Source of the DNA: Eubacteriales bacterium
Lineage (GTDB): Bacteria; Bacillota; Clostridia; Oscillospirales; CAG-272
Length of the DNA: 64,000 nucleotides
Assembly: GCA_045576195.1 (NCBI GenBank)
Contig: JAZNFZ010000071.1
Coordinates: forward strand, 4,479-68,478
Reading direction: 5' to 3'
Part shown: positions 1 through 64,000 of the stretch, piece after piece
Layout of the letters: the number at the start of each line of letters is the position of its first letter
Numbering within the stretch: position 1 is the first letter of the stretch
Position numbers and translations under genes: made by a program
The notes under the pieces: model-generated
Databases searched by the model: none
The model's input: the letters and a program-made list of their open reading frames with translations, nothing else
What the model was told of the DNA's origin: nothing

Positions 1-1116
1 CTTTTGACGGCAGTGCCCGTTGGTGCCGGTGAGCCCGCACCCATTGCAGACACAAGTGAGGGCCCTTCGGTTGCCTGCAAAAGCGCGATCCTAATGGATG
101 CGACCACAGGCACGGTTTTGTTTGAGCAAAACGCGGATACGCCCTTGCCGCCCGCATCGGTGACCAAGGTGATGACGCTGCTGCTTGTGATGGAGGCGAT
201 CGAGGTGGGTGCCATCAGGCTTTCGGACATGGTTACGGTCAGTGCTAATGCTGCCTCGATGGGGGGCTCGCAGGTCTACCTCAAGGAGGGGGAGACCATG
301 AGCGTGGAGGAGATGCTCAAGTGTGTGGTGATTGCCTCAGCCAATGACTGCGCCGTGGCGCTCGCGGAGCTGGTAGCGGGCAGCGAGGAGGGCTTTGTCA
401 AGCGGATGAATGACCGCGCGGCTGAGCTCGGCATGAAGAACACTCATTTTGAAAACACCAACGGGCTTGACGATACCGTGGAAAATCACGTGATCTCGGC
501 CAGGGATATTGCCATTATGTCACGGGCATTGATCGCGTATCCCAAAATTTTGGAGTATAGCGGCATCTGGATGGATACCATCCGCGACGGCGCCTTTGGA
601 CTGACCAATACCAACCGTCTGGTGCGCTTTTATCCCGGCTGCACGGGGCTGAAAACGGGCTCGACCGCCAAGGCGGGCTTTTGCATCAGTGCCACGGCAG
701 AGCGCGACGGCCTTTCCCTGATCTGTGTGATCATGGGGGCAGAGAGCCGTGATATCCGTAATGCAGCGGCCACTAAGCTCTTGGATTTCGGCTTTGCCGG
801 CTTTAGCGCGTATTCCGCCAAGGGTGAGGAGCGTGTCCTGCGGGTAAAGGGCGGGGTGAGCGATCACTGCGCGGTGCATTATGCGGCGTTTTCCGCCGTG
901 ATCCCCAAGGGGAGTGCCTCCCGCGTGGAGGCGAGGATCTCCTGCCCCGAATTTCTCACCGCGCCTGTGGAGGCGGGTGAGGAGATCGGTGCGGTTACAT
1001 ATTTGCTTGACGGAAATGAGATCGGCAGGGTGCCCATCCTCGCGCAGGAGAGCGCGGAGCGCATCACATACGGCAAGCTTTTTTGCCGTATGCTTGCTGC
1101 TTTTTCACTTGCCTGA
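1..1116 (+). CDS. D-alanyl-D-alanine carboxypeptidase (S11/PBP5 type), 5' end cut by window
   Basis: Frame is open to base 1 with no signal peptide or start in the window. SVTK (SxxK), SAN (SxN) and KTG active-site motifs occur in the canonical order. Confidence 0.85.
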   Translation, partial: LLTAVPVGAGEPAPIADTSEGPSVACKSAILMDATTGTVLFEQNADTPLPPASVTKVMTLLLVMEAIEVGAIRLSDMVTVSANAASMGGSQVYLKEGETMSVEEMLKCVVIASANDCAVALAELVAGSEEGFVKRMNDRAAELGMKNTHFENTNGLDDTVENHVISARDIAIMSRALIAYPKILEYSGIWMDTIRDGAFGLTNTNRLVRFYPGCTGLKTGSTAKAGFCISATAERDGLSLICVIMGAESRDIRNAAATKLLDFGFAGFSAYSAKGEERVLRVKGGVSDHCAVHYAAFSAVIPKGSASRVEARISCPEFLTAPVEAGEEIGAVTYLLDGNEIGRVPILAQESAERITYGKLFCRMLAAFSLA

Positions 1117-1145
1117 AAAAATCTGAAAAAAATAGCAAAAAGGTA

Positions 1146-1174
1146 TTGAATTTTTGAGACGAATTATGTAAAAT
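1146..1174 (+). promoter_or_regulatory. sigma-A-type promoter TTGAAT-17-TAAAAT upstream of pgi
   Basis: Hexamers at 1146-1151 and 1169-1174 with a 17-nt spacer, 45 nt upstream of the pgi ATG. Confidence 0.55.
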
Positions 1175-1218
1175 GATAGAGAAATAATCGCATTCCATAT
1201 GCAGAAGGTAGGTTTTAC

Positions 1219-2559
1219 ATGTCAGTTCGTCTTGTTGATTCTTATGTTGCTCCTTTCGTCAATGCGGGTGAGTATGAATATATGACCCCTATGGTGCAGG
1301 CGGCACACCGCATGCTGCACGAAAAAAGCGGTCAGGGCAATGCCTTCCTCGGTTGGCTCGATCTGCCGCGCGACTATGACAAGGAGGAATACGCCCGCAT
1401 CAAGGCTGCTGCCGAAAAGATCAAAAAATCCTGCGATGTGTTTATCGTTATCGGCATTGGCGGCTCCTATCTCGGTGCCCGTGCGGTCATTGAGTTCTTG
1501 AAGTCGCCCCTTTACAACAGTCTGAAGAAGGATACGCCCGACATCTACTTCTCGGGCTGCAACATCAGTGCATCCAATATGAACGAGCTGCTTTCGATCT
1601 GCGAGGGTAAGGATGTTTGCATCAACGTGATCTCCAAATCGGGCACCACCACCGAGCCTGCCGTGGCCTTCCGCATTTTCCGCGGCCTGCTGGAGAAAAA
1701 GTACGGTGTTGAGGGCGCAAGGGAGCGGATCTTTGTGACCACTGACCGTCAAAAGGGTACTCTCAAGGGCTTTGCTGACGAGGTGGGCTACGAGACCTTT
1801 GTGGTGCCGGATGATGTGGGCGGTCGCTTCTCGGTCCTTACCGCAGTCGGCCTTCTGCCCATCGCTGTGGCAGGCATTGACCTTGACGGTCTGATGCAGG
1901 GTGCCGACAAGGCGCGCGTGGCACTGGCTGAGCCCGACCTTGCAAAAAATGATTGCTACAAGTATGCCGCCCTTCGCAACATTCTGCTTCGTCGCGGAAA
2001 GACCACCGAGATCCTGGTGGGCTACGAGCCGTTTTTGCAGCTGTTTGCCGAGTGGTGGAAGCAGCTCTACGGTGAGAGCGAGGGCAAGGACGGAAAGGGC
2101 ATTTACCCCTCCTCGGTGATCTTCTCCACCGATCTCCATTCGCTCGGTCAGTATATTCAGGACGGCATGCGCAATCTCTTTGAAACCGTGGTTTCCATCA
2201 AGGATACAGGTGCAAAGTGTGCGATTCCCGACGATCCGAAGAACATTGACGGTCTCAACTTCCTTTCGGGCAAGGACCTTGGCTTTGTCAACAGCATGGC
2301 AGAGCAGGGCACCCTCTTTGCACACGTGGACGGCGGTGTGCCCAACATTCTCCTTGAGGTGAAGGATCGCTCGCCCGAGTCGCTTGGCTATATGATCTAC
2401 TTCTTTGAAAAGGCCTGTGCCATCTCGGGCTATATGCTGGGTGTCAATCCCTTTGACCAGCCCGGTGTGGAGGCCTATAAGAAGAATATGTTTGCCTTGC
2501 TCGGCAAGCCCGGCTACGAGGAACAGAAGGCGCTGCTTGACGCGCGTCTTGCAAAATAA
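1219..2559 (+). CDS. pgi: glucose-6-phosphate isomerase (short Firmicute type)
   Basis: 446-aa ORF with an RBS GAAGGTAGG. Motifs [16 protein letters not shown] and GESEGK are typical of PGI. Confidence 0.95.
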
Positions 2560-2577
2560 AAAAGCAAAATGCAAAAA

Positions 2578-2605
2578 AGTGCCGAAAATATCTCGGCACT
2601 TTTTT
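2578..2605 (+). terminator. rho-independent terminator after pgi
   Basis: 8-bp stem AGTGCCGA/TCGGCACT, 7-nt loop, then a T6 run. Confidence 0.75.
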
Positions 2606-2667
2606 GCAAATTGACCAAAAATGCCAAAAAAATGTCGAAAATTTTGCAAAAAAGTGGCAAAAAACAC

Positions 2668-2696
2668 TTGAAAAAGAATTCAACTTCGTGTATAAT
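2668..2696 (+). promoter_or_regulatory. sigma-A-type promoter TTGAAA-17-TATAAT
   Basis: Hexamers at 2668-2673 and 2691-2696 with a 17-nt spacer, 60 nt upstream of the ATG at 2756. Confidence 0.6.
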
Positions 2697-2755
2697 GAAA
2701 TAAACGAAGCACACAAACGCTTCGCTAAGCAACAAATTTGGGAGGAACAACGGCA

Positions 2756-3163
2756 ATGCTAAAATTAATGATTGGCGTAAAAGGAACAGGCAAGACCAAG
2801 GCCCTAATCGAAAAGGTAAACATGGCTGCCAAGGAGTCGCACGGAAACGTGGTCTGCATCGAGAAAGGCACCCAGCTCCGCTTTGATATCAAGTCCAATG
2901 TCCGTTTGGTTGATACAGAAGAATACATGATCGACAATGCAAAGGCTCTTTACGGTCTTATCGCCGGTATCCTCGCCAGCAACTATGATATTACCGACCT
3001 TTTTGTGGATAACACGCTGAAGATCTGCAAGAACGACACTGCTACTGTTGAGGAGCTGATCGAGCGGCTGGATGTGCTGCTTGCCAAGCATGACCTTAAC
3101 GTGTTTATGACCGCCTCCATTCCCGTGGAGGAGGCAAGCGATCTTGTCAAAAAGCATCTGTAA
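2756..3163 (+). CDS. small (135-aa) P-loop NTPase-like protein, function unknown
   Basis: ATG at 2756 follows an RBS GGGAGG (the track start 2738 is TTG inside the RBS). Walker A-like GVKGTGKT near the N-terminus. Possible Walker B in hydrophobic-D (DLFVD). Confidence 0.6.
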   Translation: MLKLMIGVKGTGKTKALIEKVNMAAKESHGNVVCIEKGTQLRFDIKSNVRLVDTEEYMIDNAKALYGLIAGILASNYDITDLFVDNTLKICKNDTATVEELIERLDVLLAKHDLNVFMTASIPVEEASDLVKKHL

Positions 3164-3170
3164 TCAATAA

Positions 3171-3204
3171 AAAACCGTGCTCGTTTTACGAGCACGGTTT
3201 TTTT
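3171..3204. terminator. bidirectional rho-independent terminator
   Basis: A-run, 9-bp stem CCGTGCTCG/CGAGCACGG, TTTTA loop, T7 run. Lies between convergent genes. Confidence 0.85.
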
Positions 3205-3964
3205 ATGCTTTTTTGGCTGCGGCACGGCTCTCAAGCAGTGAGGCGACCTTGGCCGCGATGAGATAACCGAGGAAGCAGGGGATGAGGATGAGCAGCAGGC
3301 AGTAAAGCAGCGTAATGGGGAGATCGGAGAGGTGATACGGTGCGCCCATCATGGTGTACGCGATCTCGCTGACGATCTCAATGATGCAATGGATAACGGT
3401 TACCGAGGCCATAGAGAGCATCAAGGAACGAAGGAGCGGATTGCTGCGGTCGAAAAACGAGGGAAAGGGGAGGAGGGGCTCGGCTGCCGCGGGTGCTGCC
3501 CCCAGCGTTCTGCTTGCCTTTTCCAGTGCCAGGGTCCTTTCGCGGTGATCGCGCATTGCTCGGCTTGCATGGAGGGCAAGGGCAAGGATTTCAATGGCCT
3601 CGACGAGAAAGGAAACAAGATATAGGCTATAATCCATGGTCAGATCGATGCTGCCCGAAACAAAGGAGAGCGAGAGAAAGGAGGAGAGATATTTAAAGAC
3701 CACGGCACCATAGGAAAGAAGCAGCAGCGGCACACACTCCCGCAGAGTGTGGCGGTGCAGCGCGTGAAGCAAAAAGGCAAAGGCCAGCGCAATGCCGAAG
3801 ATCTCAAGCCAGTGCTGCAGAAAATCGAGGAGATCATACCAAAGGGTATCGGTCAGCACTGCATCCATCATCACGGATTGCAGCAGCGGGATGAGAAGAA
3901 AGCCGTATAGGGCATAAAACAGAAACAGAACTATGGCAGGTATCTTAAGATCGGATCGGTTCAT
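3203..3964 (-). CDS. multi-pass integral membrane protein, function unknown
   Basis: 253-aa ORF with several long hydrophobic segments and an RBS GAAGGAG upstream. No recognisable catalytic motif. Confidence 0.6.
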   Translation of the reverse strand: MNRSDLKIPAIVLFLFYALYGFLLIPLLQSVMMDAVLTDTLWYDLLDFLQHWLEIFGIALAFAFLLHALHRHTLRECVPLLLLSYGAVVFKYLSSFLSLSFVSGSIDLTMDYSLYLVSFLVEAIEILALALHASRAMRDHRERTLALEKASRTLGAAPAAAEPLLPFPSFFDRSNPLLRSLMLSMASVTVIHCIIEIVSEIAYTMMGAPYHLSDLPITLLYCLLLILIPCFLGYLIAAKVASLLESRAAAKKA

Positions 3965-4129
3965 TGAGGCTCCTTCGCAGCAGCCCTGCTGCTTTTTTAT
4001 CAGAAATTAAAATTATTATAGCACAAGCCGCCTCATCTGTCAAGAATTGGAGCACCGCGGAAAATCAAAGCATTTTTTTCATCAAGCCCCGCCCCCTTGC
4101 ATACAATAGGAGAAAAGGAGTGTGATCTT

Positions 4130-5041
4130 GTGAGAGACGGTGGAATGATCAACTGGGAATATGTAATGGATGCAGCAGGCGCGCTGGCAAGTGAGGGTGA
4201 TATGGTGCGGGTCGAGACACTGACGCGCTCTGTTCTGGGGCGCGAGATCCCCCTGATCACCCTGGGGAAGGGCGAAAAAAGCGTGCTTTATGTGGGCGCA
4301 CATCATGGGATGGAATGGATCACTGCAGGGGTGCTGATCGATTTCGCAAGGGATCTTGTGTCGGCCTATCTTGCGGGAAGATCGGTTTTTGAATACCGCG
4401 CCGAGCATCTCCTTACGGCTCGCAAGATCTATATTGTTCCGATGCTCAATCCCGACGGCGTGGCGTACAGTCAATGCGGCGTGGAGGAGCATCATCCCTT
4501 GCGCGAGCGCTTGCTCCGAATGAACGGGGAGGCGGGTGAGGATTTCTCGCGCTGGCAGGCGAACGGACGCGGGGTAGACCTGAACCACAATTATGATGCG
4601 GGCTTTTTGGAGTACAAGGAAAAGGAGCGGCAGGCGGGACTTTTGAACGGCGCGCCCACCAGATACAGCGGCGAGTATCCCGAATCCGAGCCCGAGACCG
4701 CCGCGCTCTGCGCGCTGATCCGCGGGCGGCGCGAGGAGCTTGGCGGTGTGCTGACCCTCCACACCCAAGGAGAGGAGATCTATTGCAGCTGCGCCGATCG
4801 GATGACGGCAAAATGCACCGCCATCGGCAGGCTGTTGCAGCGATACACGGGGTATCGGCTGGCAAGTCCCACGGGTCTTGCCGCCTTTGGCGGTCTTACG
4901 GATTGGTGCATTGCCGCACAGGGGCTACCCGCCTTTACGCTGGAGTGCGGTCTTGGAGAAAATCCGCTGCCTGCCTCGCAACGCGCGGTGATCCTCGAGC
5001 GGCTGCGCCATGCGCTTTTTGCCTTTCCGTTCTGGGTATAA
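4130..5041 (+). CDS. M14-family zinc carboxypeptidase (gamma-D-glutamyl-diamino-acid peptidase-like)
   Basis: HHGMEW (HxxE zinc ligands) and GVDLNHNY motifs. Likely GTG start at 4130, 9 nt after AAGGAG (the track start 4097 is TTG). Confidence 0.8.
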   Translation: MRDGGMINWEYVMDAAGALASEGDMVRVETLTRSVLGREIPLITLGKGEKSVLYVGAHHGMEWITAGVLIDFARDLVSAYLAGRSVFEYRAEHLLTARKIYIVPMLNPDGVAYSQCGVEEHHPLRERLLRMNGEAGEDFSRWQANGRGVDLNHNYDAGFLEYKEKERQAGLLNGAPTRYSGEYPESEPETAALCALIRGRREELGGVLTLHTQGEEIYCSCADRMTAKCTAIGRLLQRYTGYRLASPTGLAAFGGLTDWCIAAQGLPAFTLECGLGENPLPASQRAVILERLRHALFAFPFWV

Positions 5042-5056
5042 AAAAGCAGGCAGCAA
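5040..5056. repeat. outer inverted repeat, left arm (AAAAAAGCAGGCAGCAA)
   Basis: Perfect reverse complement of 5919-5935. Begins within the stop codon of the peptidase gene. Confidence 0.9.
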
Positions 5057-5070
5057 CATAGGGTTGTCCC

Positions 5071-5086
5071 CTAAAGGACAGTTTTA
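5071..5086. repeat. inner inverted repeat, left copy (CTAAAGGACAGTTTTA)
   Basis: 14 of 16 positions match the reverse complement of 5891-5906. Confidence 0.8.
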
Positions 5087-5105
5087 CCAACCGCCAAAAA
5101 ATATA

Positions 5106-5133
5106 AACCGCAGATTGATTTTCTGCGGTTTTT
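5106..5133 (+). terminator. rho-independent terminator-like hairpin
   Basis: 8-bp stem AACCGCAG/CTGCGGTT, 9-nt loop, T-run. The loop contains the -35 of the next promoter. Confidence 0.6.
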
Positions 5134-5143
5134 GTGATATAAT
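5115..5143 (+). promoter_or_regulatory. sigma-A-type promoter TTGATT-17-TATAAT for the lipoprotein gene
   Basis: Hexamers at 5115-5120 and 5138-5143 with a 17-nt spacer. Confidence 0.55.
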
Positions 5144-5230
5144 AGAGTGTATGATTAACACTGTGCATAAAGGTGTTTTGTTACGATAAATCCGAACGAT
5201 AAATGAGAATTTGACGAAGGAGACTTCATC

Positions 5231-5719
5231 ATGAGATATGTAAAGTTAATTATATTAACTATCATCGGTTGCATCGTTTTTTCTTCTTGTAGCATCGTAG
5301 GTAGCGGGCAAGCCGAATACTTTGGCTTCAAAACAAGTGTGTTTACTGTTATCGACGAGAATGACACACACAGTGGCTTTCATGGTGATGGCTCCTATTA
5401 TCTAATTTTGGACTGCTCAGAAAAAAGAGAGCAAGCAATGGAACTTATCAAGGATTGGACACCGCTTCCTCTTACGGAGAATTTGCAGTTGATTATGTAT
5501 GGCGGTGAAAAGAATGGTGAGAGCTATGGCTATAATCTCGCAGAAGAAGCACATTGGCCTATTATTAATAACGGCGTTTATAAATTTGTTGATCGCTACT
5601 CAGGACCGGGCGATAAGTCAGATGATACAAACCTATTTAACAGATACTCTTATAATTTTTCTATTGCAGCATATGATTTAGATACTGACACATTGTATTA
5701 TTTTGAATTTGATACTTAA
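5231..5719 (+). CDS. putative lipoprotein, function unknown
   Basis: 162-aa ORF with an RBS GAAGGAG. Signal peptide ends in a lipobox-like FSSC. AT-rich codon usage unlike its neighbours. Confidence 0.6.
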   Translation: MRYVKLIILTIIGCIVFSSCSIVGSGQAEYFGFKTSVFTVIDENDTHSGFHGDGSYYLILDCSEKREQAMELIKDWTPLPLTENLQLIMYGGEKNGESYGYNLAEEAHWPIINNGVYKFVDRYSGPGDKSDDTNLFNRYSYNFSIAAYDLDTDTLYYFEFDT

Positions 5720-5766
5720 TTGTTAGTCAAATTCCAATTTGTCTAACGGATTTGCACCGCACTAAA

Positions 5767-5794
5767 GCCTCCCTTGTGTAAAGGGAGCCTTTTT
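5767..5794 (+). terminator. rho-independent terminator after lipoprotein gene
   Basis: Stem CTCCCTT/AAGGGAG, 5-nt loop, T5 run. Confidence 0.65.
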
Positions 5795-5851
5795 GTTTAT
5801 CTATGTCTCGTCAATTTTTCTGACAAGCACTGCATTTGTGGATACAAATGT

Positions 5852-5890
5852 AAAACACGGCATATCTCGAAAGAGGTATGCCGTGTTTTT
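5852..5890. terminator. bidirectional rho-independent terminator
   Basis: A4 run, 10-bp stem ACACGGCATA/TATGCCGTGT, 12-nt loop, T5 run. Confidence 0.7.
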
Positions 5891-5906
5891 GAAAACTATC
5901 CTTTAG
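5891..5906. repeat. inner inverted repeat, right copy (GAAAACTATCCTTTAG)
   Basis: Partner of 5071-5086 (14/16). Confidence 0.8.
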
Positions 5907-5918
5907 AGCGATGCCATA

Positions 5919-5935
5919 TTGCTGCCTGCTTTTTT
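5919..5935. repeat. outer inverted repeat, right arm (TTGCTGCCTGCTTTTTT)
   Basis: Perfect reverse complement of 5040-5056, 10 nt from the ruvB stop codon. Confidence 0.9.
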
Positions 5936-5945
5936 GCGGTGGAGC

Positions 5946-7022
5946 TTATGACTCCTCGCCGAATAAATTGATCTGTGCGCCCTCTCGCGGGGTACCGTGG
6001 TAGGGGAGCCCCAGATGCTCATAGGCACGCCTTGTCACACACCGCCCGCGGGGGGTGCGGGAGAGGAAGCCGATCTGCATGAGATAAGGCTCATAGACAT
6101 CCTCAAGGGTAACTGCCTCCTCGCCAATGGTGGCGGAAAGGGTCTCAAGACCCACGGGACCGCCATCGTAAAAGTTAATGATGGTGGTGAGCATACGGCG
6201 GTCGATGTTGTCAAGGCCGAGATGGTCGATCTCCAGACGCTGCAGCGCGAAATTGGCAATGTCAGAGGAAATGGTGCCGTCGCCGTTGACCTCGGCAAAG
6301 TCACGTACACGCTTGAAAAGACGGTTGGCGATGCGGGGTGTGCCGCGGGAGCGGGAGGCGATCTCAATGGCACCGTCATCGGAGATCGAAAGCCCCAGGA
6401 TCCCCGCGCTTCGGCGAACAATATCGGCCAGCTCCTCGGGGGTATAGAGATCGAGCTTGAGCAGCACACCAAATCGGTCGCGCAGCGGCGTGCTCAGCTG
6501 TCCTGCGCGCGTGGTGGCACCGATCAGCGTAAATTTGGGCAGATCAATGCGGATGCTACGTGCTGCAGGTCCTTTGCCGATGATAATATCCAGCGCATAG
6601 TCCTCCATTGCGGGGTAGAGGATCTCCTCTACGGCACGGGAAAGACGGTGGATCTCGTCAATAAACAGTACATCTCCCTCGGAAAGGTTGGTCAGCAGTG
6701 CCGCAAGGTCGCCCTGCTTTTCGATAGCGGGACCCGAGGTCACGCGGATGTTTACCCCCAGCTCATTGGCGATGATGGAGGAAAGCGTGGTCTTTCCAAG
6801 TCCGGGAGGGCCGTAAAGCAGTACGTGGTCAAGCGGATCGTGGCGCTTTTTTGCGGCATTGATGTAGACGCGCAGATTTTCCTTGACCTTTTCCTGGCCC
6901 ACGTAATCGTCAAGAGTCTGCGGGCGCAGGGTAATGTCGGGCTCGGTATCCTCTGCGGTCTCGGCGGTGGAGAGAATGCGGCTTTCAAAATCAAAATCGC
7001 TGTCGTCTGTGATAAAGCTCAT
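5946..7022 (-). CDS. ruvB: Holliday junction branch migration helicase RuvB
   Basis: Walker [10 protein letters not shown] and Walker B FIDEIH. ATG at 7022 lies 7 nt after AGGAGG (the track GTG at 7028 is too close to the RBS). Confidence 0.95.
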
Positions 7023-7034
7023 ATGCACTCCTCC

Positions 7035-7661
7035 TTATTTCATCATTTTTTTGAGAGCGGCACGAATGATGCTCTCAAGATCCAGATTGGTCGTGTCAAT
7101 GCTGTGCAGGGCAGTAAGGATCTCACTGCGGCTGTAGCCCAGCACCAGCAATGCCTCCTGTGCCTCGTTCATCTTCCCGCCCGCAGCCGTGGCGACAGCT
7201 GCGCTGCCCGCGGTAGCGGCAGGGGAGGAGAGATCGGTGCCAAAGCCCTCTGCCGAGAGCTTGTCGTGCAGCTCGAGGATAATGCGCGCTGCCGTTTTCG
7301 GACCAATGCCGTTTGCTCTTGAAATGGCCTTTTTGTCATCGGTGCAGATGGCAAGCGCCAGCTTTTCAGGCGTGAAGCAGGAGAGAATGGCAATGGCTGC
7401 CTTGGGACCGACACCGGAGACGGTCAGCAGGAGCTTGAAGGTATCAAGCTCTGCCTCGGTAAAGAAGCCAAACAGCTCCATATCGTCCTCGTGTACGGCA
7501 AGGTGGGTAAAGAGCCGAACCTCCTTTCCCTCGGCCGCAAGGGGCAAAAGAGAGTCGTAGGTGTTGCTGCTGATGATCAGCTTAAAGCCAACACCGCCCG
7601 CATTGACCACGGCAAAGGTGGGCTTCAGGAGAGCAAGCGGGCCGCTGATAAAATAAAACAT
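7035..7661 (-). CDS. ruvA: Holliday junction DNA-binding protein RuvA
   Basis: Begins MFYFISG. Two helix-hairpin-helix motifs (GVGPKAAIAIL, GIGPKTAARI). Internal ATG at 7661 chosen over the extended track ORF. Confidence 0.9.
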   Translation of the reverse strand: MFYFISGPLALLKPTFAVVNAGGVGFKLIISSNTYDSLLPLAAEGKEVRLFTHLAVHEDDMELFGFFTEAELDTFKLLLTVSGVGPKAAIAILSCFTPEKLALAICTDDKKAISRANGIGPKTAARIILELHDKLSAEGFGTDLSSPAATAGSAAVATAAGGKMNEAQEALLVLGYSRSEILTALHSIDTTNLDLESIIRAALKKMMK

Positions 7662-7786
7662 AGGGAAGCCTCTGCTTTCTTTTGATTTTGTGGAGAAAGG
7701 GAGAAAAATGCTTGAAAAATGTGAAAAACGCAAAAAGAAGTCTATTAAATAGCAATATGTGTCTTAAAACCAAGCGAAAAATGGGG

Positions 7787-7990
7787 TTAATTTTGCCCGT
7801 CGGCAGGCAGCGAGGCGCGGTGGATGGCGCGCTCCAGCTTGATTCGGTCAATATCCATATCACGTCCGCACCCAAGACAAACGATGCGGCAGATGCTGCC
7901 TACGCGCAGGATGCGAAAGGCACGGTTGCCGCAGGGGTGCGGCTTTTTTAATTCTACGGTGGTATTGGGAGAGAGCTTCAGGATCTGCAT
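7787..7990 (-). CDS. small zinc-ribbon protein (DUF951-like by recalled motif KKPHPCG...CLGCG)
   Basis: 67-aa ORF with a strong RBS AAAGGAG. HPCG...CLGCG Cys pattern. Sits first in the ruvA-ruvB transcription unit. Confidence 0.6.
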   Translation of the reverse strand: MQILKLSPNTTVELKKPHPCGNRAFRILRVGSICRIVCLGCGRDMDIDRIKLERAIHRASLPADGQN

Positions 7991-8020
7991 AGGGGTATCT
8001 CCTTTATAATTCTCCGCTTC

Positions 8021-8049
8021 AGTATACCATAATTTTTGTAATATGTAAA
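8021..8049 (-). promoter_or_regulatory. sigma-A-type promoter TTTACA-17-TATACT (minus strand) for DUF951-ruvA-ruvB
   Basis: On the minus strand the -35 lies at 8049-8044 and the -10 at 8026-8021 with TGG upstream. Spacer is 17 nt. Confidence 0.55.
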
Positions 8050-8086
8050 TATAAAATAATGTTTTTTTAAAATTTATAGAAAGTGT

Positions 8087-8115
8087 TTGACGGAAGGGGA
8101 AAAGTGTGCTATAAT
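8087..8115 (+). promoter_or_regulatory. sigma-A-type promoter TTGACG-17-TATAAT with extended -10 (TGC) for ruvC
   Basis: Hexamers at 8087-8092 and 8110-8115. Confidence 0.65.
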
Positions 8116-8187
8116 GGAAAAGATTAAAACAGTATACTGCAGTAGTGTTTCCGCTTTTGGGCGGAGCCTTGGAAAGGAGGCGCTTGC

Positions 8188-8685
8188 ATGATCATTCTCG
8201 GCATTGACCCGGGGCTTGCGATCGTGGGCTGGGGTGCGGTAGAGTGCATAGGCGGAAAATTCAGAACGCTGGGATACGGCTCGATCCAGACCCCTGCGGG
8301 CACCACCACGGAAAAGCGCCTTTCGATGATCTATGAGGGGATCAACGAGCTTTTCCTTCGTTATCACCCCGATGAAATTGCTGTGGAGGAGCTGTTTTTC
8401 AACACCAACATCACCACCGGCATCCGCGTGGCGGAGGCGCGAGGCGTGATCCTGCTTTGTGCCGAGCAGCACGGTGCTCGGATAGCGGAATACACGCCGC
8501 TTCAGGTCAAGCAAGCGGTGGTGGGCTACGGCCGCGCCGAAAAAAAGCAGGTGATCACGATGGTCACAATGATTTTGGGGCTGCCGAAGCCCCCGCGCCC
8601 CGACGATACCGCAGATGCCCTGGCCATTGCCATTTGCCACGGCCATTGCGGTGGCTCGCGTCTGGCAAGGTATTACAATAACTGA
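8188..8685 (+). CDS. ruvC: crossover junction endodeoxyribonuclease RuvC
   Basis: MIILGIDPG N-terminus and C-terminal DAADALAIAICH motif. RBS AAAGGAGG. Confidence 0.9.
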   Translation: MIILGIDPGLAIVGWGAVECIGGKFRTLGYGSIQTPAGTTTEKRLSMIYEGINELFLRYHPDEIAVEELFFNTNITTGIRVAEARGVILLCAEQHGARIAEYTPLQVKQAVVGYGRAEKKQVITMVTMILGLPKPPRPDDTADALAIAICHGHCGGSRLARYYNN

Positions 8686-8698
8686 ACGAGGAAATAGT

Positions 8699-9562
8699 AT
8701 GTGGACTTCACAAAATTGGAATGATTATGAGCTTCTTGACACCTCCGACGGGGAGCGTCTTGAGCGCTGGGGCAAATATGTTCTGATCCGTCCCGACCCC
8801 CAGATCATCTGGCACGGTGAGCAAAAGCACCCTCTTTGGAAAAAGGCTGACGGCGTGTATCGTCGCTCGCACGCGGGCGGTGGCGCCTGGAAGCAGAACC
8901 GCCTGCCCGAGCAGTGGCACGTGGGCTACGGCAACCTGAAATTTCTGATCCGCCCCATGGGCTTTAAGCACACGGGTCTTTTCCCTGAGCAGGCCGCAAA
9001 CTGGGATTGGTTTTCCCAAAAGATCCGTGAGGCAAAAAGACCCATCAAGGTGCTCAACCTCTTTGCCTATACGGGCGGAGCTACCGTTGCCGCGGCGGCT
9101 GCGGGTGCCTCGGTTGTTCACGTGGATGCCGCAAAGGGCATGGTGCAGCAGGCCAAGGAAAATGCAAGGCTCTCGGGGCTTGAAAATGCGCCGATCCGCT
9201 ATATTGTAGATGATTGCAAAAAGTTTGTGGAGCGCGAGATCAAGCGCGGCAATTTTTACGACGGCATTATTATGGACCCTCCCTCCTACGGCAGAGGCCC
9301 GTCGGGTGAGGTGTGGAAGATCGAGGACTGTGTGGACGAGCTGGTGGAGCTTGCCGCAAGGCTTCTTTCAAGAGAGCCCTTGTTTTTTCTGATCAATTCC
9401 TACACCACGGGGCTCTCTCCCTTGGCGATGAGCTATATTCTGGATCTCCGTGTCAAGGCTCGCTTCGGCGGTGTGACCCGCGCGGAGGAGCTCGGCCTTA
9501 AGGTGACGCGCACGGGCAGCTTTTTACCTTGCGGCGCCAGCGCGCGCTGGGAATTGGAGTGA
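8699..9562 (+). CDS. class I SAM-dependent (RNA) methyltransferase
   Basis: SAM-binding LNLFAYTGG and catalytic-type IIMDPPSYG motifs. ATG at 8699 chosen, because the track extension from 8615 overlaps ruvC. Confidence 0.75.
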   Translation: MWTSQNWNDYELLDTSDGERLERWGKYVLIRPDPQIIWHGEQKHPLWKKADGVYRRSHAGGGAWKQNRLPEQWHVGYGNLKFLIRPMGFKHTGLFPEQAANWDWFSQKIREAKRPIKVLNLFAYTGGATVAAAAAGASVVHVDAAKGMVQQAKENARLSGLENAPIRYIVDDCKKFVEREIKRGNFYDGIIMDPPSYGRGPSGEVWKIEDCVDELVELAARLLSREPLFFLINSYTTGLSPLAMSYILDLRVKARFGGVTRAEELGLKVTRTGSFLPCGASARWELE

Positions 9563-9564
9563 GT

Positions 9565-10449
9565 ATGGCAGAAGTCTTTATTCATGCAAAGGATCTGCGC
9601 TATTCCTATAGCGCTGAGGGCGAGGCAGAGGTGCCTGTGCTGCGCGGTGTTTCCTTTGATATCAAAAAAGGGGAGTATGTGGCTATTTTAGGGCACAACG
9701 GCTCGGGCAAATCTACCCTTGCCAAGCTCCTTAATCTGATTTTGGATGCCGAGTCCGGCGAGCTTAGCGTGGCAGGCATCGATCTTACCGATCCCGCGCT
9801 TACCGAGGATCGGATCTTTGAGCTGCGCCGCAATGTGGGCATGGTGTTTCAAAACCCCGACAATCAGCTTGTGGCGACCATCGTGGAGGAGGATGTGGCC
9901 TTCGGTCCCGAAAATCTTGGCGTCCCCTCGGCTGAGATCCGCCGCCGCGTGGACGAGGCGCTGGAAATGGTGGGGATGAGTGCCTACGCGCATCACGAGC
10001 CCAGCCGCCTTTCGGGCGGTCAGAAGCAGCGCGTTGCCATTGCGGGGCTGCTTGCCATGATGCCGTCCTGTATGATTTTTGATGAGTCCACCGCAATGCT
10101 TGACCCTGCGGGTCGCCGTGAGGTGATCGATACCATTGAAAGACTCAATCGGGAGCGGGGCATCACGGTGCTGACCATCACACACTATATGAACGAGGCG
10201 GCGCGAGCCGATCGCGTGATCGTGATCGACGACGGTCTGGTGCTGATGGACGGCACGCCGCGCGAGGTCTTCTCGCACCCTGCAGCGCTTGCGGCCGCAG
10301 GGCTTGATGTGCCGCAATGCACCTCGCTTGTGCACGGACTGCGCGAGGAGGGAATTGACATTGCGGGAGAGCCGATCTCGACCGAGGAGTGTGCAGATCT
10401 CATCTGCCGTGCGCTAAAGGAGGGGAACTATGGCGACAGTCACGCTTGA
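9565..10449 (+). CDS. ecfA1: ECF transporter ATPase component EcfA1
   Basis: Walker A GHNGSGKST, signature LSGGQKQR, Walker B MIFDEST. ATG at 9565 lies just after the upstream stop. Confidence 0.9.
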   Translation: MAEVFIHAKDLRYSYSAEGEAEVPVLRGVSFDIKKGEYVAILGHNGSGKSTLAKLLNLILDAESGELSVAGIDLTDPALTEDRIFELRRNVGMVFQNPDNQLVATIVEEDVAFGPENLGVPSAEIRRRVDEALEMVGMSAYAHHEPSRLSGGQKQRVAIAGLLAMMPSCMIFDESTAMLDPAGRREVIDTIERLNRERGITVLTITHYMNEAARADRVIVIDDGLVLMDGTPREVFSHPAALAAAGLDVPQCTSLVHGLREEGIDIAGEPISTEECADLICRALKEGNYGDSHA

Positions 10450-11278
10450 GAATGTCAGCTATACCTACGGACGGGGAACTCCCTTTGAGATCAAGGCGCT
10501 CGATCACGTTTCGCTGTCGGTCAAAAGCGGATCGATCACGGGGATCATCGGGCATACGGGCTCGGGAAAATCCACCATGGTGCAGCTCCTTAACGGTCTT
10601 GAGAAGCCCGATGAGGGCAGAATCCTGCTTGACGGCAAGGACATCTGGGAAAACCCAAAGAATATGAAGCAGATCCGCTTTCGGGTGGGTCTTGTGATGC
10701 AGTATCCCGAGTACCAGCTCTTTGAGGAGACGATCCGCGAGGATATTGCCTTCGGCCCGCGCAATATGGGTCTTGACGAGGCGGAGATTGAGCGCCGCGT
10801 GATGCAGGCGGCCGCCCTTGTGGGGCTTTCTGCCGAGCAGCTTGAAAAATCCCCCTTTGATCTTTCGGGAGGCCAGAAGCGCCGTGCCGCCATCGCAGGC
10901 GTCATGGCAATGCGCCCCGAGGTGCTGGTGCTGCATGAGCCCGCCGCGGGGCTTGATCCGCGGGGCAGAGATGCCATTTTGCAGGGCATTTCCCGCTACC
11001 GCGCGGAAACGGGAGCCACGGTGATCATTGTCAGCCATAGCATGGAGGACATGGCCACCTATTGCGACGACGTGATCGTGATGGCCAAGGCAAGGGTCTT
11101 TCTGTCGGGCTCGCGCGATGCGGTGTTTGCCCGCGCGGATGAGCTGTTTTCCGTGGGGCTGGATGTGCCGCAGATCTCTCGCCTGATATGGCTGCTTCGG
11201 GAGCGCGGCATAGAGCTGCCCTCCGATATCTATACGGTAGAGGCGGCACTTGCCGCCGTAAAAAAATTATTTCGGTAA
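10430..11278 (+). CDS. ecfA2: ECF transporter ATPase component EcfA2
   Basis: GHTGSGKST, LSGGQKRR and LVLHEPAAGLD motifs. Overlaps the ecfA1 stop. Confidence 0.9.
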   Translation: MATVTLENVSYTYGRGTPFEIKALDHVSLSVKSGSITGIIGHTGSGKSTMVQLLNGLEKPDEGRILLDGKDIWENPKNMKQIRFRVGLVMQYPEYQLFEETIREDIAFGPRNMGLDEAEIERRVMQAAALVGLSAEQLEKSPFDLSGGQKRRAAIAGVMAMRPEVLVLHEPAAGLDPRGRDAILQGISRYRAETGATVIIVSHSMEDMATYCDDVIVMAKARVFLSGSRDAVFARADELFSVGLDVPQISRLIWLLRERGIELPSDIYTVEAALAAVKKLFR

Positions 11279-11296
11279 AGGAATTGCAAGCCCATT

Positions 11297-12115
11297 ATGA
11301 ATACCATTGCTTTTGGGCAGTATTTTCCTGCCCACTCCCCCCTGCATCGGCTGGATGCGCGTATAAAGGTCATTCTCACCATCCTTTATATCGTGGCTGC
11401 CTTCCTTTGCAAAAACGTGCTGGCCTTTGCCGCCCTGGCACTCTCCGCACTCTTTCTCATCCTCCTCAGCCGCATACCCGTAAGGGTGGTGCTGCGGTCG
11501 ATCAAGCCCCTGATCTTTATTATGCTTTTTACCGTGATCATCCATCTTTTCTGGTCGTCGGGAGAAACGCTGCTGCTTCATTTCTGGCGGATCAGTATTT
11601 ATCTTGAAAGCATCTATAACGCGGTGTTTATGGTGGTTCGCATTCTGGTGCTGATCTTAGGTACGGGCATGTTTTTGACCTACACCACCACACCTATTGA
11701 ACTGACCGATGCCATTGAGAGCCTTCTCTCGCCCCTGCGGCTGATTCGCCTTCCCGTGCACGAGTTTGCCATGATGATGACCATTGCGCTGCGCTTTATT
11801 CCCACCCTGATGGAGGAGACCTCGAAGATTATGAACGCGCAAAAGGCGCGCGGCGTGGATTTTTCGGAGGGCGGGCTGATCAAAAGAGCCAAGGCTCTGA
11901 TCCCGATCCTCATACCGTTGTTTGTTTCCTCCTTCCGCAGAGCCGACGAGCTGGCGCTGGCAATGGAATGCCGCTGCTACCGTGGGGGTAAGGGAAGGAC
12001 CAAAATGACGGTGCATCGGCTCCATTTCCGTGATTTTGCCGCTCTGTTTCTGATGCTCGCTTTCGGCGCGGCACTGCTTTATCTCAACCATCTGGCCATC
12101 GGCTATACGAGGTGA
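11297..12115 (+). CDS. ecfT: ECF transporter transmembrane component EcfT
   Basis: Multi-TM protein of 272 aa with the conserved AQKARG loop. Classical ecfA1-A2-T-truA order. Confidence 0.9.
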   Translation: MNTIAFGQYFPAHSPLHRLDARIKVILTILYIVAAFLCKNVLAFAALALSALFLILLSRIPVRVVLRSIKPLIFIMLFTVIIHLFWSSGETLLLHFWRISIYLESIYNAVFMVVRILVLILGTGMFLTYTTTPIELTDAIESLLSPLRLIRLPVHEFAMMMTIALRFIPTLMEETSKIMNAQKARGVDFSEGGLIKRAKALIPILIPLFVSSFRRADELALAMECRCYRGGKGRTKMTVHRLHFRDFAALFLMLAFGAALLYLNHLAIGYTR

Positions 12116-12119
12116 TGCA

Positions 12120-12887
12120 ATGAAGCTGTTGTTAACGGTTGCCTACGTGGGAACGGCGTATTGCGGCTATCAGGTCCAGCCCAACGGCGTGACCGTGCAG
12201 GAGGCGCTCAACACCGCCGCCAAGGCACTCTTTGGTGTGGACTGTGACATCGTGGGCTGCAGCCGCACGGATAGCGGCGTGCACGCCAGAGCCTTTCAAG
12301 CCACGGTTTGCGAAAAAGGGAAATCGGGGCTTTCCACCACGCTGCCGCCCTCTCGGGTGCCGCGGGCGATGAACGCCTTTTTACCAAAGGATATTTCGGT
12401 GCTTGCCGCCCGTGCGGTGGAGGATTCCTTCCACGCCCGCTATGATGTGCATTCCAAGGAGTATGAATATCTGCTCCTCAATACGCGGGAGCGCGATCCT
12501 TTTCTCGCGGATCGTGTCTGGCACTACCCGACCCCGCTTGATGAAAATGCCCTTTGCCTGATGAACAGGGCAGCAGAGGCCTTTGTCGGCACCAGGGATT
12601 TTTCCGCCCTGCGCGACGGGGGCGCGGATGCTGAGGAGAATGCAGTCCGCACCGTGTATTCCGCCTCGGTGACAAGAAGGGGAGATCTGATCTCCTTTCG
12701 AGTGCGCGCCGACGGATTTCTTTATCATATGGTGCGTATTATGATGGGCACACTCATTGCGGTAGCAAAGGGGAAGATCCCCGCCGACGAGATCGAGGCG
12801 CGCCTTCTTACGCTTGACCGCGCCAAAATGGGCGAGACCGCGCCTGCCGCGGGGCTTTATCTTGACCGCGTATTTTACAAGAACTAA
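12120..12887 (+). CDS. truA: tRNA pseudouridine(38-40) synthase TruA (3' end supplied by inserted DNA)
   Basis: Catalytic RTDSGVHA motif. The last 5 codons after 12871 switch to AT-rich usage. Confidence 0.9.
   Translation: MKLLLTVAYVGTAYCGYQVQPNGVTVQEALNTAAKALFGVDCDIVGCSRTDSGVHARAFQATVCEKGKSGLSTTLPPSRVPRAMNAFLPKDISVLAARAVEDSFHARYDVHSKEYEYLLLNTRERDPFLADRVWHYPTPLDENALCLMNRAAEAFVGTRDFSALRDGGADAEENAVRTVYSASVTRRGDLISFRVRADGFLYHMVRIMMGTLIAVAKGKIPADEIEARLLTLDRAKMGETAPAAGLYLDRVFYKN
12857..12871 (+). repeat. direct repeat copy 1 (TTATCTTGACCGCGT), att-like core in truA
   Basis: Identical 15-mer recurs at 14522-14536. Confidence 0.9.
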
Positions 12888-12956
12888 AAGTCAAATCAAA
12901 GATAAACTTTTGAAAAAATAGACAAATACACCCTTTCAGGTATGTCGGAGCTTGTT

Positions 12957-13838
12957 ATGAAACGCTTTTCTATCTTTCTTATGTGTTTGTGTATGATGTT
13001 CAACTGTTTCGTACTTTTAACATTTGCCCATTCTGGGAAAACAGATGCAAATGGTGGCCACACAAATTATGCTACTGGGGAATATCATTATCATCACGGC
13101 GAATCAGCACATCAGCATCCTAATGGTAAATGCCCTTATGAAACCAAAAACAATATAATAAATATCTTCATATATATCGTGCTGGGTGGAGTTGGCTTGT
13201 TTGTGCTGTGGAATTTGGTTATATCACCGCTTATACATCCTTCGGAGATGAAATCACCCCAAAACGACAAAACCCCATCACTATCAGAGGCATCCTCTTT
13301 GCCTCAAAAAGAGTCGCAGCAGCATTTGAATATTTCTGCATCTTCTGCTGTGACTAAGGAAGTTCCTTCGTTGACAAATGTTAACTCAACAAAAACACAT
13401 TATACCTCGGTGAGGCAACCACCTGCACCTCGTCCGTTTTTTGGTTCAATTCCGTCAAAAGGTACTCATATCAGCCAACCTCCTGTTGTTGCAAACGGTA
13501 GCCTATCAGATCATCCTGATATTTTAGGAGTGGACCGTGCTTATTTAACAGAAAAACAGGCTTTAGCTTATGCCCTCTCGATTGAAACGCCGCGCGGAAA
13601 AAAGGCCGTTACAGAACAAATCCTTCTTGACAACATTGAGACTGAAGATGGTACAAAGCCATTTCGTGTCACCTGCTCTACCACTTCTCTTAATTCTTAT
13701 CAGCAATATCGCACTACGCTTGTTTCTTGTACTTGTAAGGATTATCAGACACGTCATTTGCCCTGCAAGCATATGATTGCGCTAGCAATCAATATCAATG
13801 CTATCACGGTGGATATGGAAGTGTTGCAAAAACGTTAA
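12957..13838 (+). CDS. membrane protein with N-terminal YHYH-motif domain and C-terminal SWIM zinc finger
   Basis: Signal/anchor MKRFSIFLMCLCMMFNCFVLLTFA; GGHTNYATGEYHYHHG; second TM; S/P/Q-rich linker; CTCKDYQTRHLPCKH (CxCx9CxH). ATG at 12957 lies 7 nt after GGAG (the track start is 12942). Confidence 0.6.
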   Translation: MKRFSIFLMCLCMMFNCFVLLTFAHSGKTDANGGHTNYATGEYHYHHGESAHQHPNGKCPYETKNNIINIFIYIVLGGVGLFVLWNLVISPLIHPSEMKSPQNDKTPSLSEASSLPQKESQQHLNISASSAVTKEVPSLTNVNSTKTHYTSVRQPPAPRPFFGSIPSKGTHISQPPVVANGSLSDHPDILGVDRAYLTEKQALAYALSIETPRGKKAVTEQILLDNIETEDGTKPFRVTCSTTSLNSYQQYRTTLVSCTCKDYQTRHLPCKHMIALAININAITVDMEVLQKR

Positions 13839-13879
13839 TTAAAAAAATATCGCCCGAGTGGAGGGTAAGGAAGGTTATT

Positions 13880-14530
13880 ATGGAAGGAATTGCTGTCATT
13901 ATAGGACTTTGTGTTTTTCTTATCCCTTTAATTTACGTTATACGCGAAATTGCAGAAGGTATTTCTAGGAAAAGACAATTGGATAATCCTTATGTCAATA
14001 CCAAATCCAAAGCATATTTGGAAGCTGAATTTCGCAGGATTGCTGCACGAAATAAAAATTGGGCGGAAGCGCTTGAATACATGAATAAATGTTATTGTCT
14101 TCAAATCTCTCAAGATGAAATATTAGAAATGAGCAGACACGAAGAACCCCTTATTTCCTTGGCACAAAAAATAACGACGGGCAAGCCTACTGTTATGTTC
14201 TATATGTTCTCGATGCATAACATGTTGGTTGATTTGATGGCTGAAATGCAACTCGATGAAACAAGTCAATCTTCTATTGTCTCTGATTTTTTAGCTTCAA
14301 TTTCATGTGTTACTGACGAAGTAATTGATAAAATCGCAAAATCCTTTGCTGCTAATTTATCCGAGAAGTTGTATTTTTTGAAAGAAAAAATCAATTATGA
14401 ATTAGCTGCGCTTGGTTTTATTATGCAGTATGGTGTTGATTCAGGTAAAACTTATATTTGTGATAAGGTAAACGGAATTCGCAGAAAAAGAGAGACTTAT
14501 GTATCAATCTTGCGTTCTTCGTTATCTTGA
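13880..14530 (+). CDS. hypothetical N-terminally membrane-anchored protein
   Basis: 216-aa ORF with RBS AAGGAAGG, one N-terminal TM and a helical remainder. The stop codon lies inside the right direct repeat. Confidence 0.5.
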   Translation: MEGIAVIIGLCVFLIPLIYVIREIAEGISRKRQLDNPYVNTKSKAYLEAEFRRIAARNKNWAEALEYMNKCYCLQISQDEILEMSRHEEPLISLAQKITTGKPTVMFYMFSMHNMLVDLMAEMQLDETSQSSIVSDFLASISCVTDEVIDKIAKSFAANLSEKLYFLKEKINYELAALGFIMQYGVDSGKTYICDKVNGIRRKRETYVSILRSSLS

Positions 14531-14536
14531 CCGCGT
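14522..14536 (+). repeat. direct repeat copy 2 (TTATCTTGACCGCGT)
   Basis: Identical to 12857-12871. Confidence 0.9.
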
Positions 14537-14555
14537 GCTCTATCGGGAGCCGTAA
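14523..14555 (+). pseudogene. displaced remnant of the original truA 3' end (YLDRVLYREP-stop)
   Basis: Read in the frame set by the repeat, it gives the same YLDRV motif followed by LYREP-stop in GC-rich codons. This parallels the YLDRVFYKN-stop at the current truA end. Confidence 0.6.
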
Positions 14556-14597
14556 GGACCGCACGGATTTTCTATATCAAATAAAGGAGGAAGGACC

Positions 14598-15827
14598 ATG
14601 AATGACGAGATCAAGGACCGCGAGGTGACGGATGCCGAAGAGGCATTGCTGCCCGAGGCAGAGGTGGGCGCTACCGACTATTGGAAAAAAAGCGCTTCTA
14701 CCTATACGCTGATGGCGCGGATCCTCACCGTGGCGCTGGTGCTGTTTTTGGTGTTTTTCTCTATGTTTTATTCAAGGGCCTTCTCTCACCGAGGCTTCCA
14801 CTACTTTGTAAAGGATCTGCTGGCGCTGGCGGGCACCTCGCCCGAGCAGTCGGGCAAGGTCTATTACACACCGAGCGAGGGCGAGAGCCATATTTTTGCC
14901 TTCCGCGGCGGCGTGGCGCAGGTCAACACCACGGGAGTTGAGGTCTGCTCGGCAGACGGCCGTCGGCTTTTGCGGGTGGAGCACGCGCTCACCACACCGC
15001 GCGCTGCCTGCTCCCGCAAATATCTGGTGGCGTATGATTTTGGCGGCACCTCCTTTGTGGTGTGCAATTCCTATGCCGAGCTTTACCGTGCCGAGACTGC
15101 GGATCCCATTTCCTATTGCGCGGTTTCGGATTCGGGGCATTTTCTTCTGGTGACCCGCTCGGAAAACGCTCTGACCTCGGTGCTGCTTTACAATGCAAGC
15201 TGTGAGCAGATCCAGAAATTTGAGCGTGCCTCCGCCACTATCGGCGCAGCTGTTTCGGATAACGGCAGCTATGTGGCCCTGGTGGGACTTTCCCTTGAGT
15301 CGGGCGAGAAGGTGGCGCGGCTTGATGTGTTTGAGATCGGAAAAGCAGAGCCGAGGGCGAGTGTTCGCCTGAACGGTGAGGTGCCGCTGCGGGTGGACTT
15401 CCTGTCCTCGCGTCAGCTGGTGCTGCTGACCGACAAGGGCACCTATACCTATCAGACCGACGGGAAGCAGCTTGGCAGTGTTGCTCACGGTGAGGATACT
15501 CCCTATTCCTTTGCCGTGGGAGATGCCTCCCTTGCGCTGGTGCTGAAGACCGACTCTGCCACCACCCCTTACCGCATTCTGGTGGTGAACAGGAGGGGAG
15601 AGGCGCTCTATAACAGTGTCTTTGCCGATGAGGTGATCGCGGCTTCACTTTTCGACGGTGTGCTGTTTTTGCTGTCGCCTGACCGTGTGACAAGAGTCGA
15701 TCTTGGCAAAGGCGAGACGGATACCGTCCCTTGCACTGTGGGTGCTGTAGGGCTTTCCGCTCTTGCTGATGACCGCGTGCAGGTCTTTTACGAGGCTGTT
15801 GCGGTGTATGTTTCGTTTGATGATTGA
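14598..15827 (+). CDS. hypothetical membrane-anchored protein with beta-rich extracytoplasmic domain
   Basis: 409-aa ORF with a strong RBS AAAGGAGG, a single TM near residues 40-60, and repetitive beta-strand-like segments. No catalytic motif recognised. Confidence 0.6.
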   Translation: MNDEIKDREVTDAEEALLPEAEVGATDYWKKSASTYTLMARILTVALVLFLVFFSMFYSRAFSHRGFHYFVKDLLALAGTSPEQSGKVYYTPSEGESHIFAFRGGVAQVNTTGVEVCSADGRRLLRVEHALTTPRAACSRKYLVAYDFGGTSFVVCNSYAELYRAETADPISYCAVSDSGHFLLVTRSENALTSVLLYNASCEQIQKFERASATIGAAVSDNGSYVALVGLSLESGEKVARLDVFEIGKAEPRASVRLNGEVPLRVDFLSSRQLVLLTDKGTYTYQTDGKQLGSVAHGEDTPYSFAVGDASLALVLKTDSATTPYRILVVNRRGEALYNSVFADEVIAASLFDGVLFLLSPDRVTRVDLGKGETDTVPCTVGAVGLSALADDRVQVFYEAVAVYVSFDD

Positions 15828-15868
15828 GTGAAAGGAGATCCCCTTTTGCGGGAGTGTAAAATATTGCG

Positions 15869-18178
15869 ATGGTAATGTGTGTGAAATGTCAGAAGCGTGT
15901 GGCAACCGTGTTTGTCACAAAGGTGGAGAACGGACAGCGCAAAACCGAGGGACTTTGTATGAAGTGCGCCAAGGAGCTGGGCTTTCCCACCGAGCAGATG
16001 ATGGGCAATGTGATGGGCAAGCTTGGCATCACCCCCGATCAGCTGGAAAATGTGGAGGAGGAGCTGAACGGCCTTATGCAGGGCATGGGGCTGCCCAGTG
16101 AAAATGATGATGGGGAGGATGGCGGTGCTCCTGCCATTGATTTTCCCAAGATCTTTCGGGAAAGCGGCCTTTTTTCGGATAATGAGGAGAAGGCAAATGC
16201 TCAAAAGGAGCGAAAAGAGGGAAATGTCAAGCTGCCACGCGAAAAAAAGCGCAAGTTCCTTGATACCTACTGCCGAAATCTCACAAGAAGCGCCGCGCAG
16301 GGGCATCTCGACCGTATTGTCGGCCGCGAGCGCGAGCTGGCGCGCGTGATCCAGATCCTTTGCCGCAGACAAAAGAATAACCCCTGCCTCATCGGTGAGC
16401 CGGGTGTGGGTAAAACCGCCATTGCGGAGGCGCTGGCACAGCGAATTGCGGAAAATAACGTGCCCTACAAGCTGCGTGGCAAGGAGGTCTATCTGGTCGA
16501 CCTTACCGCGCTTGTGGCGGGTACGCAGTTCCGCGGTCAGTTTGAGTCGCGCATCCTGGGGCTTCTGAAGGAAGTGACCGATGCGGGGAATGTGATACTG
16601 GTGATCGATGAGGTGCATAACATCGTGGGCACGGGCGACTCGGAGGGAAGTGTCAATGCCGCCAATATTTTAAAGCCCGCGCTTTCCCGCGGCGAGGTGC
16701 AGATCATCGGCGCCACCACGCTGAATGAATACCGCAAGTATATTGAAAAGGATACCGCTCTTGAGCGCCGTTTTCAGCCCGTTACCGTCAACGAACCCTC
16801 GATCGATGACTCCGTGGAGATGCTGCGGGGCATCAAGCATTATTACGAGGCCTTCCATTCGGTCCTGATCCCCGACGAAACGCTAAGGCGCGCCGTGGTG
16901 CTCTCGGAGCGTTATATCACCGACCGTTATTTGCCCGACAAGGCCATTGATCTGCTGGATGAAGCGGCCGCAAATCTCTCCCTGAACAGCTCCGTTTTAA
17001 ACGAAAGTTACGAGATAAAAGAACAATTGTTGCTCGAAAAGGAAAAACGGGAGCAAATTGAGGCAAAGGAAGCGGGCGACGAGGAGGCCGAGAAAAAGCG
17101 CTTTGAGGAGCTGGCACGCATCAAGGCAAACGAGCTTCGCCTCTCGGAGCGGCTCTCTCAGATCGAGCCTGATTGCGGCAAGGTGATCCTCGGCACTGAG
17201 GATCTGGCGCAGGTCATTGAGATCTGGACGGGCGTGCCCGCCTCCAGCATCTCGGAAAACGAGTTTGAGCGCATCAGTGGGCTTGAGGCACGGCTGAAGC
17301 AGCGCATCATCGGTCAGGATGAGGCGGTTGGTGCTGTGGCAAGGGCCATCAAGCGCAACCGTGCGGGTGTTTCCTATAAAAGAAAGCCGGTCTCTTTCAT
17401 TTTTGCAGGCCCCACGGGTGTGGGTAAGACCGAGCTTGTCAAGACCCTTGCGGCGGATCTGTTCGATTCTCCCGAGACCTTGATCCGCCTTGATATGTCC
17501 GAATTTATGGAAAAGCACTCGGTCTCCCGCATCATCGGCGCCCCTCCCGGATACGTGGGGTATGACGAGGCAGGGCAGCTGACTGAAAAGATCCGCCGCC
17601 GCCCCTATTCCGTGGTGCTGTTTGACGAGATCGAAAAGGCACATCCCGATGTGCTCAATGTGCTGCTGCAGATCCTCGATGACGGCAGGATCACCGATGC
17701 CCACGGCAAGACTGTGAATTTTGAAAACACCGTGCTGATCATGACCACCAATGCGGGATCGGATAAGGCGGGAGCTCTCGCGGGCTTTGCCACCGAGGAG
17801 GGTGCGCAGACCAAGGCGCGCACCGAAAAGGCGCTTTCCACCTTCCTTCGTCCCGAATTTCTCAACCGAGTGGACGAGGTCATTACCTTCCGTGCGCTGG
17901 ATGAGCAGGATTTTGTCAGGATCGCAGCCATTCTCGCGGGCGAGCTGATCACGGCGCTGGCAGAGCGGGGAATCACGCTGCGCTTCACCGATCAGGCACT
18001 CGCACTCATCGCGAGGGAGTCCTATTCGCACAAATACGGCGCGCGCAATATGCGCCGCTATATCCAGACCCATGTGGAGGATGTCCTGGCGGAGAAGATC
18101 GTGGCTTCCTACAAAGCTCCCATCTCCCACGCCGACGTCAGAACAGAGAAGGGAAATTTGAAGATCGAGGTAATTTGA
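15869..18178 (+). CDS. ClpC/ClpA-type AAA+ chaperone-unfoldase with N-terminal CxxC zinc ribbon
   Basis: Two AAA+ modules (GEPGVGKTA and GPTGVGKTE Walker A). Short coiled-coil middle domain. AGF tripeptide sits at the position of the ClpP-docking loop. N-terminus is CVKC...19 aa...CMKC. Confidence 0.85.
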   Translation: MVMCVKCQKRVATVFVTKVENGQRKTEGLCMKCAKELGFPTEQMMGNVMGKLGITPDQLENVEEELNGLMQGMGLPSENDDGEDGGAPAIDFPKIFRESGLFSDNEEKANAQKERKEGNVKLPREKKRKFLDTYCRNLTRSAAQGHLDRIVGRERELARVIQILCRRQKNNPCLIGEPGVGKTAIAEALAQRIAENNVPYKLRGKEVYLVDLTALVAGTQFRGQFESRILGLLKEVTDAGNVILVIDEVHNIVGTGDSEGSVNAANILKPALSRGEVQIIGATTLNEYRKYIEKDTALERRFQPVTVNEPSIDDSVEMLRGIKHYYEAFHSVLIPDETLRRAVVLSERYITDRYLPDKAIDLLDEAAANLSLNSSVLNESYEIKEQLLLEKEKREQIEAKEAGDEEAEKKRFEELARIKANELRLSERLSQIEPDCGKVILGTEDLAQVIEIWTGVPASSISENEFERISGLEARLKQRIIGQDEAVGAVARAIKRNRAGVSYKRKPVSFIFAGPTGVGKTELVKTLAADLFDSPETLIRLDMSEFMEKHSVSRIIGAPPGYVGYDEAGQLTEKIRRRPYSVVLFDEIEKAHPDVLNVLLQILDDGRITDAHGKTVNFENTVLIMTTNAGSDKAGALAGFATEEGAQTKARTEKALSTFLRPEFLNRVDEVITFRALDEQDFVRIAAILAGELITALAERGITLRFTDQALALIARESYSHKYGARNMRRYIQTHVEDVLAEKIVASYKAPISHADVRTEKGNLKIEVI

Positions 18179-18220
18179 TAACGAAAAACACGACAAATAA
18201 ATATTATGGGAGGTAAAACA

Positions 18221-20509
18221 ATGAGAAAACGCATTCTTCTTACGCTCGCGGCACTTTTGTGCCTGCTTTGCACCATCGCGCTGAGCTCTTGCGAGAGAGA
18301 ACACACCTGGATGACCGCTTACGAGTACGATGCCACTCACCATTGGGTGAAATGCGGACATTGTGACGCCACCAAGGAAGCTGCCGTGCATAATGTAGAT
18401 TCTAAAGGTCTTTGCACCGTTTGTCACCAACCCCTGCTCGGCAGCGAAGGGATCAAGTATACTCTTTCTGACGACGGCACCCATGCTACGGTTGTGGGCT
18501 ATGACGGCACGGCAAAGGATGTTGTCATCGGCGCCTTGTATCAGGGTAAACCCGTGACCCAAATTTATTATAATGCATTCGAGGATCGTGCCGACTTGAC
18601 CTCTGTTATCATTCCACCCTCCGTCACAGAGATTACGGGGTATGCATTCTCCGGCTGTACGGGGCTCACATCGATTACAATTCCCGCTTCTGTGACGAGT
18701 ATTGGCCCTGCTGTATTCGATCGCTGTACGGGCATCACATCTGTTACGGTGGAAACGGGCAATGCGGTGTATCACAGCGCAGATAACTGCGTGATCGAAA
18801 CCGCTACGGGAACGCTTGTTGCGGGCTGTAAAAGCAGTGTGATTCCCACGGATGGCAGCGTGACGAGCATTGGCAAATCCGCATTTTCCGAATGTACGGA
18901 GCTTGTGTCGCTTACCATTCCCGATTCGGTGACGAGCATTGGCGATCATGCTTTTAAGCGTTGCTACTCTTTGACGGCGGTTACTATTCCGTCGTCGGTG
19001 ACGGAAATTGGCAACTCTGCATTTTACGGCTGTATGGGACTTGAGTCTGTTACCTTTGACGAGGATTCTCAGCTTAGCACTATCAGCAGATCCGTGTTCG
19101 AGCGCTGCACGGTTCTGGCGTCTATCACCATCCCCGATTCGGTGACAAGCATTGAGTCCAATGCATTCACTTATTGCGTGCGACTCACGTCCTTTACCAT
19201 TCCCGACTCCGTGACGAGTATTGGCGACAGTGCGTTTTATGGCTGCTCCTCACTTAAATCCATTACTATTCCTTCCTCGGTCACAAGCCTTGCCGATAAT
19301 CTGTTTACCGATTGCACGGCTTTGACGTCTGTTACGATCCCCGATTCGGTGACGAGCATTGGCCGCGATACATTTTGCTCTTGCACCGCTCTTACCGCTC
19401 TTACCATCCCCGATTCGGTGACAAGCATTGGTTACCGTGCATTTGGCGCTTGCACGAGCCTTGTGTCCATTGCTATCCCCGATTCGGTGACGAGCATCGG
19501 TGAATCGGCCTTTGATTATTGCACGGGCCTGACGTTTATCGCCATTCCCGACTCCGTGACGAGTATTGCGCCGTCCATGTTTTACGAATGTGCCAATCTG
19601 GCCACCGTCATCATCCCCGATTCCGTGACAACGATTGAATCCTCTGCATTCAATGGGTGCACAAGCCTTATATCCGTTGCGATCCCCGATTCGGTGACTG
19701 CTATTGGCCCCCATGCATTCGAGGGGTGTGAAAGGTTACTTTATTACGAGTACAACAATGCATATTATCTCGGCAACCCTGACAACCCGTACTTTGTCCT
19801 TCTGAAAGCAAAGAACAAAGACATCACGTCCTGCAGCATTCACGAAAGCACGAGGATCATTTGCGATTCAGCATTCGAGCGGTGCTGGAAGTTAACGTCG
19901 ATCGCCATTCCCGCCTCCGTCATACAAATCTTGCCCGGCACATTCCAAAATTGCCAAAACTTGGAGCTTGTTGCGGTTAAGGAGGGGAACACGGCATACC
20001 ACAGCGCAGGGAATTGCCTGATTGAAACCGCTACGGGGATACTTGTTGCGGCGGGTTGTAAAAACAGCGTGATCCCCACAGACGGCAGTGTGACAAGCAT
20101 TGGCCAATATGCATTTTCCGGCTACACGGGACTTGCGTCGATCATCATTCCCGATTCGGTGACTGCTATCGGCCCGTATGCATTTTCCGGCTGCACGGGG
20201 TTTACGTCGATCATCATTCCCAATTCGGTGATAAGCATTGGCTCATATGCATTTTCCGGTTGCAGAGAGGCGGAGTTCGTCGTGCTTCCCGCCTCTGTGA
20301 CCAATGTCGGTCTCTATGCGTTCACACAATGTAGCGATCTTTCTGTAGTGTATTACACGGGCACGGCAGCGGAGTGGGAAATCCTCTCCGAAAGCCATCG
20401 CGGTATATCGTTGCCCTCTGCCCCCCGCTATTATTACTCCGCCACGCAGCCGACCGAGGCAGGGAAATATTGGCACTACGATGCCAACGGAAACCCCGCG
20501 AAGTGGTGA
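18221..20509 (+). CDS. surface lipoprotein with about 20 BspA-type leucine-rich repeats
   Basis: Lipobox LSSC after the signal peptide (ATG at 18221 after GGGAGG). Repeated IPxSVTSIGxxAFxxCxxLxS units of ~23 aa. C-terminal YWHYDANGNPAKW tail. Confidence 0.85.
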   Translation: MRKRILLTLAALLCLLCTIALSSCEREHTWMTAYEYDATHHWVKCGHCDATKEAAVHNVDSKGLCTVCHQPLLGSEGIKYTLSDDGTHATVVGYDGTAKDVVIGALYQGKPVTQIYYNAFEDRADLTSVIIPPSVTEITGYAFSGCTGLTSITIPASVTSIGPAVFDRCTGITSVTVETGNAVYHSADNCVIETATGTLVAGCKSSVIPTDGSVTSIGKSAFSECTELVSLTIPDSVTSIGDHAFKRCYSLTAVTIPSSVTEIGNSAFYGCMGLESVTFDEDSQLSTISRSVFERCTVLASITIPDSVTSIESNAFTYCVRLTSFTIPDSVTSIGDSAFYGCSSLKSITIPSSVTSLADNLFTDCTALTSVTIPDSVTSIGRDTFCSCTALTALTIPDSVTSIGYRAFGACTSLVSIAIPDSVTSIGESAFDYCTGLTFIAIPDSVTSIAPSMFYECANLATVIIPDSVTTIESSAFNGCTSLISVAIPDSVTAIGPHAFEGCERLLYYEYNNAYYLGNPDNPYFVLLKAKNKDITSCSIHESTRIICDSAFERCWKLTSIAIPASVIQILPGTFQNCQNLELVAVKEGNTAYHSAGNCLIETATGILVAAGCKNSVIPTDGSVTSIGQYAFSGYTGLASIIIPDSVTAIGPYAFSGCTGFTSIIIPNSVISIGSYAFSGCREAEFVVLPASVTNVGLYAFTQCSDLSVVYYTGTAAEWEILSESHRGISLPSAPRYYYSATQPTEAGKYWHYDANGNPAKW
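18570..20350 (+). repeat. in-frame tandem ~69-bp repeat array encoding the LRR units
   Basis: Recurrent ATYCCCGAYTCSGTGACRAGYATTGG blocks, e.g. near 18910, 19131, 19198, 19330, 19400, 19470, 19540, 19610, 19680, 20140 and 20215. Confidence 0.8.
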
Positions 20510-20598
20510 AAAAAAGATCACTATAAATAGCAAGGTATTACCCAAAGCCTCTTATCGACGCGCAAATGTAAAAAAAATGTAAACATGTGTGACGCGTC

Positions 20599-20627
20599 TT
20601 GCAAAACAGTCTTGTTTATGCTATAAT
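20599..20627 (+). promoter_or_regulatory. sigma-A-type promoter TTGCAA-17-TATAAT (extended -10 TGC) for rpsB operon
   Basis: Hexamers at 20599-20604 and 20622-20627. Confidence 0.65.
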
Positions 20628-20749
20628 ATTCCACGCTTGCGCTGCGCGCAGGCGCAAAAACACACACGGGGAGATGGAATGCCGTCGGTGCCGACAACGG
20701 TCGCGGCTTTGACCCCTGTGGTGGAAAAAACCAAAGGAGGACATGTAAC

Positions 20750-21499
20750 ATGTCAGTTATCACCATCAAGCAGTTGCTTGAAGCAGGCGTCCATTTCGGA
20801 CACCACACCAGAAGATGGAACCCCAAAATGCAGGAGTACATCTTTACCGAGCGTAACGGGATCTATATCATCGATCTCCAGAAGACGGTAAAGAAGTTTG
20901 AGGAGGCCTACGACTTTGTCCGTGAGCTTTCCGCAAACGGCGGCAACATCCTTTTTGTGGGTACCAAGAAGCAGGCGGCAGATGCCATCAAGGAAGAGGC
21001 TCAGCGTTGCGGTATGTACTACGTGAACGTGCGTTGGCCCGGCGGTATGATGACCAACTTCAGAACCATTAAGAAGTCCATCGCCCGTCTCAACAGCCTT
21101 ACCAAGATGCAGGAGGACGGCACCTTTGATATGCTGCCCAAGAAAGAGGTTGCCGAGAAGCAGAAGGAGATCTTCGATCTTGAGAAGAGCTACGGCGGTA
21201 TCAAGACCATGGAGAACCTTCCCGCAGCCGTGTTCATCGTTGACCCCCACAAGGAGCGCAACGCTGTTCTTGAGGCTAAGAAGCTGCACATTCCCGTGAT
21301 CGCTATTGTGGATACCAACTGTGATCCCGACGATGCGGACTATATCATTCCCGGTAACGATGACGCGATCCGCGCCATCAAGCTCATCTCCTCTGTGATC
21401 GCCGATGCTGTCATCGAGGGCAGACAGGGTGAGCAGACCACCGAGGCAGAGGCTCCTGCCGAGGCAGCTGAGACTGAGGCTGCTGCAGACGCCGAGTAA
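20750..21499 (+). CDS. rpsB: 30S ribosomal protein S2
   Basis: Begins [29 protein letters not shown]. Confidence 0.97.
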
Positions 21500-21520
21500 T
21501 TTTTGAAGGAGAATAAAAAT

Positions 21521-22450
21521 ATGGCTACCATTACCGCAAAAGATGTTGCCAATCTTCGTGCCCAGACCGGTCTTGGCATGATGGATTGCAAGAAGGCTCT
21601 CGTTGAGGCAGAGGGTGACGTAGAAAAGGCCATCAAGATCCTTCGTGAGAAGGGACTTGCTACCGCTGAGAAGAAGGCCGGCCGTATCGCTGCCGAGGGT
21701 CGTGTGGATATTATGACCAAGAACGGCGTGACCGCCATGATCGAGGTCAACTCCGAGACCGACTTCGCCGCAAAGAGCGATGCCTTCAAGGAGTTTGTAA
21801 CCGGTCTGCTTGAGACCATTATCGCCAAGAAGCCCGCAACCGTTGAGGAGCTGCTGGCTCTCAACTACTGCGATACCGCCGAGACCGTACAGAAGACCCT
21901 GATCGAGAAGATCGCTATGATCAAGGAGAACCTTTCTGTTCGCCGCTTCGTGATCGTAGAGGGCATTACCTCCTCCTACATTCACGGCTTTGGCTCTACC
22001 GGCGTTATCGTAAAGTTTGAGACCAACGTTGCCGACAAGGAGGGCTTTGCTGCATATGCGAAGAACATCGCTCTGCAGATCGCCGCTGGCAATCCTCCCA
22101 AGTATGTTAACATCGAGGATGTTCCCGCTGAGGCAGTTGCTGAGGAGAAGGCGGTTCTCATCGCACAGATGAAGAACGACCCCAAGAATGCAAACAAGCC
22201 CGATGCTATCCTTGAGAAGATCGTCTCCGGTCGTCTTGGCAAGTTCTACGAGCGCGTTTGCCTTGTGGAGCAGGCCTACGTTAAGGAAGACAGCATGACC
22301 GTTGGCGCTTACACCAAGGCTACCGCCAAGGAGCTTGGTGGCGACATCAAGATCGTGTCCTTCAACCTCTTCGAGAAGGGCGAGGGCATTGAGAAGAAAG
22401 AGGAGAACTTTGCTGAGGAAATCGCAAAGCTCGCCGGCGGCCAGGCTTAA
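21521..22450 (+). CDS. tsf: translation elongation factor Ts
   Basis: MATITAKDVANLRAQTGLGMMDCKKAL UBA-like N-terminus. ATG at 21521 after GAAGGAG. Confidence 0.95.
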   Translation: MATITAKDVANLRAQTGLGMMDCKKALVEAEGDVEKAIKILREKGLATAEKKAGRIAAEGRVDIMTKNGVTAMIEVNSETDFAAKSDAFKEFVTGLLETIIAKKPATVEELLALNYCDTAETVQKTLIEKIAMIKENLSVRRFVIVEGITSSYIHGFGSTGVIVKFETNVADKEGFAAYAKNIALQIAAGNPPKYVNIEDVPAEAVAEEKAVLIAQMKNDPKNANKPDAILEKIVSGRLGKFYERVCLVEQAYVKEDSMTVGAYTKATAKELGGDIKIVSFNLFEKGEGIEKKEENFAEEIAKLAGGQA

Positions 22451-22462
22451 TAAGAGGCAATC

Positions 22463-22498
22463 GAGCAGCCGATGCAAATGCATCGGCTGCTCTTTTTT
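22463..22498 (+). terminator. rho-independent terminator after tsf
   Basis: 12-bp stem GAGCAGCCGATG/CATCGGCTGCTC, 6-nt loop, T6 run. Confidence 0.85.
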
Positions 22499-22537
22499 GA
22501 AAATCTCACAAAATTTTATTTTTTCTACATTTTACTC

Positions 22538-22566
22538 TTTACAAAATCGGTAAAATAGAGTAAAAT
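22538..22566 (+). promoter_or_regulatory. sigma-A-type promoter TTTACA-17-TAAAAT for pyrH-frr
   Basis: Hexamers at 22538-22543 and 22561-22566. Confidence 0.5.
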
Positions 22567-22598
22567 AGAAAGGAAAAGAAATTAAGAGGAGTATTTAT

Positions 22599-23309
22599 AT
22601 GCCGACACCGAAATATAAACGAATTCTTCTGAAGCTTTCCGGAGAGGCTCTGGCCGCCGGAACGGACGGTATTCTCAACTTTGATTTCATCGATAAAATT
22701 GCCGGTGTACTGCTTCGCTGTGCCCGTGCGGGAGTGGAGGTCGGCGTGATCGTCGGTGCAGGTAACATCTGGCGCGGCCGTCAGGGCGGCGAGATGGATC
22801 GCACCCAGGCAGATCATATGGGCATGCTGGCGACCGCCATCAATGCGCTTGCCCTGCAGGATCGCTTTTGTGCCGCAGGACTTGATGCCATTGTAATGAG
22901 CGCGGTGGATATGCCCGCCTTTGCGGATGAATTCACCGTGAGAGGTGCGAAACGAGCACTGGAAAAGGGAAAGATCGTGATCTTTGCCTGCGGCCTTGGT
23001 CAGCCCTTTTTCTCCACCGATACGGCAGCCGTGCTTCGTGCCGCCGAGATCGATGCCGATGCTGTGCTGATGGCCAAGAATGTGGACGGTATTTACAGTG
23101 CAGACCCCAATAAGGATCCCGATGCGGTCCGCTACAGTGAGATCACCTATAAGGAGGTTCTTGCCAAGGAGCTGAAGGCACTGGATCTTTCCGCCACTAC
23201 GTTTTGTATGGATAACGGCATTTGCTGCTATGCCTTTGAATTGAAGGACCCCGATAACATTTACCGTGTTGTGATGGGCGAGCACGTGGGCACCGAGCTC
23301 CACCTTTGA
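22599..23309 (+). CDS. pyrH: UMP kinase
   Basis: YKRILLKLSGEAL N-terminus, 236 aa. Confidence 0.95.
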   Translation: MPTPKYKRILLKLSGEALAAGTDGILNFDFIDKIAGVLLRCARAGVEVGVIVGAGNIWRGRQGGEMDRTQADHMGMLATAINALALQDRFCAAGLDAIVMSAVDMPAFADEFTVRGAKRALEKGKIVIFACGLGQPFFSTDTAAVLRAAEIDADAVLMAKNVDGIYSADPNKDPDAVRYSEITYKEVLAKELKALDLSATTFCMDNGICCYAFELKDPDNIYRVVMGEHVGTELHL

Positions 23310-23332
23310 TAATCTACATAAGGAGAACATAT

Positions 23333-23887
23333 ATGAAGCTGAACACCAAAGATTTTGAAGAAAGAATGAAAAAGGCGATCGGCGCTCTCGAAAATAATTT
23401 CAGCACGATTCGCGCAAGCCAGGCAAACGCTGCTGTACTCAATCGTGTGAATTTTGAGTATTACGGCTCTCCTACACCTCTGGTCAGCATGGCCGACATT
23501 CGCGTGGCCGATGCCAGAACGCTGGTGATCAAGCCCTATGACGGATCAACACTCAAGGCAATGGAAAAGGCAATTCTTGCTTCTGACGTGGGCATTACCC
23601 CCAATAATGACGGTCAGGTGATCCGCCTTGCCTTCCCGCAGCTGACCGAGGAGCGCCGCCGCGATCTTTGCAAGCAGGTGACCAAGATGGGTGAGGAAGC
23701 AAAGGTGGCCGTTCGAAACATCCGCCGTGATGCCAACGACCTTTGCAAAAAAATGAAAAAGGACGGCGAAATGACCGAGGATGAGGAAAAGGCATCCGAA
23801 AAGTCAATTCAAGACCTGACCGACAATTTTGTGAAGGAAATTGACGCCGCTACTGCCAGCAAACAAAAGGATATTATGGCAATCTGA
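23333..23887 (+). CDS. frr: ribosome recycling factor
   Basis: 184-aa product from the ATG at 23333 after AAGGAG. Typical RRF sequence (NFSTIRASQANAAVL, NIRRDAND). Confidence 0.95.
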   Translation: MKLNTKDFEERMKKAIGALENNFSTIRASQANAAVLNRVNFEYYGSPTPLVSMADIRVADARTLVIKPYDGSTLKAMEKAILASDVGITPNNDGQVIRLAFPQLTEERRRDLCKQVTKMGEEAKVAVRNIRRDANDLCKKMKKDGEMTEDEEKASEKSIQDLTDNFVKEIDAATASKQKDIMAI

Positions 23888-23893
23888 TGACAC

Positions 23894-23925
23894 GGGCGGA
23901 AAGGCAACTTTCCGCCCGCTATTTT
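23894..23925 (+). terminator. terminator-like hairpin between frr and uppS
   Basis: 10-bp stem GGGCGGAAAG/CTTTCCGCCC, 4-nt loop, then GCTATTTT (an imperfect T-run, so possibly a partial terminator). Confidence 0.55.
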
Positions 23926-23937
23926 GTGAGGTAAACT

Positions 23938-24642
23938 ATGAGTGTTTCTGCCACGGTAAAGCTTGACGAGCGCTTATCACACATCGCCTTTATCATGGAT
24001 GGCAACGGCAGATGGGCCACCAAGCGCGGTATGCCGCGTGAGGTGGGGCATCGCTTTGGTGTCAAGGCCTTTCGTGAGATCTTGGATTATTGCGAGAAGA
24101 TCGGCCTTTCCACCATCACCTTTTACGCCTTTTCCACCGAAAACTGGAAGCGGCCGCAACGGGAGGTGGATGCCATTATGAAGCTGATGGATCAGTATTT
24201 GAAGGAATGCGAAAAAAAGCTGGATACCTATAGCTTCCGCATCTGCTTTCTCGGCGATAAGGCGCGCTTTGATGACAAGCGTCGCGCCCGTATGGAAATG
24301 CTGGAGGAGAAAAGTGCGCATCGCCCGCGGATCCTGAATATTGCGCTGAACTACGGCGGGCGGGATGAGATCGTGCACGCCTGCAACTGCCTGATCCGTG
24401 AGGGGAAGGGTGAGATCACGGCAGAGGATCTTGCCGCGCACCTTTACACCAAAAGCTCGGCCGATCCCGACCTGATCATCCGAACGGGCGGGGATCTGCG
24501 GATCTCCAACTTCCTGCTCTGGCAGGCCGCGTATGCGGAGCTTTATTTTACCGATGTGCTCTGGCCCGATTTCGGGCCGCAGGAGCTGGATGCCGCCATT
24601 GCTGATTTTTATCTGCGAAAAAGGCGCTACGGCGGCGTTTGA
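23938..24642 (+). CDS. uppS: isoprenyl transferase / undecaprenyl diphosphate synthase
   Basis: FIMDGNGRWA and RTGGDLRISNFLLWQ motifs. Confidence 0.93.
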   Translation: MSVSATVKLDERLSHIAFIMDGNGRWATKRGMPREVGHRFGVKAFREILDYCEKIGLSTITFYAFSTENWKRPQREVDAIMKLMDQYLKECEKKLDTYSFRICFLGDKARFDDKRRARMEMLEEKSAHRPRILNIALNYGGRDEIVHACNCLIREGKGEITAEDLAAHLYTKSSADPDLIIRTGGDLRISNFLLWQAAYAELYFTDVLWPDFGPQELDAAIADFYLRKRRYGGV

Positions 24643-24656
24643 TAGAGAGGAGCATT

Positions 24657-25514
24657 ATGAAAAAACGTGTGATCACATCAATTGTGGCGCTGGCGGGGAT
24701 ATTTCCGTTCTTTTGGTTTTCCGAGCCGCTCGAAGCCGGCAATCCGCTGACCTATCTTTTCCCCCTGCTGTTTTCCGCCATTTCCTTTGTTTCTACCTGG
24801 GAGATGCTGCATTGCCTGGGGCTGGATAAGACCTATGCCGTCAGCGTGCCGTTCTATCTGGTGTCAGCTGCCTTTCCTATGCTGACCCGCGTGCTTCGCG
24901 AGGATAAGGCAGAGCTTGCCCGCATTGCGGTGCTTGTTTCGCTGCTGCTGGCGGTCTATCTGTTTGCCGTGATCGTGTTTCGGTTTGGAAAGATCGATCT
25001 CGGACGCGTAGCCCTTGCCTTTATGACCTGCTTTTATTTTGTCGGTGCCTATTCCGCTACCGTTCTGCTGCGCGATGTGCCGCAGGTTGGCAGATTTTTG
25101 TTCCTGCTCCCCTTTGTTTTCTCTTGGGTGACCGATATTTTTGCTTACTTTACGGGAAGGCTGTTCGGGCGGCACAAGCTGATTCCTGATGTCAGTCCCA
25201 AAAAGACCGTGGAGGGCGCGATTGGCGGACTTGTGTTCTGTGCGCTGTCGGGCCTTGTTTACGGCCTTATTGTAAAGGCCGCCTTTGGCGTGGCGCCAAA
25301 TTATCCCATTCTTGTGATCTGCGGCGCGCTTGGCGGTGCGGTGTCACAGGTGGGCGACCTTATTATGTCCGCCATTAAGCGGCAATACGGCATCAAGGAC
25401 TATGGTACGATGCTGCCGGGGCACGGCGGACTTCTCGATCGCTTTGATTCCAGCATTGCGGTGACGGTCATGCTGCTTGTTCTTTCCAGCTATTTCACCT
25501 TTTTTACGGTATAA
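24657..25514 (+). CDS. cdsA: phosphatidate cytidylyltransferase
   Basis: Signature SAIKRQYGIKDYGTMLPGHGGLLDRFDS. Multi-TM protein. Confidence 0.9.
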   Translation: MKKRVITSIVALAGIFPFFWFSEPLEAGNPLTYLFPLLFSAISFVSTWEMLHCLGLDKTYAVSVPFYLVSAAFPMLTRVLREDKAELARIAVLVSLLLAVYLFAVIVFRFGKIDLGRVALAFMTCFYFVGAYSATVLLRDVPQVGRFLFLLPFVFSWVTDIFAYFTGRLFGRHKLIPDVSPKKTVEGAIGGLVFCALSGLVYGLIVKAAFGVAPNYPILVICGALGGAVSQVGDLIMSAIKRQYGIKDYGTMLPGHGGLLDRFDSSIAVTVMLLVLSSYFTFFTV

Positions 25515-25517
25515 GAT

Positions 25518-26681
25518 ATGAATAACGAAAATTTTTACCCTAATATACTGATCCTCGGCTCCACGGGCTCTGTGGGTGAGCAAGCCGTGGATGTGGCACG
25601 CTCTGCCGGCATTACGGTGGAGGGAATTGCGGCACATCGCAACTGGCAGCGTGTGGAGCGCCAGGCAAGAATGCTTTCGGTCAAGGCGGCGGCAATGACC
25701 GATGAGGCGGCGGCCGCCTCGCTTCGCACGGCGCTTGCCGACACCGACATTCGGGTGTATGGCGGCAGTGAGGGGCTTCTTCAAATGATTGCCGAGAGCA
25801 AGGCTGCTTTTGTGCTGAACTCCATTTTGGGAGAGGCGGGCCTTGCACCGACGTTGGCAACACTGGATGCGGGAAAGCACCTGGCGCTTGCCAATAAGGA
25901 GTCACTTGTGGTGGCGGGCGAGCTGGTAATGAAAAAGGCAAGAGAGCGGGGCGTTTTGATCACCCCCGTGGACAGTGAGCACTCCGCCCTCTTCCAGGCG
26001 CTGCGCGCAGGGAGGAACGAGGAGATCAAAAGCCTGATCCTTACCGCCTCCGGAGGACCTTTCTTTGGCAAAAAAAGAACAGATCTTGCTAATATCACAG
26101 TTGACGATGCACTTGCCCATCCCACTTGGAAAATGGGAGCTAAGATCACAGTAGATTCCGCCACGATGATGAATAAGGGCTTTGAGGTGATCGAGGCGGC
26201 GCATTTGTTTGGTGTTTCGGCGGATCGCATCAAGGTTTTGGTACATCGGGAGAGTATAATCCACTCCATGGTGGAATATATTGACAACAGCGTGATCGCC
26301 CAGATGTCGGTGCCCGATATGCGGCTTTGCGTGCAGTATGCTCTCACCGCGCCCCACCGTACCGAGGCGGTGATACCGCCCCTTGATCTGCTGCAGGTCG
26401 GAGCGCTGACCTTTGCCGCTCCCGATGATGAGACCTTCCCACTGCTGGCGCTGGCAAAGCGCTCCTTTTCGCTCGGCGGTGCGGCGCCTGCCGCTCTGAA
26501 TGCGGCAAACGAGGTAGCGGTGGCCGCATTCCTTGCGAGAAGGATCTCTATGCTTGCTATGTTTGATGTCATTCTTCGCGTGATGGAGGATATGCCCCAT
26601 GCGGCGGCAGCCCATACGCTTGAGGAAATTCTTGCCATCGATCTTGAGGCAAGAGAGCGCACGGCTGCTTTGATTCGATGA
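25518..26681 (+). CDS. dxr: 1-deoxy-D-xylulose 5-phosphate reductoisomerase
   Basis: GSTGSVG NADPH motif, LANKESLV, and HPTWKMG motifs. Confidence 0.95.
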   Translation: MNNENFYPNILILGSTGSVGEQAVDVARSAGITVEGIAAHRNWQRVERQARMLSVKAAAMTDEAAAASLRTALADTDIRVYGGSEGLLQMIAESKAAFVLNSILGEAGLAPTLATLDAGKHLALANKESLVVAGELVMKKARERGVLITPVDSEHSALFQALRAGRNEEIKSLILTASGGPFFGKKRTDLANITVDDALAHPTWKMGAKITVDSATMMNKGFEVIEAAHLFGVSADRIKVLVHRESIIHSMVEYIDNSVIAQMSVPDMRLCVQYALTAPHRTEAVIPPLDLLQVGALTFAAPDDETFPLLALAKRSFSLGGAAPAALNAANEVAVAAFLARRISMLAMFDVILRVMEDMPHAAAAHTLEEILAIDLEARERTAALIR

Positions 26682-26697
26682 TAAAGGAGGATCTGCT

Positions 26698-27732
26698 TTG
26701 GCGATTCTTTATGTTTTACTTGCCATATTTGTGTTTGGCTTTCTGATCGCCGTCCACGAGCTCGGTCACTTTTTGGTGGCGCGGGCAGTGGGTGTGGGCG
26801 TGTATGAGTTTTCCATTGGAATGGGGCCCAAGATCATATCCAAAAAATCGGCGAAAAGCGGGATCGAATACTCGCTCCGCGCGCTGCCGTTTGGCGGCTA
26901 TGTCAGCATGGAGGGGGAGGATGAGGAATCCGACTCTCCCACGGCCTTTGGGCAAAAAAAGGTCTGGCAGCGAGTCCTTGTGACGGTTGCGGGACCGCTG
27001 ATGAACCTGATCATCGGCCTTATTCTCATTGCCGTTATGGTCATTTCCACCCCTCGGCTTGCCTCCACCACCATCGGTGGCTTCAGCGAGGGCGCAACCA
27101 GCCCCTCCTTTGGGCTGCAGGTGGGCGACACGGTGACCCATGTCAACGGTGTGCGGGTGCATACGGGCAATGAGCTGGTCTATGAGGTGATGAACGAGGG
27201 TTATGAGCCCATCGATCTCACCGTGCGACGCGGCGAGGAGACCTTGGTGCTCGGCGACGTGATCTTTCCCGGTCAGAGCGCCGAGGGGGTCAGCTTCGGC
27301 TCTCCCGATTTTCTGGTTCGCGCCGAGGAGAAGAATCTTGGCAACATCCTCAAGCACACCTGGTTCCGCACGGGCTCTACCATTAAAATGATCCTTGATC
27401 AGCTGCGAGATCTGATCGGTGGACGCTACAGCTTTGGTGCGGTTTCGGGGCCTGTCGGCGTGACCGAGGGGCTGGTAGAGGCGGCCAAGGTCGGTCCGAT
27501 GAACTTTATTTATCTGGTTGCCGTCATCACGGTCAATCTCGGCGTGTTCAACCTTTTGCCGATCCCTGCGCTAGATGGCGGAAGACTGCTGTTTTTGGCC
27601 ATTGAGGGCATTTCCCGCCGTAAGATCAACAAAAATGTAGAAGGATATATCCATCTTGCAGGCTTTGTCATACTGTTTGCCATTATGATCATCGTGTTCT
27701 GCAAGGATATTGCCGGGTTATTTGTGAGATGA
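26698..27732 (+). CDS. rseP: RIP metalloprotease RseP/RasP family (site-2 protease)
   Basis: HELGHF (HExxH) and NLLPIPALDGG motifs with a central PDZ-like region. TTG start 7 nt after AAAGGAGG. Confidence 0.9.
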   Translation: MAILYVLLAIFVFGFLIAVHELGHFLVARAVGVGVYEFSIGMGPKIISKKSAKSGIEYSLRALPFGGYVSMEGEDEESDSPTAFGQKKVWQRVLVTVAGPLMNLIIGLILIAVMVISTPRLASTTIGGFSEGATSPSFGLQVGDTVTHVNGVRVHTGNELVYEVMNEGYEPIDLTVRRGEETLVLGDVIFPGQSAEGVSFGSPDFLVRAEEKNLGNILKHTWFRTGSTIKMILDQLRDLIGGRYSFGAVSGPVGVTEGLVEAAKVGPMNFIYLVAVITVNLGVFNLLPIPALDGGRLLFLAIEGISRRKINKNVEGYIHLAGFVILFAIMIIVFCKDIAGLFVR

Positions 27733-28820
27733 TAGATTATAATCAGATCAGGAGAAAAACAAGAGAGGTCACCGTGGGTGACGTGGTGATCGGCGGTCAC
27801 TCGCCCCTTGCCATTCAGTCCATGACCAATACCGATACCCACGATAGGGCAGCTACGCTGGCGCAGATCCGCGCCCTTGAGACCGCGGGGTGCGACATCG
27901 TGCGCCTTACGGTGCCCGATCTCGAGGCGGCAAAAACGATCCTTTTCTTAAAAGAGGCAGGTGTGCGGGTGCCGCTGGTGGCGGATATCCACTTTGACCA
28001 CCGCGTGGCTCTGCGCTGCGCGGAGTACGGCGTGGACAAGATCCGCATCAACCCCGGCAATATCGGCGACCGCGAACAGATCGGACAGGTCTGCCGTGCC
28101 TGCCGCCGGCGGGGAATTCCGATCAGGATCGGCGTCAATGGCGGCTCGCTTGAAAAGCATATTCTGGAAAAGCACGGTGCTCCCACAGCCGAGGCGCTTT
28201 GCGAGAGCGCGCTTTTCCACGTTTCGCTGCTGGAGCAATTTGATTTTACCGATATTGTGATCTCCATTAAGGCCTCAACGGTTCCCGTGATGATCGCGGC
28301 CAACCGCGCCCTTTGTGCACGGTGCAATTACCCGTTGCACCTGGGTGTGACAGAGGCGGGAGGCGGTGAGATGGGGCTTGTGAAAAGCTCGATCGGCATC
28401 GGCTCGCTGCTGTGTGACGGCATTGGCGATACGCTGCGCGTTTCGCTCACTGCCGATCCCGTGGCAGAGGTAGCAGCCGCCTCGCGGATCCTGACGGCGA
28501 TCGGCCTTGTGGGTCAGAGCGGCATGAACATTGTCAGCTGCCCCACCTGCGGTCGCACCAAGATCGATCTGATCTCGCTTGCCGCCCGCTTTGAGGAGGC
28601 GGCGCGCCGCGAGGGGCTGATGCAGCTTCCCATCCGCGTGGCGCTGATGGGCTGTGCCGTAAATGGCCCCGGTGAGGCAAGGGAAGCGGATATCGGTATC
28701 TGCGGCGGTGTGGGGGAGGCTCTCCTCATTTCCCGCGGGCAGGTGCTGGAAAAGATCCCCGAGGATCGGGTGATCGACTGCCTGATCGAGCGGATCAAGG
28801 CAATGAAAAAGGAAGTATAA
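27729..28820 (+). CDS. ispG: 4-hydroxy-3-methylbut-2-en-1-yl diphosphate synthase
   Basis: SMTNTDT motif and C-terminal CPTCGR...GCAVNGPGE Fe-S cluster motif. Confidence 0.95.
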   Translation: MIDYNQIRRKTREVTVGDVVIGGHSPLAIQSMTNTDTHDRAATLAQIRALETAGCDIVRLTVPDLEAAKTILFLKEAGVRVPLVADIHFDHRVALRCAEYGVDKIRINPGNIGDREQIGQVCRACRRRGIPIRIGVNGGSLEKHILEKHGAPTAEALCESALFHVSLLEQFDFTDIVISIKASTVPVMIAANRALCARCNYPLHLGVTEAGGGEMGLVKSSIGIGSLLCDGIGDTLRVSLTADPVAEVAAASRILTAIGLVGQSGMNIVSCPTCGRTKIDLISLAARFEEAARREGLMQLPIRVALMGCAVNGPGEAREADIGICGGVGEALLISRGQVLEKIPEDRVIDCLIERIKAMKKEV

Positions 28821-28849
28821 TCACGGCGTTTGCCGTGTGAGGAGTCAAC

Positions 28850-31800
28850 ATGGCGGAAAAAACGCTTTTACAGATCTTTCAGAAATTTCAACCAACCCAA
28901 TCGCAGGCGGAATGGCTGCTGACGGCAAGCGACATTCGTATGCGGGCAGACAAGGAGCGACGCATGATCGAGGTCAGCGCCGCTTTTCCCGCATTGGTGA
29001 AAAAGGAGCAGCTCTACGCCGTGGAGAGCGGCATTGCCGCGACCTATGAGCTTTCCCACGTGCGCTTGCTGCCGCGCTATCCCGCCGCGCTCTTCGGCGA
29101 GGACTATGCGACGGAGCTGATCCGTGAGACCGAGCGCATCGGTATTGTGGCAAGGGGCTTTTTCACCTCTTACCGCGCGACGCTTGCCGACGGTTGCCTG
29201 ACCATTGAGATGCCCTATGTGGATGAGAGCCTTGCTTTGATGGAGCTTGGCAAAACACCCGATGTCATTTCGGGTATTATTTTCAGCGAATTCGGCATTC
29301 GGATCACCGTGCGGATCGTCCATTCGCCCGAGCTTGCCGAGGGGTATCGGTTCGGTGCGATCGAGCAGGATCTGGCCGAGTGGGACGCCAGATTGCGGGT
29401 CAGCAGCGCGGAATATGAGAGGGCACTTCACGAGCGCCCATCCCAGGAGAGTACCGCACCCGCCGCCGCGCCCGACTCCAATGCCACGCGCGTGATGACG
29501 CTGCTCGGTGAGGTGGAGGAGCCAAAGATCGAGGAGGGAATTTGCAGCATCGGAAGATCCAAATTTGATATTTCCGCACCGAATTTTATCATCGGCAATT
29601 CGTTTGAGATCAGACCCACTCCCATCGCACAAATCGACCGCCCCGCGCGCAATCTGGTGGTGGTGGGCGAGGTGTTCGGCTACACCGAGGATGTCAACCG
29701 AAACGGCGATAAATACAACATAAGCTTTGGTGTGACCGATAAAAGCTCGTCGATCATGGTGAAAAAGTTTTCGCTCTCAGCAGAGGATGCAAGGGCGCTT
29801 TCCGAGGCGATCCCCAACGGCACTGCGGTGGCGATGCGCGGCTACGCCAAGCACGATATGCACAAGGAAGTGCAGGACGTGGACGTCACCTTTTATTACA
29901 GCGACATGGCCGTGATTGGCAAGGTGAAGCGCCGCGATTCGGCAGAGAAAAAGCGCGTGGAGCTGCATTTGCATACCACCATGTCGGCAATGGATGCCCT
30001 CATTCCGCCCGATGTGGCGGTGAAGCAGGCCAATGCCTGGGGGCACCCCGCCGTGGCTCTGACTGACCACGGCAACGTGCAGGCCTACCAGGAGGCAATG
30101 CTTGTGGCGGAAAAGCTGGGGCAAAAGGTGATCTGGGGTATGGAGGCCTATTTCGTCAACGATACCGCCAGCGCACTTTACGGCAGCTATAAGGGCACGT
30201 TTGAGGATGAATTTGTGGTCTTTGATATTGAGACCACGGGTCTTTCCAACCGTTCCTGCGGCATCACCGAGATCGGTGCCGTTAAGGTGAAGAACGGGGA
30301 GGTGCTGGAACGCTATGGCACCTTTGTCAACCCCGAAATGCCGATTCCCGCCGATGTGACCGAGCTGACGGGCATCACCGATGAAATGGTGAAGGATGCC
30401 CGCACCATCGGGGAGGTGCTGCCTGAATTTCTCGCCTTTGTGGGTGACCGCCTGCTGATCGCGCACAATGCCGATTTTGATATTGGCTTTATCCGTATGG
30501 CGGCCAAAAAATGCGGCCTCCCCTTTGAAAATCCCTACCTTGATACACTGGCGCTCTCACGCCATCTCAATGCCGAGCTGAAGACCCATAAGCTTGATGC
30601 GCTTGCCAAATATTTTGATCTGGGGCAGTTCAATCATCACCGCGCCAAGGACGATGCCGAGATGCTGGCGATGATCTATTTCAAGATGCAGGAAAAAATG
30701 GTTGCGGCGGAGATCCGCAGCTTCTCGGACCTGCAAAGTGAGATGAGCGCTGCGGCAGACCCCTTGCACCTGCCCACCTACCACCAGATCCTTCTGGTCA
30801 AGAACAAAACAGGCCTCAAAAACCTCTATAAGCTGGTTTCCTACAGCTATCTGAACTATTACCGCAAAACACCCCGCGTGCCCAAAACCGTGCTGGAAAA
30901 GCACCGCGAGGGGTTGATCGTCGGCTCTGCCTGTGTGTCGGGTGAGCTGATGCGCGCCATTCTTGACAACAAGCCCGAGAGCGAGATCGAGGAGATCGCC
31001 AAGTTTTACGATTTTCTTGAGATCCAACCCATCTGCAACAATCAATTTCTGATTGCCGAAGGAAAAATTGCCGATGAGGAGGGCTTGCGTGATCTCGATC
31101 GTCGCATTGTGGCCCTTGGTGAAAAGCTGGGCATTCCCGTGGTGGCCACCTGCGATGCCCACGTGCTTGATCCCGAGGATGCCATTTTCCGTGAGGTGCT
31201 GACCAGCATCAAAAAATTTGAGGATGGCAACACCCCCCTTTATTACCGCACCACCGAGGAGATGCTGGATGAGTTTCGCTACCTTGGTGAGGAAAAGGCC
31301 TTCGAGGTGGTGGTTACCAACACCAATCGGATCGCCGATATGGTGGAATCGGATATCCGTCCCTTCCCGAAGGGAACGTTTACCCCCAATATGGAGGGCG
31401 CCGAGGAGGATCTGCAGCGCATCTGCTACGAGCGCGCCAGATCTATGTACGGCGACCCCTTGCCCGATCTTGTGGCAAAGCGCCTTGATAAGGAGCTGAC
31501 CTCGATCATCAAAAACGGCTTTGCCGTGCTTTATATGATCGCGCAAAAGCTGGTGTGGTACAGCGAGAGCCAGGGCTATCTGGTAGGCTCCCGCGGCTCG
31601 GTGGGCTCCTCCTTTGTTGCCTCAATGGCAGGTATTTCCGAGGTCAATCCTCTGCCGCCGCACTACTGGTGCCCCAAATGCCAGCACAATGAGTTTGATG
31701 TGCCCGAGGGGGTCGGCTCCGGCTTCGATTTACCCGATAAAAGCTGTCCTGTTTGCGGCACAAAAATGAACAACGACGGCCACGATATTCCCTTTGAGAC

Positions 31801-33250
31801 CTTCCTTGGCTTCTACGGCGACAAATCCCCCGATATTGACCTCAACTTCTCGGGCGAGGTGCAGGGACGTGTGCATAAATACACCGAGGAGCTCTTTGGC
31901 GCGGAGAACGTCTTCCGTGCGGGCACCATCGGCGGCATTGCCGATAAGACCGCCTTTGGCTTTGTGCTGAAGTATATGGAGGAGAAGGGGATTTCGCTGC
32001 CGCGCGCCGAGGTCAACCGTCTTGCCGCACACTGTGTGGGCGTCAAGCGCTCCACGGGTCAGCACCCGGGCGGCATCGTGGTGGTGCCGAAGGAGTATGA
32101 GATCTATGATTTCTGCCCCGTGCAGCATCCCGCTGACGACCCCAATTCCGATATCGTTACCACCCACTTCACCTTTGAGTATCTCCACGATACGCTCCTG
32201 AAGCTGGACGAGCTGGGACACGATATTCCCACGAAATACAAGTGGATCGAGCGGTTTTCGGACACCTCTGTCATGAACGTGCCGATGAACGACCCCGATG
32301 TGTATGAGCTCTTTTTGTCCACCAAGCCGCTTGGCATCAGCCCCGAGGAGATCGATGCACAGCTCGGCACCTTCGGCTTGCCCGAGTTTGGCACCCGCTT
32401 TGTTATGAAAATGGTGGAGGAGGCCAAGCCCCGCACCTTTGCCGATCTTTTGCAGATCTCGGGTCTTTCCCACGGCACCGACGTGTGGGTGGGCAACGCG
32501 CAGGATCTGATCAAAAACGGGATCTGCGACATTTCCCACGTGATCGGATGCCGTGATAACATTATGAACGACCTGATCCGCTACGGCCTTGAAAATGCCC
32601 ACGCCTTTAAGATAATGGAGGCGGTGCGAAAGGGCAAGGGACTCACGTCCGAATGGGAGGCTGAAATGCGCGAGCATAACGTGCCCGAGTGGTATATTGA
32701 CTCCTGCAAAAAGATCAAGTACATGTTCCCCAAGGCACACGCGGCCGCTTACGTGATGTCGGCCATCCGTCTTGGCTGGTACAAGGTACATATGCCGTTG
32801 GTCTTTTATGCCGCTATGTTTACGGTGGCTCCCGGTGGCTTTGATGCCGAGATCGTGATGGGTGGCAAATCCAACGTGGTGGCTACCATCAAGGATATTG
32901 AGCGCCGCGGCAAGGAGGCAAGCCCCAAGGAGCAGGCCTCGATCCCGACGCTGCAGCTGATCAATGAGGCAATGGCGCGGCACATCCGCTTTTTGCCCGT
33001 GAATATTGAGAAATCCGATGCCCGCGCCTTCCTTCCCGAAAACGGCGCGATCCGTATGCCTTTCTCGGCGCTGTCGGGCGTTGGTGAAAACGCCGCAGAG
33101 AGCATCATCAAGGCGCGCGAGGAGGAACCCTTCTTCTCGGTGGAGGATCTGCAGATCCGTGCGGGCCTCAACAAGAGTGTTGTGGAAACGCTTCGCCTTG
33201 CGGGCGTGCTGGACGGCGTAAACGAGACCGATCAGCTTTCCTTCTTTTGA
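28850..33250 (+). CDS. polC: DNA polymerase III alpha subunit, PolC type
   Basis: 1466 aa with the embedded exonuclease motif VVFDIETTG, a PHP domain and a pol III alpha core. Confidence 0.97.
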   Translation: MAEKTLLQIFQKFQPTQSQAEWLLTASDIRMRADKERRMIEVSAAFPALVKKEQLYAVESGIAATYELSHVRLLPRYPAALFGEDYATELIRETERIGIVARGFFTSYRATLADGCLTIEMPYVDESLALMELGKTPDVISGIIFSEFGIRITVRIVHSPELAEGYRFGAIEQDLAEWDARLRVSSAEYERALHERPSQESTAPAAAPDSNATRVMTLLGEVEEPKIEEGICSIGRSKFDISAPNFIIGNSFEIRPTPIAQIDRPARNLVVVGEVFGYTEDVNRNGDKYNISFGVTDKSSSIMVKKFSLSAEDARALSEAIPNGTAVAMRGYAKHDMHKEVQDVDVTFYYSDMAVIGKVKRRDSAEKKRVELHLHTTMSAMDALIPPDVAVKQANAWGHPAVALTDHGNVQAYQEAMLVAEKLGQKVIWGMEAYFVNDTASALYGSYKGTFEDEFVVFDIETTGLSNRSCGITEIGAVKVKNGEVLERYGTFVNPEMPIPADVTELTGITDEMVKDARTIGEVLPEFLAFVGDRLLIAHNADFDIGFIRMAAKKCGLPFENPYLDTLALSRHLNAELKTHKLDALAKYFDLGQFNHHRAKDDAEMLAMIYFKMQEKMVAAEIRSFSDLQSEMSAAADPLHLPTYHQILLVKNKTGLKNLYKLVSYSYLNYYRKTPRVPKTVLEKHREGLIVGSACVSGELMRAILDNKPESEIEEIAKFYDFLEIQPICNNQFLIAEGKIADEEGLRDLDRRIVALGEKLGIPVVATCDAHVLDPEDAIFREVLTSIKKFEDGNTPLYYRTTEEMLDEFRYLGEEKAFEVVVTNTNRIADMVESDIRPFPKGTFTPNMEGAEEDLQRICYERARSMYGDPLPDLVAKRLDKELTSIIKNGFAVLYMIAQKLVWYSESQGYLVGSRGSVGSSFVASMAGISEVNPLPPHYWCPKCQHNEFDVPEGVGSGFDLPDKSCPVCGTKMNNDGHDIPFETFLGFYGDKSPDIDLNFSGEVQGRVHKYTEELFGAENVFRAGTIGGIADKTAFGFVLKYMEEKGISLPRAEVNRLAAHCVGVKRSTGQHPGGIVVVPKEYEIYDFCPVQHPADDPNSDIVTTHFTFEYLHDTLLKLDELGHDIPTKYKWIERFSDTSVMNVPMNDPDVYELFLSTKPLGISPEEIDAQLGTFGLPEFGTRFVMKMVEEAKPRTFADLLQISGLSHGTDVWVGNAQDLIKNGICDISHVIGCRDNIMNDLIRYGLENAHAFKIMEAVRKGKGLTSEWEAEMREHNVPEWYIDSCKKIKYMFPKAHAAAYVMSAIRLGWYKVHMPLVFYAAMFTVAPGGFDAEIVMGGKSNVVATIKDIERRGKEASPKEQASIPTLQLINEAMARHIRFLPVNIEKSDARAFLPENGAIRMPFSALSGVGENAAESIIKAREEEPFFSVEDLQIRAGLNKSVVETLRLAGVLDGVNETDQLSFF

Positions 33251-33251
33251 G

Positions 33252-33977
33252 GTGACTATGGAAATTCACTATTACCATCGGCTTCCTTCCACCAATGATG
33301 CCGCTTCTCTGGCGGCAAGAGAGGGCGCGGCCGAGCTTTATACCGTCGTGGCGAAGGAGCAAAGCGGCGGCAGGGGAAGACTGGGGCGGCAGTTCTTTTC
33401 GCCTGCGGGCGGCACCTATTTCAGCACGGTGCTGCGCCCCACCTTTCCTATTTCCATGTACGGGCGCATCACGCCCTTTGCGGCGGTAGCGGTGCATCGC
33501 GCCCTTCGCCCCTTTGCGGACGGGCGGCTGGAGATCAAATGGGTCAATGACATTTTACTGAACCGCAAAAAGGTGTGCGGCATTCTTGCCGAGTCGGGTG
33601 TGGATTCATTCGGCGTGCCCTTTGTGGTCCTCGGCATCGGCATCAATACGGGAAGCGCCGATTTTCCCCCCGCGCTATCCCAAATCGCTGCCGTTATTCC
33701 CGTTGCGGATCAAAAAGCGCTGATCGAGCGTATTCTTGCCGAGCTTTCCGACTATGACAGCGCGGTACGCCGCGCGAGCTTTGTTGCGGAGTACCGCTCC
33801 AATGCTGCCTTCCTTGGCGAGACCGTGCGCGTGATCGAGGGTGAGTGCTCGTATCTTGCTACGGCGCTTGATATTACCGAGGACGGCGCGCTTTTGGTAA
33901 AGCTGCCCGATGGGAGTGCGAGGGAGCTGCACGGTGGCGAAATTTCGCTTCGTGCGGTGCAAAAAGACGAGATCTGA
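33252..33977 (+). CDS. birA: biotin--[acetyl-CoA-carboxylase] ligase (group I, no HTH domain)
   Basis: GRGRLGRQF motif and KWVNDI motif. Only 241 aa, so no N-terminal DNA-binding domain. Start is ambiguous (GTG 33252 or ATG 33258). Confidence 0.85.
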   Translation: MTMEIHYYHRLPSTNDAASLAAREGAAELYTVVAKEQSGGRGRLGRQFFSPAGGTYFSTVLRPTFPISMYGRITPFAAVAVHRALRPFADGRLEIKWVNDILLNRKKVCGILAESGVDSFGVPFVVLGIGINTGSADFPPALSQIAAVIPVADQKALIERILAELSDYDSAVRRASFVAEYRSNAAFLGETVRVIEGECSYLATALDITEDGALLVKLPDGSARELHGGEISLRAVQKDEI

Positions 33978-33996
33978 CATATTCTGTAGTAGATGC

Positions 33997-34018
33997 AAAA
34001 ACCGCCTTGGCGGTTTTT
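33997..34018 (+). terminator. rho-independent terminator after birA
   Basis: AAAAACCGCC/GGCGGTTTTT hairpin with a T-run. Confidence 0.7.
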
Positions 34019-34043
34019 GTAATTTCTCAAAGGAAATGATCTT

Positions 34044-34934
34044 ATGTCTTTTAATAAAACGGTTGCCATACTCGGCGGGGATGCAAGGCAGGTCGCCCTT
34101 GCCCGCTATTTTTCAGAGCTTGGCGCAACGGTCAGCACCTTCGGATTGCCGTCTGCCGCATCCTGCGGTGCAAGGCCCTGCGCGGATTTCAAAGAGGCCA
34201 TCGGGGGAGCAGATCTTGTGCTGCTTCCGCTTCCCGCCTTGCCCGATGGCAAGCACATCGCGCTGCCCTTGGCAAGGGAGGGGGAGGCTCTCCCGTTTTC
34301 CGCGCTGCTTGCCGCAATGGATCCCTCTATGCTGCTGATCGGCGGCAAGCTCGGCACAAGTGCAAGGGATGCGGCAGCGCAACGGGGCATTCGTGTGTTT
34401 GATTATTACGAAACCGAGGATTTTCAGCTGAAAAACGCCAGACCCACAGCAGAGGGAGCGGTGTCGGTGCTGATGCGCGAGTCGCCCCGCGTGATTCTTG
34501 ATATGCCGATCGCGATCACGGGCTTTGGCAGAGTGGCGCGCGCCCTCTCGGAGCTTCTTTTTGCTATGGGTGCCACGGTTACGGTCGCAGCGCGCAATCC
34601 GCGCGACATTGAGGCGGCAGAGCGCCTCGGCTATCGCACGGTGCTGCTACGGGATGCCTCCTCGCTGCACGCGCTGGCAAAGGGCTTTACGGCGATCTTT
34701 AACACCGTGCCCCATCGCATTTTTACCTCGGAGCATCTCTCCGAGATCAGCAAGGATACCCTTCTCATCGAGCTTGCCTCTGCTCCCGGCGGCTTTGATG
34801 CCAACGAGGCAGGTCAGCAGGGGCTTCGCGTTATTTTTGCGCTCTCGCTTCCCGGCAAATGCTCGCCTGTAACAGCAGGTGAGATCATTGGTGATACCGT
34901 TCTTTCGTATCTTTGTGGGGAGGTGACGTTATGA
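34044..34934 (+). CDS. dpaA: dipicolinate synthase subunit A
   Basis: VAILGGDARQ N-terminus, a second Rossmann-like GFGRVARAL motif, and pairing with dpaB. Confidence 0.8.
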   Translation: MSFNKTVAILGGDARQVALARYFSELGATVSTFGLPSAASCGARPCADFKEAIGGADLVLLPLPALPDGKHIALPLAREGEALPFSALLAAMDPSMLLIGGKLGTSARDAAAQRGIRVFDYYETEDFQLKNARPTAEGAVSVLMRESPRVILDMPIAITGFGRVARALSELLFAMGATVTVAARNPRDIEAAERLGYRTVLLRDASSLHALAKGFTAIFNTVPHRIFTSEHLSEISKDTLLIELASAPGGFDANEAGQQGLRVIFALSLPGKCSPVTAGEIIGDTVLSYLCGEVTL

Positions 34935-35491
34935 TCGGATTTGCACTTTGCGGTTCCTTTTGCACGGTAAAGGCCTCGTTGGCAGAAATGGCAAGGCTTG
35001 CCGAGCAATATGAGATACAGGGCATCGTCAGCGAAAACGTCTATGCTACCGACACCAGATTTGCACCTGCGCATGAGGTATTGGCGCAGATCGGGAAAAT
35101 TACGGGACGCCAGGTGATCCATACCATTGTGGGTGCAGAGCCCTTGGGGCCAAAAATGCCGCTTGAGGCGCTGGTGATCTGCCCCTGTACGGGCAACACG
35201 CTGGCCAAAATGGCAAACGGCATCACCGATACGGCAGTGACCATGGCGGCAAAGGCGCATCTGCGCGGAAATCGCCCGTTGGTGATCGCGCTGGCATCGA
35301 ATGATGCGCTTTCCGCGAACCTCAAAAACATCGGCGAGATGCTGACAAAAAAGCATGTGTATTTTGTGCCGATGAAGCAGGATGACCCCGAGCAAAAGCC
35401 CCATTCGCTGGTCGCTGATTTCTCGCTTTTGCCCGCCACACTGGCATGGGCAATGCAAGGAAAGCAGTATCAGCGCATCTTCAGAGTATAA
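34931..35491 (+). CDS. dpaB: dipicolinate synthase subunit B (flavoprotein-like)
   Basis: MIGFALCGSFCT N-terminus and PCTGNTLAKMANGITD motif. ATG at 34931 after GGAGGTGA overlaps the dpaA stop. Confidence 0.85.
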   Translation: MIGFALCGSFCTVKASLAEMARLAEQYEIQGIVSENVYATDTRFAPAHEVLAQIGKITGRQVIHTIVGAEPLGPKMPLEALVICPCTGNTLAKMANGITDTAVTMAAKAHLRGNRPLVIALASNDALSANLKNIGEMLTKKHVYFVPMKQDDPEQKPHSLVADFSLLPATLAWAMQGKQYQRIFRV

Positions 35492-35494
35492 ATG

Positions 35495-35527
35495 CAGGAG
35501 TGGCCATTCGGCCACTCCTGTGTTTTT
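35495..35527 (+). terminator. rho-independent terminator after dpaB
   Basis: 11-bp stem CAGGAGTGGCC/GGCCACTCCTG, ATTC loop, then TGTTTTT. Confidence 0.85.
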
Positions 35528-35601
35528 GAATGCTTGTGACATTTTTGAATACTTATGATGTGTTGTATCCGATCATCAATATTTTGTTTGCATGATAACT
35601 C

Positions 35602-35630
35602 TTTACAAAAGGCAAGAAGTGTGCTATAAT
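35602..35630 (+). promoter_or_regulatory. sigma-A-type promoter TTTACA-17-TATAAT (extended -10 TGC)
   Basis: Hexamers at 35602-35607 and 35625-35630. 23 of 29 positions are identical to the ruvC promoter. Confidence 0.6.
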
Positions 35631-35674
35631 CATACCGATATGTAATCGCATTTTTGAGGAAGGAGGTGCTTGCT

Positions 35675-38386
35675 GTGAAGCGTACCGCATTGCGCATACT
35701 GTCGTTGCTTCTTGCGCTTTTGCTCGGCGGGGTGCTTTCGGCGTCTGCTGCGGCACTGACCCTTGCCACCGCGGGTGAGCCCTCCTTTGCCTCTTCGGTG
35801 GGGAAACGCTTTGTCTTTGCCACGCTCCATGACGATAGCCTCAACACCTACACGGTGGTGGAGGGGGCACCGCTTTTGCTGGATCTTTCCGCAGGGTCGG
35901 TCTTCTCTGCGCCGTCAACGGCGATCCCTTCGGCGGGCGGCAGCAATACGCTTTACCTCTCGCTTGTCAATAAAAGCAATGCCACAAGCCTGACGTTGAC
36001 CTATCATTTTGTCGGTCACAGCACGCAGTCCGAAACGGTTGAGCAGGCGCTGATCGTGGGCAGCGAGGAGGAGCAGCGCTACTATCTTCCTGCCGCCAAC
36101 GTGGATCAAATGACGGGTATTACGGTTGCCTTCCACGGCGAGGAGCCCCTTGAAGGCGATCTTGAGCTGAGGGCGCTTTACAATCTTTCGATTTTTGATG
36201 ATTCGTTTGCGGAGGAGGCCGAGATCGAGATCTGCCAATATCAGGCTGCTACCAATACGGTAGAGATCAGCGGCTCGGTCAGCTACGCCGCTACCGTGCG
36301 CTACGCAGGCGGAACACTGGCACTTTTCGCCATTTCCCCCGATGACAATCTCTACCTCTCAAATCAGACTCCGATCGCACGCACCGGCATCTCCTTTTCC
36401 TTCTCCTTTTCCGTAGAGGCAGACAGCATAGAGGCGCTTTGCAGCCGCTATGTGGTGGCGGCAGTTTCCAAAACGGGAGAGCGTATCCCGCTTTGCCGAC
36501 CGCTTTATCCTGATATTTCTACGGTTTCTGCAGCGTCTCCCGCAGGCTTCAAGGGCTTTCACACCACCGATTATGCCGATGCGCTGATGGCGCACGCGGG
36601 AATGACTGTCGTGGATGTTTATCTTGACCGCCTGGTGGGCAACCAGAACGACGGCATTCTTTATGCGGGTGACCGCTCCTACTATTACTTTGACCGAGAA
36701 TATGTGGGCAAGCTTGACAAGGAGATTCGCAATCTCTCTGCGGGCGGCGGTAGTATCTATCTTCGCTTCCTGATATCCGCCACCGCCAACAATCTCCCCT
36801 TTGCCTCTTATACCGAGAGCTCCGAGGGCATCTGCAACAAGGCTATTTTGGTGAACAGCGACAATGCCATGTATGCGCTTGCGGCCTTTACCGATTTTCT
36901 CACCGCACGTTACGGCAGCACTTCTGCTGTCGGCACGCTTGACGGCATCATTCTCGGAAGGGCAATGAACTCCGCCAACCGCAACAGCTTCGCCACGGTC
37001 AGCAGTCTTTCGGAATACACCGCCTATTACACAGCCGCGCTTTCGCTGATCGCGGGCGTGGCGAGCAAGAATATATCGGATATCGATATGGTCATCCCGC
37101 TTTCCGATAACGGGGGAAGCGATGCAATGTCCGAGGCGGCGCTGGGCGGCGATTATCCTGCCGATCACGCGCTTTATTCGCTGCTCAGGGCGATCAAAGC
37201 CACCTCCCGCACACCCACCGCCTTTACCGTTATGCTGGAATCCACCGCGATGCCCGCGGCTGTTTCGGGCGAGACGGGTGCCGCGCGCGGCATTGACGGG
37301 TTGGCACGGAATATGGATGTGATCAGGGGCCTTGCAGAGAGCTTTTCCTTCCTGGATCAGCATATCATCTACTCCTATACCCCCACCGCGCTTGCGGCAA
37401 CGGAGGACCTGCAGGCAGCCTTTGTTCTGCAGTATGTATACCTCAAGACTCGCCCCGAGGTACTGGCGTTCCTTTCCGACGGGTCGCTTCTTGACGATCA
37501 CGAGCGGAATGCATGGGTCGATGCGATCTCTTATTTTGCCGAAAGGATCGACGCGGGGCGCTTTGATGTGCTTTGCGCACCGATCCTCTCCTACCTTGGT
37601 GTCTCCTCCTTCGGTGAGCTTTATCCGGGTCACCAAAAGGAAGCACTTTACACTCATGACGTGATCTATACCAATCTGACCGAGCAGGGCTATGCATCGG
37701 GCATCACCCCCATCGGCAGCTACTCGCTGTGGAGCTTTTCTCACGCGGTGGGTACGCTGAACTGGTATGCGGGCAGGGATTGCTCCGAGCTTTCGGTGAT
37801 CTCGGGGGATTTCGGCAAGGCGCTGACGGCCTCCCTTCGCTCCTTGGGCGACCGAAAATATGCCGAGATCGGCCATAATTTTACTACAACGGAGAATTAT
37901 TCCTTTGCACCCTATCTTCGCTTTGAGCTTGGCATTAAGGGAAAAGCGAGCACCCCTTATGAGGTACGCGTTCAGCTGATCGGGGAAACCGTGGTCGCCT
38001 ACGGCTCTGCCGTAGTGGAGTCGGGCGAGCTGCAAACGCTTTATCTTGACCTTTCCTCCTGTGCCGAGGGTCTTTCCTCGGTGAGGAGCATGCGTATATC
38101 CGCCCGCCCGTTGGATAGCAGCAGCGCCGATTACAGCCTTTGCCTGCAGTCGGTCACGCTGCAGAGCATCTCGTATAACGACGAGGAGCTGGCCAGGCGC
38201 ATTGCCGAGGAGCGCAAGGAAGGGGAGCCCTCGGATGAAATAAAGGATAATTTCAAGGATCGGACTACCGCGATCATCGTGACCGCAGCGCTGATCGTTT
38301 GCAGCGTGGCGATCGCGGCGGTGCTTGTGGTCAAGCACCACAACGACAAGCGGCAGGAAAAAGCAAGAGAAACCGAACAATCATAG
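35675..38386 (+). CDS. large (~900 aa) exported protein with C-terminal membrane anchor, function unknown
   Basis: GTG at 35675 lies 8 nt after AGGAGG. Signal peptide ends in SASAAA. C-terminal TM AIIVTAALIVCSVAIAAVLVV is followed by a basic tail. No catalytic motif recognised. Confidence 0.65.
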   Translation: MKRTALRILSLLLALLLGGVLSASAAALTLATAGEPSFASSVGKRFVFATLHDDSLNTYTVVEGAPLLLDLSAGSVFSAPSTAIPSAGGSNTLYLSLVNKSNATSLTLTYHFVGHSTQSETVEQALIVGSEEEQRYYLPAANVDQMTGITVAFHGEEPLEGDLELRALYNLSIFDDSFAEEAEIEICQYQAATNTVEISGSVSYAATVRYAGGTLALFAISPDDNLYLSNQTPIARTGISFSFSFSVEADSIEALCSRYVVAAVSKTGERIPLCRPLYPDISTVSAASPAGFKGFHTTDYADALMAHAGMTVVDVYLDRLVGNQNDGILYAGDRSYYYFDREYVGKLDKEIRNLSAGGGSIYLRFLISATANNLPFASYTESSEGICNKAILVNSDNAMYALAAFTDFLTARYGSTSAVGTLDGIILGRAMNSANRNSFATVSSLSEYTAYYTAALSLIAGVASKNISDIDMVIPLSDNGGSDAMSEAALGGDYPADHALYSLLRAIKATSRTPTAFTVMLESTAMPAAVSGETGAARGIDGLARNMDVIRGLAESFSFLDQHIIYSYTPTALAATEDLQAAFVLQYVYLKTRPEVLAFLSDGSLLDDHERNAWVDAISYFAERIDAGRFDVLCAPILSYLGVSSFGELYPGHQKEALYTHDVIYTNLTEQGYASGITPIGSYSLWSFSHAVGTLNWYAGRDCSELSVISGDFGKALTASLRSLGDRKYAEIGHNFTTTENYSFAPYLRFELGIKGKASTPYEVRVQLIGETVVAYGSAVVESGELQTLYLDLSSCAEGLSSVRSMRISARPLDSSSADYSLCLQSVTLQSISYNDEELARRIAEERKEGEPSDEIKDNFKDRTTAIIVTAALIVCSVAIAAVLVVKHHNDKRQEKARETEQS

Positions 38387-38402
38387 CAAGAGGAAGTAAA
38401 AA

Positions 38403-39857
38403 ATGAAACAGGATTTTCAGAATTTGACGATGCTGGTCGATTATTATGAGCTGACCATGGGTAACGGTTATTTTCAAAAGGGCATGAAGGACAAAATTGC
38501 CTATTTTGATGTTTTTTACCGCAAAAATCCCGATGACGGCGGCTTTTCCATTGCCGTCGGCCTTGAGCAGATCGTTTCGTATATCGAGAATCTTCGGTTT
38601 GACGAGGAGGATATTGCCTTTTTGAGAACAAAGGGCATTTTCGATGAGGGATTTTTAAATTATCTGCGCGAATTCCGCTTTACGGGAGATATCTGGGCAG
38701 TGCCCGAGGGAACTGTGGTGTTCCCGGGTGAGCCGCTGCTCACCGTGCGTGCTCCCGCCATTGAGGCGCAGTTTATTGAGACCTATCTTCTGATGGTGAT
38801 GAATCACGAATCGCTGATCGCCACCAAGGCGGCGCGCATTACGCGCGCGGCAAAGGGACGCGCGGTGAGTGAATTTGGCTCAAGACGCGCGCAGGGTGCC
38901 GATGCTGCCGTCCGCGGTGCCCGTGCTGCCTATATCGGTGGCGTCACAAGCACGGCCTGCGCTATTGCGGACGAGGCCTTTGGCGTTCCTGCGAGCGGTA
39001 CGATGGCGCACTCCTGGGTTCAGATGTTTGACAGCGAATATGAAGCCTTCCGCGCGTATTGTGAGATCTACCCGCACAACGCCACGCTATTGATCGACAC
39101 CTACAACGTTCTGGAATCGGGCCTGCCCAATGCGATCCGCGCCTTCCGCGAGGTGCTGCTGCCGCAAGGAATTACCAACTGCGCCGTCCGCATCGACTCG
39201 GGTGACATTGCCTACCTTTCCTGCAAGATCAGAGAGGTGCTCGACGAGGCGGGACTCGTCGACTGCAAGATCGTGGCCTCCAACTCGCTCGATGAGTATA
39301 TCATTCGCGGCTTGCTGCATCAGGGAGCTAAGATCGATGCCTTTGGCGTGGGTGAGCGACTGATCACCGCCAAGAGCGACCCTGTATTCGGCGGCGTTTA
39401 TAAGCTTTGCGCCGTTGAGGATGAGGAGGGGAATATCATCCCCAAGATCAAGCTGAGTGAGAATGTGGGTAAGATCACCACGCCTCATTTCAAAAAGGTC
39501 TACCGTCTGTTTGATAAAAAGACGGGAAAGGCCGAGGCCGATCTCATCTGTCTGCACGATGAGGTGGTGGACGACAGCGAGCCGCTGGAAATTTTTGACC
39601 CCGAAAACACATGGAAAACAAAGACGCTGACAAGCTTTTTAGCCAAGGAGCTTCTGGTGCCCGTCTTCCGCGGCGGCAAGCTGGTCTATCAGCTGCCTAC
39701 GCTTGCTGAGGTGCGGGCGCATTGCCGCGCATCTCTTGATTCGATGTGGGAGGAGGTCAAGCGCTTTGACAATCCTCACAACTATTATGTGGATCTCTCG
39801 AAAAAGCTTTGGGATCTGAAATACGGTATGATCAAAACACAGCGCCACCGCAAATAA
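38403..39857 (+). CDS. pncB: nicotinate phosphoribosyltransferase
   Basis: 484 aa. N-terminus MLVDYYELTMGNGYF and motifs GSRRAQG and SGTMAHSWV. Confidence 0.9.
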   Translation: MKQDFQNLTMLVDYYELTMGNGYFQKGMKDKIAYFDVFYRKNPDDGGFSIAVGLEQIVSYIENLRFDEEDIAFLRTKGIFDEGFLNYLREFRFTGDIWAVPEGTVVFPGEPLLTVRAPAIEAQFIETYLLMVMNHESLIATKAARITRAAKGRAVSEFGSRRAQGADAAVRGARAAYIGGVTSTACAIADEAFGVPASGTMAHSWVQMFDSEYEAFRAYCEIYPHNATLLIDTYNVLESGLPNAIRAFREVLLPQGITNCAVRIDSGDIAYLSCKIREVLDEAGLVDCKIVASNSLDEYIIRGLLHQGAKIDAFGVGERLITAKSDPVFGGVYKLCAVEDEEGNIIPKIKLSENVGKITTPHFKKVYRLFDKKTGKAEADLICLHDEVVDDSEPLEIFDPENTWKTKTLTSFLAKELLVPVFRGGKLVYQLPTLAEVRAHCRASLDSMWEEVKRFDNPHNYYVDLSKKLWDLKYGMIKTQRHRK

Positions 39858-39876
39858 TATTGTGAAATTTGACAAG

Positions 39877-39909
39877 AATCCGCCCCTAAAACAGGGGCGG
39901 ATTTGTTTG
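39877..39909 (+). terminator. rho-independent terminator after pncB
   Basis: 11-bp stem AATCCGCCCCT/AGGGGCGGATT, 5-nt loop, then TTTGTTTG. Confidence 0.85.
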
Positions 39910-39928
39910 TCAAAAGCTGAGTTTCCTC

Positions 39929-39957
39929 TTGACATAAAACATTATTTATGATATACT
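39929..39957 (+). promoter_or_regulatory. sigma-A-type promoter TTGACA-17-TATACT for the pyrimidine operon
   Basis: Consensus -35 at 39929-39934 and -10 at 39952-39957. Confidence 0.7.
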
Positions 39958-40056
39958 ATATCGGATAAGAATGACACGCGGCAGCGCGTGGGCTTTGAAA
40001 ATGCTGGCAGGCCCTTGCTTGCCCGCACAGCTTTTAGAACAGAAGGGAGACGCTTT

Positions 40057-41286
40057 ATGAAGGGAACTGTGAAGCAAATGTTTCAGAAAGCGAATACCGC
40101 ATTTCTCTCCGAGGCAGAATTGTCCTTGGTCGCTTCTTTCTTTTCCAACTCTCCCGCTCTCTCCCTTGACTGTGAAAATTATTTGATTTTACCCGGCTTT
40201 TGCGATGTGCATGTTCACTTTCGCGAGCCGGGCTTTTCTTATAAAGAAACGATCGCATCAGGCTGTGCAGCGGCGGCACGAGGCGGCTATACGGCTGTTT
40301 GCACCATGCCAAACCTTGACCCCGTGCCTGATAGTGTGGAGCATCTTTCCGAGCAGCTGGCGCTGATCGAACAGCAATCATTGATCCACGTATATCCTTA
40401 CGGTGCGATCACGGTGGGGCAAAAGGGAGAAAGGCTGGCCGATCTTGGGGGGATGGCACCTCTGGTGGCGGGCTACTCGGATGACGGGCGCGGTGTGCAA
40501 AGCGATGAGATGATGCGCGCGGCAATGCTTCGCGCCAAGGAGCTTGGCAAGATCATTGTGGCGCATTGCGAGGTCAACGACCTCCTTCACGGCGGCTATA
40601 TCCATGACGGTAAATATGCGGCAGCACACGGCCACCGCGGCATCTGCTCGGAAAGCGAGTGGGTGCAGATCGAGCGTGATCTGAGGTTGGTGGAGGAGAT
40701 CGGCTGTGCGTATCACGTGTGTCATATCTCCACCAAGGAGAGCGTGGCGCTGATTCGCGCCGCTAAGGCGCGCGGTGTGAATGTCACCTGCGAAACCGGC
40801 CCTCACTATCTGGTGATGGACGACGGCGACCTGCAGGAGCACGGACGCTTTAAGATGAATCCCCCCTTGCGCGACGCCACCGACAGGGAAGCGCTGTTGG
40901 AGGGACTTCTGGACGGTACGATCGATTGTATCGCTACCGATCACGCGCCCCACAGCGCAGAGGAAAAATCGCGGGGCCTTGCGAAAAGTGCCTTTGGCGT
41001 GGTCGGCCTTGAAACGGCGTTCCCCGTTCTTTACACCGATCTGATAAAGACGGGCAGGGTGCCCCTCTTGCGTGTGGTCGATGCTCTTTGTGCGGCACCG
41101 CGAAGGCGTTTTGGCATTCCTTTCGACGGATTTTCTGTGTGGGATCTTTCAGCCCGCGAGGTGGTGGACCCCGAAAGGTTCCTTTCAAAGGGCAGGGCAA
41201 CGCCCTTTGAAGGGAAGCAGGTGTTTGGTAAAAATATGCTGACGGTGTGTGGCGGCAAGGCTGTATATCGTGCGGACAACGAATAA
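40057..41286 (+). CDS. pyrC: dihydroorotase
   Basis: PGFCDVHVHFREPG metal-binding motif and DHAPH motif. ATG at 40057 after GAAGGGAG. Confidence 0.9.
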   Translation: MKGTVKQMFQKANTAFLSEAELSLVASFFSNSPALSLDCENYLILPGFCDVHVHFREPGFSYKETIASGCAAAARGGYTAVCTMPNLDPVPDSVEHLSEQLALIEQQSLIHVYPYGAITVGQKGERLADLGGMAPLVAGYSDDGRGVQSDEMMRAAMLRAKELGKIIVAHCEVNDLLHGGYIHDGKYAAAHGHRGICSESEWVQIERDLRLVEEIGCAYHVCHISTKESVALIRAAKARGVNVTCETGPHYLVMDDGDLQEHGRFKMNPPLRDATDREALLEGLLDGTIDCIATDHAPHSAEEKSRGLAKSAFGVVGLETAFPVLYTDLIKTGRVPLLRVVDALCAAPRRRFGIPFDGFSVWDLSAREVVDPERFLSKGRATPFEGKQVFGKNMLTVCGGKAVYRADNE

Positions 41287-41302
41287 AGCGGAGGATAAAA
41301 AA

Positions 41303-44300
41303 ATGGCAAAAAGAACGGATTTGAAAAAGATTTTGATCATCGGCTCCGGTCCTATCGTGATCGGACAAGCCGCAGAATTTGACTATGCAGGCACGCAAGC
41401 CTGCCTTGCTCTCAAGGAGGAGGGCTATGAGGTGGTGCTGTGCAACTCCAACCCTGCTACCATTATGACCGATACCACCATTGCCGACAAGGTTTATATG
41501 GAGCCTTTGACCCTTGAGTTTGTGGCACGTATCCTTCGCTACGAGCGCCCCGACGCGATCTTGCCCGGCATCGGCGGACAGACAGGCCTCAATCTTGCCA
41601 TGCAGCTGGAAAAGAAGGGTGTTCTCAAGGAGTGCCGCGTAGAGCTGCTGGGTACCAGCAGCGAGTCGATCGAGCGCGCCGAGGACAGAGAGCTTTTCAA
41701 GGAGCTTTGCCAGTCGATCGGCGAGCCCGTCATCCCCTCTGAGATCACATACAGCATCGAGGAGGCCAAGGAGGCGGCTGAGCGCATCGGCTACCCCGTA
41801 GTGCTTCGTCCCGCATTCACACTGGGCGGCACGGGCGGCGGCTTTGCCTATAACGAGGAGGAGCTGACGGAGATCGGTCTCAATGCCTTCAAGCTCTCTC
41901 CCGTACACCAGGTTCTGATCGAGAAATCGGTAAAGGGCTATAAGGAGATCGAATTTGAGGTCATGCGCGACGGCAACGACCACGCCATTACCATTTGCGG
42001 TATGGAGAACGTGGACCCCGTTGGCGTTCACACGGGTGACTCCATTGTGGTGGCTCCTATCCTCACCCTCTCCGAGGCGGAGAAAAAGAAGCTCAACGAC
42101 TCTGCCATTAAGATCATTCGTGAACTGAAGATCGAGGGTGGCTGCAACGTGCAGTTTGCGCTGCATCCCACCTCTGGCGAGTACTATCTCATCGAGGTCA
42201 ACCCCCGCGTTTCGAGATCCTCGGCGCTGGCCTCAAAGGCTTCGGGCTATCCCATCGCGCGTGTCACGGCCAAGATCGCCGTGGGTATGTCGCTGGAGGA
42301 GATCAAGATCGCCAACACCACTGCTGCCTTCGAGCCCAGCCTTGACTATATCATTTCCAAGCTGCCCCGCTTCCCGTTCGATAAATTTACCTCTGCCTCC
42401 AACCTTCTCGGAACGCAGATGAAGGCAACGGGTGAGGTCATGGGCATCGGCAGCACGCTGGAGGAGGCGCTGCTCAAGGGTATTCGCTCCCTTGAGATCG
42501 GTGTCAACCACCTCTATCATTCGAAATTTGACAATATGAGCAAGGAGGAAATGCTAGAATATATCAAGCTCTTCCACTCGGACAACCTCTTTGCCATTGC
42601 CGAGCTGCTCTATCACGGCGTTTCGGTGGAGGAGATCCACCAAATCACCGAGATAACGCCTTACTTCCTTGAAGCCATCAAAAACATCATTGATATGGAG
42701 GAAAAGCTTCGTGTCAATGTGTTTGACTTTGAGCTGCTGAAGGCCGCCAAAAGGATGGGCTTTAGCGACAAATACGTGGCCAGAATGTGGAAGACCACCG
42801 AGCTTGAGGTCTGCCGCTTCCGCAAGGAGCGCGGGCTCTCTCCCGCCTTCCGTATGGTGGACACCTGCCACACCAATGCTTATATTCCGTATTTCTACTC
42901 CTCTTACACGGGTGAAAACGACTCCAAGCTGACAGAGAAGAAGAAGGTGGTGGTGTTGGGTGCAGGCCCCATCCGCATCGGCCAGGGCGTGGAATTTGAC
43001 TATTCCACGGTGCACGCCGTCCAGACCATCAAGCGCGCGGGCTATGAGGCCATCATCATCAACAACAACCCCGAAACCGTTTCTACCGACTATACCACCG
43101 CCGATAAGCTTTATTTCGAGCCTCTCACGCCCGAGGATGTGATGAACATCATCGATTTTGAGAAGCCCGAGGGCGTGATCGCATCCCTTGGCGGACAAAC
43201 AGCGATCAATCTCGCCCAGCCCTTGATGGAGCGCGGCGTAAAGATCATCGGCACCGACTGCGCAGCCATTGACAGAGCAGAGAATCGAGATGCCTTTGAA
43301 AAGCTGCTGCGCGATCTTGACATTCCCCAGCCCAAGGGTCACGCCGTGACCCGGATCGAGGACGGCATCAAGGCTGCCGCCGAGATCGGCTATCCCGTTC
43401 TGGTGCGCCCCTCCTTTGTGCTGGGTGGCCGTGCGATGCAGATCGTAGGCAACGAGGAGCAGCTCCGCCACTATTTGAAAACTGCGGTGGAGATCGACGA
43501 GGACAAGCCTGTTCTGGTTGACAAGTATATTCAGGGCAAAGAGGTGGAGGTCGATGCCATTTGCGACGGCCGCGATGTCTTTGTGCCCGGCATTATGGAG
43601 CTTGTTGAGCGCACGGGCGTTCACTCGGGTGACTCGATCAGCGTTTATCCTTCGTTCAGTATCTCCGATAAGGTCAAGGGCATTATTTTACAGTATGCCA
43701 AAAAGCTCGGCCTCGGCATCGGCATTGTCGGGCTTTTCAACATTCAGTTTATCGTGGACGAGAAGGAGGATGTCTATATCATCGAGGTCAATCCTCGCTC
43801 CTCGCGCACCGTACCGTTCCTTTCGAAAGCAACAGGTTATAGCCTTGCCGATATTGCAACCGAGGTTATTCTGGGCAAGAGCCTCAAGGAGCAGGGAATC
43901 TTTGATATTTATCCTGCCGAAAAGAACCGCTGGTACGTGAAAGTACCTGTGTTTTCCTTCAACAAGCTGCGTGGCCTTGATGCCTATCTCTCGCCTGAAA
44001 TGAAATCCACGGGCGAGGCCATCGGCTACGATGACAAGCTCAATCGCGCACTTTACAAGGCACTGCAGGCAGGTGGAACCCATCTGCAGAATTACGGCAC
44101 TGTGCTTGCCACCATTGCCGATAAGGATAAGGAGGAGGCTCTGCCCCTCATTCGCCGTTTCTATAACCTTGGCTTTAACATTGAGGCGACCGAGGGAACG
44201 GCCAAATTCCTCAAGCAAAACGGTATTCGTACCCGCGTTCTGAAGAAGATCAGTGACGGTAGTGATGAGATCATTGATTCGATCCGTCAGGGCCATATCG

Positions 44301-44476
44301 CTTATGTGTTGAATACGCGTGACATCGGCTCAGGCGGTCAGGCTTCCGACGGTGCGGAGATCCGCATGGCTGCAACCGAAAACAATGTTACCATCTTTAC
44401 CGCAATGGATACGGTTCGCGTGCTGCTTGACGTTTTGGAAGAAACCACGCTTCGCGTGTCGACCATTGATTCTTAA
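41303..44476 (+). CDS. carB: carbamoyl-phosphate synthase large subunit
   Basis: MAKRTDLKKILIIGSGPIVIGQAAEFDY, duplicated ATP-grasp halves, and a C-terminal MGS-like domain. ATG at 41303. Confidence 0.97.
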   Translation: MAKRTDLKKILIIGSGPIVIGQAAEFDYAGTQACLALKEEGYEVVLCNSNPATIMTDTTIADKVYMEPLTLEFVARILRYERPDAILPGIGGQTGLNLAMQLEKKGVLKECRVELLGTSSESIERAEDRELFKELCQSIGEPVIPSEITYSIEEAKEAAERIGYPVVLRPAFTLGGTGGGFAYNEEELTEIGLNAFKLSPVHQVLIEKSVKGYKEIEFEVMRDGNDHAITICGMENVDPVGVHTGDSIVVAPILTLSEAEKKKLNDSAIKIIRELKIEGGCNVQFALHPTSGEYYLIEVNPRVSRSSALASKASGYPIARVTAKIAVGMSLEEIKIANTTAAFEPSLDYIISKLPRFPFDKFTSASNLLGTQMKATGEVMGIGSTLEEALLKGIRSLEIGVNHLYHSKFDNMSKEEMLEYIKLFHSDNLFAIAELLYHGVSVEEIHQITEITPYFLEAIKNIIDMEEKLRVNVFDFELLKAAKRMGFSDKYVARMWKTTELEVCRFRKERGLSPAFRMVDTCHTNAYIPYFYSSYTGENDSKLTEKKKVVVLGAGPIRIGQGVEFDYSTVHAVQTIKRAGYEAIIINNNPETVSTDYTTADKLYFEPLTPEDVMNIIDFEKPEGVIASLGGQTAINLAQPLMERGVKIIGTDCAAIDRAENRDAFEKLLRDLDIPQPKGHAVTRIEDGIKAAAEIGYPVLVRPSFVLGGRAMQIVGNEEQLRHYLKTAVEIDEDKPVLVDKYIQGKEVEVDAICDGRDVFVPGIMELVERTGVHSGDSISVYPSFSISDKVKGIILQYAKKLGLGIGIVGLFNIQFIVDEKEDVYIIEVNPRSSRTVPFLSKATGYSLADIATEVILGKSLKEQGIFDIYPAEKNRWYVKVPVFSFNKLRGLDAYLSPEMKSTGEAIGYDDKLNRALYKALQAGGTHLQNYGTVLATIADKDKEEALPLIRRFYNLGFNIEATEGTAKFLKQNGIRTRVLKKISDGSDEIIDSIRQGHIAYVLNTRDIGSGGQASDGAEIRMAATENNVTIFTAMDTVRVLLDVLEETTLRVSTIDS

Positions 44477-44497
44477 TAAAACCGAAAAGGAGAAGCT

Positions 44498-45232
44498 ATG
44501 AAGCAGGGTTTTTTTGAGATCCTTACAAACGAAGCTCTTACACAAGATGTCTTTCGTATGGTGCTGAAGGGCGATACCTCTGCCATAACTGCATCGGGGC
44601 AATTTGTGAACATCAAGCTGAACGGCTTTTTCCTGCGCCGCCCGATCTCGGTGTGTGATTGTACCGATGGCGAGCTTACCATCATCTATAAGGTGGTGGG
44701 AGAGGGAACTCTGCAGATGAGCAAAATGCAAATAGGCGAAGTTCTTGATGTTTTAACAGGGCTCGGCAACGGCTACGACACCAAAATGTCGGGCGAAGCC
44801 CCTCTGCTGCTTGGCGGCGGTGTCGGCGTTCCTCCGCTTTATATGCTTGCCAAGCAATTGATCGCGCAGGGCAAGCGGGTTTCGGTGATTCTTGGCTTTA
44901 ACAAAAAAAGCGAGGTCTTTTACGAAAAGGAGTTTCGTTCGCTGGGCGCGGATGTGACCGTTACCACGGTGGATGGCTCTTATGGCGTGCGCGGCTTTGT
45001 CACCGATGCGCTCCCCGCCTCGTATTCCTATTTTTACACCTGCGGCCCCGAGCCGATGCTGAAGGCGGTATATCGCGCCACCACTACGCAGGGTGAGCTC
45101 AGCTTTGAGGAGCGTATGGGCTGCGGCTTTGGTGCCTGCATGGGCTGCTCCTGCAAAACGTTGACGGGCTACAAGCGCATTTGCAAGGATGGCCCCGTTA
45201 TGAAGAAGGAGGAGATCTTATGGGAAAATTAA
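44498..45232 (+). CDS. pyrK: dihydroorotate dehydrogenase B electron-transfer subunit
   Basis: FAD/NAD-binding fold. C-terminal 2Fe-2S motif MGCGFGACMGCSC. Confidence 0.9.
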   Translation: MKQGFFEILTNEALTQDVFRMVLKGDTSAITASGQFVNIKLNGFFLRRPISVCDCTDGELTIIYKVVGEGTLQMSKMQIGEVLDVLTGLGNGYDTKMSGEAPLLLGGGVGVPPLYMLAKQLIAQGKRVSVILGFNKKSEVFYEKEFRSLGADVTVTTVDGSYGVRGFVTDALPASYSYFYTCGPEPMLKAVYRATTTQGELSFEERMGCGFGACMGCSCKTLTGYKRICKDGPVMKKEEILWEN

Positions 45233-46131
45233 GTGTAACCCTTTGCGGCATTGAGCTTGATAATCCCGTGATCCCCGCCAGCGGCACATTTGGCTACGGA
45301 TATGAGTTTGCGGAGCTTTATGACATCAACGAGCTTGGCACCTTTTCCTTCAAGGGCACAACAAGGGAGCCTCGTTTCGGAAATCCCACTCCTCGTATTG
45401 CGGAGTGCTATGCGGGGATGATCAATGCCGTAGGACTTCAGAACCCCGGTGTTGACAAGGTGATCTCCGAGGAGCTTCCCAAAATGGCAAAATGCTTTCA
45501 CAAGCCCGTTATGGCAAATGTCAGCGGCTTTTCGGTAGAGGATTATGCCTATACCTGCGAGCGCTTGGATGCCTGCGAGCAGGTGGGGTGGCTTGAGGTC
45601 AATGTCAGCTGCCCCAATGTGCACGGCGGCGGAATGAGCTTTGGCACCTCTCCCGAGGCTGCTGCCGAGGTGACCGCTGCAGTGAAAAAGATAACCAAAA
45701 AGCCCGTGATCATCAAGCTCTCGCCCAACGTGACCGACATCGTTTCCATCGCCAAGGCGTGTGAGGCGGCGGGTGCGGACGGCATCAGCCTGATCAACAC
45801 GATGCTTGGCATGAGAATTGATCTGAAGAGCCGTCGACCCGTGATCGCCAACAAAATGGGAGGCTTCTCCGGCCCTGCCATTTTCCCCGTGGCGGTGCGG
45901 ATGGTCTATCAGGTCGCACACGCGGTGAAGATCCCCGTTGTGGGAATGGGCGGCGTTTCAACGGCTGAAAATGTAATTGAGATGATGCTGGCAGGCGCTA
46001 CCGCCGTGGAGATTGGAGCGGCAAACCTTGTGGATCCCTTTGCCAGCCGCGATATCGTGCGCGAGCTGCCAAGGGTAATGGAGCGTTACGGCATAAAAAC
46101 ACTGCGTGAAATCATAGGAGGATGTAACTGA
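45220..46131 (+). CDS. pyrD: dihydroorotate dehydrogenase B catalytic subunit
   Basis: [16 protein letters not shown]-terminus and GGISGPAI-like [10 protein letters not shown] motif. ATG at 45220 overlaps the pyrK end. Confidence 0.93.
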
Positions 46132-46829
46132 TGGGAAGGGACGTTATTATTGCTTGCGATTTTGACAGCAAGGAAAAGGTATTTGGCTTTTTGGATCTCT
46201 TTACCGAGGAAAAGCCCTTTGTCAAGATCGGTATGGAGCTTTACTATGCCGAGGGACCTGAAATTGTGAAGGAGATCAAGCGTCGCGGACATAAGATCTT
46301 TCTTGATCTGAAGCTGCACGACATTCCCAACACCGTGAAAAAGTCCATGGCGGTGCTCTCGCGCCTTGATGTGGATATGACCAACCTGCACGCCGCAGGA
46401 ACGGGACGTATGATGGAGGCTGCGATCGAGGGACTGACCAGACCTGACGGCACCCGCCCTATGCTCATCGCCGTGACTCAGCTTACCTCTACCGATGAGG
46501 AAACGATGAAGGCGGACCTGCTGATCAACGAGCCGATTGACAAGGTAGTGATGCATTATGCTGCCAATGCCAAAAAATCGGGACTTGACGGCGTGGTTTG
46601 CTCGCCCCTTGAAGCAGGCAAGGTGCATGACACCTGCGGCAAGGATTTTGTGACGGTGACCCCCGGTGTGCGCTTTGCCGACGGTGATATCGGCGACCAG
46701 AAGCGCGTGATGACCCCTGCCGCCGCCAAGGAGATCGGCTCGGATTACATTGTGGTGGGCAGACCCATCACTGCCGCAGAGGATCCTGTGGCTGCTTATC
46801 GCCGTTGCGTGGCAGAATTTGTCGGTTGA
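46131..46829 (+). CDS. pyrF: orotidine 5'-phosphate decarboxylase
   Basis: [12 protein letters not shown] motif. ATG overlaps the pyrD stop (TGATG). Confidence 0.93.
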
Positions 46830-46850
46830 CCGATCGGAAGGAGAATGAGG

Positions 46851-47507
46851 ATGGAAAGCTATAAGAGAGAGTTTATTGAGTTCCTGCAGAGCGCAGGCGT
46901 GCTGAAGTTTGGAGATTTTACCGCAAAGTCGGGTCGCAAGATCCCGTATTTCATCAATGCGGGTATGATCAAGACAGGTGACGATATCGCCAAACTCGGT
47001 GAATTTTATGCAAAGGCTTATTTTGAAAAGCTCGGCGCCAAAAAGGCAGTTTTATACGGTCCTGCATATAAGGGCATCTCGCTTGCCGTTTCTGCGGCAG
47101 TCGCGCTTTCAAAAAATGACCTTAATATTCCGTTCTTTTTCAACCGTAAGGAGGTAAAGGATCACGGCGAGGGCGGTGTGTTTGTCGGTTATGTACCCAC
47201 GGCAGGTGAGGAGATCGTCATCATTGAGGATGTGATCACCGCAGGCACAGCGATCCGTGAGAGCATGGAGATTCTTTCCCACCTTGAGGGCACAAAGGTG
47301 GCCGCTACTTTTATTATGGTAGACCGTAAGGAAAAGGGGCAGACCGACAAGGGTGCCATGCAGGAGATCGAGGAGCAGTTTGGTTTTCCTGTGTACTCTA
47401 TCGTCGATGTGTATGACATCATCGAGTATTTAGAGGAAGACCCCACAAACGCAGAAAATGTCACGCGGATTAAGAACTATCTTGCGATCAACGGCGCGAA
47501 GAACTGA
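46851..47507 (+). CDS. pyrE: orotate phosphoribosyltransferase
   Basis: PRPP-binding VIIEDVITAGTA. ATG at 46851 lies 7 nt after GGAAGGAG. Confidence 0.93.
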   Translation: MESYKREFIEFLQSAGVLKFGDFTAKSGRKIPYFINAGMIKTGDDIAKLGEFYAKAYFEKLGAKKAVLYGPAYKGISLAVSAAVALSKNDLNIPFFFNRKEVKDHGEGGVFVGYVPTAGEEIVIIEDVITAGTAIRESMEILSHLEGTKVAATFIMVDRKEKGQTDKGAMQEIEEQFGFPVYSIVDVYDIIEYLEEDPTNAENVTRIKNYLAINGAKN

Positions 47508-47537
47508 TTTTTATAAAAGAGAGAGGATAAAAGGGAA

Positions 47538-48632
47538 ATGAGAAGCGTAATTGACATTCTTGATCTTTCGGTAGCCGAAATAAATGAGCTTTTGGAAACG
47601 GCAAACGATATGATTGCCAATCCCCAAAAATATGCCGAGGTTTGTCGCGGCAAAAAGCTCGCCACGCTTTTCTTTGAGCCCTCCACCCGTACAAGACTCA
47701 GCTTTGAGGCCGCCATGTACGAGCTTGGTGGCAATGTGATCGGCTTTTCCGAGGCCTCCAGCACCTCTGCCTCCAAGGGAGAGAGCATTGCTGATACTGT
47801 GCGCGTGATCAGCTGCTATGCGGATATTATTGCGATGCGCCATCCCAAGGAAGGCGCTCCGCTGGTGGCTGCCAGAAATGCCAGCATCCCCGTGATCAAC
47901 GCGGGTGACGGCGGGCATTTTCATCCCACCCAGACCCTCACCGATCTTTTGACCATCAAAAGAGAAAAGGGCCGTCTTGATCATCTGACCATCGGCTTTT
48001 GCGGTGACCTGAAGTTTGGCAGGACCGTGCATTCCCTGATCGCCGCGCTTTCCCGTTATACCGGCATCCGCATCGTGCTGATCTCGCCTGAGGAGCTGAG
48101 GCTGCCGGGATACGTGATGCACGGCGTGGTGGAGGAAAACAAGATGGAATATGTGGAGACCTCCGATCTTGAGTCGGTGATGCCCACGCTTGACATCTTG
48201 TATATGACGCGAGTGCAGCAGGAGCGCTTTGCCAGCGTGGAGGACTACCTTCGTCTGCGCGACAGCTATATTCTCACCCCCGAGAAGCTGACTCTTGCCA
48301 AGAGTGATCTTTGCATTCTGCATCCGCTGCCCCGTGTCAATGAGATCAGCGTAAAGGTAGACAATGATCCTCGCGCCTGCTACTTCAAGCAGGTGAAAAA
48401 CGGGAAATATATCCGTATGGCGCTGATCCTGAAGCTTCTCCGCGAGGCGGAGCAGGAGCATAGAGCCGCAGAGCCCGAGGGAGAGTTGATCGTCAATCAG
48501 CTGCATTGCAGCAATCCCAGATGCATCACCACCACCGAGCAGGAGCTGGACCAGATCTTCCGTGTGGTGGATCGCGAGCATAAGATCTGCCGTTGCATCT
48601 ATTGTGAAAGCAAGACCGCGCTCCCTGATTAA
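47538..48632 (+). CDS. pyrB: aspartate carbamoyltransferase catalytic chain fused to a PyrI-type zinc domain
   Basis: STRTR, HPTQ and HPLPR motifs, then a linker, then C-terminal CSNPRCI...24 aa...CRCIYCE matching the CxxxxC...CxxC zinc domain of the regulatory chain. Confidence 0.9.
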
Positions 48633-48640
48633 AAAGTGTT

Positions 48641-48677
48641 AAAAAAACTCCTTGCCGCGCGGCAAGGAGTTTTTTTA
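48641..48677. terminator. bidirectional rho-independent terminator
   Basis: A7 run, 11-bp stem ACTCCTTGCCG/CGGCAAGGAGT, T7 run. Lies between convergent genes. Confidence 0.85.
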
Positions 48678-49172
48678 TTCAAGCAGGGAGGCAAGCGCTC
48701 TGCCTGCGCTTTCGGCTTGCCTTGCTTCCATCGCAAAATAATACACGAGACTCCCGTTTTTTGCAACGGTCGCGTTCTTGAATTGGTCGATCTCACGGGC
48801 AAGGCTCTCCTCGGGATAGAGAGCCATCAAAGCCTCTCTTGACTCGATCTCGCGGGCAAGATAAGCTCTGAGTTCATTTAAAAAGGCAGAGGCTTTACCC
48901 TCATTCTCCAGTAAAAAAACGCCAAATTCGGCACATCCTCTCTCGGCATCGGCAAAATAGATACACGCTCCGTCCCTTTTGAGGGGAGTTCCAAAATTGC
49001 TTTCCATATAATCCTGATCTGCCCTTGTAAAATCCGCATCCTCGCCCACAGCATGCCGAATAGCCGTTGCGGCCTCCTCACAGGAAAAGGTGGAGGGGCC
49101 TTTTTCTTTGTTGCAGGAGGGAAAAGAAAAAAGGAGCAGAAAAAGCAGGGTAAATGCAATATATTTTTTCAA
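48675..49172 (-). CDS. putative lipoprotein, function unknown
   Basis: 165 aa. Signal peptide with a lipobox FPSC. Confidence 0.6.
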   Translation of the reverse strand: MKKYIAFTLLFLLLFSFPSCNKEKGPSTFSCEEAATAIRHAVGEDADFTRADQDYMESNFGTPLKRDGACIYFADAERGCAEFGVFLLENEGKASAFLNELRAYLAREIESREALMALYPEESLAREIDQFKNATVAKNGSLVYYFAMEARQAESAGRALASLLE

Positions 49173-49882
49173 GTGTTTGCCTCCTTAATGGCAGATTCCA
49201 GCGAGCTGATATGGCTGAAAATCTTTTCGTATGCCGTCCTTGTCAGGTGTATGCCATCCTCGCTGAAGCAGAACTGCGGGCAGAGGTAACCACTTTCATC
49301 CCGAAGAATACGGTTGCTATCCAGATAAAAAAGCCCGCGGGATGCGGCAATACTGCGGATCTCACTGTTGGCGGCATCCACCATTTCATTGGTGATCACC
49401 GTGCAGCACCTTGCTACGGGAAAGATGGATTGCAGGATCAGCTGGGTATTCGGCGAGGCGGACGTTATCTCGTTTAGCAGCTTTTCGTAATAAAAACGGA
49501 AGGTGGCGAGATCGTTACGGTAATAATAAACGCCGTAGTCTATGCCGAGCGTGATGACAAGATAATGCGGCTTTACTCGCGCAGCCGCCTCGGCAATCGT
49601 CATCTCTTCGCTAAAATCGGGGCAGATGATTTTCGTGTAGGTGATTTTGGAGTCGAGATTTAAATAGCGGCTGGCGGTTGCCCACACCTGCCTTGAATGC
49701 TCACCGTCCCGCAGAGGGGCGCGCTTGAGCATATGCGCGGTAGTGGAATCACCAAGGAAGGTGAGAGAATCAATAAAGCTCCGATCTTGCTCCTCACTGC
49801 GGGCGCTTGCCCCGGAGCACGCGGCGAGAAAGGTAAGGGAGAGAATGAGTAGTATACATAAAAAAATACGGTTGATCTGCAT
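49169..49882 (-). CDS. SGNH/GDSL-family hydrolase lipoprotein
   Basis: Lipobox LAAC. Block I FLGDSTT and block V EDGIHLT motifs. Confidence 0.7.
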   Translation of the reverse strand: MQINRIFLCILLILSLTFLAACSGASARSEEQDRSFIDSLTFLGDSTTAHMLKRAPLRDGEHSRQVWATASRYLNLDSKITYTKIICPDFSEEMTIAEAAARVKPHYLVITLGIDYGVYYYRNDLATFRFYYEKLLNEITSASPNTQLILQSIFPVARCCTVITNEMVDAANSEIRSIAASRGLFYLDSNRILRDESGYLCPQFCFSEDGIHLTRTAYEKIFSHISSLESAIKEANT

Positions 49883-49920
49883 GGAATACCTCCTTGCGGC
49901 TTCAACCGTATTTTTTCCGT

Positions 49921-50349
49921 TTATTTGTTTTTATATACGCCATTGTATTCCGATTCATCGCGCTGAACGCGTTTGATGCGCGCCTTGAAGACGAGAACTG
50001 CCCCCATGATGATGGCGTAGAGAATAGTCAGAGCCAAAAACAGGATCAATCCTTGCGAGCCTGCGGCGGCGGGATCACGGCCGGGCAAGTAAAGAAAGAT
50101 CCAAGCACCGCCGACCGTGAGAAGAAAATGAAGCAGCACGCGCATTCCGGGGCCGATGGGGGCGTGGCCGAAGATCACATTGGCGGTGGCAAAGCAAATG
50201 GCAAAGGGAAGAATAAAGATCAGCGAGCGGGGCTGGACACCGCGGCTCAGATCGGAATTGAGCGCCCAGTATAAAAACAAAATGAGAAAGGTGGCCGCCG
50301 TATAGTAGATGCAGGCGGCGGTAACGATTTTTTTAATGTATTTTTTCAT
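49921..50349 (-). CDS. small four-TM membrane protein, function unknown
   Basis: 142-aa ORF with four hydrophobic segments and a basic C-terminal tail. Confidence 0.55.
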   Translation of the reverse strand: MKKYIKKIVTAACIYYTAATFLILFLYWALNSDLSRGVQPRSLIFILPFAICFATANVIFGHAPIGPGMRVLLHFLLTVGGAWIFLYLPGRDPAAAGSQGLILFLALTILYAIIMGAVLVFKARIKRVQRDESEYNGVYKNK

Positions 50350-50520
50350 AGCAGGGAGATCCTTTTTTATAAGATAGCATTATTTTAGCATAACAAGGGC
50401 AAAAAGGCAAGGCTTTTTCCAAAATTAGTGGTACCGTGGGACGATTTCATTGACAGTGGAGATAAAAAGATGTATAATAGTATGGATAGAAGCCCGATCA
50501 CAAAGAAAGGAATCGATGTG

Positions 50521-53043
50521 ATGAAAAAGTTATTGGCTGTTGACGGAAACAGTATTGTAAACCGCGCATTTTACGGCGTGCGCCCCCTCTCAAACCGCGA
50601 GGGGCTTCCCACCAATGCGCTGTTTGGTATGGTAAATATCTTAGAAAAGAACAAAGAGGCGGTAAAGCCTGATTTTTGTGCCATTGCCTTTGACCTGAAG
50701 GCGCCTACCTTTCGCCACGAAATGTACCGCGCCTACAAGGACGGAAGACGCCCCACTCCCGAGGATCTGCTGGTGCAGATGCCACTTGCCAAGGAGATTG
50801 CGGCTGCTATGGGCTTTATCTGCCTTGAAAAGGAGGGCTATGAGGCGGATGACATCCTCGGCACGCTGGCAGCGCTTGCCGAGGGCGAGGAGGTGGAGGC
50901 CTATATCCTTACGGGTGACCGCGATGCGCTACAGTTGATTTCGGATCGGGTGCATGTTCTTCTTGCCACTAATACCGATACGGTCGATTTTAGCAGAGCT
51001 GCTTTTTTTGACAAATACGGCGTGATGCCGGAGCAATTTGTGGATGTAAAGGCGCTGATGGGGGATAGCTCCGATAATATCCCCGGTGTGGCGGGTGTTG
51101 GCGAAAAAACAGCACTGAAGCTGATTGCAGAGCACGGCTCGCTTGATGCGCTTTACCAAAATCTTCCCACGGGTGAGTTTACCCCCTCTCTGCGCGGCAA
51201 GCTGGAGGCGGGCAGAGAGAGCGCTGCGCTTTCTAAAAAGCTGGCCACCATCTGCCGCAAGGTACCTTTGGAAATTTCCTTGACCGATCTTCATTTCGTC
51301 GGTTATCACAGGGAAGAGCTGCTTCGACTGTTTACCGAGTTCGAGTTTCATTCTTTCATCAAGCGGTTTGAGCTTGATACGGATATTACAGGAGTGGATG
51401 CAATAAGCGAGGAGCCACTTTCTAAGGCAGAGTCGCTTGATCCTTCGACCGCGGCCACCTTTGGCCCCTTGTTTGCCTTTGATGTGGTGGATGGCACGGG
51501 TTATGCCTTTGACGGCAAGACATTGCGCGCGACGGCAGATAAAGAAACGCTGGAGGCTCTGCTTTGCCGCAAGGAGGCGGTTGTTATTTGCCATGATGCC
51601 AAGGGTGTATACCAGTCCCTTGAGGCGCTCCTTGTCCATTGGCGCGGTTGCGCGTTTGACACGATGCTGGCAGCGTATGTGCTGGATCCCTCCAAGGGGA
51701 AATATGAGCTGGATCGTCTGCTGCTTGACTACTGCAGCGCATCTCTCCCTGCCGCTCCCTCCCATCTTCCGCGCATTTTGCAGCTGAAGGAAGTGCTTGC
51801 AGAAAGGATCGAGACCGAGGGAGCAGGGAAGCTATTATATGAGATCGAAATGCCGCTTTGTGCGGTGCTGGCCGATATGGAGTTGGTCGGCTTTCGTGTG
51901 GACCGTGAGGGGCTTTCCGCCTATGGCGCGCAGCTCTCGTCTATGGCGGCAGAGTTATCGGAGCGCATTTACTACCACGCGGGCGGCGAATTTAACATCA
52001 ATTCGCCAAAGCAGCTGGGCGAGGTGCTTTTCGAGCACCTTGGTCTGCCTCACGGAAAGAAGACTAAAACCGGTTATTCCACCAATGCGGATGTTCTTGA
52101 AAAGCTGCGCCCCTATCATCCCATTATCGAGGATATATTGGATTACAGACAGGTGACCAAGCTGAACAGCACCTATGCAGAGGGGCTGCTCAAGCAGATT
52201 GCCGAGGATGGCAGAATTCATACCGTCTTTAAGCAAACGGGAACAGCAACGGGAAGGCTCTCCTCTGCAGAGCCAAATTTGCAAAATATCCCGATCAGAA
52301 CACCAATGGGACGTGAATTAAGACGGTATTTTATCCCAGAAAAGAACAATTATTTGCTAATTGATGCAGACTACTCACAAATCGAGCTGAGGCTGCTTGC
52401 GGCCCTTGCAGAGGACGAAACTATGCTTTCCGCCTTTGCCACGGGCTCGGATATTCATGCCTTAACGGCGGCTACCGTCTTCCGTGTTCCCATTGAGGCG
52501 GTCACCCCCGAGCTTCGCAAGCGCGCCAAGGCTGTTAATTTCGGCATTCTTTACGGAATGGGTGCCCATAGCCTTTCTGAGGATCTGCACATTGGCATCG
52601 GGCAGGCAAGAGAGTATATCGAGCAGTATTTTGCGGCCTATCCGCGCATTGATGCTTACCTCAAGAATGTGATCCGCGAGGCCTATGAAAAGGGCTATGT
52701 CACCACACTGTTCGGCCGTCGCCGCTATATCCCCGAGCTGAAGATGAAAAACAAGAATATGCAGCATTTCGGCGAGCGCGTTGCGATGAACAGCCCGATA
52801 CAGGGAACGGCTGCCGATATCATTAAGATCGCCATGATCCGCGTGGACCGTCGTTTGAAGCAGGAGGGCCTCGATGCAAGGCTGGTGCTTCAGGTTCACG
52901 ACGAGCTGATCGTGGAGGCCTCCATGGAGGATGCCGATGCGGCGCAGCAGATCCTGATCTATGAAATGGAGCACGCGGCAGATCTGTGCGTGGCTTTGAA
53001 GGTAGGCGGTACAAAGGGAGAAAATTGGTATGACAGTCACTAA
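50521..53043 (+). CDS. polA: DNA polymerase I
   Basis: 5' nuclease N-terminus (LLAVDGNSIVNRAFYG). Polymerase motifs DYSQIELR and QVHDE. ATG at 50521 chosen over the upstream track start. Confidence 0.95.
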   Translation: MKKLLAVDGNSIVNRAFYGVRPLSNREGLPTNALFGMVNILEKNKEAVKPDFCAIAFDLKAPTFRHEMYRAYKDGRRPTPEDLLVQMPLAKEIAAAMGFICLEKEGYEADDILGTLAALAEGEEVEAYILTGDRDALQLISDRVHVLLATNTDTVDFSRAAFFDKYGVMPEQFVDVKALMGDSSDNIPGVAGVGEKTALKLIAEHGSLDALYQNLPTGEFTPSLRGKLEAGRESAALSKKLATICRKVPLEISLTDLHFVGYHREELLRLFTEFEFHSFIKRFELDTDITGVDAISEEPLSKAESLDPSTAATFGPLFAFDVVDGTGYAFDGKTLRATADKETLEALLCRKEAVVICHDAKGVYQSLEALLVHWRGCAFDTMLAAYVLDPSKGKYELDRLLLDYCSASLPAAPSHLPRILQLKEVLAERIETEGAGKLLYEIEMPLCAVLADMELVGFRVDREGLSAYGAQLSSMAAELSERIYYHAGGEFNINSPKQLGEVLFEHLGLPHGKKTKTGYSTNADVLEKLRPYHPIIEDILDYRQVTKLNSTYAEGLLKQIAEDGRIHTVFKQTGTATGRLSSAEPNLQNIPIRTPMGRELRRYFIPEKNNYLLIDADYSQIELRLLAALAEDETMLSAFATGSDIHALTAATVFRVPIEAVTPELRKRAKAVNFGILYGMGAHSLSEDLHIGIGQAREYIEQYFAAYPRIDAYLKNVIREAYEKGYVTTLFGRRRYIPELKMKNKNMQHFGERVAMNSPIQGTAADIIKIAMIRVDRRLKQEGLDARLVLQVHDELIVEASMEDADAAQQILIYEMEHAADLCVALKVGGTKGENWYDSH

Positions 53044-54472
53044 AAAAAGAGCAAGCGGGGTGCTGATGCCGATCTTTTCGCTGCACGGGAGCTATTCCTG
53101 CGGTGCTTTTGGCAAGGCCGCCCTTGAATTTGTGGATTTTCTTGCCGATAGCGGCTTTTCCTATTGGCAGGTGCTTCCGTTTTCCATTCCCGACGAGCAC
53201 GGGTCGCCGTATAAGTCTGATTCGGCCTTTGCGGGCGATCCGCGCCTGATCGACCTTGAGGTGCTTGCGGCAGAAGGACTTTTGACCGAGGAGGAGCTGC
53301 AAGGGGCGCTGCAAGCGGTGCCGTTTACGGTGGAAACCGACCGTATGGCGGCAAGAGAGGCGCTGCTTCGCCGTGCGGCGACAAGAGTCGAAAATAAGAA
53401 AGATATTCTCGACTTTATCGAAGGTCACCCGCAGCTTGACAATGCTTGCCGTTTTCTTGCCTTGAAGAAGGCCAACGGCGGTCTTGCCTGGCAGGAATGG
53501 AAAACTGCCGATTGGTGTGAGGAGGATTATTTTTATTACGCCTTCGCCCAATATCATTTTCTTCGGCAGTGGCAGGCGGTAAAGACCTATGCCAACGGGC
53601 GGGGAATTTCGATCATCGGCGATCTGCCCATCTATGTGGCAGAGGACAGTGCGGATGTCTGGAGCGCTCCCGACTGCTTTTTGCTGGATAAAAAGGGGTA
53701 TCCTAAGGAGGTGGCAGGCGTTCCGCCCGATTACTTCTGCAGCGACGGACAAATGTGGGGGAATCCGCTTTATGACTGGTCGAAAATGAAAAAGGATGGA
53801 TTTTCCTGGTGGCGTGACCGTATGAGGCACATACTCACGCTTTTTGACGGCGTGCGGATTGACCATTTTCGCGGTCTTTCCGCCTATTGGAGCATTCCCG
53901 CAAGCGCTGCTACCGCCAAGGAGGGAGCCTGGAAAAAAGGCCCCGGAATGGCCTTTGTGAGGGCAATGAAGGAGGTGGCAGGTGATAAGCTGATCATTGC
54001 AGAGGACCTGGGGGAGATCACTGAGGATGTGATAGCGCTGCGCGAGAAAAGCGGCTTTCCCGGTATGCGGGTCTTCCAGTTTGCCTTTCTCGGCGACCCT
54101 GATTCCATCCATCTGCCGCACCATTATCCCGCAAATTGTGTGGCCTATACGGGCACCCACGACAACAACACGCTTTTGGGGTATGTATGGGAGCAGGATG
54201 CGGCAAGCCGTGAGCGGATGCTGCAATACTGTCATCACGAAAGCCCCGATTGGGATGCTTGCTATGAGGCGATCCTAAAGACTATGCTGCAAAGCCATGC
54301 GGGTCTTGTGATATTTCCCATCCAGGATCTGCTCGGCTTCGGCTCGGATACGCGCTTTAACACCCCAGGCAGAACCGAAAATAACTGGTGCTTCCGCGTG
54401 ACAAGAGAGCAGCTGCTGTCTCTTGACCGTGCAAGGCTGCTGGCTCTCAATCGGCTTTACGGCAGAGCGTAA
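53030..54472 (+). CDS. malQ: 4-alpha-glucanotransferase (GH77 amylomaltase)
   Basis: GVLMPIFSL N-terminus and the DHFRG and EDLG motifs. Overlaps the polA stop. Confidence 0.9.
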   Translation: MTVTKKRASGVLMPIFSLHGSYSCGAFGKAALEFVDFLADSGFSYWQVLPFSIPDEHGSPYKSDSAFAGDPRLIDLEVLAAEGLLTEEELQGALQAVPFTVETDRMAAREALLRRAATRVENKKDILDFIEGHPQLDNACRFLALKKANGGLAWQEWKTADWCEEDYFYYAFAQYHFLRQWQAVKTYANGRGISIIGDLPIYVAEDSADVWSAPDCFLLDKKGYPKEVAGVPPDYFCSDGQMWGNPLYDWSKMKKDGFSWWRDRMRHILTLFDGVRIDHFRGLSAYWSIPASAATAKEGAWKKGPGMAFVRAMKEVAGDKLIIAEDLGEITEDVIALREKSGFPGMRVFQFAFLGDPDSIHLPHHYPANCVAYTGTHDNNTLLGYVWEQDAASRERMLQYCHHESPDWDACYEAILKTMLQSHAGLVIFPIQDLLGFGSDTRFNTPGRTENNWCFRVTREQLLSLDRARLLALNRLYGRA

Positions 54473-54483
54473 GACAAAGGAAG

Positions 54484-54517
54484 AAAGCCCTGTGCTATTG
54501 GCACAGGGCTTTTTTTA
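54484..54517. terminator. bidirectional rho-independent terminator
   Basis: AGCCCTGTGC/GCACAGGGCT stem flanked by an A-run and a T7 run. Lies between convergent malQ and radA. Confidence 0.85.
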
Positions 54518-55906
54518 TGCTTTTTCGGGGGGAGAGAGCAGGTTTAAAACCTCATAAATGCTATTGATGGGCAAAAGCTCGATCTCCGCCTTCAGCTGGC
54601 GCTTTTCCAGGTTTCTTGCGGGAATGACCGCACGCTTGAAGCCGAGTCGTGCCGCCTCCTTGATGCGATATTCCAATCCCGATACCGCGCGGCACTCACC
54701 CGAGAGGCCAAGCTCGCCGATGGCAATGAGATCGTCGGGAACAGCGCGATCGGTAAGGGAGGAGATCAGCGCCATGGCAACCGCCATATCCGAGGCGGGC
54801 TCGTCAAGTCGCAGACCGCCGATGACGTTTACGTAAACATCGTTGGCGGAAAATCGCAGGAAAAGTCTTTTTTCAAGAACGGCAAGCAGCAGACAGACGC
54901 GGTTGTAGTCAATGCCGTTGGAGTTGCGGCGCGGCGCGGGGAAGGTGGTGGGGGATACCAGCGCCTGGATCTCCGCGATCAGCGGCCGTGTGCCCTCCAT
55001 CGTACACACCGCGCAGTTTCCCGGTGTGTGCTTGGGGCGACCCGCAAGCAGCATTTCGGAGGGGTTGGAGACCTCGGCAAGACCCTGATCGGTCATTTCA
55101 AACACGCCGATCTCATTGGTGGAGCCATAGCGGTTTTTGATGGCACGGATGATGCGGTAGGTCTGCTGTCGCTCGCCCTCAAAGTAGAGAACGGCATCCA
55201 CCATATGCTCCAGCAGCTTCGGGCCCGCAATAGAGCCTTCTTTGTTAACGTGACCTACCAGAATTACCGAAATATTATCCGATTTCGCCTTGTTGATCAG
55301 TGCCAACGCGGTCTCTCTGACCTGCGCGATGGCACCGGGAGTTGAGCCTACCTTGTCGCTGAAGACGGTCTGGATCGAGTCGACGATCACCACGTCGGGA
55401 TGAATTCGGTCAATTTCCAGGAGAATGCGCTCCACATTGGTTTCCGTGAGAATGGAAAGATTTTTTCCAAGCACACCAAGGCGGCCTGCGCGCAGCTTCA
55501 GCTGCCCCTCCGATTCCTCGCCCGATACATAAAGCACCCTTCTGTTGGTGCCGAGAATATCGGAGATCTGCATCAGAAGCGTGGATTTGCCGATGCCGGG
55601 CTCGCCTGCCAGCAGCACGACCGATCCCAGAACAAGCCCCCCACCCAGCACACGATCCAATTCAAAGAGACCCGTTGCGGTGCGGATATAGGAGGGCATT
55701 TCCAGCTCCTCAAAGGGAATGGCACGATTTTCTCCCTGGCGGAAGTTCAGCGTGTGACGTGCGGTGCGTGCCGCATCACTCTTGCTTTCCTCTGCGATCA
55801 CGTCCTCCTCAAAGCTGTTCCAGGCACCGCACCCCGGGCATTTGCCCATCCATTTGGGGGAGCGATAGGTACATTCCGAGCAAATATAAACACTTTTCAG
55901 TTTCAT
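54515..55906 (-). CDS. radA: DNA repair protein RadA/Sms
   Basis: N-terminal zinc finger CSECTY...CPGC, Walker A GEPGIGKST, KNRYGS motif, and a Lon-like C-terminus. Confidence 0.95.
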   Translation of the reverse strand: MKLKSVYICSECTYRSPKWMGKCPGCGAWNSFEEDVIAEESKSDAARTARHTLNFRQGENRAIPFEELEMPSYIRTATGLFELDRVLGGGLVLGSVVLLAGEPGIGKSTLLMQISDILGTNRRVLYVSGEESEGQLKLRAGRLGVLGKNLSILTETNVERILLEIDRIHPDVVIVDSIQTVFSDKVGSTPGAIAQVRETALALINKAKSDNISVILVGHVNKEGSIAGPKLLEHMVDAVLYFEGERQQTYRIIRAIKNRYGSTNEIGVFEMTDQGLAEVSNPSEMLLAGRPKHTPGNCAVCTMEGTRPLIAEIQALVSPTTFPAPRRNSNGIDYNRVCLLLAVLEKRLFLRFSANDVYVNVIGGLRLDEPASDMAVAMALISSLTDRAVPDDLIAIGELGLSGECRAVSGLEYRIKEAARLGFKRAVIPARNLEKRQLKAEIELLPINSIYEVLNLLSPPEKA

Positions 55907-55964
55907 AAAAGCCCTCTTTCGTCTTTTTTTATCATTATACCACGAAAAAGGCTATTCCGCAAGA

Positions 55965-56669
55965 CTAAGTGTTTATTTTTGTAATGACCGATGAAAAAAC
56001 AGCAAGCGCAAGCTGCTTTTGATAAAGCGGATCGGAGAGTCGCTCACATTCCTCGGGCGAGGAAAGAAAACCGCATTCCACAAGAATGGCGGGGCAGGTG
56101 GCGTGTCGCAGCAGATAAATGGAGGAGGTAGCCGCCTTGACCTTGCGGTTGTTCCAGGGCTGCAGCATATTCCGCACACCGCCTTGCACCGCTGTGGCCC
56201 ATGCGGCGGAGTCGGCGTGCCCTTGTGAGTACCAGACCTGAAGCCCCCTGCAATCGGGGGTGGGAAAGGTATTCATATGGATGCTGATAAAAAGGCAGCT
56301 CTCGTACTTTTTCGTCACCGCAAGCCGTGCGGTGAGATCGGCTTGCTTCAGGTGATGCTTCTCGCCATTGCCCAGCATCACATCCTCTGTTCTGGTCTCC
56401 ACCACGGGATAGCCAAAGGAGATGAAAAGATCCGCCAGCGTGCGCGCCACGCTGAGATTGAGATCCTTTTCAAGAGCCCCGTTGGTGCCCGTAGCACCGC
56501 CATCCCTGCCGCCGTGCCCCGCATCGATCACGATCACATCAAAGGGAAGGGCTGCATTCGAGGCAGGCAGGGAAAGTGCCTCCTCGAATGTATCAAACAA
56601 AAAAGAAAAAAGAAGCAGCACGCAAAGCAGCAGGGCAGCAAAGGAAATTAAGATCATACCTTTTTTCAT
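55965..56669 (-). CDS. cwlD: N-acetylmuramoyl-L-alanine amidase, CwlD-like
   Basis: N-terminal TM, Amidase_3 motif VIDAGHGGRDGGA, and a size (~234 aa) typical of germination-specific CwlD. Confidence 0.7.
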   Translation of the reverse strand: MKKGMILISFAALLLCVLLLFSFLFDTFEEALSLPASNAALPFDVIVIDAGHGGRDGGATGTNGALEKDLNLSVARTLADLFISFGYPVVETRTEDVMLGNGEKHHLKQADLTARLAVTKKYESCLFISIHMNTFPTPDCRGLQVWYSQGHADSAAWATAVQGGVRNMLQPWNNRKVKAATSSIYLLRHATCPAILVECGFLSSPEECERLSDPLYQKQLALAVFSSVITKINT

Positions 56670-56711
56670 AGATTCACCTCTCTACAATATAGTGCCGACA
56701 AGGGGGGAATA

Positions 56712-56744
56712 TGAAAAAAGAAGGCCACCGCCGAAGCGGTGGCC
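56712..56744 (-). terminator. rho-independent terminator after the acp gene (minus strand)
   Basis: 9-bp stem GGCCACCGC/GCGGTGGCC with loop CGAA, followed on the minus strand by CTTCTTTTTT. Confidence 0.75.
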
Positions 56745-56763
56745 TGCTTTTATGGTTTTACAG

Positions 56764-56985
56764 TCAGAGAGTTTCAAGATACTTTACAACATCGCCCACG
56801 GTGATAAAGGTGTTGGCGATCTCCTCGTCGATCTCGATATCGAATTTATCCTCGCACAGCATAATCAAATCGTAAAGCTCGATCGAGTTGATGTTGAGGT
56901 CTTGAGAGAGCGAAGCATCCAGGGTAATCTCGTTGGGGTCGATCTGAAGCTCCTCAACCAAAATGTTTTTCACTTTTTCAAACAT
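56764..56985 (-). CDS. acyl carrier protein-like (stand-alone)
   Basis: 73 aa from the ATG at 56985 after GGAGG. Four-helix ACP pattern with candidate phosphopantetheine Ser in DLNINSIELYD. Confidence 0.7.
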   Translation of the reverse strand: MFEKVKNILVEELQIDPNEITLDASLSQDLNINSIELYDLIMLCEDKFDIEIDEEIANTFITVGDVVKYLETL

Positions 56986-57093
56986 GATCTGTCCTCCGTT
57001 TCGTTCCAATAGGTCAAGATGGTTTACACACACAACATTATAGCCATCTTTTCCCGTTTTGTCAAGATATTTATGAAAACTTTGAAAAGGGAG

Positions 57094-57115
57094 CCCGAAA
57101 TATTGACATTTCGGG
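57094..57115. promoter_or_regulatory. 8-bp inverted repeat CCCGAAAT-N6-ATTTCGGG straddling the comEC -35
   Basis: Arms at 57094-57101 and 57108-57115. The spacer and arms contain TTGACA. Confidence 0.4.
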
Positions 57116-57132
57116 GCGTGTTGTTCTATAAT
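57103..57132 (+). promoter_or_regulatory. sigma-A-type promoter TTGACA-18-TATAAT upstream of comEC
   Basis: Hexamers at 57103-57108 and 57127-57132. Confidence 0.6.
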
Positions 57133-57163
57133 AGGAGCAGTTTTTGTCGAAGGGAGGAAAAGA

Positions 57164-59446
57164 ATGGCGCTTTTTTATAAAAGACCGCTGGCAGCGGCAC
57201 TGCTTGCTCTGGCTGCGGCCATCACAGCTTGCTTTTTTCTTCCGTTTTTCTTTAAAATTCTTTTCGCTTGCCTTGCATTTGCAGCACTTGTCATCATTGT
57301 TGTGTTGCGCTTAAGGCGCGGTGCCTCCTACCGTCTTCTATCCCTCGGACTGCTCGCGGCAGCTCTGCTCCTCGGCTTGGGGCGGGGTATGCTTGAAACC
57401 GATGTGATGCACACGGCGCTGACGAAGCAGATCGGCAATGAGACCATGGCAGAGCTTCAGGTGATCTCGCTTGAGCAACGCACAAGCTATTCCTCCGAGG
57501 TGGTTGTAAGGATCACCTCACTTGGCGGCAGGCAGGTCAATGAACGCGCCGTGCTCCGCACCTCCTACCTCTTTCCGATGGGCGTCAATGACCGTTTCTG
57601 CGGCAGCTTTACAGTAAGGGAGCTTGATTACGATGCCTTTTACCAAGGGCAGGAAAATCAATATCGCGCCGAGGGCTGCAGCGCCTTGCTGATCAGTGAG
57701 GATACCGACAGCTTTGTGTTTTTAGAGAGCGGCGAAGGGAAGCTTGACACCGCACTGCTCGATCTGCGCGACCGTTGGGCGCACACCCTCTCCGAGGATA
57801 TCGGCGGCGAGGCAGGCGAGCTTGCCGCCGCGCTCATTTTCGGCACGAGACACACCCTGGGCGAGGACACCATCCGCGATTTCCGCCGTGCGGGTGTTTC
57901 GCATATTCTGGCACTCAGCGGCCTACATCTGGCCATTTTGATCGGCTTTGTGGATCGCCTGCTTTACCGCCTGCGGGTCGGAAAGCCGTGGCGCCTCTCG
58001 GTGACGCTTGTGCTGGCCATCGGCTATTGGATGCTGACGGGCTGCTCTCATTCGATGACACGGGCGGTGCTGATGTTTTTAGTGGTGTATTCCTCCTATT
58101 TTATGATGCAGGAATCAGACCCTATTACGGCACTTTTTCTCGCAGGATCTGCCATTTTGCTGGTCTCCCCCTTTGCCATATTCAGCATATCCTATCAAAT
58201 GACGATGCTTGCCACCTTTGGCATTTTATTGGTGGGAGGTCTTAACCGCTGGCTGCAGGCAAAGCTGCCCCACGGCAAGGGAATTGTGAGGATCCCGTGC
58301 TTCCTGCTTCGTTATACACTACTATCGATATTGATCACGGTTTGCGCTACCGCTGCCGTGCTGCCCGTGCAGTGGGCGGCATTCGGCGAGCTTTCCCTCA
58401 TCACACCGCTCTCCAATCTTTTGCTCACCCCTCTGCTGCTTCCGTTGATGGTGGTGGCGATCCTCGGCTTTCTCTTTATCACCCTCTCACCCATTTCGGT
58501 CATCTTTCTGGTGCCCGCGCGTGCTCTTGGGTCGCTGATGCTCTATCTCACCCGATGGCTTTCGCAAGGGCGCGTGATGCTCTCCCTGCGCCACGACTTT
58601 GTTCCCATCATTCTGCTCCCCGTATTCCTTGCCCTAGCGGTGCTGATCTGCATACGCCTGAAAAAGCATAAATACCTGGTAGCGGCACCGCTTCTCATCG
58701 GCGCGCTCGCCCTTTCTGCAGGCTTTTTGGTCCATCGCGCAGGGGAGGCAGACCTCGTTCATATGGCCTTTTTGTCCGAGGGAACCAACGACGGTATTTT
58801 ACTGTGGGGAAATGACGGTACAATGATCTGCGACAGCTCAAACGGCAGTACCACACAGCTGAAGTCACAGTGGAGAGCCCTGCAGGAGCACGGTGCCACC
58901 GAGCTTTCGGTGTTGATGCTGACCCATTATCATTCCGCGCAAAAGGTGTCACTTGAACGGCTGACGAGAGCGGTTGTGGTGCGCGAGATCTGGTTGCCGG
59001 AGCCCACCACAAAGGAGGATCTTGCCGTTCTTTACGAGCTGCTGGTGCTCGCCCAAAGGGAAGGGCTGCGGGTTACGGTATACGGCAGGGAGGCGCCGCT
59101 TTCTGTTTTGGGTGGCGAGCTATCGCTCTCAGATCCACTTTACCGGAAAAGGTCGGTGCAGCCTGCCTTCACACTGCGCTTTACCTATGGCGATAAGACA
59201 GTGCTTTACGCCACGGGGGCATATGTTGAATATCTGCAAAAAGAGGGAAGCACAGCTGTCTTGACGGCGGATACGCTGATCCTCGGCGCACACGGCCCCA
59301 TCCCTCACGAGAGCGTGGATCTGTCGAAGGTCACGGCGGACCGTATCATCACCGCAAACGAGGAAAAGCTGCTGGCACAGCTTGACATGGAACAATACCC
59401 AGTCGAAATATACGGGCAGGAAATTGAAATTTTAATGGAACGGTGA
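57164..59446 (+). CDS. comEC: DNA internalization competence protein ComEC/Rec2
   Basis: 760 aa, many TM segments, and a C-terminal metallo-beta-lactamase-like domain (LTHYHSAQ). Confidence 0.85.
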   Translation: MALFYKRPLAAALLALAAAITACFFLPFFFKILFACLAFAALVIIVVLRLRRGASYRLLSLGLLAAALLLGLGRGMLETDVMHTALTKQIGNETMAELQVISLEQRTSYSSEVVVRITSLGGRQVNERAVLRTSYLFPMGVNDRFCGSFTVRELDYDAFYQGQENQYRAEGCSALLISEDTDSFVFLESGEGKLDTALLDLRDRWAHTLSEDIGGEAGELAAALIFGTRHTLGEDTIRDFRRAGVSHILALSGLHLAILIGFVDRLLYRLRVGKPWRLSVTLVLAIGYWMLTGCSHSMTRAVLMFLVVYSSYFMMQESDPITALFLAGSAILLVSPFAIFSISYQMTMLATFGILLVGGLNRWLQAKLPHGKGIVRIPCFLLRYTLLSILITVCATAAVLPVQWAAFGELSLITPLSNLLLTPLLLPLMVVAILGFLFITLSPISVIFLVPARALGSLMLYLTRWLSQGRVMLSLRHDFVPIILLPVFLALAVLICIRLKKHKYLVAAPLLIGALALSAGFLVHRAGEADLVHMAFLSEGTNDGILLWGNDGTMICDSSNGSTTQLKSQWRALQEHGATELSVLMLTHYHSAQKVSLERLTRAVVVREIWLPEPTTKEDLAVLYELLVLAQREGLRVTVYGREAPLSVLGGELSLSDPLYRKRSVQPAFTLRFTYGDKTVLYATGAYVEYLQKEGSTAVLTADTLILGAHGPIPHESVDLSKVTADRIITANEEKLLAQLDMEQYPVEIYGQEIEILMER

Positions 59447-59535
59447 CGGTATTTGTCAAAATAAAGAGAGATGCATAAGATGATAGGGAAAGGAGCCATA
59501 CTGCTCCGAATACTTTTTAGGAGGACCTATTTCTT

Positions 59536-60381
59536 ATGGGTGATAACAGATTTTCCTGCTCCGGTAACGTGGCCGCGGCACGGGAATCCTTTGGGATCGA
59601 GGCAGGACGGATCCTGGATGCTTGCCGTGACAGAGATTGCTTTGAGGACGTGCGCGTATTCCTGACCGGTGTCGGCGAGGATTTGATCGCGCGTACCGGC
59701 AGTGTTCGCGTAAAATGCGCGGAGATCACGGGCTCGTATATCGGCGTTGATCCCGTTCAGTTCAATCGCGGCTTTTATTCGGTGACCATTAAGTTTTATG
59801 TAAGCTGCCTCTTTGAGGTTTGTGTTCCCATTGGACATTCCCAGGAGTTTGAGGGTGTTGCGGTGCTGGAGAAGCGCGTTGTGCTTTACGGCGGCGAGAG
59901 CAACACCAGTATTTTCAGAAGCAGCGCAAACACCGGCTCTTATTGCGCGATCCCCGAGCCTGTTTGCGGCAAATGCAACAATCCCGAGGCGGTGGTCGAG
60001 GTGGTTCAGCCTGTTGTTTTGGGTGCCAGAATTACCGATAACACCCACGAATGCCATTGTTGCTGCTGCTGCAATGACATTCCCGCGCAGATCACGGGCG
60101 GTCTTAACGGGCCTCTTGTTGACTGCGACGACGGAGACGGCAGACGCTATCTTACCGTTTCGCTTGGGCTCTTTTCTGTCATCCGTCTGGTGCGCCAGGG
60201 TCAGTTCTTGATCGAGGCCAGAGAGTACTGTATTCCCGACAAGGAATGCGTAACGCCCGATGAGGACGATCCCTGCGGCAGTTTCCGCAAGATGCCGTTC
60301 CCGGCCTCTGCCTTCTGCCCCTCGGCGCTGCCTCTTGAGGCACCGCCCGCCCGCGGCGGCCGCTGCGGCTGCAATTCCTGA
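59536..60381 (+). CDS. cysteine-rich protein of unknown function (22 Cys in 281 aa)
   Basis: ATG 11 nt after AGGAGG. CHCCCCC run, a terminal CGC, and no signal peptide or TM. Confidence 0.6.
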   Translation: MGDNRFSCSGNVAAARESFGIEAGRILDACRDRDCFEDVRVFLTGVGEDLIARTGSVRVKCAEITGSYIGVDPVQFNRGFYSVTIKFYVSCLFEVCVPIGHSQEFEGVAVLEKRVVLYGGESNTSIFRSSANTGSYCAIPEPVCGKCNNPEAVVEVVQPVVLGARITDNTHECHCCCCCNDIPAQITGGLNGPLVDCDDGDGRRYLTVSLGLFSVIRLVRQGQFLIEAREYCIPDKECVTPDEDDPCGSFRKMPFPASAFCPSALPLEAPPARGGRCGCNS

Positions 60382-60383
60382 TC

Positions 60384-60419
60384 AAAAAAGCTCACGGGAG
60401 TTTTCCCGTGAGCTTTTTT
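60384..60419. terminator. bidirectional rho-independent terminator
   Basis: A6 run, 11-bp stem AGCTCACGGGA/TCCCGTGAGCT, T6 run. Confidence 0.85.
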
Positions 60420-60428
60420 GGAATATGA

Positions 60429-61403
60429 TCAAGGATTGCTCTTTTTGTTTCGCCTCCAGCGGAAGGGAGAGCACTGATAGCGCTCCTTGAACTGGTTGTG
60501 GAAAAAGCTGGTGTTTTCATAGCCCACGGCAATGATGATGTCGCCGATGGGAAGATCGGTGGTGTCAAGCAGTCGGATGGCCTCCTTGAAGCGCTCCTCC
60601 TGCAGCAGCTGGCTGAAGGTCATACCGCAAAGCTCGCGCACACGCTTGGAAAGATAGGGAACACTGAGCCCCAGCTTTCCTGCCAGCTCGGCAAGGGTCG
60701 CCGTGCGGAATTCGGTTCGCAGGTAGTCCTCAATGCGAACCTTCAGCAGCTCGGTGTCGGAGCGGTGGCGCGCCGCGGTGATCATACATTCGGGAAGCTC
60801 GCCGAAATAGCGCAGGATCAGCGAGACGGTGGCCTTCAGGGTATCCTCGCTTGCTATATCGTTGCCAACAAGGGCATAGCAAAGATTTTCAAACAAATTT
60901 TCAAGAGGCAGCACGCCCTCGGTGGAGAAAAGCATATACTCCGCCTCGCCGTTTGAGCGGATGTTCTCTGCAATAAAGGAGGAAAGCGGAGAGTAGGAGG
61001 GAAGCGCGCAGGCAAGAGAGTGGAAGCACTCGGTCGTCATCATAATGTTGATGGCAAGATCGCTCTCCTGAGTTTTGCGGACACTGTGCTGAATGTGTCG
61101 GTTGAGCAGCAGCACATCGCCCTGGTGCATTTTGATCTCGCGGTGCTTGACCACGTGCGTGATCTCACCTGAGCAAACATAGGTCATTTCCACATAGTTG
61201 TGACCGTGTGCGGGAAAATCGGCAAAGCGGGTGTGGCGGCGCAGGGAGATCTGTCTCTCCTCCTGCATCAGCCGATGGTTGTTGACCACAAAATCCTTGG
61301 CAAATGCCGTATAAAGGCGCTTGTTGACCTTTTGCTCACCCTCTAAGATCCGTTGCTCCTCGTCGTTGATCTGTGCAAGCTTTAGCAGAATATCATTTGT
61401 CAT
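60429..61403 (-). CDS. AraC-family transcriptional regulator (cupin sensor + HTH)
   Basis: N-terminal cupin-like HGHNYVEMTYV and C-terminal dual HTH (LAELAGKLGLSVPYLSKRV ... GYENTSFFHNQFK). Divergent from rhaA. Confidence 0.85.
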   Translation of the reverse strand: MTNDILLKLAQINDEEQRILEGEQKVNKRLYTAFAKDFVVNNHRLMQEERQISLRRHTRFADFPAHGHNYVEMTYVCSGEITHVVKHREIKMHQGDVLLLNRHIQHSVRKTQESDLAINIMMTTECFHSLACALPSYSPLSSFIAENIRSNGEAEYMLFSTEGVLPLENLFENLCYALVGNDIASEDTLKATVSLILRYFGELPECMITAARHRSDTELLKVRIEDYLRTEFRTATLAELAGKLGLSVPYLSKRVRELCGMTFSQLLQEERFKEAIRLLDTTDLPIGDIIIAVGYENTSFFHNQFKERYQCSPFRWRRNKKSNP

Positions 61404-61512
61404 GACGGATACTCCTTTGTCGAAATAGGTCTTTTTTTCATTTTAGCATAAATGAAAACAAAAAGCAAGTGTTAAAATTAAAAAAAGCCCCCTTTTTGTG
61501 AAATAATAGTTC

Positions 61513-61541
61513 TTATTATTGTGAGTCATCTGTGATACAAT
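61513..61541 (+). promoter_or_regulatory. weak-35 promoter TTATTA-17-TACAAT (extended -10 TGA), probably activator dependent, for rhaA
   Basis: Hexamers at 61513-61518 and 61536-61541. AT-rich region shared with the divergent araC gene. Confidence 0.4.
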
Positions 61542-61572
61542 GGAGTTAATGAAGATCAGGAGGTAATGATCA

Positions 61573-62823
61573 ATGAGCACGATGTATGATATTGCAAAGC
61601 AACAGTACGCAAAGCTTGGCGTTGATACCGAGGAGGTCATCCGACGCCTTGGAGACTTTTCCATTTCCATGCATTGCTGGCAGGGCGATGATGTGCGCGG
61701 ATTTGACACCAAGGAGGCGCTTTCCGGCGGCATTCAGACCACGGGCAATTATCCCGGTCGCGCCACCACCCCCGACGAGCTGATGGCGGATATTGACAAG
61801 GCACTTTCGCTGATCGGCGGCAAGCATAAGCTGAATCTGCATGCCTGCTATGCAATCTTTGAGGATGGCGAATTCGCAGACCGCGACAAGCTTGAGCCCA
61901 AGCATTTCAGCCGCTGGGTGGAGTTTGCCAAGGCGCGCGGTATGGGACTTGATTTCAACCCCACCTTTTTCTCGCACCCCATGGCAGCCTCAGGCCTCAC
62001 GCTTTCCTCTCCCGATGAAGCGGTGCGCCGCTTCTGGATCGAGCACGGCAAGGCCTGCCTTCGCATTTCCGAGTATTTCGCCAAGGAAACGGGCATGCCT
62101 TGTGTGATGAACATCTGGATCCCCGACGGCTACAAGGATGTTCCCGCAGACCGCATCGGCCCGCGCGAGCGCTTTGCCAAGGCTCTTGATGAGATCCTTG
62201 CCGAGCCCTATGACAAGGATCTGGTTTATGTTTGCCTTGAGTCCAAGGTCTTTGGCATTGGCGTGGAGTCCTATACGGTGGGCTCGGCTGAGTTTGCCCT
62301 CAACTATGTAAATCAAAAGGGAATCGTTCCCCTGATGGACAACGGTCACTATCATCCCACCGAGGTGGTTTCCGATAAGATCTCCTCGATGCTGCTCTTC
62401 CACAAAAAGGTGGCACTGCACGTTACAAGAGGTGTCCGTTGGGATAGCGACCACGTGGTGCGCCTTGACGACGAGACTCGTGAGATCGCCAAGGAGCTGG
62501 TGGTCTCGGGCCGTCTTGACGATGTTGCCGTGGCACTGGACTTCTTTGATGCCAGCATCAACCGCATCGCGGCCTGGGTTATCGGTATGCGTAATATGCA
62601 GCGCGCCGTTCTTTCCGCTATGCTTCTGCCGCAGAATTACATGAAAAAGCTGCAGGATAACGGCGAATACACCGAGCTGCTGATGCTGGGTGAGGAGCTG
62701 AAGTCCTATCCCGAGGGAGCGGTTTGGGCAGAGTTTTGCAGCCGCGCAGGAGTTCCTGCCGACGAGAGCTGGTATAAGATCGTCAAAGAATACGAGGCAA
62801 GCGTGCTTGCAAAGCGCGCATAA
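61573..62823 (+). CDS. rhaA: L-rhamnose isomerase
   Basis: 416 aa. N-terminus ...YAKLGVDTEEVIRRLGDFSISMHCWQGDDV is typical of RhaA. Confidence 0.92.
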   Translation: MSTMYDIAKQQYAKLGVDTEEVIRRLGDFSISMHCWQGDDVRGFDTKEALSGGIQTTGNYPGRATTPDELMADIDKALSLIGGKHKLNLHACYAIFEDGEFADRDKLEPKHFSRWVEFAKARGMGLDFNPTFFSHPMAASGLTLSSPDEAVRRFWIEHGKACLRISEYFAKETGMPCVMNIWIPDGYKDVPADRIGPRERFAKALDEILAEPYDKDLVYVCLESKVFGIGVESYTVGSAEFALNYVNQKGIVPLMDNGHYHPTEVVSDKISSMLLFHKKVALHVTRGVRWDSDHVVRLDDETREIAKELVVSGRLDDVAVALDFFDASINRIAAWVIGMRNMQRAVLSAMLLPQNYMKKLQDNGEYTELLMLGEELKSYPEGAVWAEFCSRAGVPADESWYKIVKEYEASVLAKRA

Positions 62824-62831
62824 GCAAGAAA

Positions 62832-62864
62832 AGAGATGCGGGTATGCCCGCATCTCTTTTTTTA
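62832..62864. terminator. bidirectional rho-independent terminator
   Basis: 11-bp stem AGAGATGCGGG/CCCGCATCTCT, TATG loop, T7 run. Confidence 0.85.
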
Positions 62865-62865
62865 T

Positions 62866-64000
62866 TTAGTTTAGCGCATATTTTTTACCGTATGCCAAGA
62901 CCGCCCTTTTATAGTCGCCGTCGCCTTTTTTCAGGCTTTCGGTATAACCGTGCATGCCAAGGCCGCCCTGTGCGATTTCGATCACACAGCCCGCGATGTT
63001 GGAGCAATGATCGGCCACCCTTTCTAGATCGGTGAGAATATCGGTCAGAATAAAGCCTTGCTCAATGGTGCAGCCATTTTCCTTCAAGCGACGGATATGA
63101 TTGGCCTTGATCCCTGCTTGCAGCCCGTCGATCACCTCCTCAAGAGGCTCCACAAGTCTTGCCGTATCCATATCATTCTGCCCATAGCTGCCAAGCGCGT
63201 GATCAAGGATCTCCGCCACCGCTGCCATCATCACATCAAGCTCAGCCATCGCATCATCGGAGAAGGCAAGCTGCTTGTCATGCATTTCGGCGGCGGCCTC
63301 CATCAGATTGACCGCGTGGTCGGAGAGTCGCTCAAAATCGCTGATCATATGCAGCATCTTGGTGACCTCCACACTATCCGATGCGCTCAGATCTCTTGCA
63401 GAAAGCTCTACCAGATAGGAGCCGATCTCGTCCTCAAACACATCCACCGCCCGTTCCTTTTTCTCTACATCAGAGCACATCTTTGTATCGTATTCCCGCA
63501 GCAGTGAGAATGCTTCTTTTAACGCGGTATGTGCCGTTTCTGCCATCGTAACGGTAGTGGCGCGGCATTGCTGAATGGCTACCGCAGGCGTGGCCATCAG
63601 ACGGGGATCAAGCAGGGTGTAGCGCTCCTCCCTTGATCTGTCTCTGACGGTGATCACCGCAAGGCGCTCCAGCAGCTTGCCGAAGGGAAGAAGGAGCGCA
63701 GTGCAAAGCAGGTTGAAGGCGGTGTGCACCATGGCAATGCCCGCCTGATCGATCCGTGCTAAGACCAGAGGGAAGCGGAAAATACCGTGGAGCAAGTAAA
63801 AGACAGCAAGGATCACCAGGGTACCGATGATGTTAAAATAAAGGTGCACCATCGCCACGCGCTTGGCGTTTTTGTTGGCACCTACCGAGGAAATGAGCGC
63901 CGTGGCGCAGGTGCCGATGTTTTGCCCCATAATAATGGGAATGGCCGCGCCGTAGCTGACTGCCACACTCCCGCAAAGTGCCTGCAGAATACCCACGGAG
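62866..64000 (-). CDS. Na/Pi cotransporter family protein with C-terminal PhoU-like repeats (N-terminus beyond window)
   Basis: Frame is open to the window end. TM region with the GQNIGT motif, then two PhoU-like helical repeats (ERLSDHAVN / ERVADHCSN). Confidence 0.8.
   Translation of the reverse strand, partial: SVGILQALCGSVAVSYGAAIPIIMGQNIGTCATALISSVGANKNAKRVAMVHLYFNIIGTLVILAVFYLLHGIFRFPLVLARIDQAGIAMVHTAFNLLCTALLLPFGKLLERLAVITVRDRSREERYTLLDPRLMATPAVAIQQCRATTVTMAETAHTALKEAFSLLREYDTKMCSDVEKKERAVDVFEDEIGSYLVELSARDLSASDSVEVTKMLHMISDFERLSDHAVNLMEAAAEMHDKQLAFSDDAMAELDVMMAAVAEILDHALGSYGQNDMDTARLVEPLEEVIDGLQAGIKANHIRRLKENGCTIEQGFILTDILTDLERVADHCSNIAGCVIEIAQGGLGMHGYTESLKKGDGDYKRAVLAYGKKYALN

What the first reader, a model, noticed from the sequence alone, without database searches (positions are those of the whole stretch)
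12857..14555. AT-rich two-gene cassette integrated into the 3' end of truA, with perfect 15-bp direct repeats and the displaced ancestral truA terminus
Seen: TTATCTTGACCGCGT occurs at 12857-12871, inside the last codons of truA, and again at 14522-14536, 1665 bp downstream. Sampled 60-nt lines between the copies are ~30-47% GC versus ~65% in truA just upstream. In the truA frame the left copy reads YLDRV then FYKN-stop in AT-rich codons (gta ttt tac aag aac taa). The right copy, read in the same relative frame, gives YLDRV then LYREP-stop in host-like GC-rich codons (gtg ctc tat cgg gag ccg taa, 14523-14555). Inference: the right junction keeps the original truA C-terminus, and the insert brought a surrogate 3' end. 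That is the classical attL/attR footprint of site-specific integration into a gene 3' end. The insert carries only two ORFs (a YHYH/SWIM membrane protein and a 216-aa TM protein) and no recombinase. It is therefore either mobilised in trans or is a minimal or decayed integrative element with undescribed cargo. This is my best candidate for something new in the window.
Basis: partly seen in the sequence, partly recalled or inferred. Interest (0 to 1): 0.72.

Follow-up and report, generated by a model that had tools for sequence, protein, structure and literature searches.

The report
Decayed prophage remnant in truA
A 1.65-kb AT-rich insertion at the end of the tRNA-modification gene truA is the stripped-down remnant of a temperate phage that integrated site-specifically; it has lost its integrase and keeps two phage membrane-protein genes, which is a clean but ordinary kind of genome scar.

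Summary
TTATCTTGACCGCGT occurs exactly twice, at 12857-12871 and 14522-14536. The 1650 bp between the copies have 37.8% GC against 54.1±2.4% in the rest of the window. truA now ends ...YLDRVFYKN on insert-borne codons, and the displaced tail ...VLYREP follows the right copy.

Three independent conspecific contigs (98.2-98.8% nt identity) have an empty site: one 15-mer, truA ending VLYREP, and the DUF5711 gene 43 bp later. About 70 related species also have truA directly followed by DUF5711.

Both cargo genes belong to small families found only in one group of temperate phages. There they lie between the cI-like repressor and a tyrosine integrase: 5 of 5 contexts for ORF1 homologues, 4 of 4 for ORF2 homologues. 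The window has no homologue of those integrases.

ORF2 has lost its native stop codon and reads into the right core. Only 18 nt remain where relatives carry the integrase gene and its arm-type repeats.

Best reading: a grounded prophage, like a cis-mobilizable element (CIME), that integrated by tyrosine recombination into a conserved truA codon stretch and was then whittled down. The retained genes are plausible but untested superinfection-exclusion candidates. This is a new member of a known kind, of modest interest.

The parts
12120..12887 (+). truA (tRNA pseudouridine38-40 synthase), 255 aa. Its last 5 codons and stop codon are supplied by the insert.
   Evidence: Pfam PF01416, E 3e-38. It is 98% identical to the 256-aa P0001 and P0283, which end VLYREP.
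12857..12871 (+). attL core: left copy of the 15-bp direct repeat TTATCTTGACCGCGT (truA codons L-Y-L-D-R-V).
   Evidence: The left blastn breakpoint with the empty-site contigs is at 12871. The same codon stretch is conserved in the truA of related species: exact in 2 and with 1 mismatch in 6.
12872..12887 (+). Element-borne surrogate truA tail. The base A completes the Val codon, followed by TTT TAC AAG AAC TAA (F-Y-K-N-stop).
   Evidence: The tail VFYK... is the majority form in truA of relatives: 78 of 107 start FY, including FYKNITP. In L002 truA the nucleotide identity continues 10 nt into this arm.
12872..12917 (+). Remaining core-proximal arm of the element (putative P' arm), at most 46 nt.
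   Evidence: It has no homology to anything fetched. Homology to the region upstream of ORF1 homologues begins at about 12918.
12918..12956 (+). Upstream region of the ORF1 module: a degenerate stem-loop plus the RBS GGAG.
   Evidence: It aligns with the GCCGCCCTCTCAGGCGGC hairpin and RBS that precede ORF1 homologues in L082, L083 and L084.
12957..13838 (+). ORF1, 293 aa (298 aa from the upstream ATG at 12942). Order of features: signal peptide, extracellular YHYH His-rich motif, TM helix, Pro/Ser-rich linker, cytoplasmic SWIM zinc-finger domain.
   Evidence: Pfam SWIM and NCBIfam YHYH_alt. 14-sequence alignment A1. AF2 model with the C-terminal domain at pLDDT above 93. Homologues lie directly upstream of a tyrosine integrase in 5 prophages.
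13880..14530 (+). ORF2, 216 aa: an N-terminal TM helix and an all-alpha cytoplasmic part. Its stop codon TGA lies inside the right core.
   Evidence: It is an orphan by word-index search. Exhaustive phmmer finds 41 relatives. Four contexts all lie between the cI-like repressor and the integrase of the same phage group.
14504..14521 (+). Probable deletion joint. These 18 nt encode a non-homologous C-terminal extension of ORF2 (S-I-L-R-S-S) and are all that is left between ORF2 and the core.
   Evidence: Family members end ...RKRGYI(D)-stop. The window protein reads ...RKRETYVSILRSSLS-stop. Related phages carry the int gene plus about 170 nt of arm with three arm-type repeats at this position.
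14522..14536 (+). attR core: right copy of the 15-bp repeat.
   Evidence: The right blastn breakpoint is at 14522.
14537..14555 (+). Displaced ancestral truA tail (gctctatcgggagccgtaa: completes V, then L-Y-R-E-P-stop). It is now untranslated.
   Evidence: It is identical to the truA 3' end in the empty-site contigs L081, L149 and L150.
14598..15827 (+). DUF5711 membrane-protein gene, the ancestral downstream neighbour of truA.
   Evidence: Pfam PF18975. It directly follows truA in about 70 related genomes and in the empty sites.
12872..14536 (+). The inserted DNA as a whole: 1665 bp counting one core copy.
   Evidence: It is absent from L081, L149 and L150. GC is 0.378. There are no terminal inverted repeats, no tRNA and no Rfam match.

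Best explanation
This is a grounded (decayed) prophage at a truA attachment site.

A temperate phage with a heterobivalent tyrosine integrase recombined its attP with the last codons of truA. It came from the group whose early region carries PcfJ and DUF3102 genes and whose lysogeny module reads cro<- | cI-> accessory genes-> int-> attP, and probably from a lower-GC host. The crossover fell within the 15 bp that phage and host share, TTATCTTGACCGCGT, which are the conserved L-Y-L-D-R-V codons. As is usual for elements that target a gene's 3' end, the phage arm carries a substitute truA tail (VFYKN), so truA stays intact.

Later deletions removed the integrase with its arm-type sites, the repressor, and all replication, structural and lysis genes. 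What remains is the two cores, at most 46 nt of one arm, at most 18 nt of the other, and two accessory genes. All remaining genes point the same way as truA and the downstream DUF5711 gene. No terminator is predicted on that strand in the insert, so the operon can still be read through.

The two retained genes encode single-pass membrane proteins of the kind prophages express from the lysogeny module. Their most likely role is protection of the lysogen against other phages (superinfection exclusion or a related envelope-level block), which would explain why they survived the decay.

Shown: the insertion polymorphism, the exact junctions, the surrogate and displaced truA tails, the foreign composition, the phage-module provenance of both genes, the absence of an integrase, and the truncation at ORF2.

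Inferred: tyrosine-recombinase chemistry, the order and number of deletions, present immobility, and the anti-phage role.
For: - Exact 15-bp direct repeats, and three independent empty sites with breakpoints at 12871 and 14522.
- truA-DUF5711 adjacency holds in about 70 related species.
- Insert GC is 0.378, z = -6.9, and GC3 is 0.29-0.35 against 0.67-0.69 in the flanks.
- The surrogate tail VFYKN matches the family consensus. The core is a conserved truA stretch, and arm identity extends further in other species' truA.
- ORF1 homologues lie 5-25 bp upstream of Phage_int_SAM_3/Phage_integrase genes in L082, L083, L084, L085-87 and L088-89.
- ORF2 homologues lie between the cI-like repressor and int in L102/103, L104 (repressor side only), L151 and L152, with the same early genes.
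- ORF2 has lost its family-typical stop and runs into the core.
- Relatives carry int plus three arm-type direct repeats between the cargo and the core, and none of this is present here.
- There are no terminal inverted repeats.
- On the + strand the insert holds no predicted terminator; the single + strand hit lies inside truA at 12838-12852, upstream of the insert.
- Membrane Sie proteins encoded in lysogeny modules are an established class (PMC7693887).
- Elements that lose their integrase but keep attL and attR are an established class (PMC5704250, PMC6379469).
Against: - No intact parent phage with this attP, and no prophage in truA, was found anywhere. The attL junction 22-mer is absent from IMG/VR and JGI metagenomes. 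None of 80 related genomes has anything inserted at truA.
- In relatives both cargo families lie on the integrase side of attP. Reaching attL-ORF1-ORF2-attR therefore needs at least two deletions, each ending within 50 nt of a core, or else a parent with a different gene order. That tight trimming is somewhat unexpected for random decay.
- ORF1 and ORF2 never co-occur in the nine related contexts.
- The anti-phage role rests on position and topology only. PADLOC gave only a sub-threshold SWIM match and PHROGs gave nothing. There was no PDB fold match.
Confidence: 0.72

Rival explanations
1. This is a still-mobile, recombinase-less mini-element: a phage-derived CIME or miniature satellite. The 1.65-kb unit was inserted as such, as a small circle carrying core plus ORF1 plus ORF2. 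The integrase was supplied in trans by a co-infecting or resident phage of the same att specificity, and the same integrase could excise it or accrete with it again.
For: Both 15-bp cores are perfect, and the element is trimmed almost exactly to the cores and two intact ORFs. That is what a selected minimal unit would look like, and it is awkward for random two-sided decay. CIMEs mobilised by a related element are documented (PMC5704250).
Against: The cassette is known from a single genome. ORF2 and ORF1 at 100% identity each occur on one contig among about 15 billion proteins. The junction sequence is absent from the viral and metagenome collections. The integrases of the related phages are arm-binding types whose attP has three arm repeats next to int. 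No such repeats exist in the 18 nt left at attR, so canonical excision or integration should fail. No integrase is present in the 64-kb window.
Confidence: 0.15
2. The DNA was acquired by homologous or microhomology-mediated recombination with foreign DNA, for example a truA region from a lower-GC relative that already carried the two genes. No site-specific recombinase acted in this lineage.
For: The 15-mer is conserved in the truA of several species, and the left arm continues like a foreign truA tail. Incoming DNA from a relative could therefore pair here.
Against: Allelic replacement would not leave the recipient's own displaced truA tail after a second copy of the 15-mer. The flanks are 98-99% identical to the empty-site strains right up to the repeats, with no mosaic tract. 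A direct duplication of the crossover sequence is the signature of a circle-into-chromosome (Campbell-type) event. If that event went through 15 bp of microhomology without an integrase it would be very inefficient.
Confidence: 0.06
3. This is a non-autonomous transposon or casposon-like element, and its insertion generated a 15-bp target-site duplication.
For: Direct repeats flank an insert that has no recombinase. Casposons make 14-15-bp duplications and often sit at gene 3' ends (own knowledge).
Against: The ends have no terminal inverted repeats: the best local match is 6 nt, below the shuffle mean. There is no transposase or Cas1 remnant. The element supplies a truA-like tail in frame, which is a feature of attP sites and not of transposon ends. 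Both genes have prophage lysogeny-module provenance.
Confidence: 0.03
4. The insert is an assembly or binning artefact: a chimeric join in a metagenome-assembled contig.
For: The source appears to be an uncultured Clostridia/Oscillospiraceae genome. The cassette is seen on one NCBI contig only.
Against: The insert is flanked on both sides by collinear host sequence from the same locus, with a perfect 15-bp duplication and in-frame gene ends. Assemblers do not join on 15-bp overlaps, and a chimera would not return to the same locus.
Confidence: 0.02

Closest known systems
Grounded or cryptic prophage remnants (reviewed in PMC6379469; e.g. the E. coli K-12 cryptic prophages, own knowledge)
   Same: A foreign-composition block sits at a phage attachment site and has lost most or all phage functions. 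It keeps a few accessory genes that may benefit the host, and it is polymorphic between strains.
   Different: This one is unusually small at 1.65 kb and two genes. Both att cores are still perfect and no pseudogene debris remains. The parent phage and the truA target were not found described: three literature searches turned up no truA 3'-end attB.
CIMEs, the cis-mobilizable elements of streptococci (definition in PMC5704250)
   Same: It meets the operational definition: it has lost its integration genes but retains attL and attR at the 3' end of a housekeeping gene.
   Different: CIMEs derive from ICEs or IMEs and are mobilised by accretion with a conjugative element. Here the cargo is of prophage origin. 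The int-proximal arm is reduced to at most 18 nt, and no mobilisation is shown.
Phages and elements that integrate into the 3' end of a protein gene and carry a replacement end (e.g. phage 21 and e14 in icd; own knowledge)
   Same: The core of identity lies inside the coding sequence, and the element arm supplies alternative last codons and a stop, so the gene stays functional.
   Different: The target is truA. Only 5 codons are replaced, and the replacement resembles the tail of other species' truA more than the host's own.
Superinfection-exclusion proteins of temperate phages of Gram-positive bacteria (Sie2009 of Tuc2009, PMC7693887; Ltp of TP-J34, own knowledge)
   Same: They are small membrane-anchored proteins encoded in the lysogeny module between repressor and integrase and expressed in the lysogen. 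Homologues of ORF1 and ORF2 occupy exactly that slot.
   Different: No sequence relationship was detected: PHROGs and PADLOC gave nothing significant. ORF1 has an unusual YHYH-TM-SWIM architecture. The function is untested.

Membership tests
Site-specifically integrated element (Campbell-type insertion by a tyrosine recombinase) | Identical core sequence as a direct repeat at both junctions, with one copy in the empty site | tested here: met
   A 15-bp repeat is present. A single copy is present in L081, L149 and L150, with breakpoints at 12871 and 14522.
Site-specifically integrated element (Campbell-type insertion by a tyrosine recombinase) | Target gene reconstituted by the element arm when the core lies inside a gene's 3' end | tested here: met
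   truA stays open and ends VFYKN, a family-typical tail. The ancestral tail VLYREP is displaced to 14537-14555.
Site-specifically integrated element (Campbell-type insertion by a tyrosine recombinase) | A cognate integrase encoded next to one att site | tested here: not met
   tblastn with 6 integrases of the related phages finds nothing in the insert or the window. Pfam finds only SWIM in ORF1 and nothing significant in ORF2.
Site-specifically integrated element (Campbell-type insertion by a tyrosine recombinase) | Arm-type integrase-binding repeats flanking the core | tested here: not met
   Relatives have three direct repeats just after int. Only 18 nt remain at attR, and no repeated motif was found in either arm.
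Functional prophage | Repressor, replication, structural and lysis modules | tested here: not met
   Only two ORFs lie between the cores. DNA and protein homology to related prophages is confined to the two cargo genes.
CIME (cis-mobilizable element) | Has lost integration and transfer genes but retains attL and attR | tested here: met
   The definition is taken from PMC5704250.
CIME (cis-mobilizable element) | Derived from an ICE or IME | tested here: not met
   Homologues of both genes are found in prophage lysogeny modules, not in conjugative elements.
CIME (cis-mobilizable element) | Excision or transfer when a related element integrates alongside (accretion-mobilisation) | not testable with these tools
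   This needs PCR or long reads, or a mating or induction experiment.
Transposon, MITE or casposon with target-site duplication | Terminal inverted repeats at the element ends | tested here: not met
   The best local match between the first 60 nt and the reverse complement of the last 60 nt is 6 nt; the shuffle mean is 7.0.
Transposon, MITE or casposon with target-site duplication | A transposase or Cas1, or multiple copies at different targets | tested here: not met
   No such domain was found. The cassette is unique in the protein collection and in the window.
Superinfection-exclusion (Sie) proteins | Membrane-associated protein encoded in the lysogeny module between repressor and integrase | tested here: met
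   Each protein has a TM helix. Homologues occupy that position in 9 of 9 phage contexts.
Superinfection-exclusion (Sie) proteins | Sequence homology to a characterised Sie or defence protein | tested here: not met
   The best PHROGs hit has E = 0.07. PADLOC matches only the SWIM motif at E = 0.002.
Superinfection-exclusion (Sie) proteins | Blocks infection by heterologous phages when expressed | not testable with these tools
   This needs an experimental phage challenge.

The most novel reading that the evidence does not exclude
The 1.65-kb unit is not debris. It is a selected, minimal, recombinase-free integrative cassette: a phage-derived hitchhiker of one att core plus two anti-phage membrane-protein genes. 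It is inserted and excised in trans by integrases of truA-targeting temperate phages. That would let lysogeny-module defence genes spread and persist independently of their phage.
Probability: 0.1. Interest if true: 0.6.

Novelty: new member of a known kind. Interest (0 to 1): 0.28.

Why it matters
This is a textbook-clean example of site-specific integration into the 3' end of a protein gene. It shows filled and empty alleles, a surrogate gene end and the displaced original end. It also identifies the conserved L-Y-L-D-R-V codon stretch of truA as a phage attachment site in uncultured gut Clostridia, a target I did not find described.

The finding links two uncharacterised protein families, YHYH-TM-SWIM and a roughly 200-aa TM/all-alpha family, to one fixed slot. 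That slot lies between the repressor and the integrase of one temperate-phage group, a position that often holds superinfection-exclusion or defence genes. The two families are therefore reasonable candidates for experimental phage-resistance screens.

Their survival as the only genes of an otherwise erased prophage hints that the host benefits from them. Beyond that, the finding does not challenge any current understanding.

Tried and rejected
- The attL junction 22-mer TTATCTTGACCGCGTATTTTAC was searched in IMG/VR and in JGI metagenome contigs: no hits.
- The 15-mer alone in IMG/VR gave 44 hits. None has matching arms or an adjacent integrase. The one integrase found, in L119, lies about 1.4 kb away with unrelated flanks.
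- The ORF2 family was searched in metagenome and viral contigs by degenerate patterns: nothing was confirmed.
- The ORF1 family in IMG/VR gave 12 loci, mostly SWIM-only matches, and added nothing on the att site.
- tblastn of ORF1 and ORF2 against 50,697 GenBank phages gave only N-terminal YHYH-motif matches for ORF1 and nothing for ORF2.
- The look-up of ORF2 by exact sequence is not on record, so the source assembly could not be named.
- The AF2 model of ORF2 from a single sequence has pLDDT 50 and is unusable.
- The AF2 model of ORF1 is good for the C-terminal domain, but Foldseek against the PDB gave no hit better than E = 0.4.
- Rfam and tRNA scans of the region gave nothing.
- Three literature searches for truA as a phage or island attB gave only false or indirect hits: the author name Truant, truA used as a PCR primer site next to an rpsI island, and truA as a neighbour of a tRNA-Arg site.
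- I considered and rejected the idea that ORF2 is a degenerate integrase: it has no similarity to one, it is an all-alpha TM protein, and it belongs to its own family.
- I considered and rejected the idea that the 36619 near-copy is a secondary att site.
- I considered and rejected the idea that dyad symmetry around the core is informative: there is only a 6-nt GTTCTT/AAGAAC pair in the reconstructed attP and none in attB.
Full report
**Observation**

The 15-mer TTATCTTGACCGCGT occurs exactly at 12857-12871 and 14522-14536. Shuffles expect 0.09 matches even when 2 mismatches are allowed. The identity is exactly 15 bp.

The 1650 bp between the copies have 37.8% GC. All other 1650-nt windows of the 64-kb window give 54.1 ± 2.4% (z = -6.9), so this is the lowest value in the window. 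GC3 is 0.35 for ORF1 and 0.29 for ORF2, against 0.67-0.69 in the flanking genes.

truA (12120-12887, Pfam PF01416) ends ...AGLYLDRVFYKN-stop. After the right repeat the same frame reads ...VLYREP-stop to 14555.

The insert holds two ORFs on the truA strand:
- ORF1 most likely starts at 12957 and is 293 aa. In order it has a signal peptide, a YHYH motif (NCBIfam NF033223, E 1e-11), a TM helix, a Pro/Ser linker and a SWIM zinc finger (PF04434, E 1e-7).
- ORF2 (13880-14530, 216 aa) has an N-terminal TM helix followed by an all-alpha part.

**Is it an insertion?**

Yes. The closest truA in a 5.8-billion-protein collection, P0001, is 98% identical, one residue longer, and ends ...YLDRVLYREP. Its contig L081 carries a single 15-mer, then gctctatcgggagccgtaa, then the DUF5711 gene 43 bp further on.

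The same 90% cluster holds a second 256-aa allele, P0283, on two further contigs from other samples, L149 and L150, with the same empty site.

blastn of all three contigs against the window breaks exactly at 12871 and resumes at 14522. The flanks are 98.2-98.8% identical and overlap by the 15 nt.

Across 80 related species genomes, truA is followed by the DUF5711 gene within 28-369 nt in about 70, and none has anything inserted there.

Relatives do encode VLYREP at an empty site. The 15-mer is not a repeat family: IMG/VR has 44 hits with unrelated flanks and no adjacent integrase. The compositional contrast is strong.

**What the core is**

The 15-mer is the codon stretch (L)Y-L-D-R-V, near the C-terminus of TruA. 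It is conserved at the nucleotide level in relatives: exact in 2 other species and with 1 mismatch in 6.

The first bases of the insert, ATTTTACAAGAAC TAA, continue like a truA gene. VFY... is the majority tail among 107 relatives and VFYKN... itself occurs. In L002 the nucleotide identity to the insert arm runs 10 nt beyond the core.

The element therefore carries a truA-like 3' end. This is the normal design of an attP that targets the end of a protein gene. The host's own atypical tail (VLYREP) limits the identity to 15 bp.

**Where the cargo comes from**

ORF1 has about 15 full-length homologues at 30-54% identity. Five independent genomic contexts were recovered: L082, L083, L084, L085-87 and L088-89. 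In each, the ORF1 homologue lies 5-25 bp upstream of, and co-oriented with, a tyrosine integrase (Phage_int_SAM_3 plus Phage_integrase, in one case also Arm-DNA-bind_4). It is downstream of a cI-like HTH protein and/or an M78 peptidase gene. It is divergent from a cro-like HTH gene and early genes such as PcfJ, DUF3102 and DUF4406.

ORF2 looked like an orphan by word-index search. An exhaustive phmmer against 1.84 billion representatives then found 41 relatives, the best at 47% identity. Four contexts (L102/103, L104, L151, L152) place it immediately after the cI-like repressor or after the M78 gene. Wherever the contig reaches that far, it lies upstream of the same type of integrase. The early genes are the same PcfJ and DUF3102.

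Both genes are thus accessory genes of the lysogeny module of one group of temperate phages. The homologues have 45-54% GC (39% in L104), while the window's copies have 41% and 34%. This suggests an origin in a phage of a lower-GC host.

**What is missing**

tblastn with the integrases of those phages finds nothing in the insert or anywhere in the 64 kb. DNA similarity to the prophages is confined to the ORF1 coding region.

At the right end, ORF2 family members end ...RKRGYI(D)-stop. The window protein continues ...RKRETYVSILRSSLS-stop, and its stop codon lies in the core. Only 18 nt separate the end of homology from the core.

In related phages that interval holds the roughly 1.1-kb int gene and a roughly 170-nt arm. 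The arm begins with three direct arm-type repeats: TTTTGACGAC x3 in L088, L102 and L151, AGGTACA x3 in L082, and GTACCCA-like in L085 and L152.

At the left end, homology to the stem-loop and RBS that precede ORF1 homologues reaches back to about 12918, which leaves at most 46 nt of arm.

There are no terminal inverted repeats, no tRNA and no Rfam match.

**Interpretation**

The structure is a Campbell-type, site-specific insertion into the truA 3' end by a temperate phage, followed by loss of everything except two accessory genes and the two cores. It is a grounded prophage (PMC6379469). It also meets the operational definition of a CIME, "lost its integration genes but retained attL and attR" (PMC5704250), although its origin is a phage and not an ICE or IME.

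The related integrases are arm-binding types and the int-proximal arm is gone. I therefore infer that the remnant can no longer be excised by the canonical pathway.

All genes from ecfT to DUF5711 are co-oriented, and no + strand terminator is predicted within the insert. Read-through expression is therefore plausible.

**Function of the cargo (inferred)**

Both proteins are single-pass membrane proteins encoded in the slot between repressor and integrase. In phages of Gram-positive bacteria that slot typically holds genes expressed in the lysogen, notably membrane-associated superinfection-exclusion proteins such as Sie2009. It also holds two-component systems that pair a membrane protein with a zinc-metalloprotease-like protein (PMC7693887). 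The recurrent M78 peptidase next to these genes fits that pattern.

I therefore regard an envelope-level anti-phage role as the most likely function, and as the reason the genes survived. No homology supports this: PADLOC and PHROGs were negative, and there was no PDB fold match for the confidently modelled SWIM domain.

**Weak points**

No parent phage and no other truA-integrated element was found. In relatives both cargo families lie on the integrase side of attP. The present order, attL-ORF1-ORF2-attR, therefore needs two deletions that each end close to a core, or a parent with a different layout.

That tidy trimming is the main argument for the rival reading, a minimal cassette mobilised in trans, to which I give 0.15. 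Homologous or microhomology-mediated acquisition, a transposon with a 15-bp duplication, and an assembly artefact are each unlikely, for the reasons given under rival explanations.

**Verdict**

The element is a new example, at an apparently undescribed target gene and with uncharacterised cargo families, of a well-known kind of genomic scar. Interest is modest at 0.28. The most novel reading not excluded is a recombinase-free hitchhiking defence cassette, with probability about 0.1.

Noticed in passing
window 5040-5935: A second AT-rich islet (GC about 0.40, the second-lowest region of the window) lies between the convergent M14 carboxypeptidase (4097-5041, +) and ruvB (5946-7028, -) genes. 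It is bounded by a 20-nt inverted repeat, AAAAAAGCAGGCAGCAACAT / ATATTGCTGCCTGCTTTTTT (95%). An inner 31-nt inverted repeat (5188-5218 / 5723-5753, 77%) brackets a 162-aa ORF (5231-5719) with no Pfam hit. It looks like a bidirectional terminator hairpin split by an insertion of about 860 bp, or a small passenger element bounded by terminal inverted repeats.
   Followed up: partly
window 36619-36633: A one-mismatch copy of the att core (TTATCTTGACCGCCT) lies inside a 910-aa surface-protein gene (35654-38386). It encodes the same peptide, V-Y-L-D-R-L. It is a codon-level coincidence, not a secondary att site.
   Followed up: yes
L088 10106-10364; L102 6241-6439; L151 8870-9120; L082 10027-10130: The related prophages show clear arm-type repeats directly after the integrase stop codon: TTTTGACGAC x3 or AGGTACA x3. 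About 100 nt further on there is a tRNA-Ser 3' end as core. L151 has a second set of TTTGACGAC repeats beyond the tRNA-like core, which suggests a tandem remnant or accretion at that site.
   Followed up: partly
L082 10360-16864; L151 9123-14606: In two of the related prophage contigs the integrase is followed by a giant minus-strand ORF: 2269 aa with a PBECR3 domain in L082, and more than 1827 aa in L151. It is unclear whether this is host DNA, another mobile element, or part of the phage.
   Followed up: no
L085 6992-7564, L082 7331-7894, L102 4449-5012, L152 6749-7354: An M78 (ImmA-like) zinc-peptidase gene recurs on the opposite strand, next to the ORF1- or ORF2-family gene, in the lysogeny modules. 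This recalls the two-component systems of a membrane protein plus a metalloprotease-like protein mentioned in PMC7693887. The window's remnant lacks it.
   Followed up: no
window 18206-20509: A 767-aa protein has many near-identical 'IPDSVTSIG...F..C..L' leucine-rich repeats (BspA-like surface protein) in a region of slightly lower GC. It is unrelated to the finding.
   Followed up: no

Follow-up and report, generated by a model that had tools for sequence, protein, structure and literature searches.

Why would a single polypeptide carry a YHYH-type module on the outer side of the membrane and a SWIM zinc finger on the inner side, and what is its gene doing behind truA? The window analysed here, a stretch of 64,000 nucleotides of Eubacteriales DNA, encodes such a protein on the plus strand at 12957–13838 (293 aa plus stop). 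A preliminary description made from the letters alone had proposed an ORF with an outer YHYH-type and an inner SWIM module at these coordinates, and this was confirmed. A GGAG at 12947–12950, separated by a spacer of 6 nt, precedes the start codon (ATG, 12957), and the stop codon occupies 13836–13838. Protein P0001 of a public protein collection is identical to the 293-aa product; exact-protein look-ups returned no record for either the YHYH-SWIM protein or the DUF5711 protein of the window. The combination of modules had been thought undescribed, and our literature search indeed gave no paper on a YHYH plus SWIM architecture; nor was anything relevant found on SWIM together with prophages or phages.

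The segments of the protein follow one another as first described: signal peptide, YHYH module, transmembrane (TM) segment and SWIM domain. The same complete order is present in at least 41 cluster representatives, so the architecture is not a product of chance. Two hydrophobic segments were found, at aa 2–26 and 65–94. The first coincides with an AlphaFold2 helix at aa 2–22 and with a predicted cleavable signal peptide (aa 1–24; 12957–13028, plus strand), composed of an MKR n-region, a hydrophobic core and the residues T-F-A. Positions –3 to –1 fit the pattern [VAST]-x-A. In an alignment of 119 sequences, alanine occupies –1 in 117 and alanine, valine or serine occupies –3 in 102, while the residue at +1 is an invariant histidine. 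From this pattern we infer that the signal peptide is cut before His25. A lipoprotein was considered and rejected, as the cleavage site carries no cysteine. The second segment is a transmembrane helix (aa 65–94; 13149–13238, plus strand) with a hydropathy of 2.38. AlphaFold2, run on the full protein, places a helix at 66–93, disorder at 94–185 and a confidently folded C-terminal domain at 185–293. The intervening cytoplasmic linker (aa 95–184; 13239–13508, plus strand) is of low complexity, rich in Ser, Pro, Thr and Gln, and lacks secondary structure (pLDDT below 50). Its length varies among homologs to the point where it cannot be aligned, and in P0020–P0033 a coiled coil takes its place.

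Signal peptide and TM helix together predict a location at the cytoplasmic membrane. The charge bias at the flanks of the window protein's own helix is slight, with two Lys/Arg before it and one after. Across 41 homologs, however, the mean number of Lys plus Arg is 0.78 before the TM segment and 2.51 after it, and 32 of the 41 show a positive-inside bias. Together with the signal-peptidase rule, this bias supports a topology with the YHYH module outside and the SWIM domain inside; the layout proposed initially is thus backed by the MKR n-region, by the [VAST]-x-A motif ahead of the invariant histidine and by the Lys/Arg asymmetry of the homologs. We conclude with high confidence that the protein is bitopic, consisting of an outer YHYH_alt module, one TM helix, a flexible linker and an inner SWIM domain.

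Both original domain calls hold when checked with profile HMMs, SWIM by Pfam and YHYH by the NCBIfam model YHYH_alt, not by Pfam YHYH. The His-rich extracytoplasmic module (aa 25–64, HSGKTDANGGHTNYATGEYHYHHGESAHQHPNGKCPY...; 13029–13148, plus strand) matches NF033223 over aa 23–46 (profile positions 2–25 of 25), where its score of 44.5 bits exceeds the cut-off of 30. Pfam YHYH has no match in the window protein at E<=1, and 0 of 120 listed homologs carry a precomputed Pfam YHYH domain. The invariant residues of the ectodomain are H25, G27, T29, D30, G33, G34, H35, T40, E42, Y43, H44, Y45 and H46, and we infer from them that the module may bind metal. Pfam YHYH has been discussed for tail proteins of jumbo phages (Iyer et al. 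2021, PMC7824862), and the two modules are alike in their GxYHYH motif, in conserved histidines and aspartates as predicted metal ligands, and in being extracytoplasmic and phage-associated. They differ in that the window protein matches only the 25-residue YHYH_alt model, its module, which would begin the mature protein, is no more than a stub (about 40 aa), and the modules of this family lie in the lysogeny module rather than in the tail module; their homology with Pfam YHYH is putative. With an invariant histidine at the predicted mature N-terminus, YHYH_alt offers a compact candidate metal site for biochemistry.

The C-terminal domain (aa 185–293; 13509–13835, plus strand) comprises two helices, a three-stranded sheet and a SWIM knuckle, and was modelled on its own with a pLDDT of 95.5 and a pTM of 0.89. 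Pfam SWIM (PF04434) scores 31.4 bits over aa 237–280, against a gathering score of 19.6. The ligands of the CxCx9CxH motif (C258, C260, C270 and H272; 13728–13772, plus strand) are invariant in 16 full-length homologs (alignment A1) and in 133 further relatives (A3), and the motif is predicted from its sequence to bind zinc. SWIM domains of PF04434 are known from relatives of the MuDR/FAR1 transposases, from MEKK1 and from bacterial SNF2-associated proteins. The window domain shares with them the CxCxnCxH ligands, a score above the gathering threshold and a predicted cytoplasmic location. In contrast, its knuckle ends a larger domain of about 110 aa that is membrane-tethered and phage-borne, and the SNF2 helicase or transposase context is absent here. 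Since eukaryotic SWIM domains are mostly protein-interaction modules, DNA recognition by the window domain is putative. Its fold gives no functional hint, because no solved structure resembles it: Foldseek found no PDB match at E<0.5 with the full model and none with the high-confidence C-terminal model, and a profile search of PDB sequences with the window protein returned nothing. Against the viral library BFVD, the full model gave nothing at E<=0.001; the best viral match was a 130-aa Caudovirales protein mislabelled 'DNA ligase' (E=0.026).

How did the gene come to lie behind truA? It had been read as the lead gene of a 'truA cassette'. We find instead an att-like, repeat-flanked insertion that this reading missed. 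An exact 15-nt direct repeat, TTATCTTGACCGCGT, is present in two copies in the window, where 100 shuffles give an expectation of 0. The left copy (12857–12871, plus strand) lies inside the 3' end of truA and resembles an attL core; the right copy (14522–14536, plus strand) resembles an attR core, and reads ...LDRVLYREP followed by a stop in the truA frame. Between 12872 and 14536, with no strand assigned, extends an inserted islet of 1665 bp (right repeat copy included), which contains only the YHYH-SWIM gene and orf216. Its GC content is 34–45%, compared with 54–63% in the flanks, and the repeats coincide with both GC boundaries; at the left copy, GC falls from about 56% to about 36–45%. Some 45 nt of the islet, just ahead of the YHYH-SWIM gene, are homologous to prophage intergenic DNA. 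Two related Eubacteriales MAGs (L086 and L087), whose TruA is only 66% identical, have a contiguous ecfT-truA-DUF5711-clpC arrangement free of the insertion, with 13–43 nt between truA and the DUF5711 gene. We conclude with high confidence that the islet was inserted by site-specific recombination at the truA 3' end, and that the recombinase and the rest of the phage are now gone: the window holds no integrase-like ORF. The islet is known from one genome only. Neither the predicted sequence of a same-species empty junction nor a degenerate pattern for the reconstructed truA tail was found in JGI metagenomes; the predicted attP-side sequence is absent from IMG/VR, where no parent element was found, and the 15-mer is absent from all fetched loci. 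For annotation, this sets the 'truA cassette' apart from the ecf-truA operon, as a remnant flanked by att sites.

Cis-mobilisable elements (CIMEs), a concept developed for streptococcal ICEs, and prophage remnants of this kind likewise keep att sites and lack recombination genes. Like them, the islet is bounded by exact direct repeats, lies at the 3' end of a housekeeping gene whose reading frame is restored by element-borne sequence, and lacks an integrase. It differs in comprising just 1.7 kb and two genes, and its mobilisation is hypothetical.

The second gene of the islet, orf216 (13880–14530, plus strand), ends with its stop codon inside the right repeat and encodes an ORFan with an N-terminal TM segment. 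Among 5.8 billion proteins it has no homolog but itself, and it matches no family in Pfam, NCBIfam, PHROGs or PADLOC. The 216-aa product had been suggested as a co-occurring partner of the YHYH-SWIM protein. This suggestion fails: homolog loci show neither similarity nor a counterpart to orf216, which is absent from every one of them, and the downstream gene in the neighbourhoods inspected is a recombinase. Lacking homolog, family and counterpart, orf216 was rejected as a partner. A degraded integrase in this region was also rejected, as there is no similarity to the integrases of the homologs.

These features bring up the possibility that the gene is here a functionless remnant, neither expressed nor of use any more regardless of what its relatives do, in an islet that is decaying prophage or cis-mobilisable debris. 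The islet contains no recombinase, repressor or other phage gene, the gene's neighbour in it, orf216, is an ORFan, and the conserved upstream hairpin has a degenerate form in the window. Upstream of the gene on the plus strand no sigma-70-like promoter was found, a promoter and terminator scan gave nothing above shuffled expectation, and an Rfam scan of 12000–15000 gave no match. However, the ORF is full length with a good Shine-Dalgarno sequence, and has lost 0 of 33 family-invariant positions (alignment A1; by definition, these are positions of the window protein). The gene also lies directly 3' of truA and in its orientation, and no convincing terminator separates the two, which makes read-through transcription from truA plausible. 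Decay to a functionless state is in our estimate unlikely.

The homologs reveal where such genes normally reside, a membership in prophage lysogeny modules that the preliminary description had missed. In all seven neighbourhoods inspected, the gene lies in a prophage lysogeny operon in the same-strand order repressor, YHYH-SWIM gene, recombinase, and this operon is divergent from cro-like and early genes. The repressor is a CI-like HTH protein, with an ImmA-like M78 peptidase nearby in some loci. The downstream recombinase is of the tyrosine type in L001, L002, L004, L088 and L092, and of the large serine type in L089; in L093 the downstream gene is truncated at the contig end and has no Pfam annotation. 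The homolog gene often lies 1–15 nt from the recombinase gene or overlaps it. Across 72 YHYH_alt loci in IMG/VR, 54 have a same-strand recombinase (37 tyrosine, 17 serine) downstream, the median distance being 1 kb, and none has one upstream; in 26 of 61 viral contigs of >=20 kb the YHYH_alt gene lies <4 kb from the downstream contig end. The isolated Fusobacterium phage JD-Fnp2 has a LexA-type repressor, then a YHYH_alt gene, then an integrase. We conclude with high confidence that temperate phages of Clostridia carry this family as standard cargo in their lysogeny operon. As relatives are almost always found between the repressor and integrase of temperate phages, the window gene is likely prophage-derived, although it has itself neither a repressor nor an integrase beside it, unlike the 7 homologs. 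A specific partnership with the recombinase was rejected, because the same slot is used with tyrosine and with serine recombinases. The recombinase-adjacent position is a moron slot, which does not point to one specific function.

Proximity to a repressor could also mean that the protein is a transmembrane one-component-like sensor, whose His-rich module would sense a metal or another extracellular cue and whose SWIM domain would relay it to DNA or to the repressor or recombinase machinery, and so adjust how lysogeny is maintained or induced. The out/in architecture does exist, the ectodomain has invariant H25, D30, H35, E42, H44 and H46 as in a metal site, and homologs sit beside the repressor in a regulatory operon, close to or overlapping the recombinase gene. 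The relatives of each half argue otherwise. At E<=1e-3, the SWIM-type C-terminal domain has 2705 cluster representatives (50% identity clusters). Among the nearest 133, 68 are TM-anchored without a YHYH module; close relatives keep the TM anchor and linker, with the ectodomain essentially gone. Lys/Arg clusters follow the anchor in those of these sequences that were read, indicating that they too are oriented N-out, C-in. The YHYH_alt module, in turn, is also joined to unrelated cytoplasmic parts (KTSC, multi-TM regions) or to none. Since each half occurs without the other, the two are independent modules and not a coupled sensor-output pair, and the SWIM relatives that lack an ectodomain imply that the core function does not depend on input from outside. 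Two unrelated recombinase families sharing the slot speak against a specific partnership, and a single pass followed by a disordered 90-aa linker would be a poor conformational conduit unless it acted via oligomerisation. In the window protein, Pfam also finds no output domain of a known bacterial DNA-binding type, an HTH included. Membrane-bound one-component regulators of the ToxR/CadC type differ on this point, as they join a cytoplasmic winged-helix or HTH DNA-binding domain through a single TM segment to an outer sensor; the polarity of the window protein is moreover reversed, with the would-be sensor N-terminal and outside and the output C-terminal, and it has relatives without an ectodomain. 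Of the one-component transmembrane architecture first proposed, the out/in layout stands, whereas the sensor reading is weakened by the ectodomain-less relatives and the missing HTH, and we regard it as improbable.

The ectodomain could instead serve the host outside any phage conflict, through surface metal binding or scavenging or as an envelope factor, with SWIM as a mere scaffold and the lysogenic-conversion gene retained after phage decay because it helps. The gene is intact with all family-invariant residues, while nothing else of the element is left. Some surface proteins that are apparently not of phage origin, with N-terminal domains resembling copper amine oxidase (PF07833), likewise bear a YHYH_alt module, and a homolog from a Fusobacterium phage is annotated 'peptidoglycan binding'. 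A conserved cytoplasmic SWIM domain with nuclease-fused relatives is, however, hard to fit with a purely extracellular role, and an islet known from a single genome does not evidence selective retention. We consider such a role quite unlikely.

Among the 133 nearest SWIM relatives, nucleases are the only extra domains to recur (Mrr_cat in 11, RNase_T in 3, RNase_H_2 in 2), and a TM-SWIM-Mrr_cat protein, P0187, fills the very slot of the family, in the order repressor, M78 peptidase, P0187, serine recombinase. We see an even chance that the window protein is a lysogen-expressed, membrane-tethered exclusion or defence protein that recognises DNA or protein. It would be made in the lysogen along with the repressor and placed in the membrane, the site at which superinfecting phages deliver their DNA. 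There, its cytoplasmic SWIM-type domain may recognise the incoming DNA, or a phage protein associated with it, at the site of entry; blocking or sequestering what is recognised would amount to superinfection exclusion or defence. Those sister proteins that fill the same slot and have an Mrr-type nuclease behind the same domain would instead cut the DNA. The outer, putatively metal-binding YHYH_alt module would be an optional accessory that may position or oligomerise the protein, or touch the infecting tail tip. The lysogeny-operon argument covers the relatives and not the window copy, since the latter lies outside any prophage. Against an exclusion role counts the lack of any effector domain, such as a nuclease, in the window protein.

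Known proteins provide precedents, with no sequence relation to Sie, Ltp or Abi proteins detected. Ltp of the Streptococcus thermophilus phage TP-J34 is a membrane-located exclusion protein of the lysogeny module, a lipoprotein that lies wholly outside and binds the tape-measure protein (PMC3952083). Exclusion proteins of the Ltp and Sie2009 types, from temperate phages of Gram-positive bacteria, have a moron-like distribution and variable sequences, as does the YHYH-SWIM family, to which they show no detected sequence similarity. Unlike Ltp, the family spans the membrane and has a conserved folded SWIM domain in the cytoplasm; its role in exclusion is putative. Membrane-anchored abortive infection has a precedent in PdpSau of a Staphylococcus aureus prophage (PMC10127798), and a further one in lactococcal AbiP, as cited there. 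AbiP and PdpSau resemble the YHYH-SWIM protein in having an N-terminal membrane anchor and, in the cytoplasm, a domain for which nucleic-acid binding is known or predicted. Carried by prophages or plasmids, they work on infecting phages from the cytoplasmic side of the membrane. Their folds differ, and neither has a SWIM domain or a YHYH-type ectodomain. The pdpSau gene lies in the lysis module (PMC10127798), whereas the YHYH-SWIM homologs lie in the lysogeny module. PADLOC-DB 2.0 gave no significant defence model, the sole weak match being SWIM_XIII over the 40-aa motif (E=0.0018), and PHROGs gave no family at E<0.05 (best E=0.078).

A more specific version of the exclusion reading would make the two halves work together, in an undescribed transmembrane class of prophage exclusion or defence proteins. 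The invariant N-terminal histidine left by signal-peptidase cleavage would start a minimal metal-binding ectodomain, a His-brace-like Cu/Zn site that detects or engages, outside the cell, the tail tip or tape-measure protein of an infecting phage, while the SWIM domain tethered below captures the pilot protein or the end of the entering DNA. Proteins of the TM-SWIM-Mrr type would then be an 'armed' version of this system. We rate this version as a small chance.

If the broader exclusion or defence reading is true, the gene is the tip of a large uncharacterised family, many of whose members are membrane-anchored and some fused to Mrr. The bacterial SWIM finger would gain a concrete and testable role, that of recognising DNA or protein as it comes in through the membrane. 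In temperate phages of gut Clostridia and Fusobacteria, genes of this kind occupy a slot that is classic for superinfection exclusion and prophage-mediated defence, and they would represent a new family of prophage-encoded defences that current defence databases miss.

The gene under study encodes a 293-aa protein on the plus strand at 12957–13838. An upstream ATG at 12942 would give a longer reading, but the ATG at 12957 is the right start, because it follows a GGAG (12947–12950) by 6 nt and yields the N-terminus MKR seen in the identical database protein P0001, with MK(R/H) or MRR in all but two aligned homologs. The coordinates proposed in the preliminary description are therefore right. 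Its assignment of a SWIM finger also stands, as Pfam SWIM matches residues 237–280, scoring 31.4 bits (gathering score 19.6). The YHYH assignment holds in a narrower form: NCBIfam NF033223 (YHYH_alt) matches residues 23–46 with 44.5 bits (cut-off 30), but the Pfam YHYH family gave no match to the protein at E ≤ 1, so the call is valid for the short NCBIfam model only. One paper regards the Pfam YHYH domain of jumbo-phage tails as enigmatic, predicting it to be a metal-dependent hydrolase (PMC7824862).

The protein contains two hydrophobic segments (residues 2–26 and 65–94). An AlphaFold2 model of the full protein, built with 16 homologs, features helices at 2–22 and 66–93, an unstructured region at 94–185 (pLDDT <50) and a confident domain at 185–293. 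Modelled alone with 17 sequences, this C-terminal domain reached a pLDDT of 95.5 and a pTM of 0.89; a strand is followed by two helices, three strands and then short helices bearing the CxH. No solved structure resembling it was found, by sequence or by fold. The SWIM domain is predicted to bind zinc, and the YHYH_alt ectodomain is likewise a predicted metal-binding module.

A word-indexed search with the protein returned 167 relatives. Those designated P0002–P0017 are full length, 30–49% identical and have their parts in the same order. Invariant residues in the 16-sequence alignment are A24, H25, G27, T29, D30, G33, G34, H35, T40, E42, Y43, H44, Y45, H46 and G48 in the ectodomain, and C258, C260, D262, R266, C270, K271 and H272 in the SWIM part. 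The linker is unalignable and variable in length, and a second group (P0020–P0033) has a coiled coil in its place. Most other relatives have only the signal peptide, YHYH_alt and transmembrane (TM) segment in common with the window protein and end in, for example, KTSC domains or multi-TM regions; one KTSC version stems from a Caudoviricetes record. The YHYH-TM-SWIM combination is real and recurrent. NCBI names one full-length homolog 'YHYH domain-containing protein', and database annotation of the combination says nothing more. The architecture, which the first reading did not recognize as described, is likewise not discussed in the searchable literature.

Around the YHYH_alt motif, an alignment of 119 sequences has alanine directly before the invariant histidine (position −1) in 117 and Ala, Val or Ser at −3 in 102. 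Together with the MKR n-region, this is a signal-peptidase I pattern, and the mature N-terminus would be the invariant histidine. We thus predict cleavage ahead of His25. His25 (13029–13031) lies directly after the predicted site, and a mature histidine start would be as in histidine-brace copper sites. For 41 cluster representatives that combine YHYH, a TM segment and a C-terminal CxC...CxH, mean counts were 0.78 Lys+Arg and 2.56 Asp+Glu in the 15 residues ahead of the TM segment and 2.51 Lys+Arg in the 15 that follow it; 32 of them show a positive-inside bias, 6 are tied and 3 have it reversed. The window protein itself shows little bias, with two Lys+Arg before and one after. With or without cleavage of the signal peptide, the C-terminal part is predicted to be cytoplasmic, a location that fits a Cys/His zinc site. 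The signal-peptidase pattern and the bias in 32 of 41 representatives support the original placement of YHYH outside and SWIM inside.

A profile of the last ~110 residues, searched against 1.84 billion cluster representatives, found 2705 proteins at E ≤ 1e-3, 377 of them at E ≤ 1e-10. The 133 best new proteins comprise 12 with YHYH and a TM segment, 68 with an N-terminal hydrophobic anchor only and 53 soluble ones, often with two SWIM units; Pfam SWIM is found in 123. In the anchored relatives that we read, an uncharged or acidic N-terminus precedes the helix and a Lys/Arg cluster follows it, which indicates an N-out, C-in orientation, with the SWIM domain again cytoplasmic and essentially no ectodomain. 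The YHYH_alt module and the SWIM-type domain are independent of each other. This bears on the one-component-like transmembrane architecture first proposed: the out/in arrangement is upheld, but its reading as a transmembrane sensor is weakened by SWIM-domain relatives lacking the ectodomain and by the shuffling of both halves as modules, and we consider a sensor improbable.

The only other recurrent domains among the 133 relatives are nucleases: Mrr_cat (11), RNase_T (3) and RNase_H_2 (2). P0187, a 580-aa relative (7001–8743 of its locus, L094), combines a TM anchor, a coiled coil, the SWIM-type domain and an Mrr_cat nuclease. Its sequence includes GRD...IQCKR, which we take to be the D...QxK pattern of Mrr-type nucleases. 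Its prophage has the order HTH repressor/M78 peptidase, P0187, small ORF and serine recombinase, the slot being that of the YHYH-SWIM genes. Two DNA methylase genes are among the early genes of this prophage.

We examined the surroundings of seven YHYH-TM-SWIM homologs (P0002, P0006, P0007, P0011, P0012, P0019 and P0026). In all seven, one strand carries a cro-like HTH gene and early genes (PcfJ, DUF3102), and the other has the order CI-like HTH repressor, 0–2 small ORFs, YHYH-SWIM gene, recombinase; host genes come next. An M78 ImmA-like peptidase lies near the repressor in some. Five of the loci have a tyrosine integrase and L089 has a large serine recombinase; the downstream gene in L093 is cut by the contig end and bears no Pfam annotation. 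An IMG/VR scan found 184 viral contigs with relatives, nearly all of the N-terminal module. In 26 of 61 viral contigs of at least 20 kb, the gene starts <4 kb from the contig end downstream of it. Among 72 loci with a recognizable ORF (eight of them uninformative), a same-strand recombinase lies downstream in 37 (tyrosine) and 17 (serine) cases, at a median gap of 1 kb and within 250 nt in 18, and upstream in none. The isolated Fusobacterium phage JD-Fnp2 has the order LexA-family repressor, 116-aa YHYH_alt protein, integrase. Neighbourhoods, viral counts and JD-Fnp2 therefore mark the YHYH_alt membrane module as a characteristic occupant of the slot next to the recombinase in temperate phages, which houses exclusion and conversion genes expressed by lysogens, ltp among them (PMC3952083). 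The YHYH-SWIM family is probably expressed in lysogens as well.

Some viral contigs (L020, L035 and L037, about 5940–6980) carry two tandem YHYH_alt-module genes (118–130 aa and 202 aa); the 5.5 kb downstream of them yielded no recombinase. At 10–45 nt ahead of the start codon of the YHYH-SWIM gene, three prophages (L001 7960–7990, L092 4880–4915, L093 1425–1460) share a conserved hairpin, GCCGCCCTCTCAGGCGGC, which follows an A-run and is degenerate in the window (12918–12945). It resembles a terminator, either of the minus strand or of the repressor gene upstream.

In the window, the gene and orf216 (13880–14530; a 216-aa ORF that has an N-terminal TM segment and a good ribosome-binding site) occupy a region of 34–45% GC between truA (12120–12887) and a DUF5711 gene (14598–15827), both of 54–63% GC. 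Upstream is a conserved ecfA1-ecfA2-ecfT-truA cluster (9529–12887); downstream are the DUF5711 gene and a gene for a ClpC-like ATPase, the latter 78–79% identical to its counterparts in two Eubacteriales MAGs, which makes the organism an uncultured member of the Clostridia. A direct repeat of 15 nt, TTATCTTGACCGCGT, occurs in exact copies inside the truA 3' end (12857–12871) and at 14522–14536; none is expected by chance. The orf216 stop codon falls inside the right copy. Two related Eubacteriales genomes have ecfT, truA, the DUF5711 gene and clpC contiguous, with a truA-DUF5711 gap of 13–43 nt. This uninterrupted junction identifies the islet as an insertion. It bears the hallmarks of site-specific integration at a gene 3' end, the element supplying a substitute truA tail: TruA ends in ...LDRVFYKN* with the islet and in ...LDRVLYREP* with the flanks joined. 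Base composition favours the right-hand tail as the native one, while the relatives' endings (...LDRVFY* and ...LDRVYY*) favour neither tail clearly. The GTDB representative set held no genome of the organism's own species. No integrase-like ORF was found within the window, and similarity to the homolog prophages extends over no more than the gene and some 45 nt ahead of it. The window copy is therefore a stranded, orphaned fragment with att-like flanking repeats. The supposed 216-aa partner, orf216, had no relatives among 5.8 billion proteins and is not a conserved partner. A second low-GC patch (5050–5950; 32–42% versus 57–65% in its flanks) lies between an M14 carboxypeptidase gene (4097–5041) and a minus-strand RuvB-like ORF (5946–7028). 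Its plus-strand 162-aa ORF (5231–5719) matches no Pfam family and has an N-terminus like that of a lipoprotein, MRYVKLIILTIIGCIVFSSC; this patch may be another small acquired islet.

As to function, rival readings besides the sensor are a surface protein that benefits the host and a functionless remnant. The most likely reading, to which we give roughly even chances, is a lysogen-expressed exclusion or defence protein. The SWIM domain, recognizing DNA or protein, would be held at the inner membrane face, the entry point of superinfecting genomes; relatives fused to Mrr would represent a cutting version, and the YHYH_alt module an accessory outer part. Among known proteins, the closest in this proposed working are Ltp/Sie-type exclusion proteins (PMC3952083) and Abi proteins with a membrane anchor, for example AbiP and PdpSau (PMC10127798). 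The protein is a member of none of these families: no sequence relationship to them was found, and PADLOC and PHROGs contain no fitting family. As membrane proteins of prophage lysogeny modules, the YHYH-SWIM proteins are a concrete candidate, open to experiment, for a new family in exclusion or defence, and may reveal a role of SWIM fingers in bacteria.
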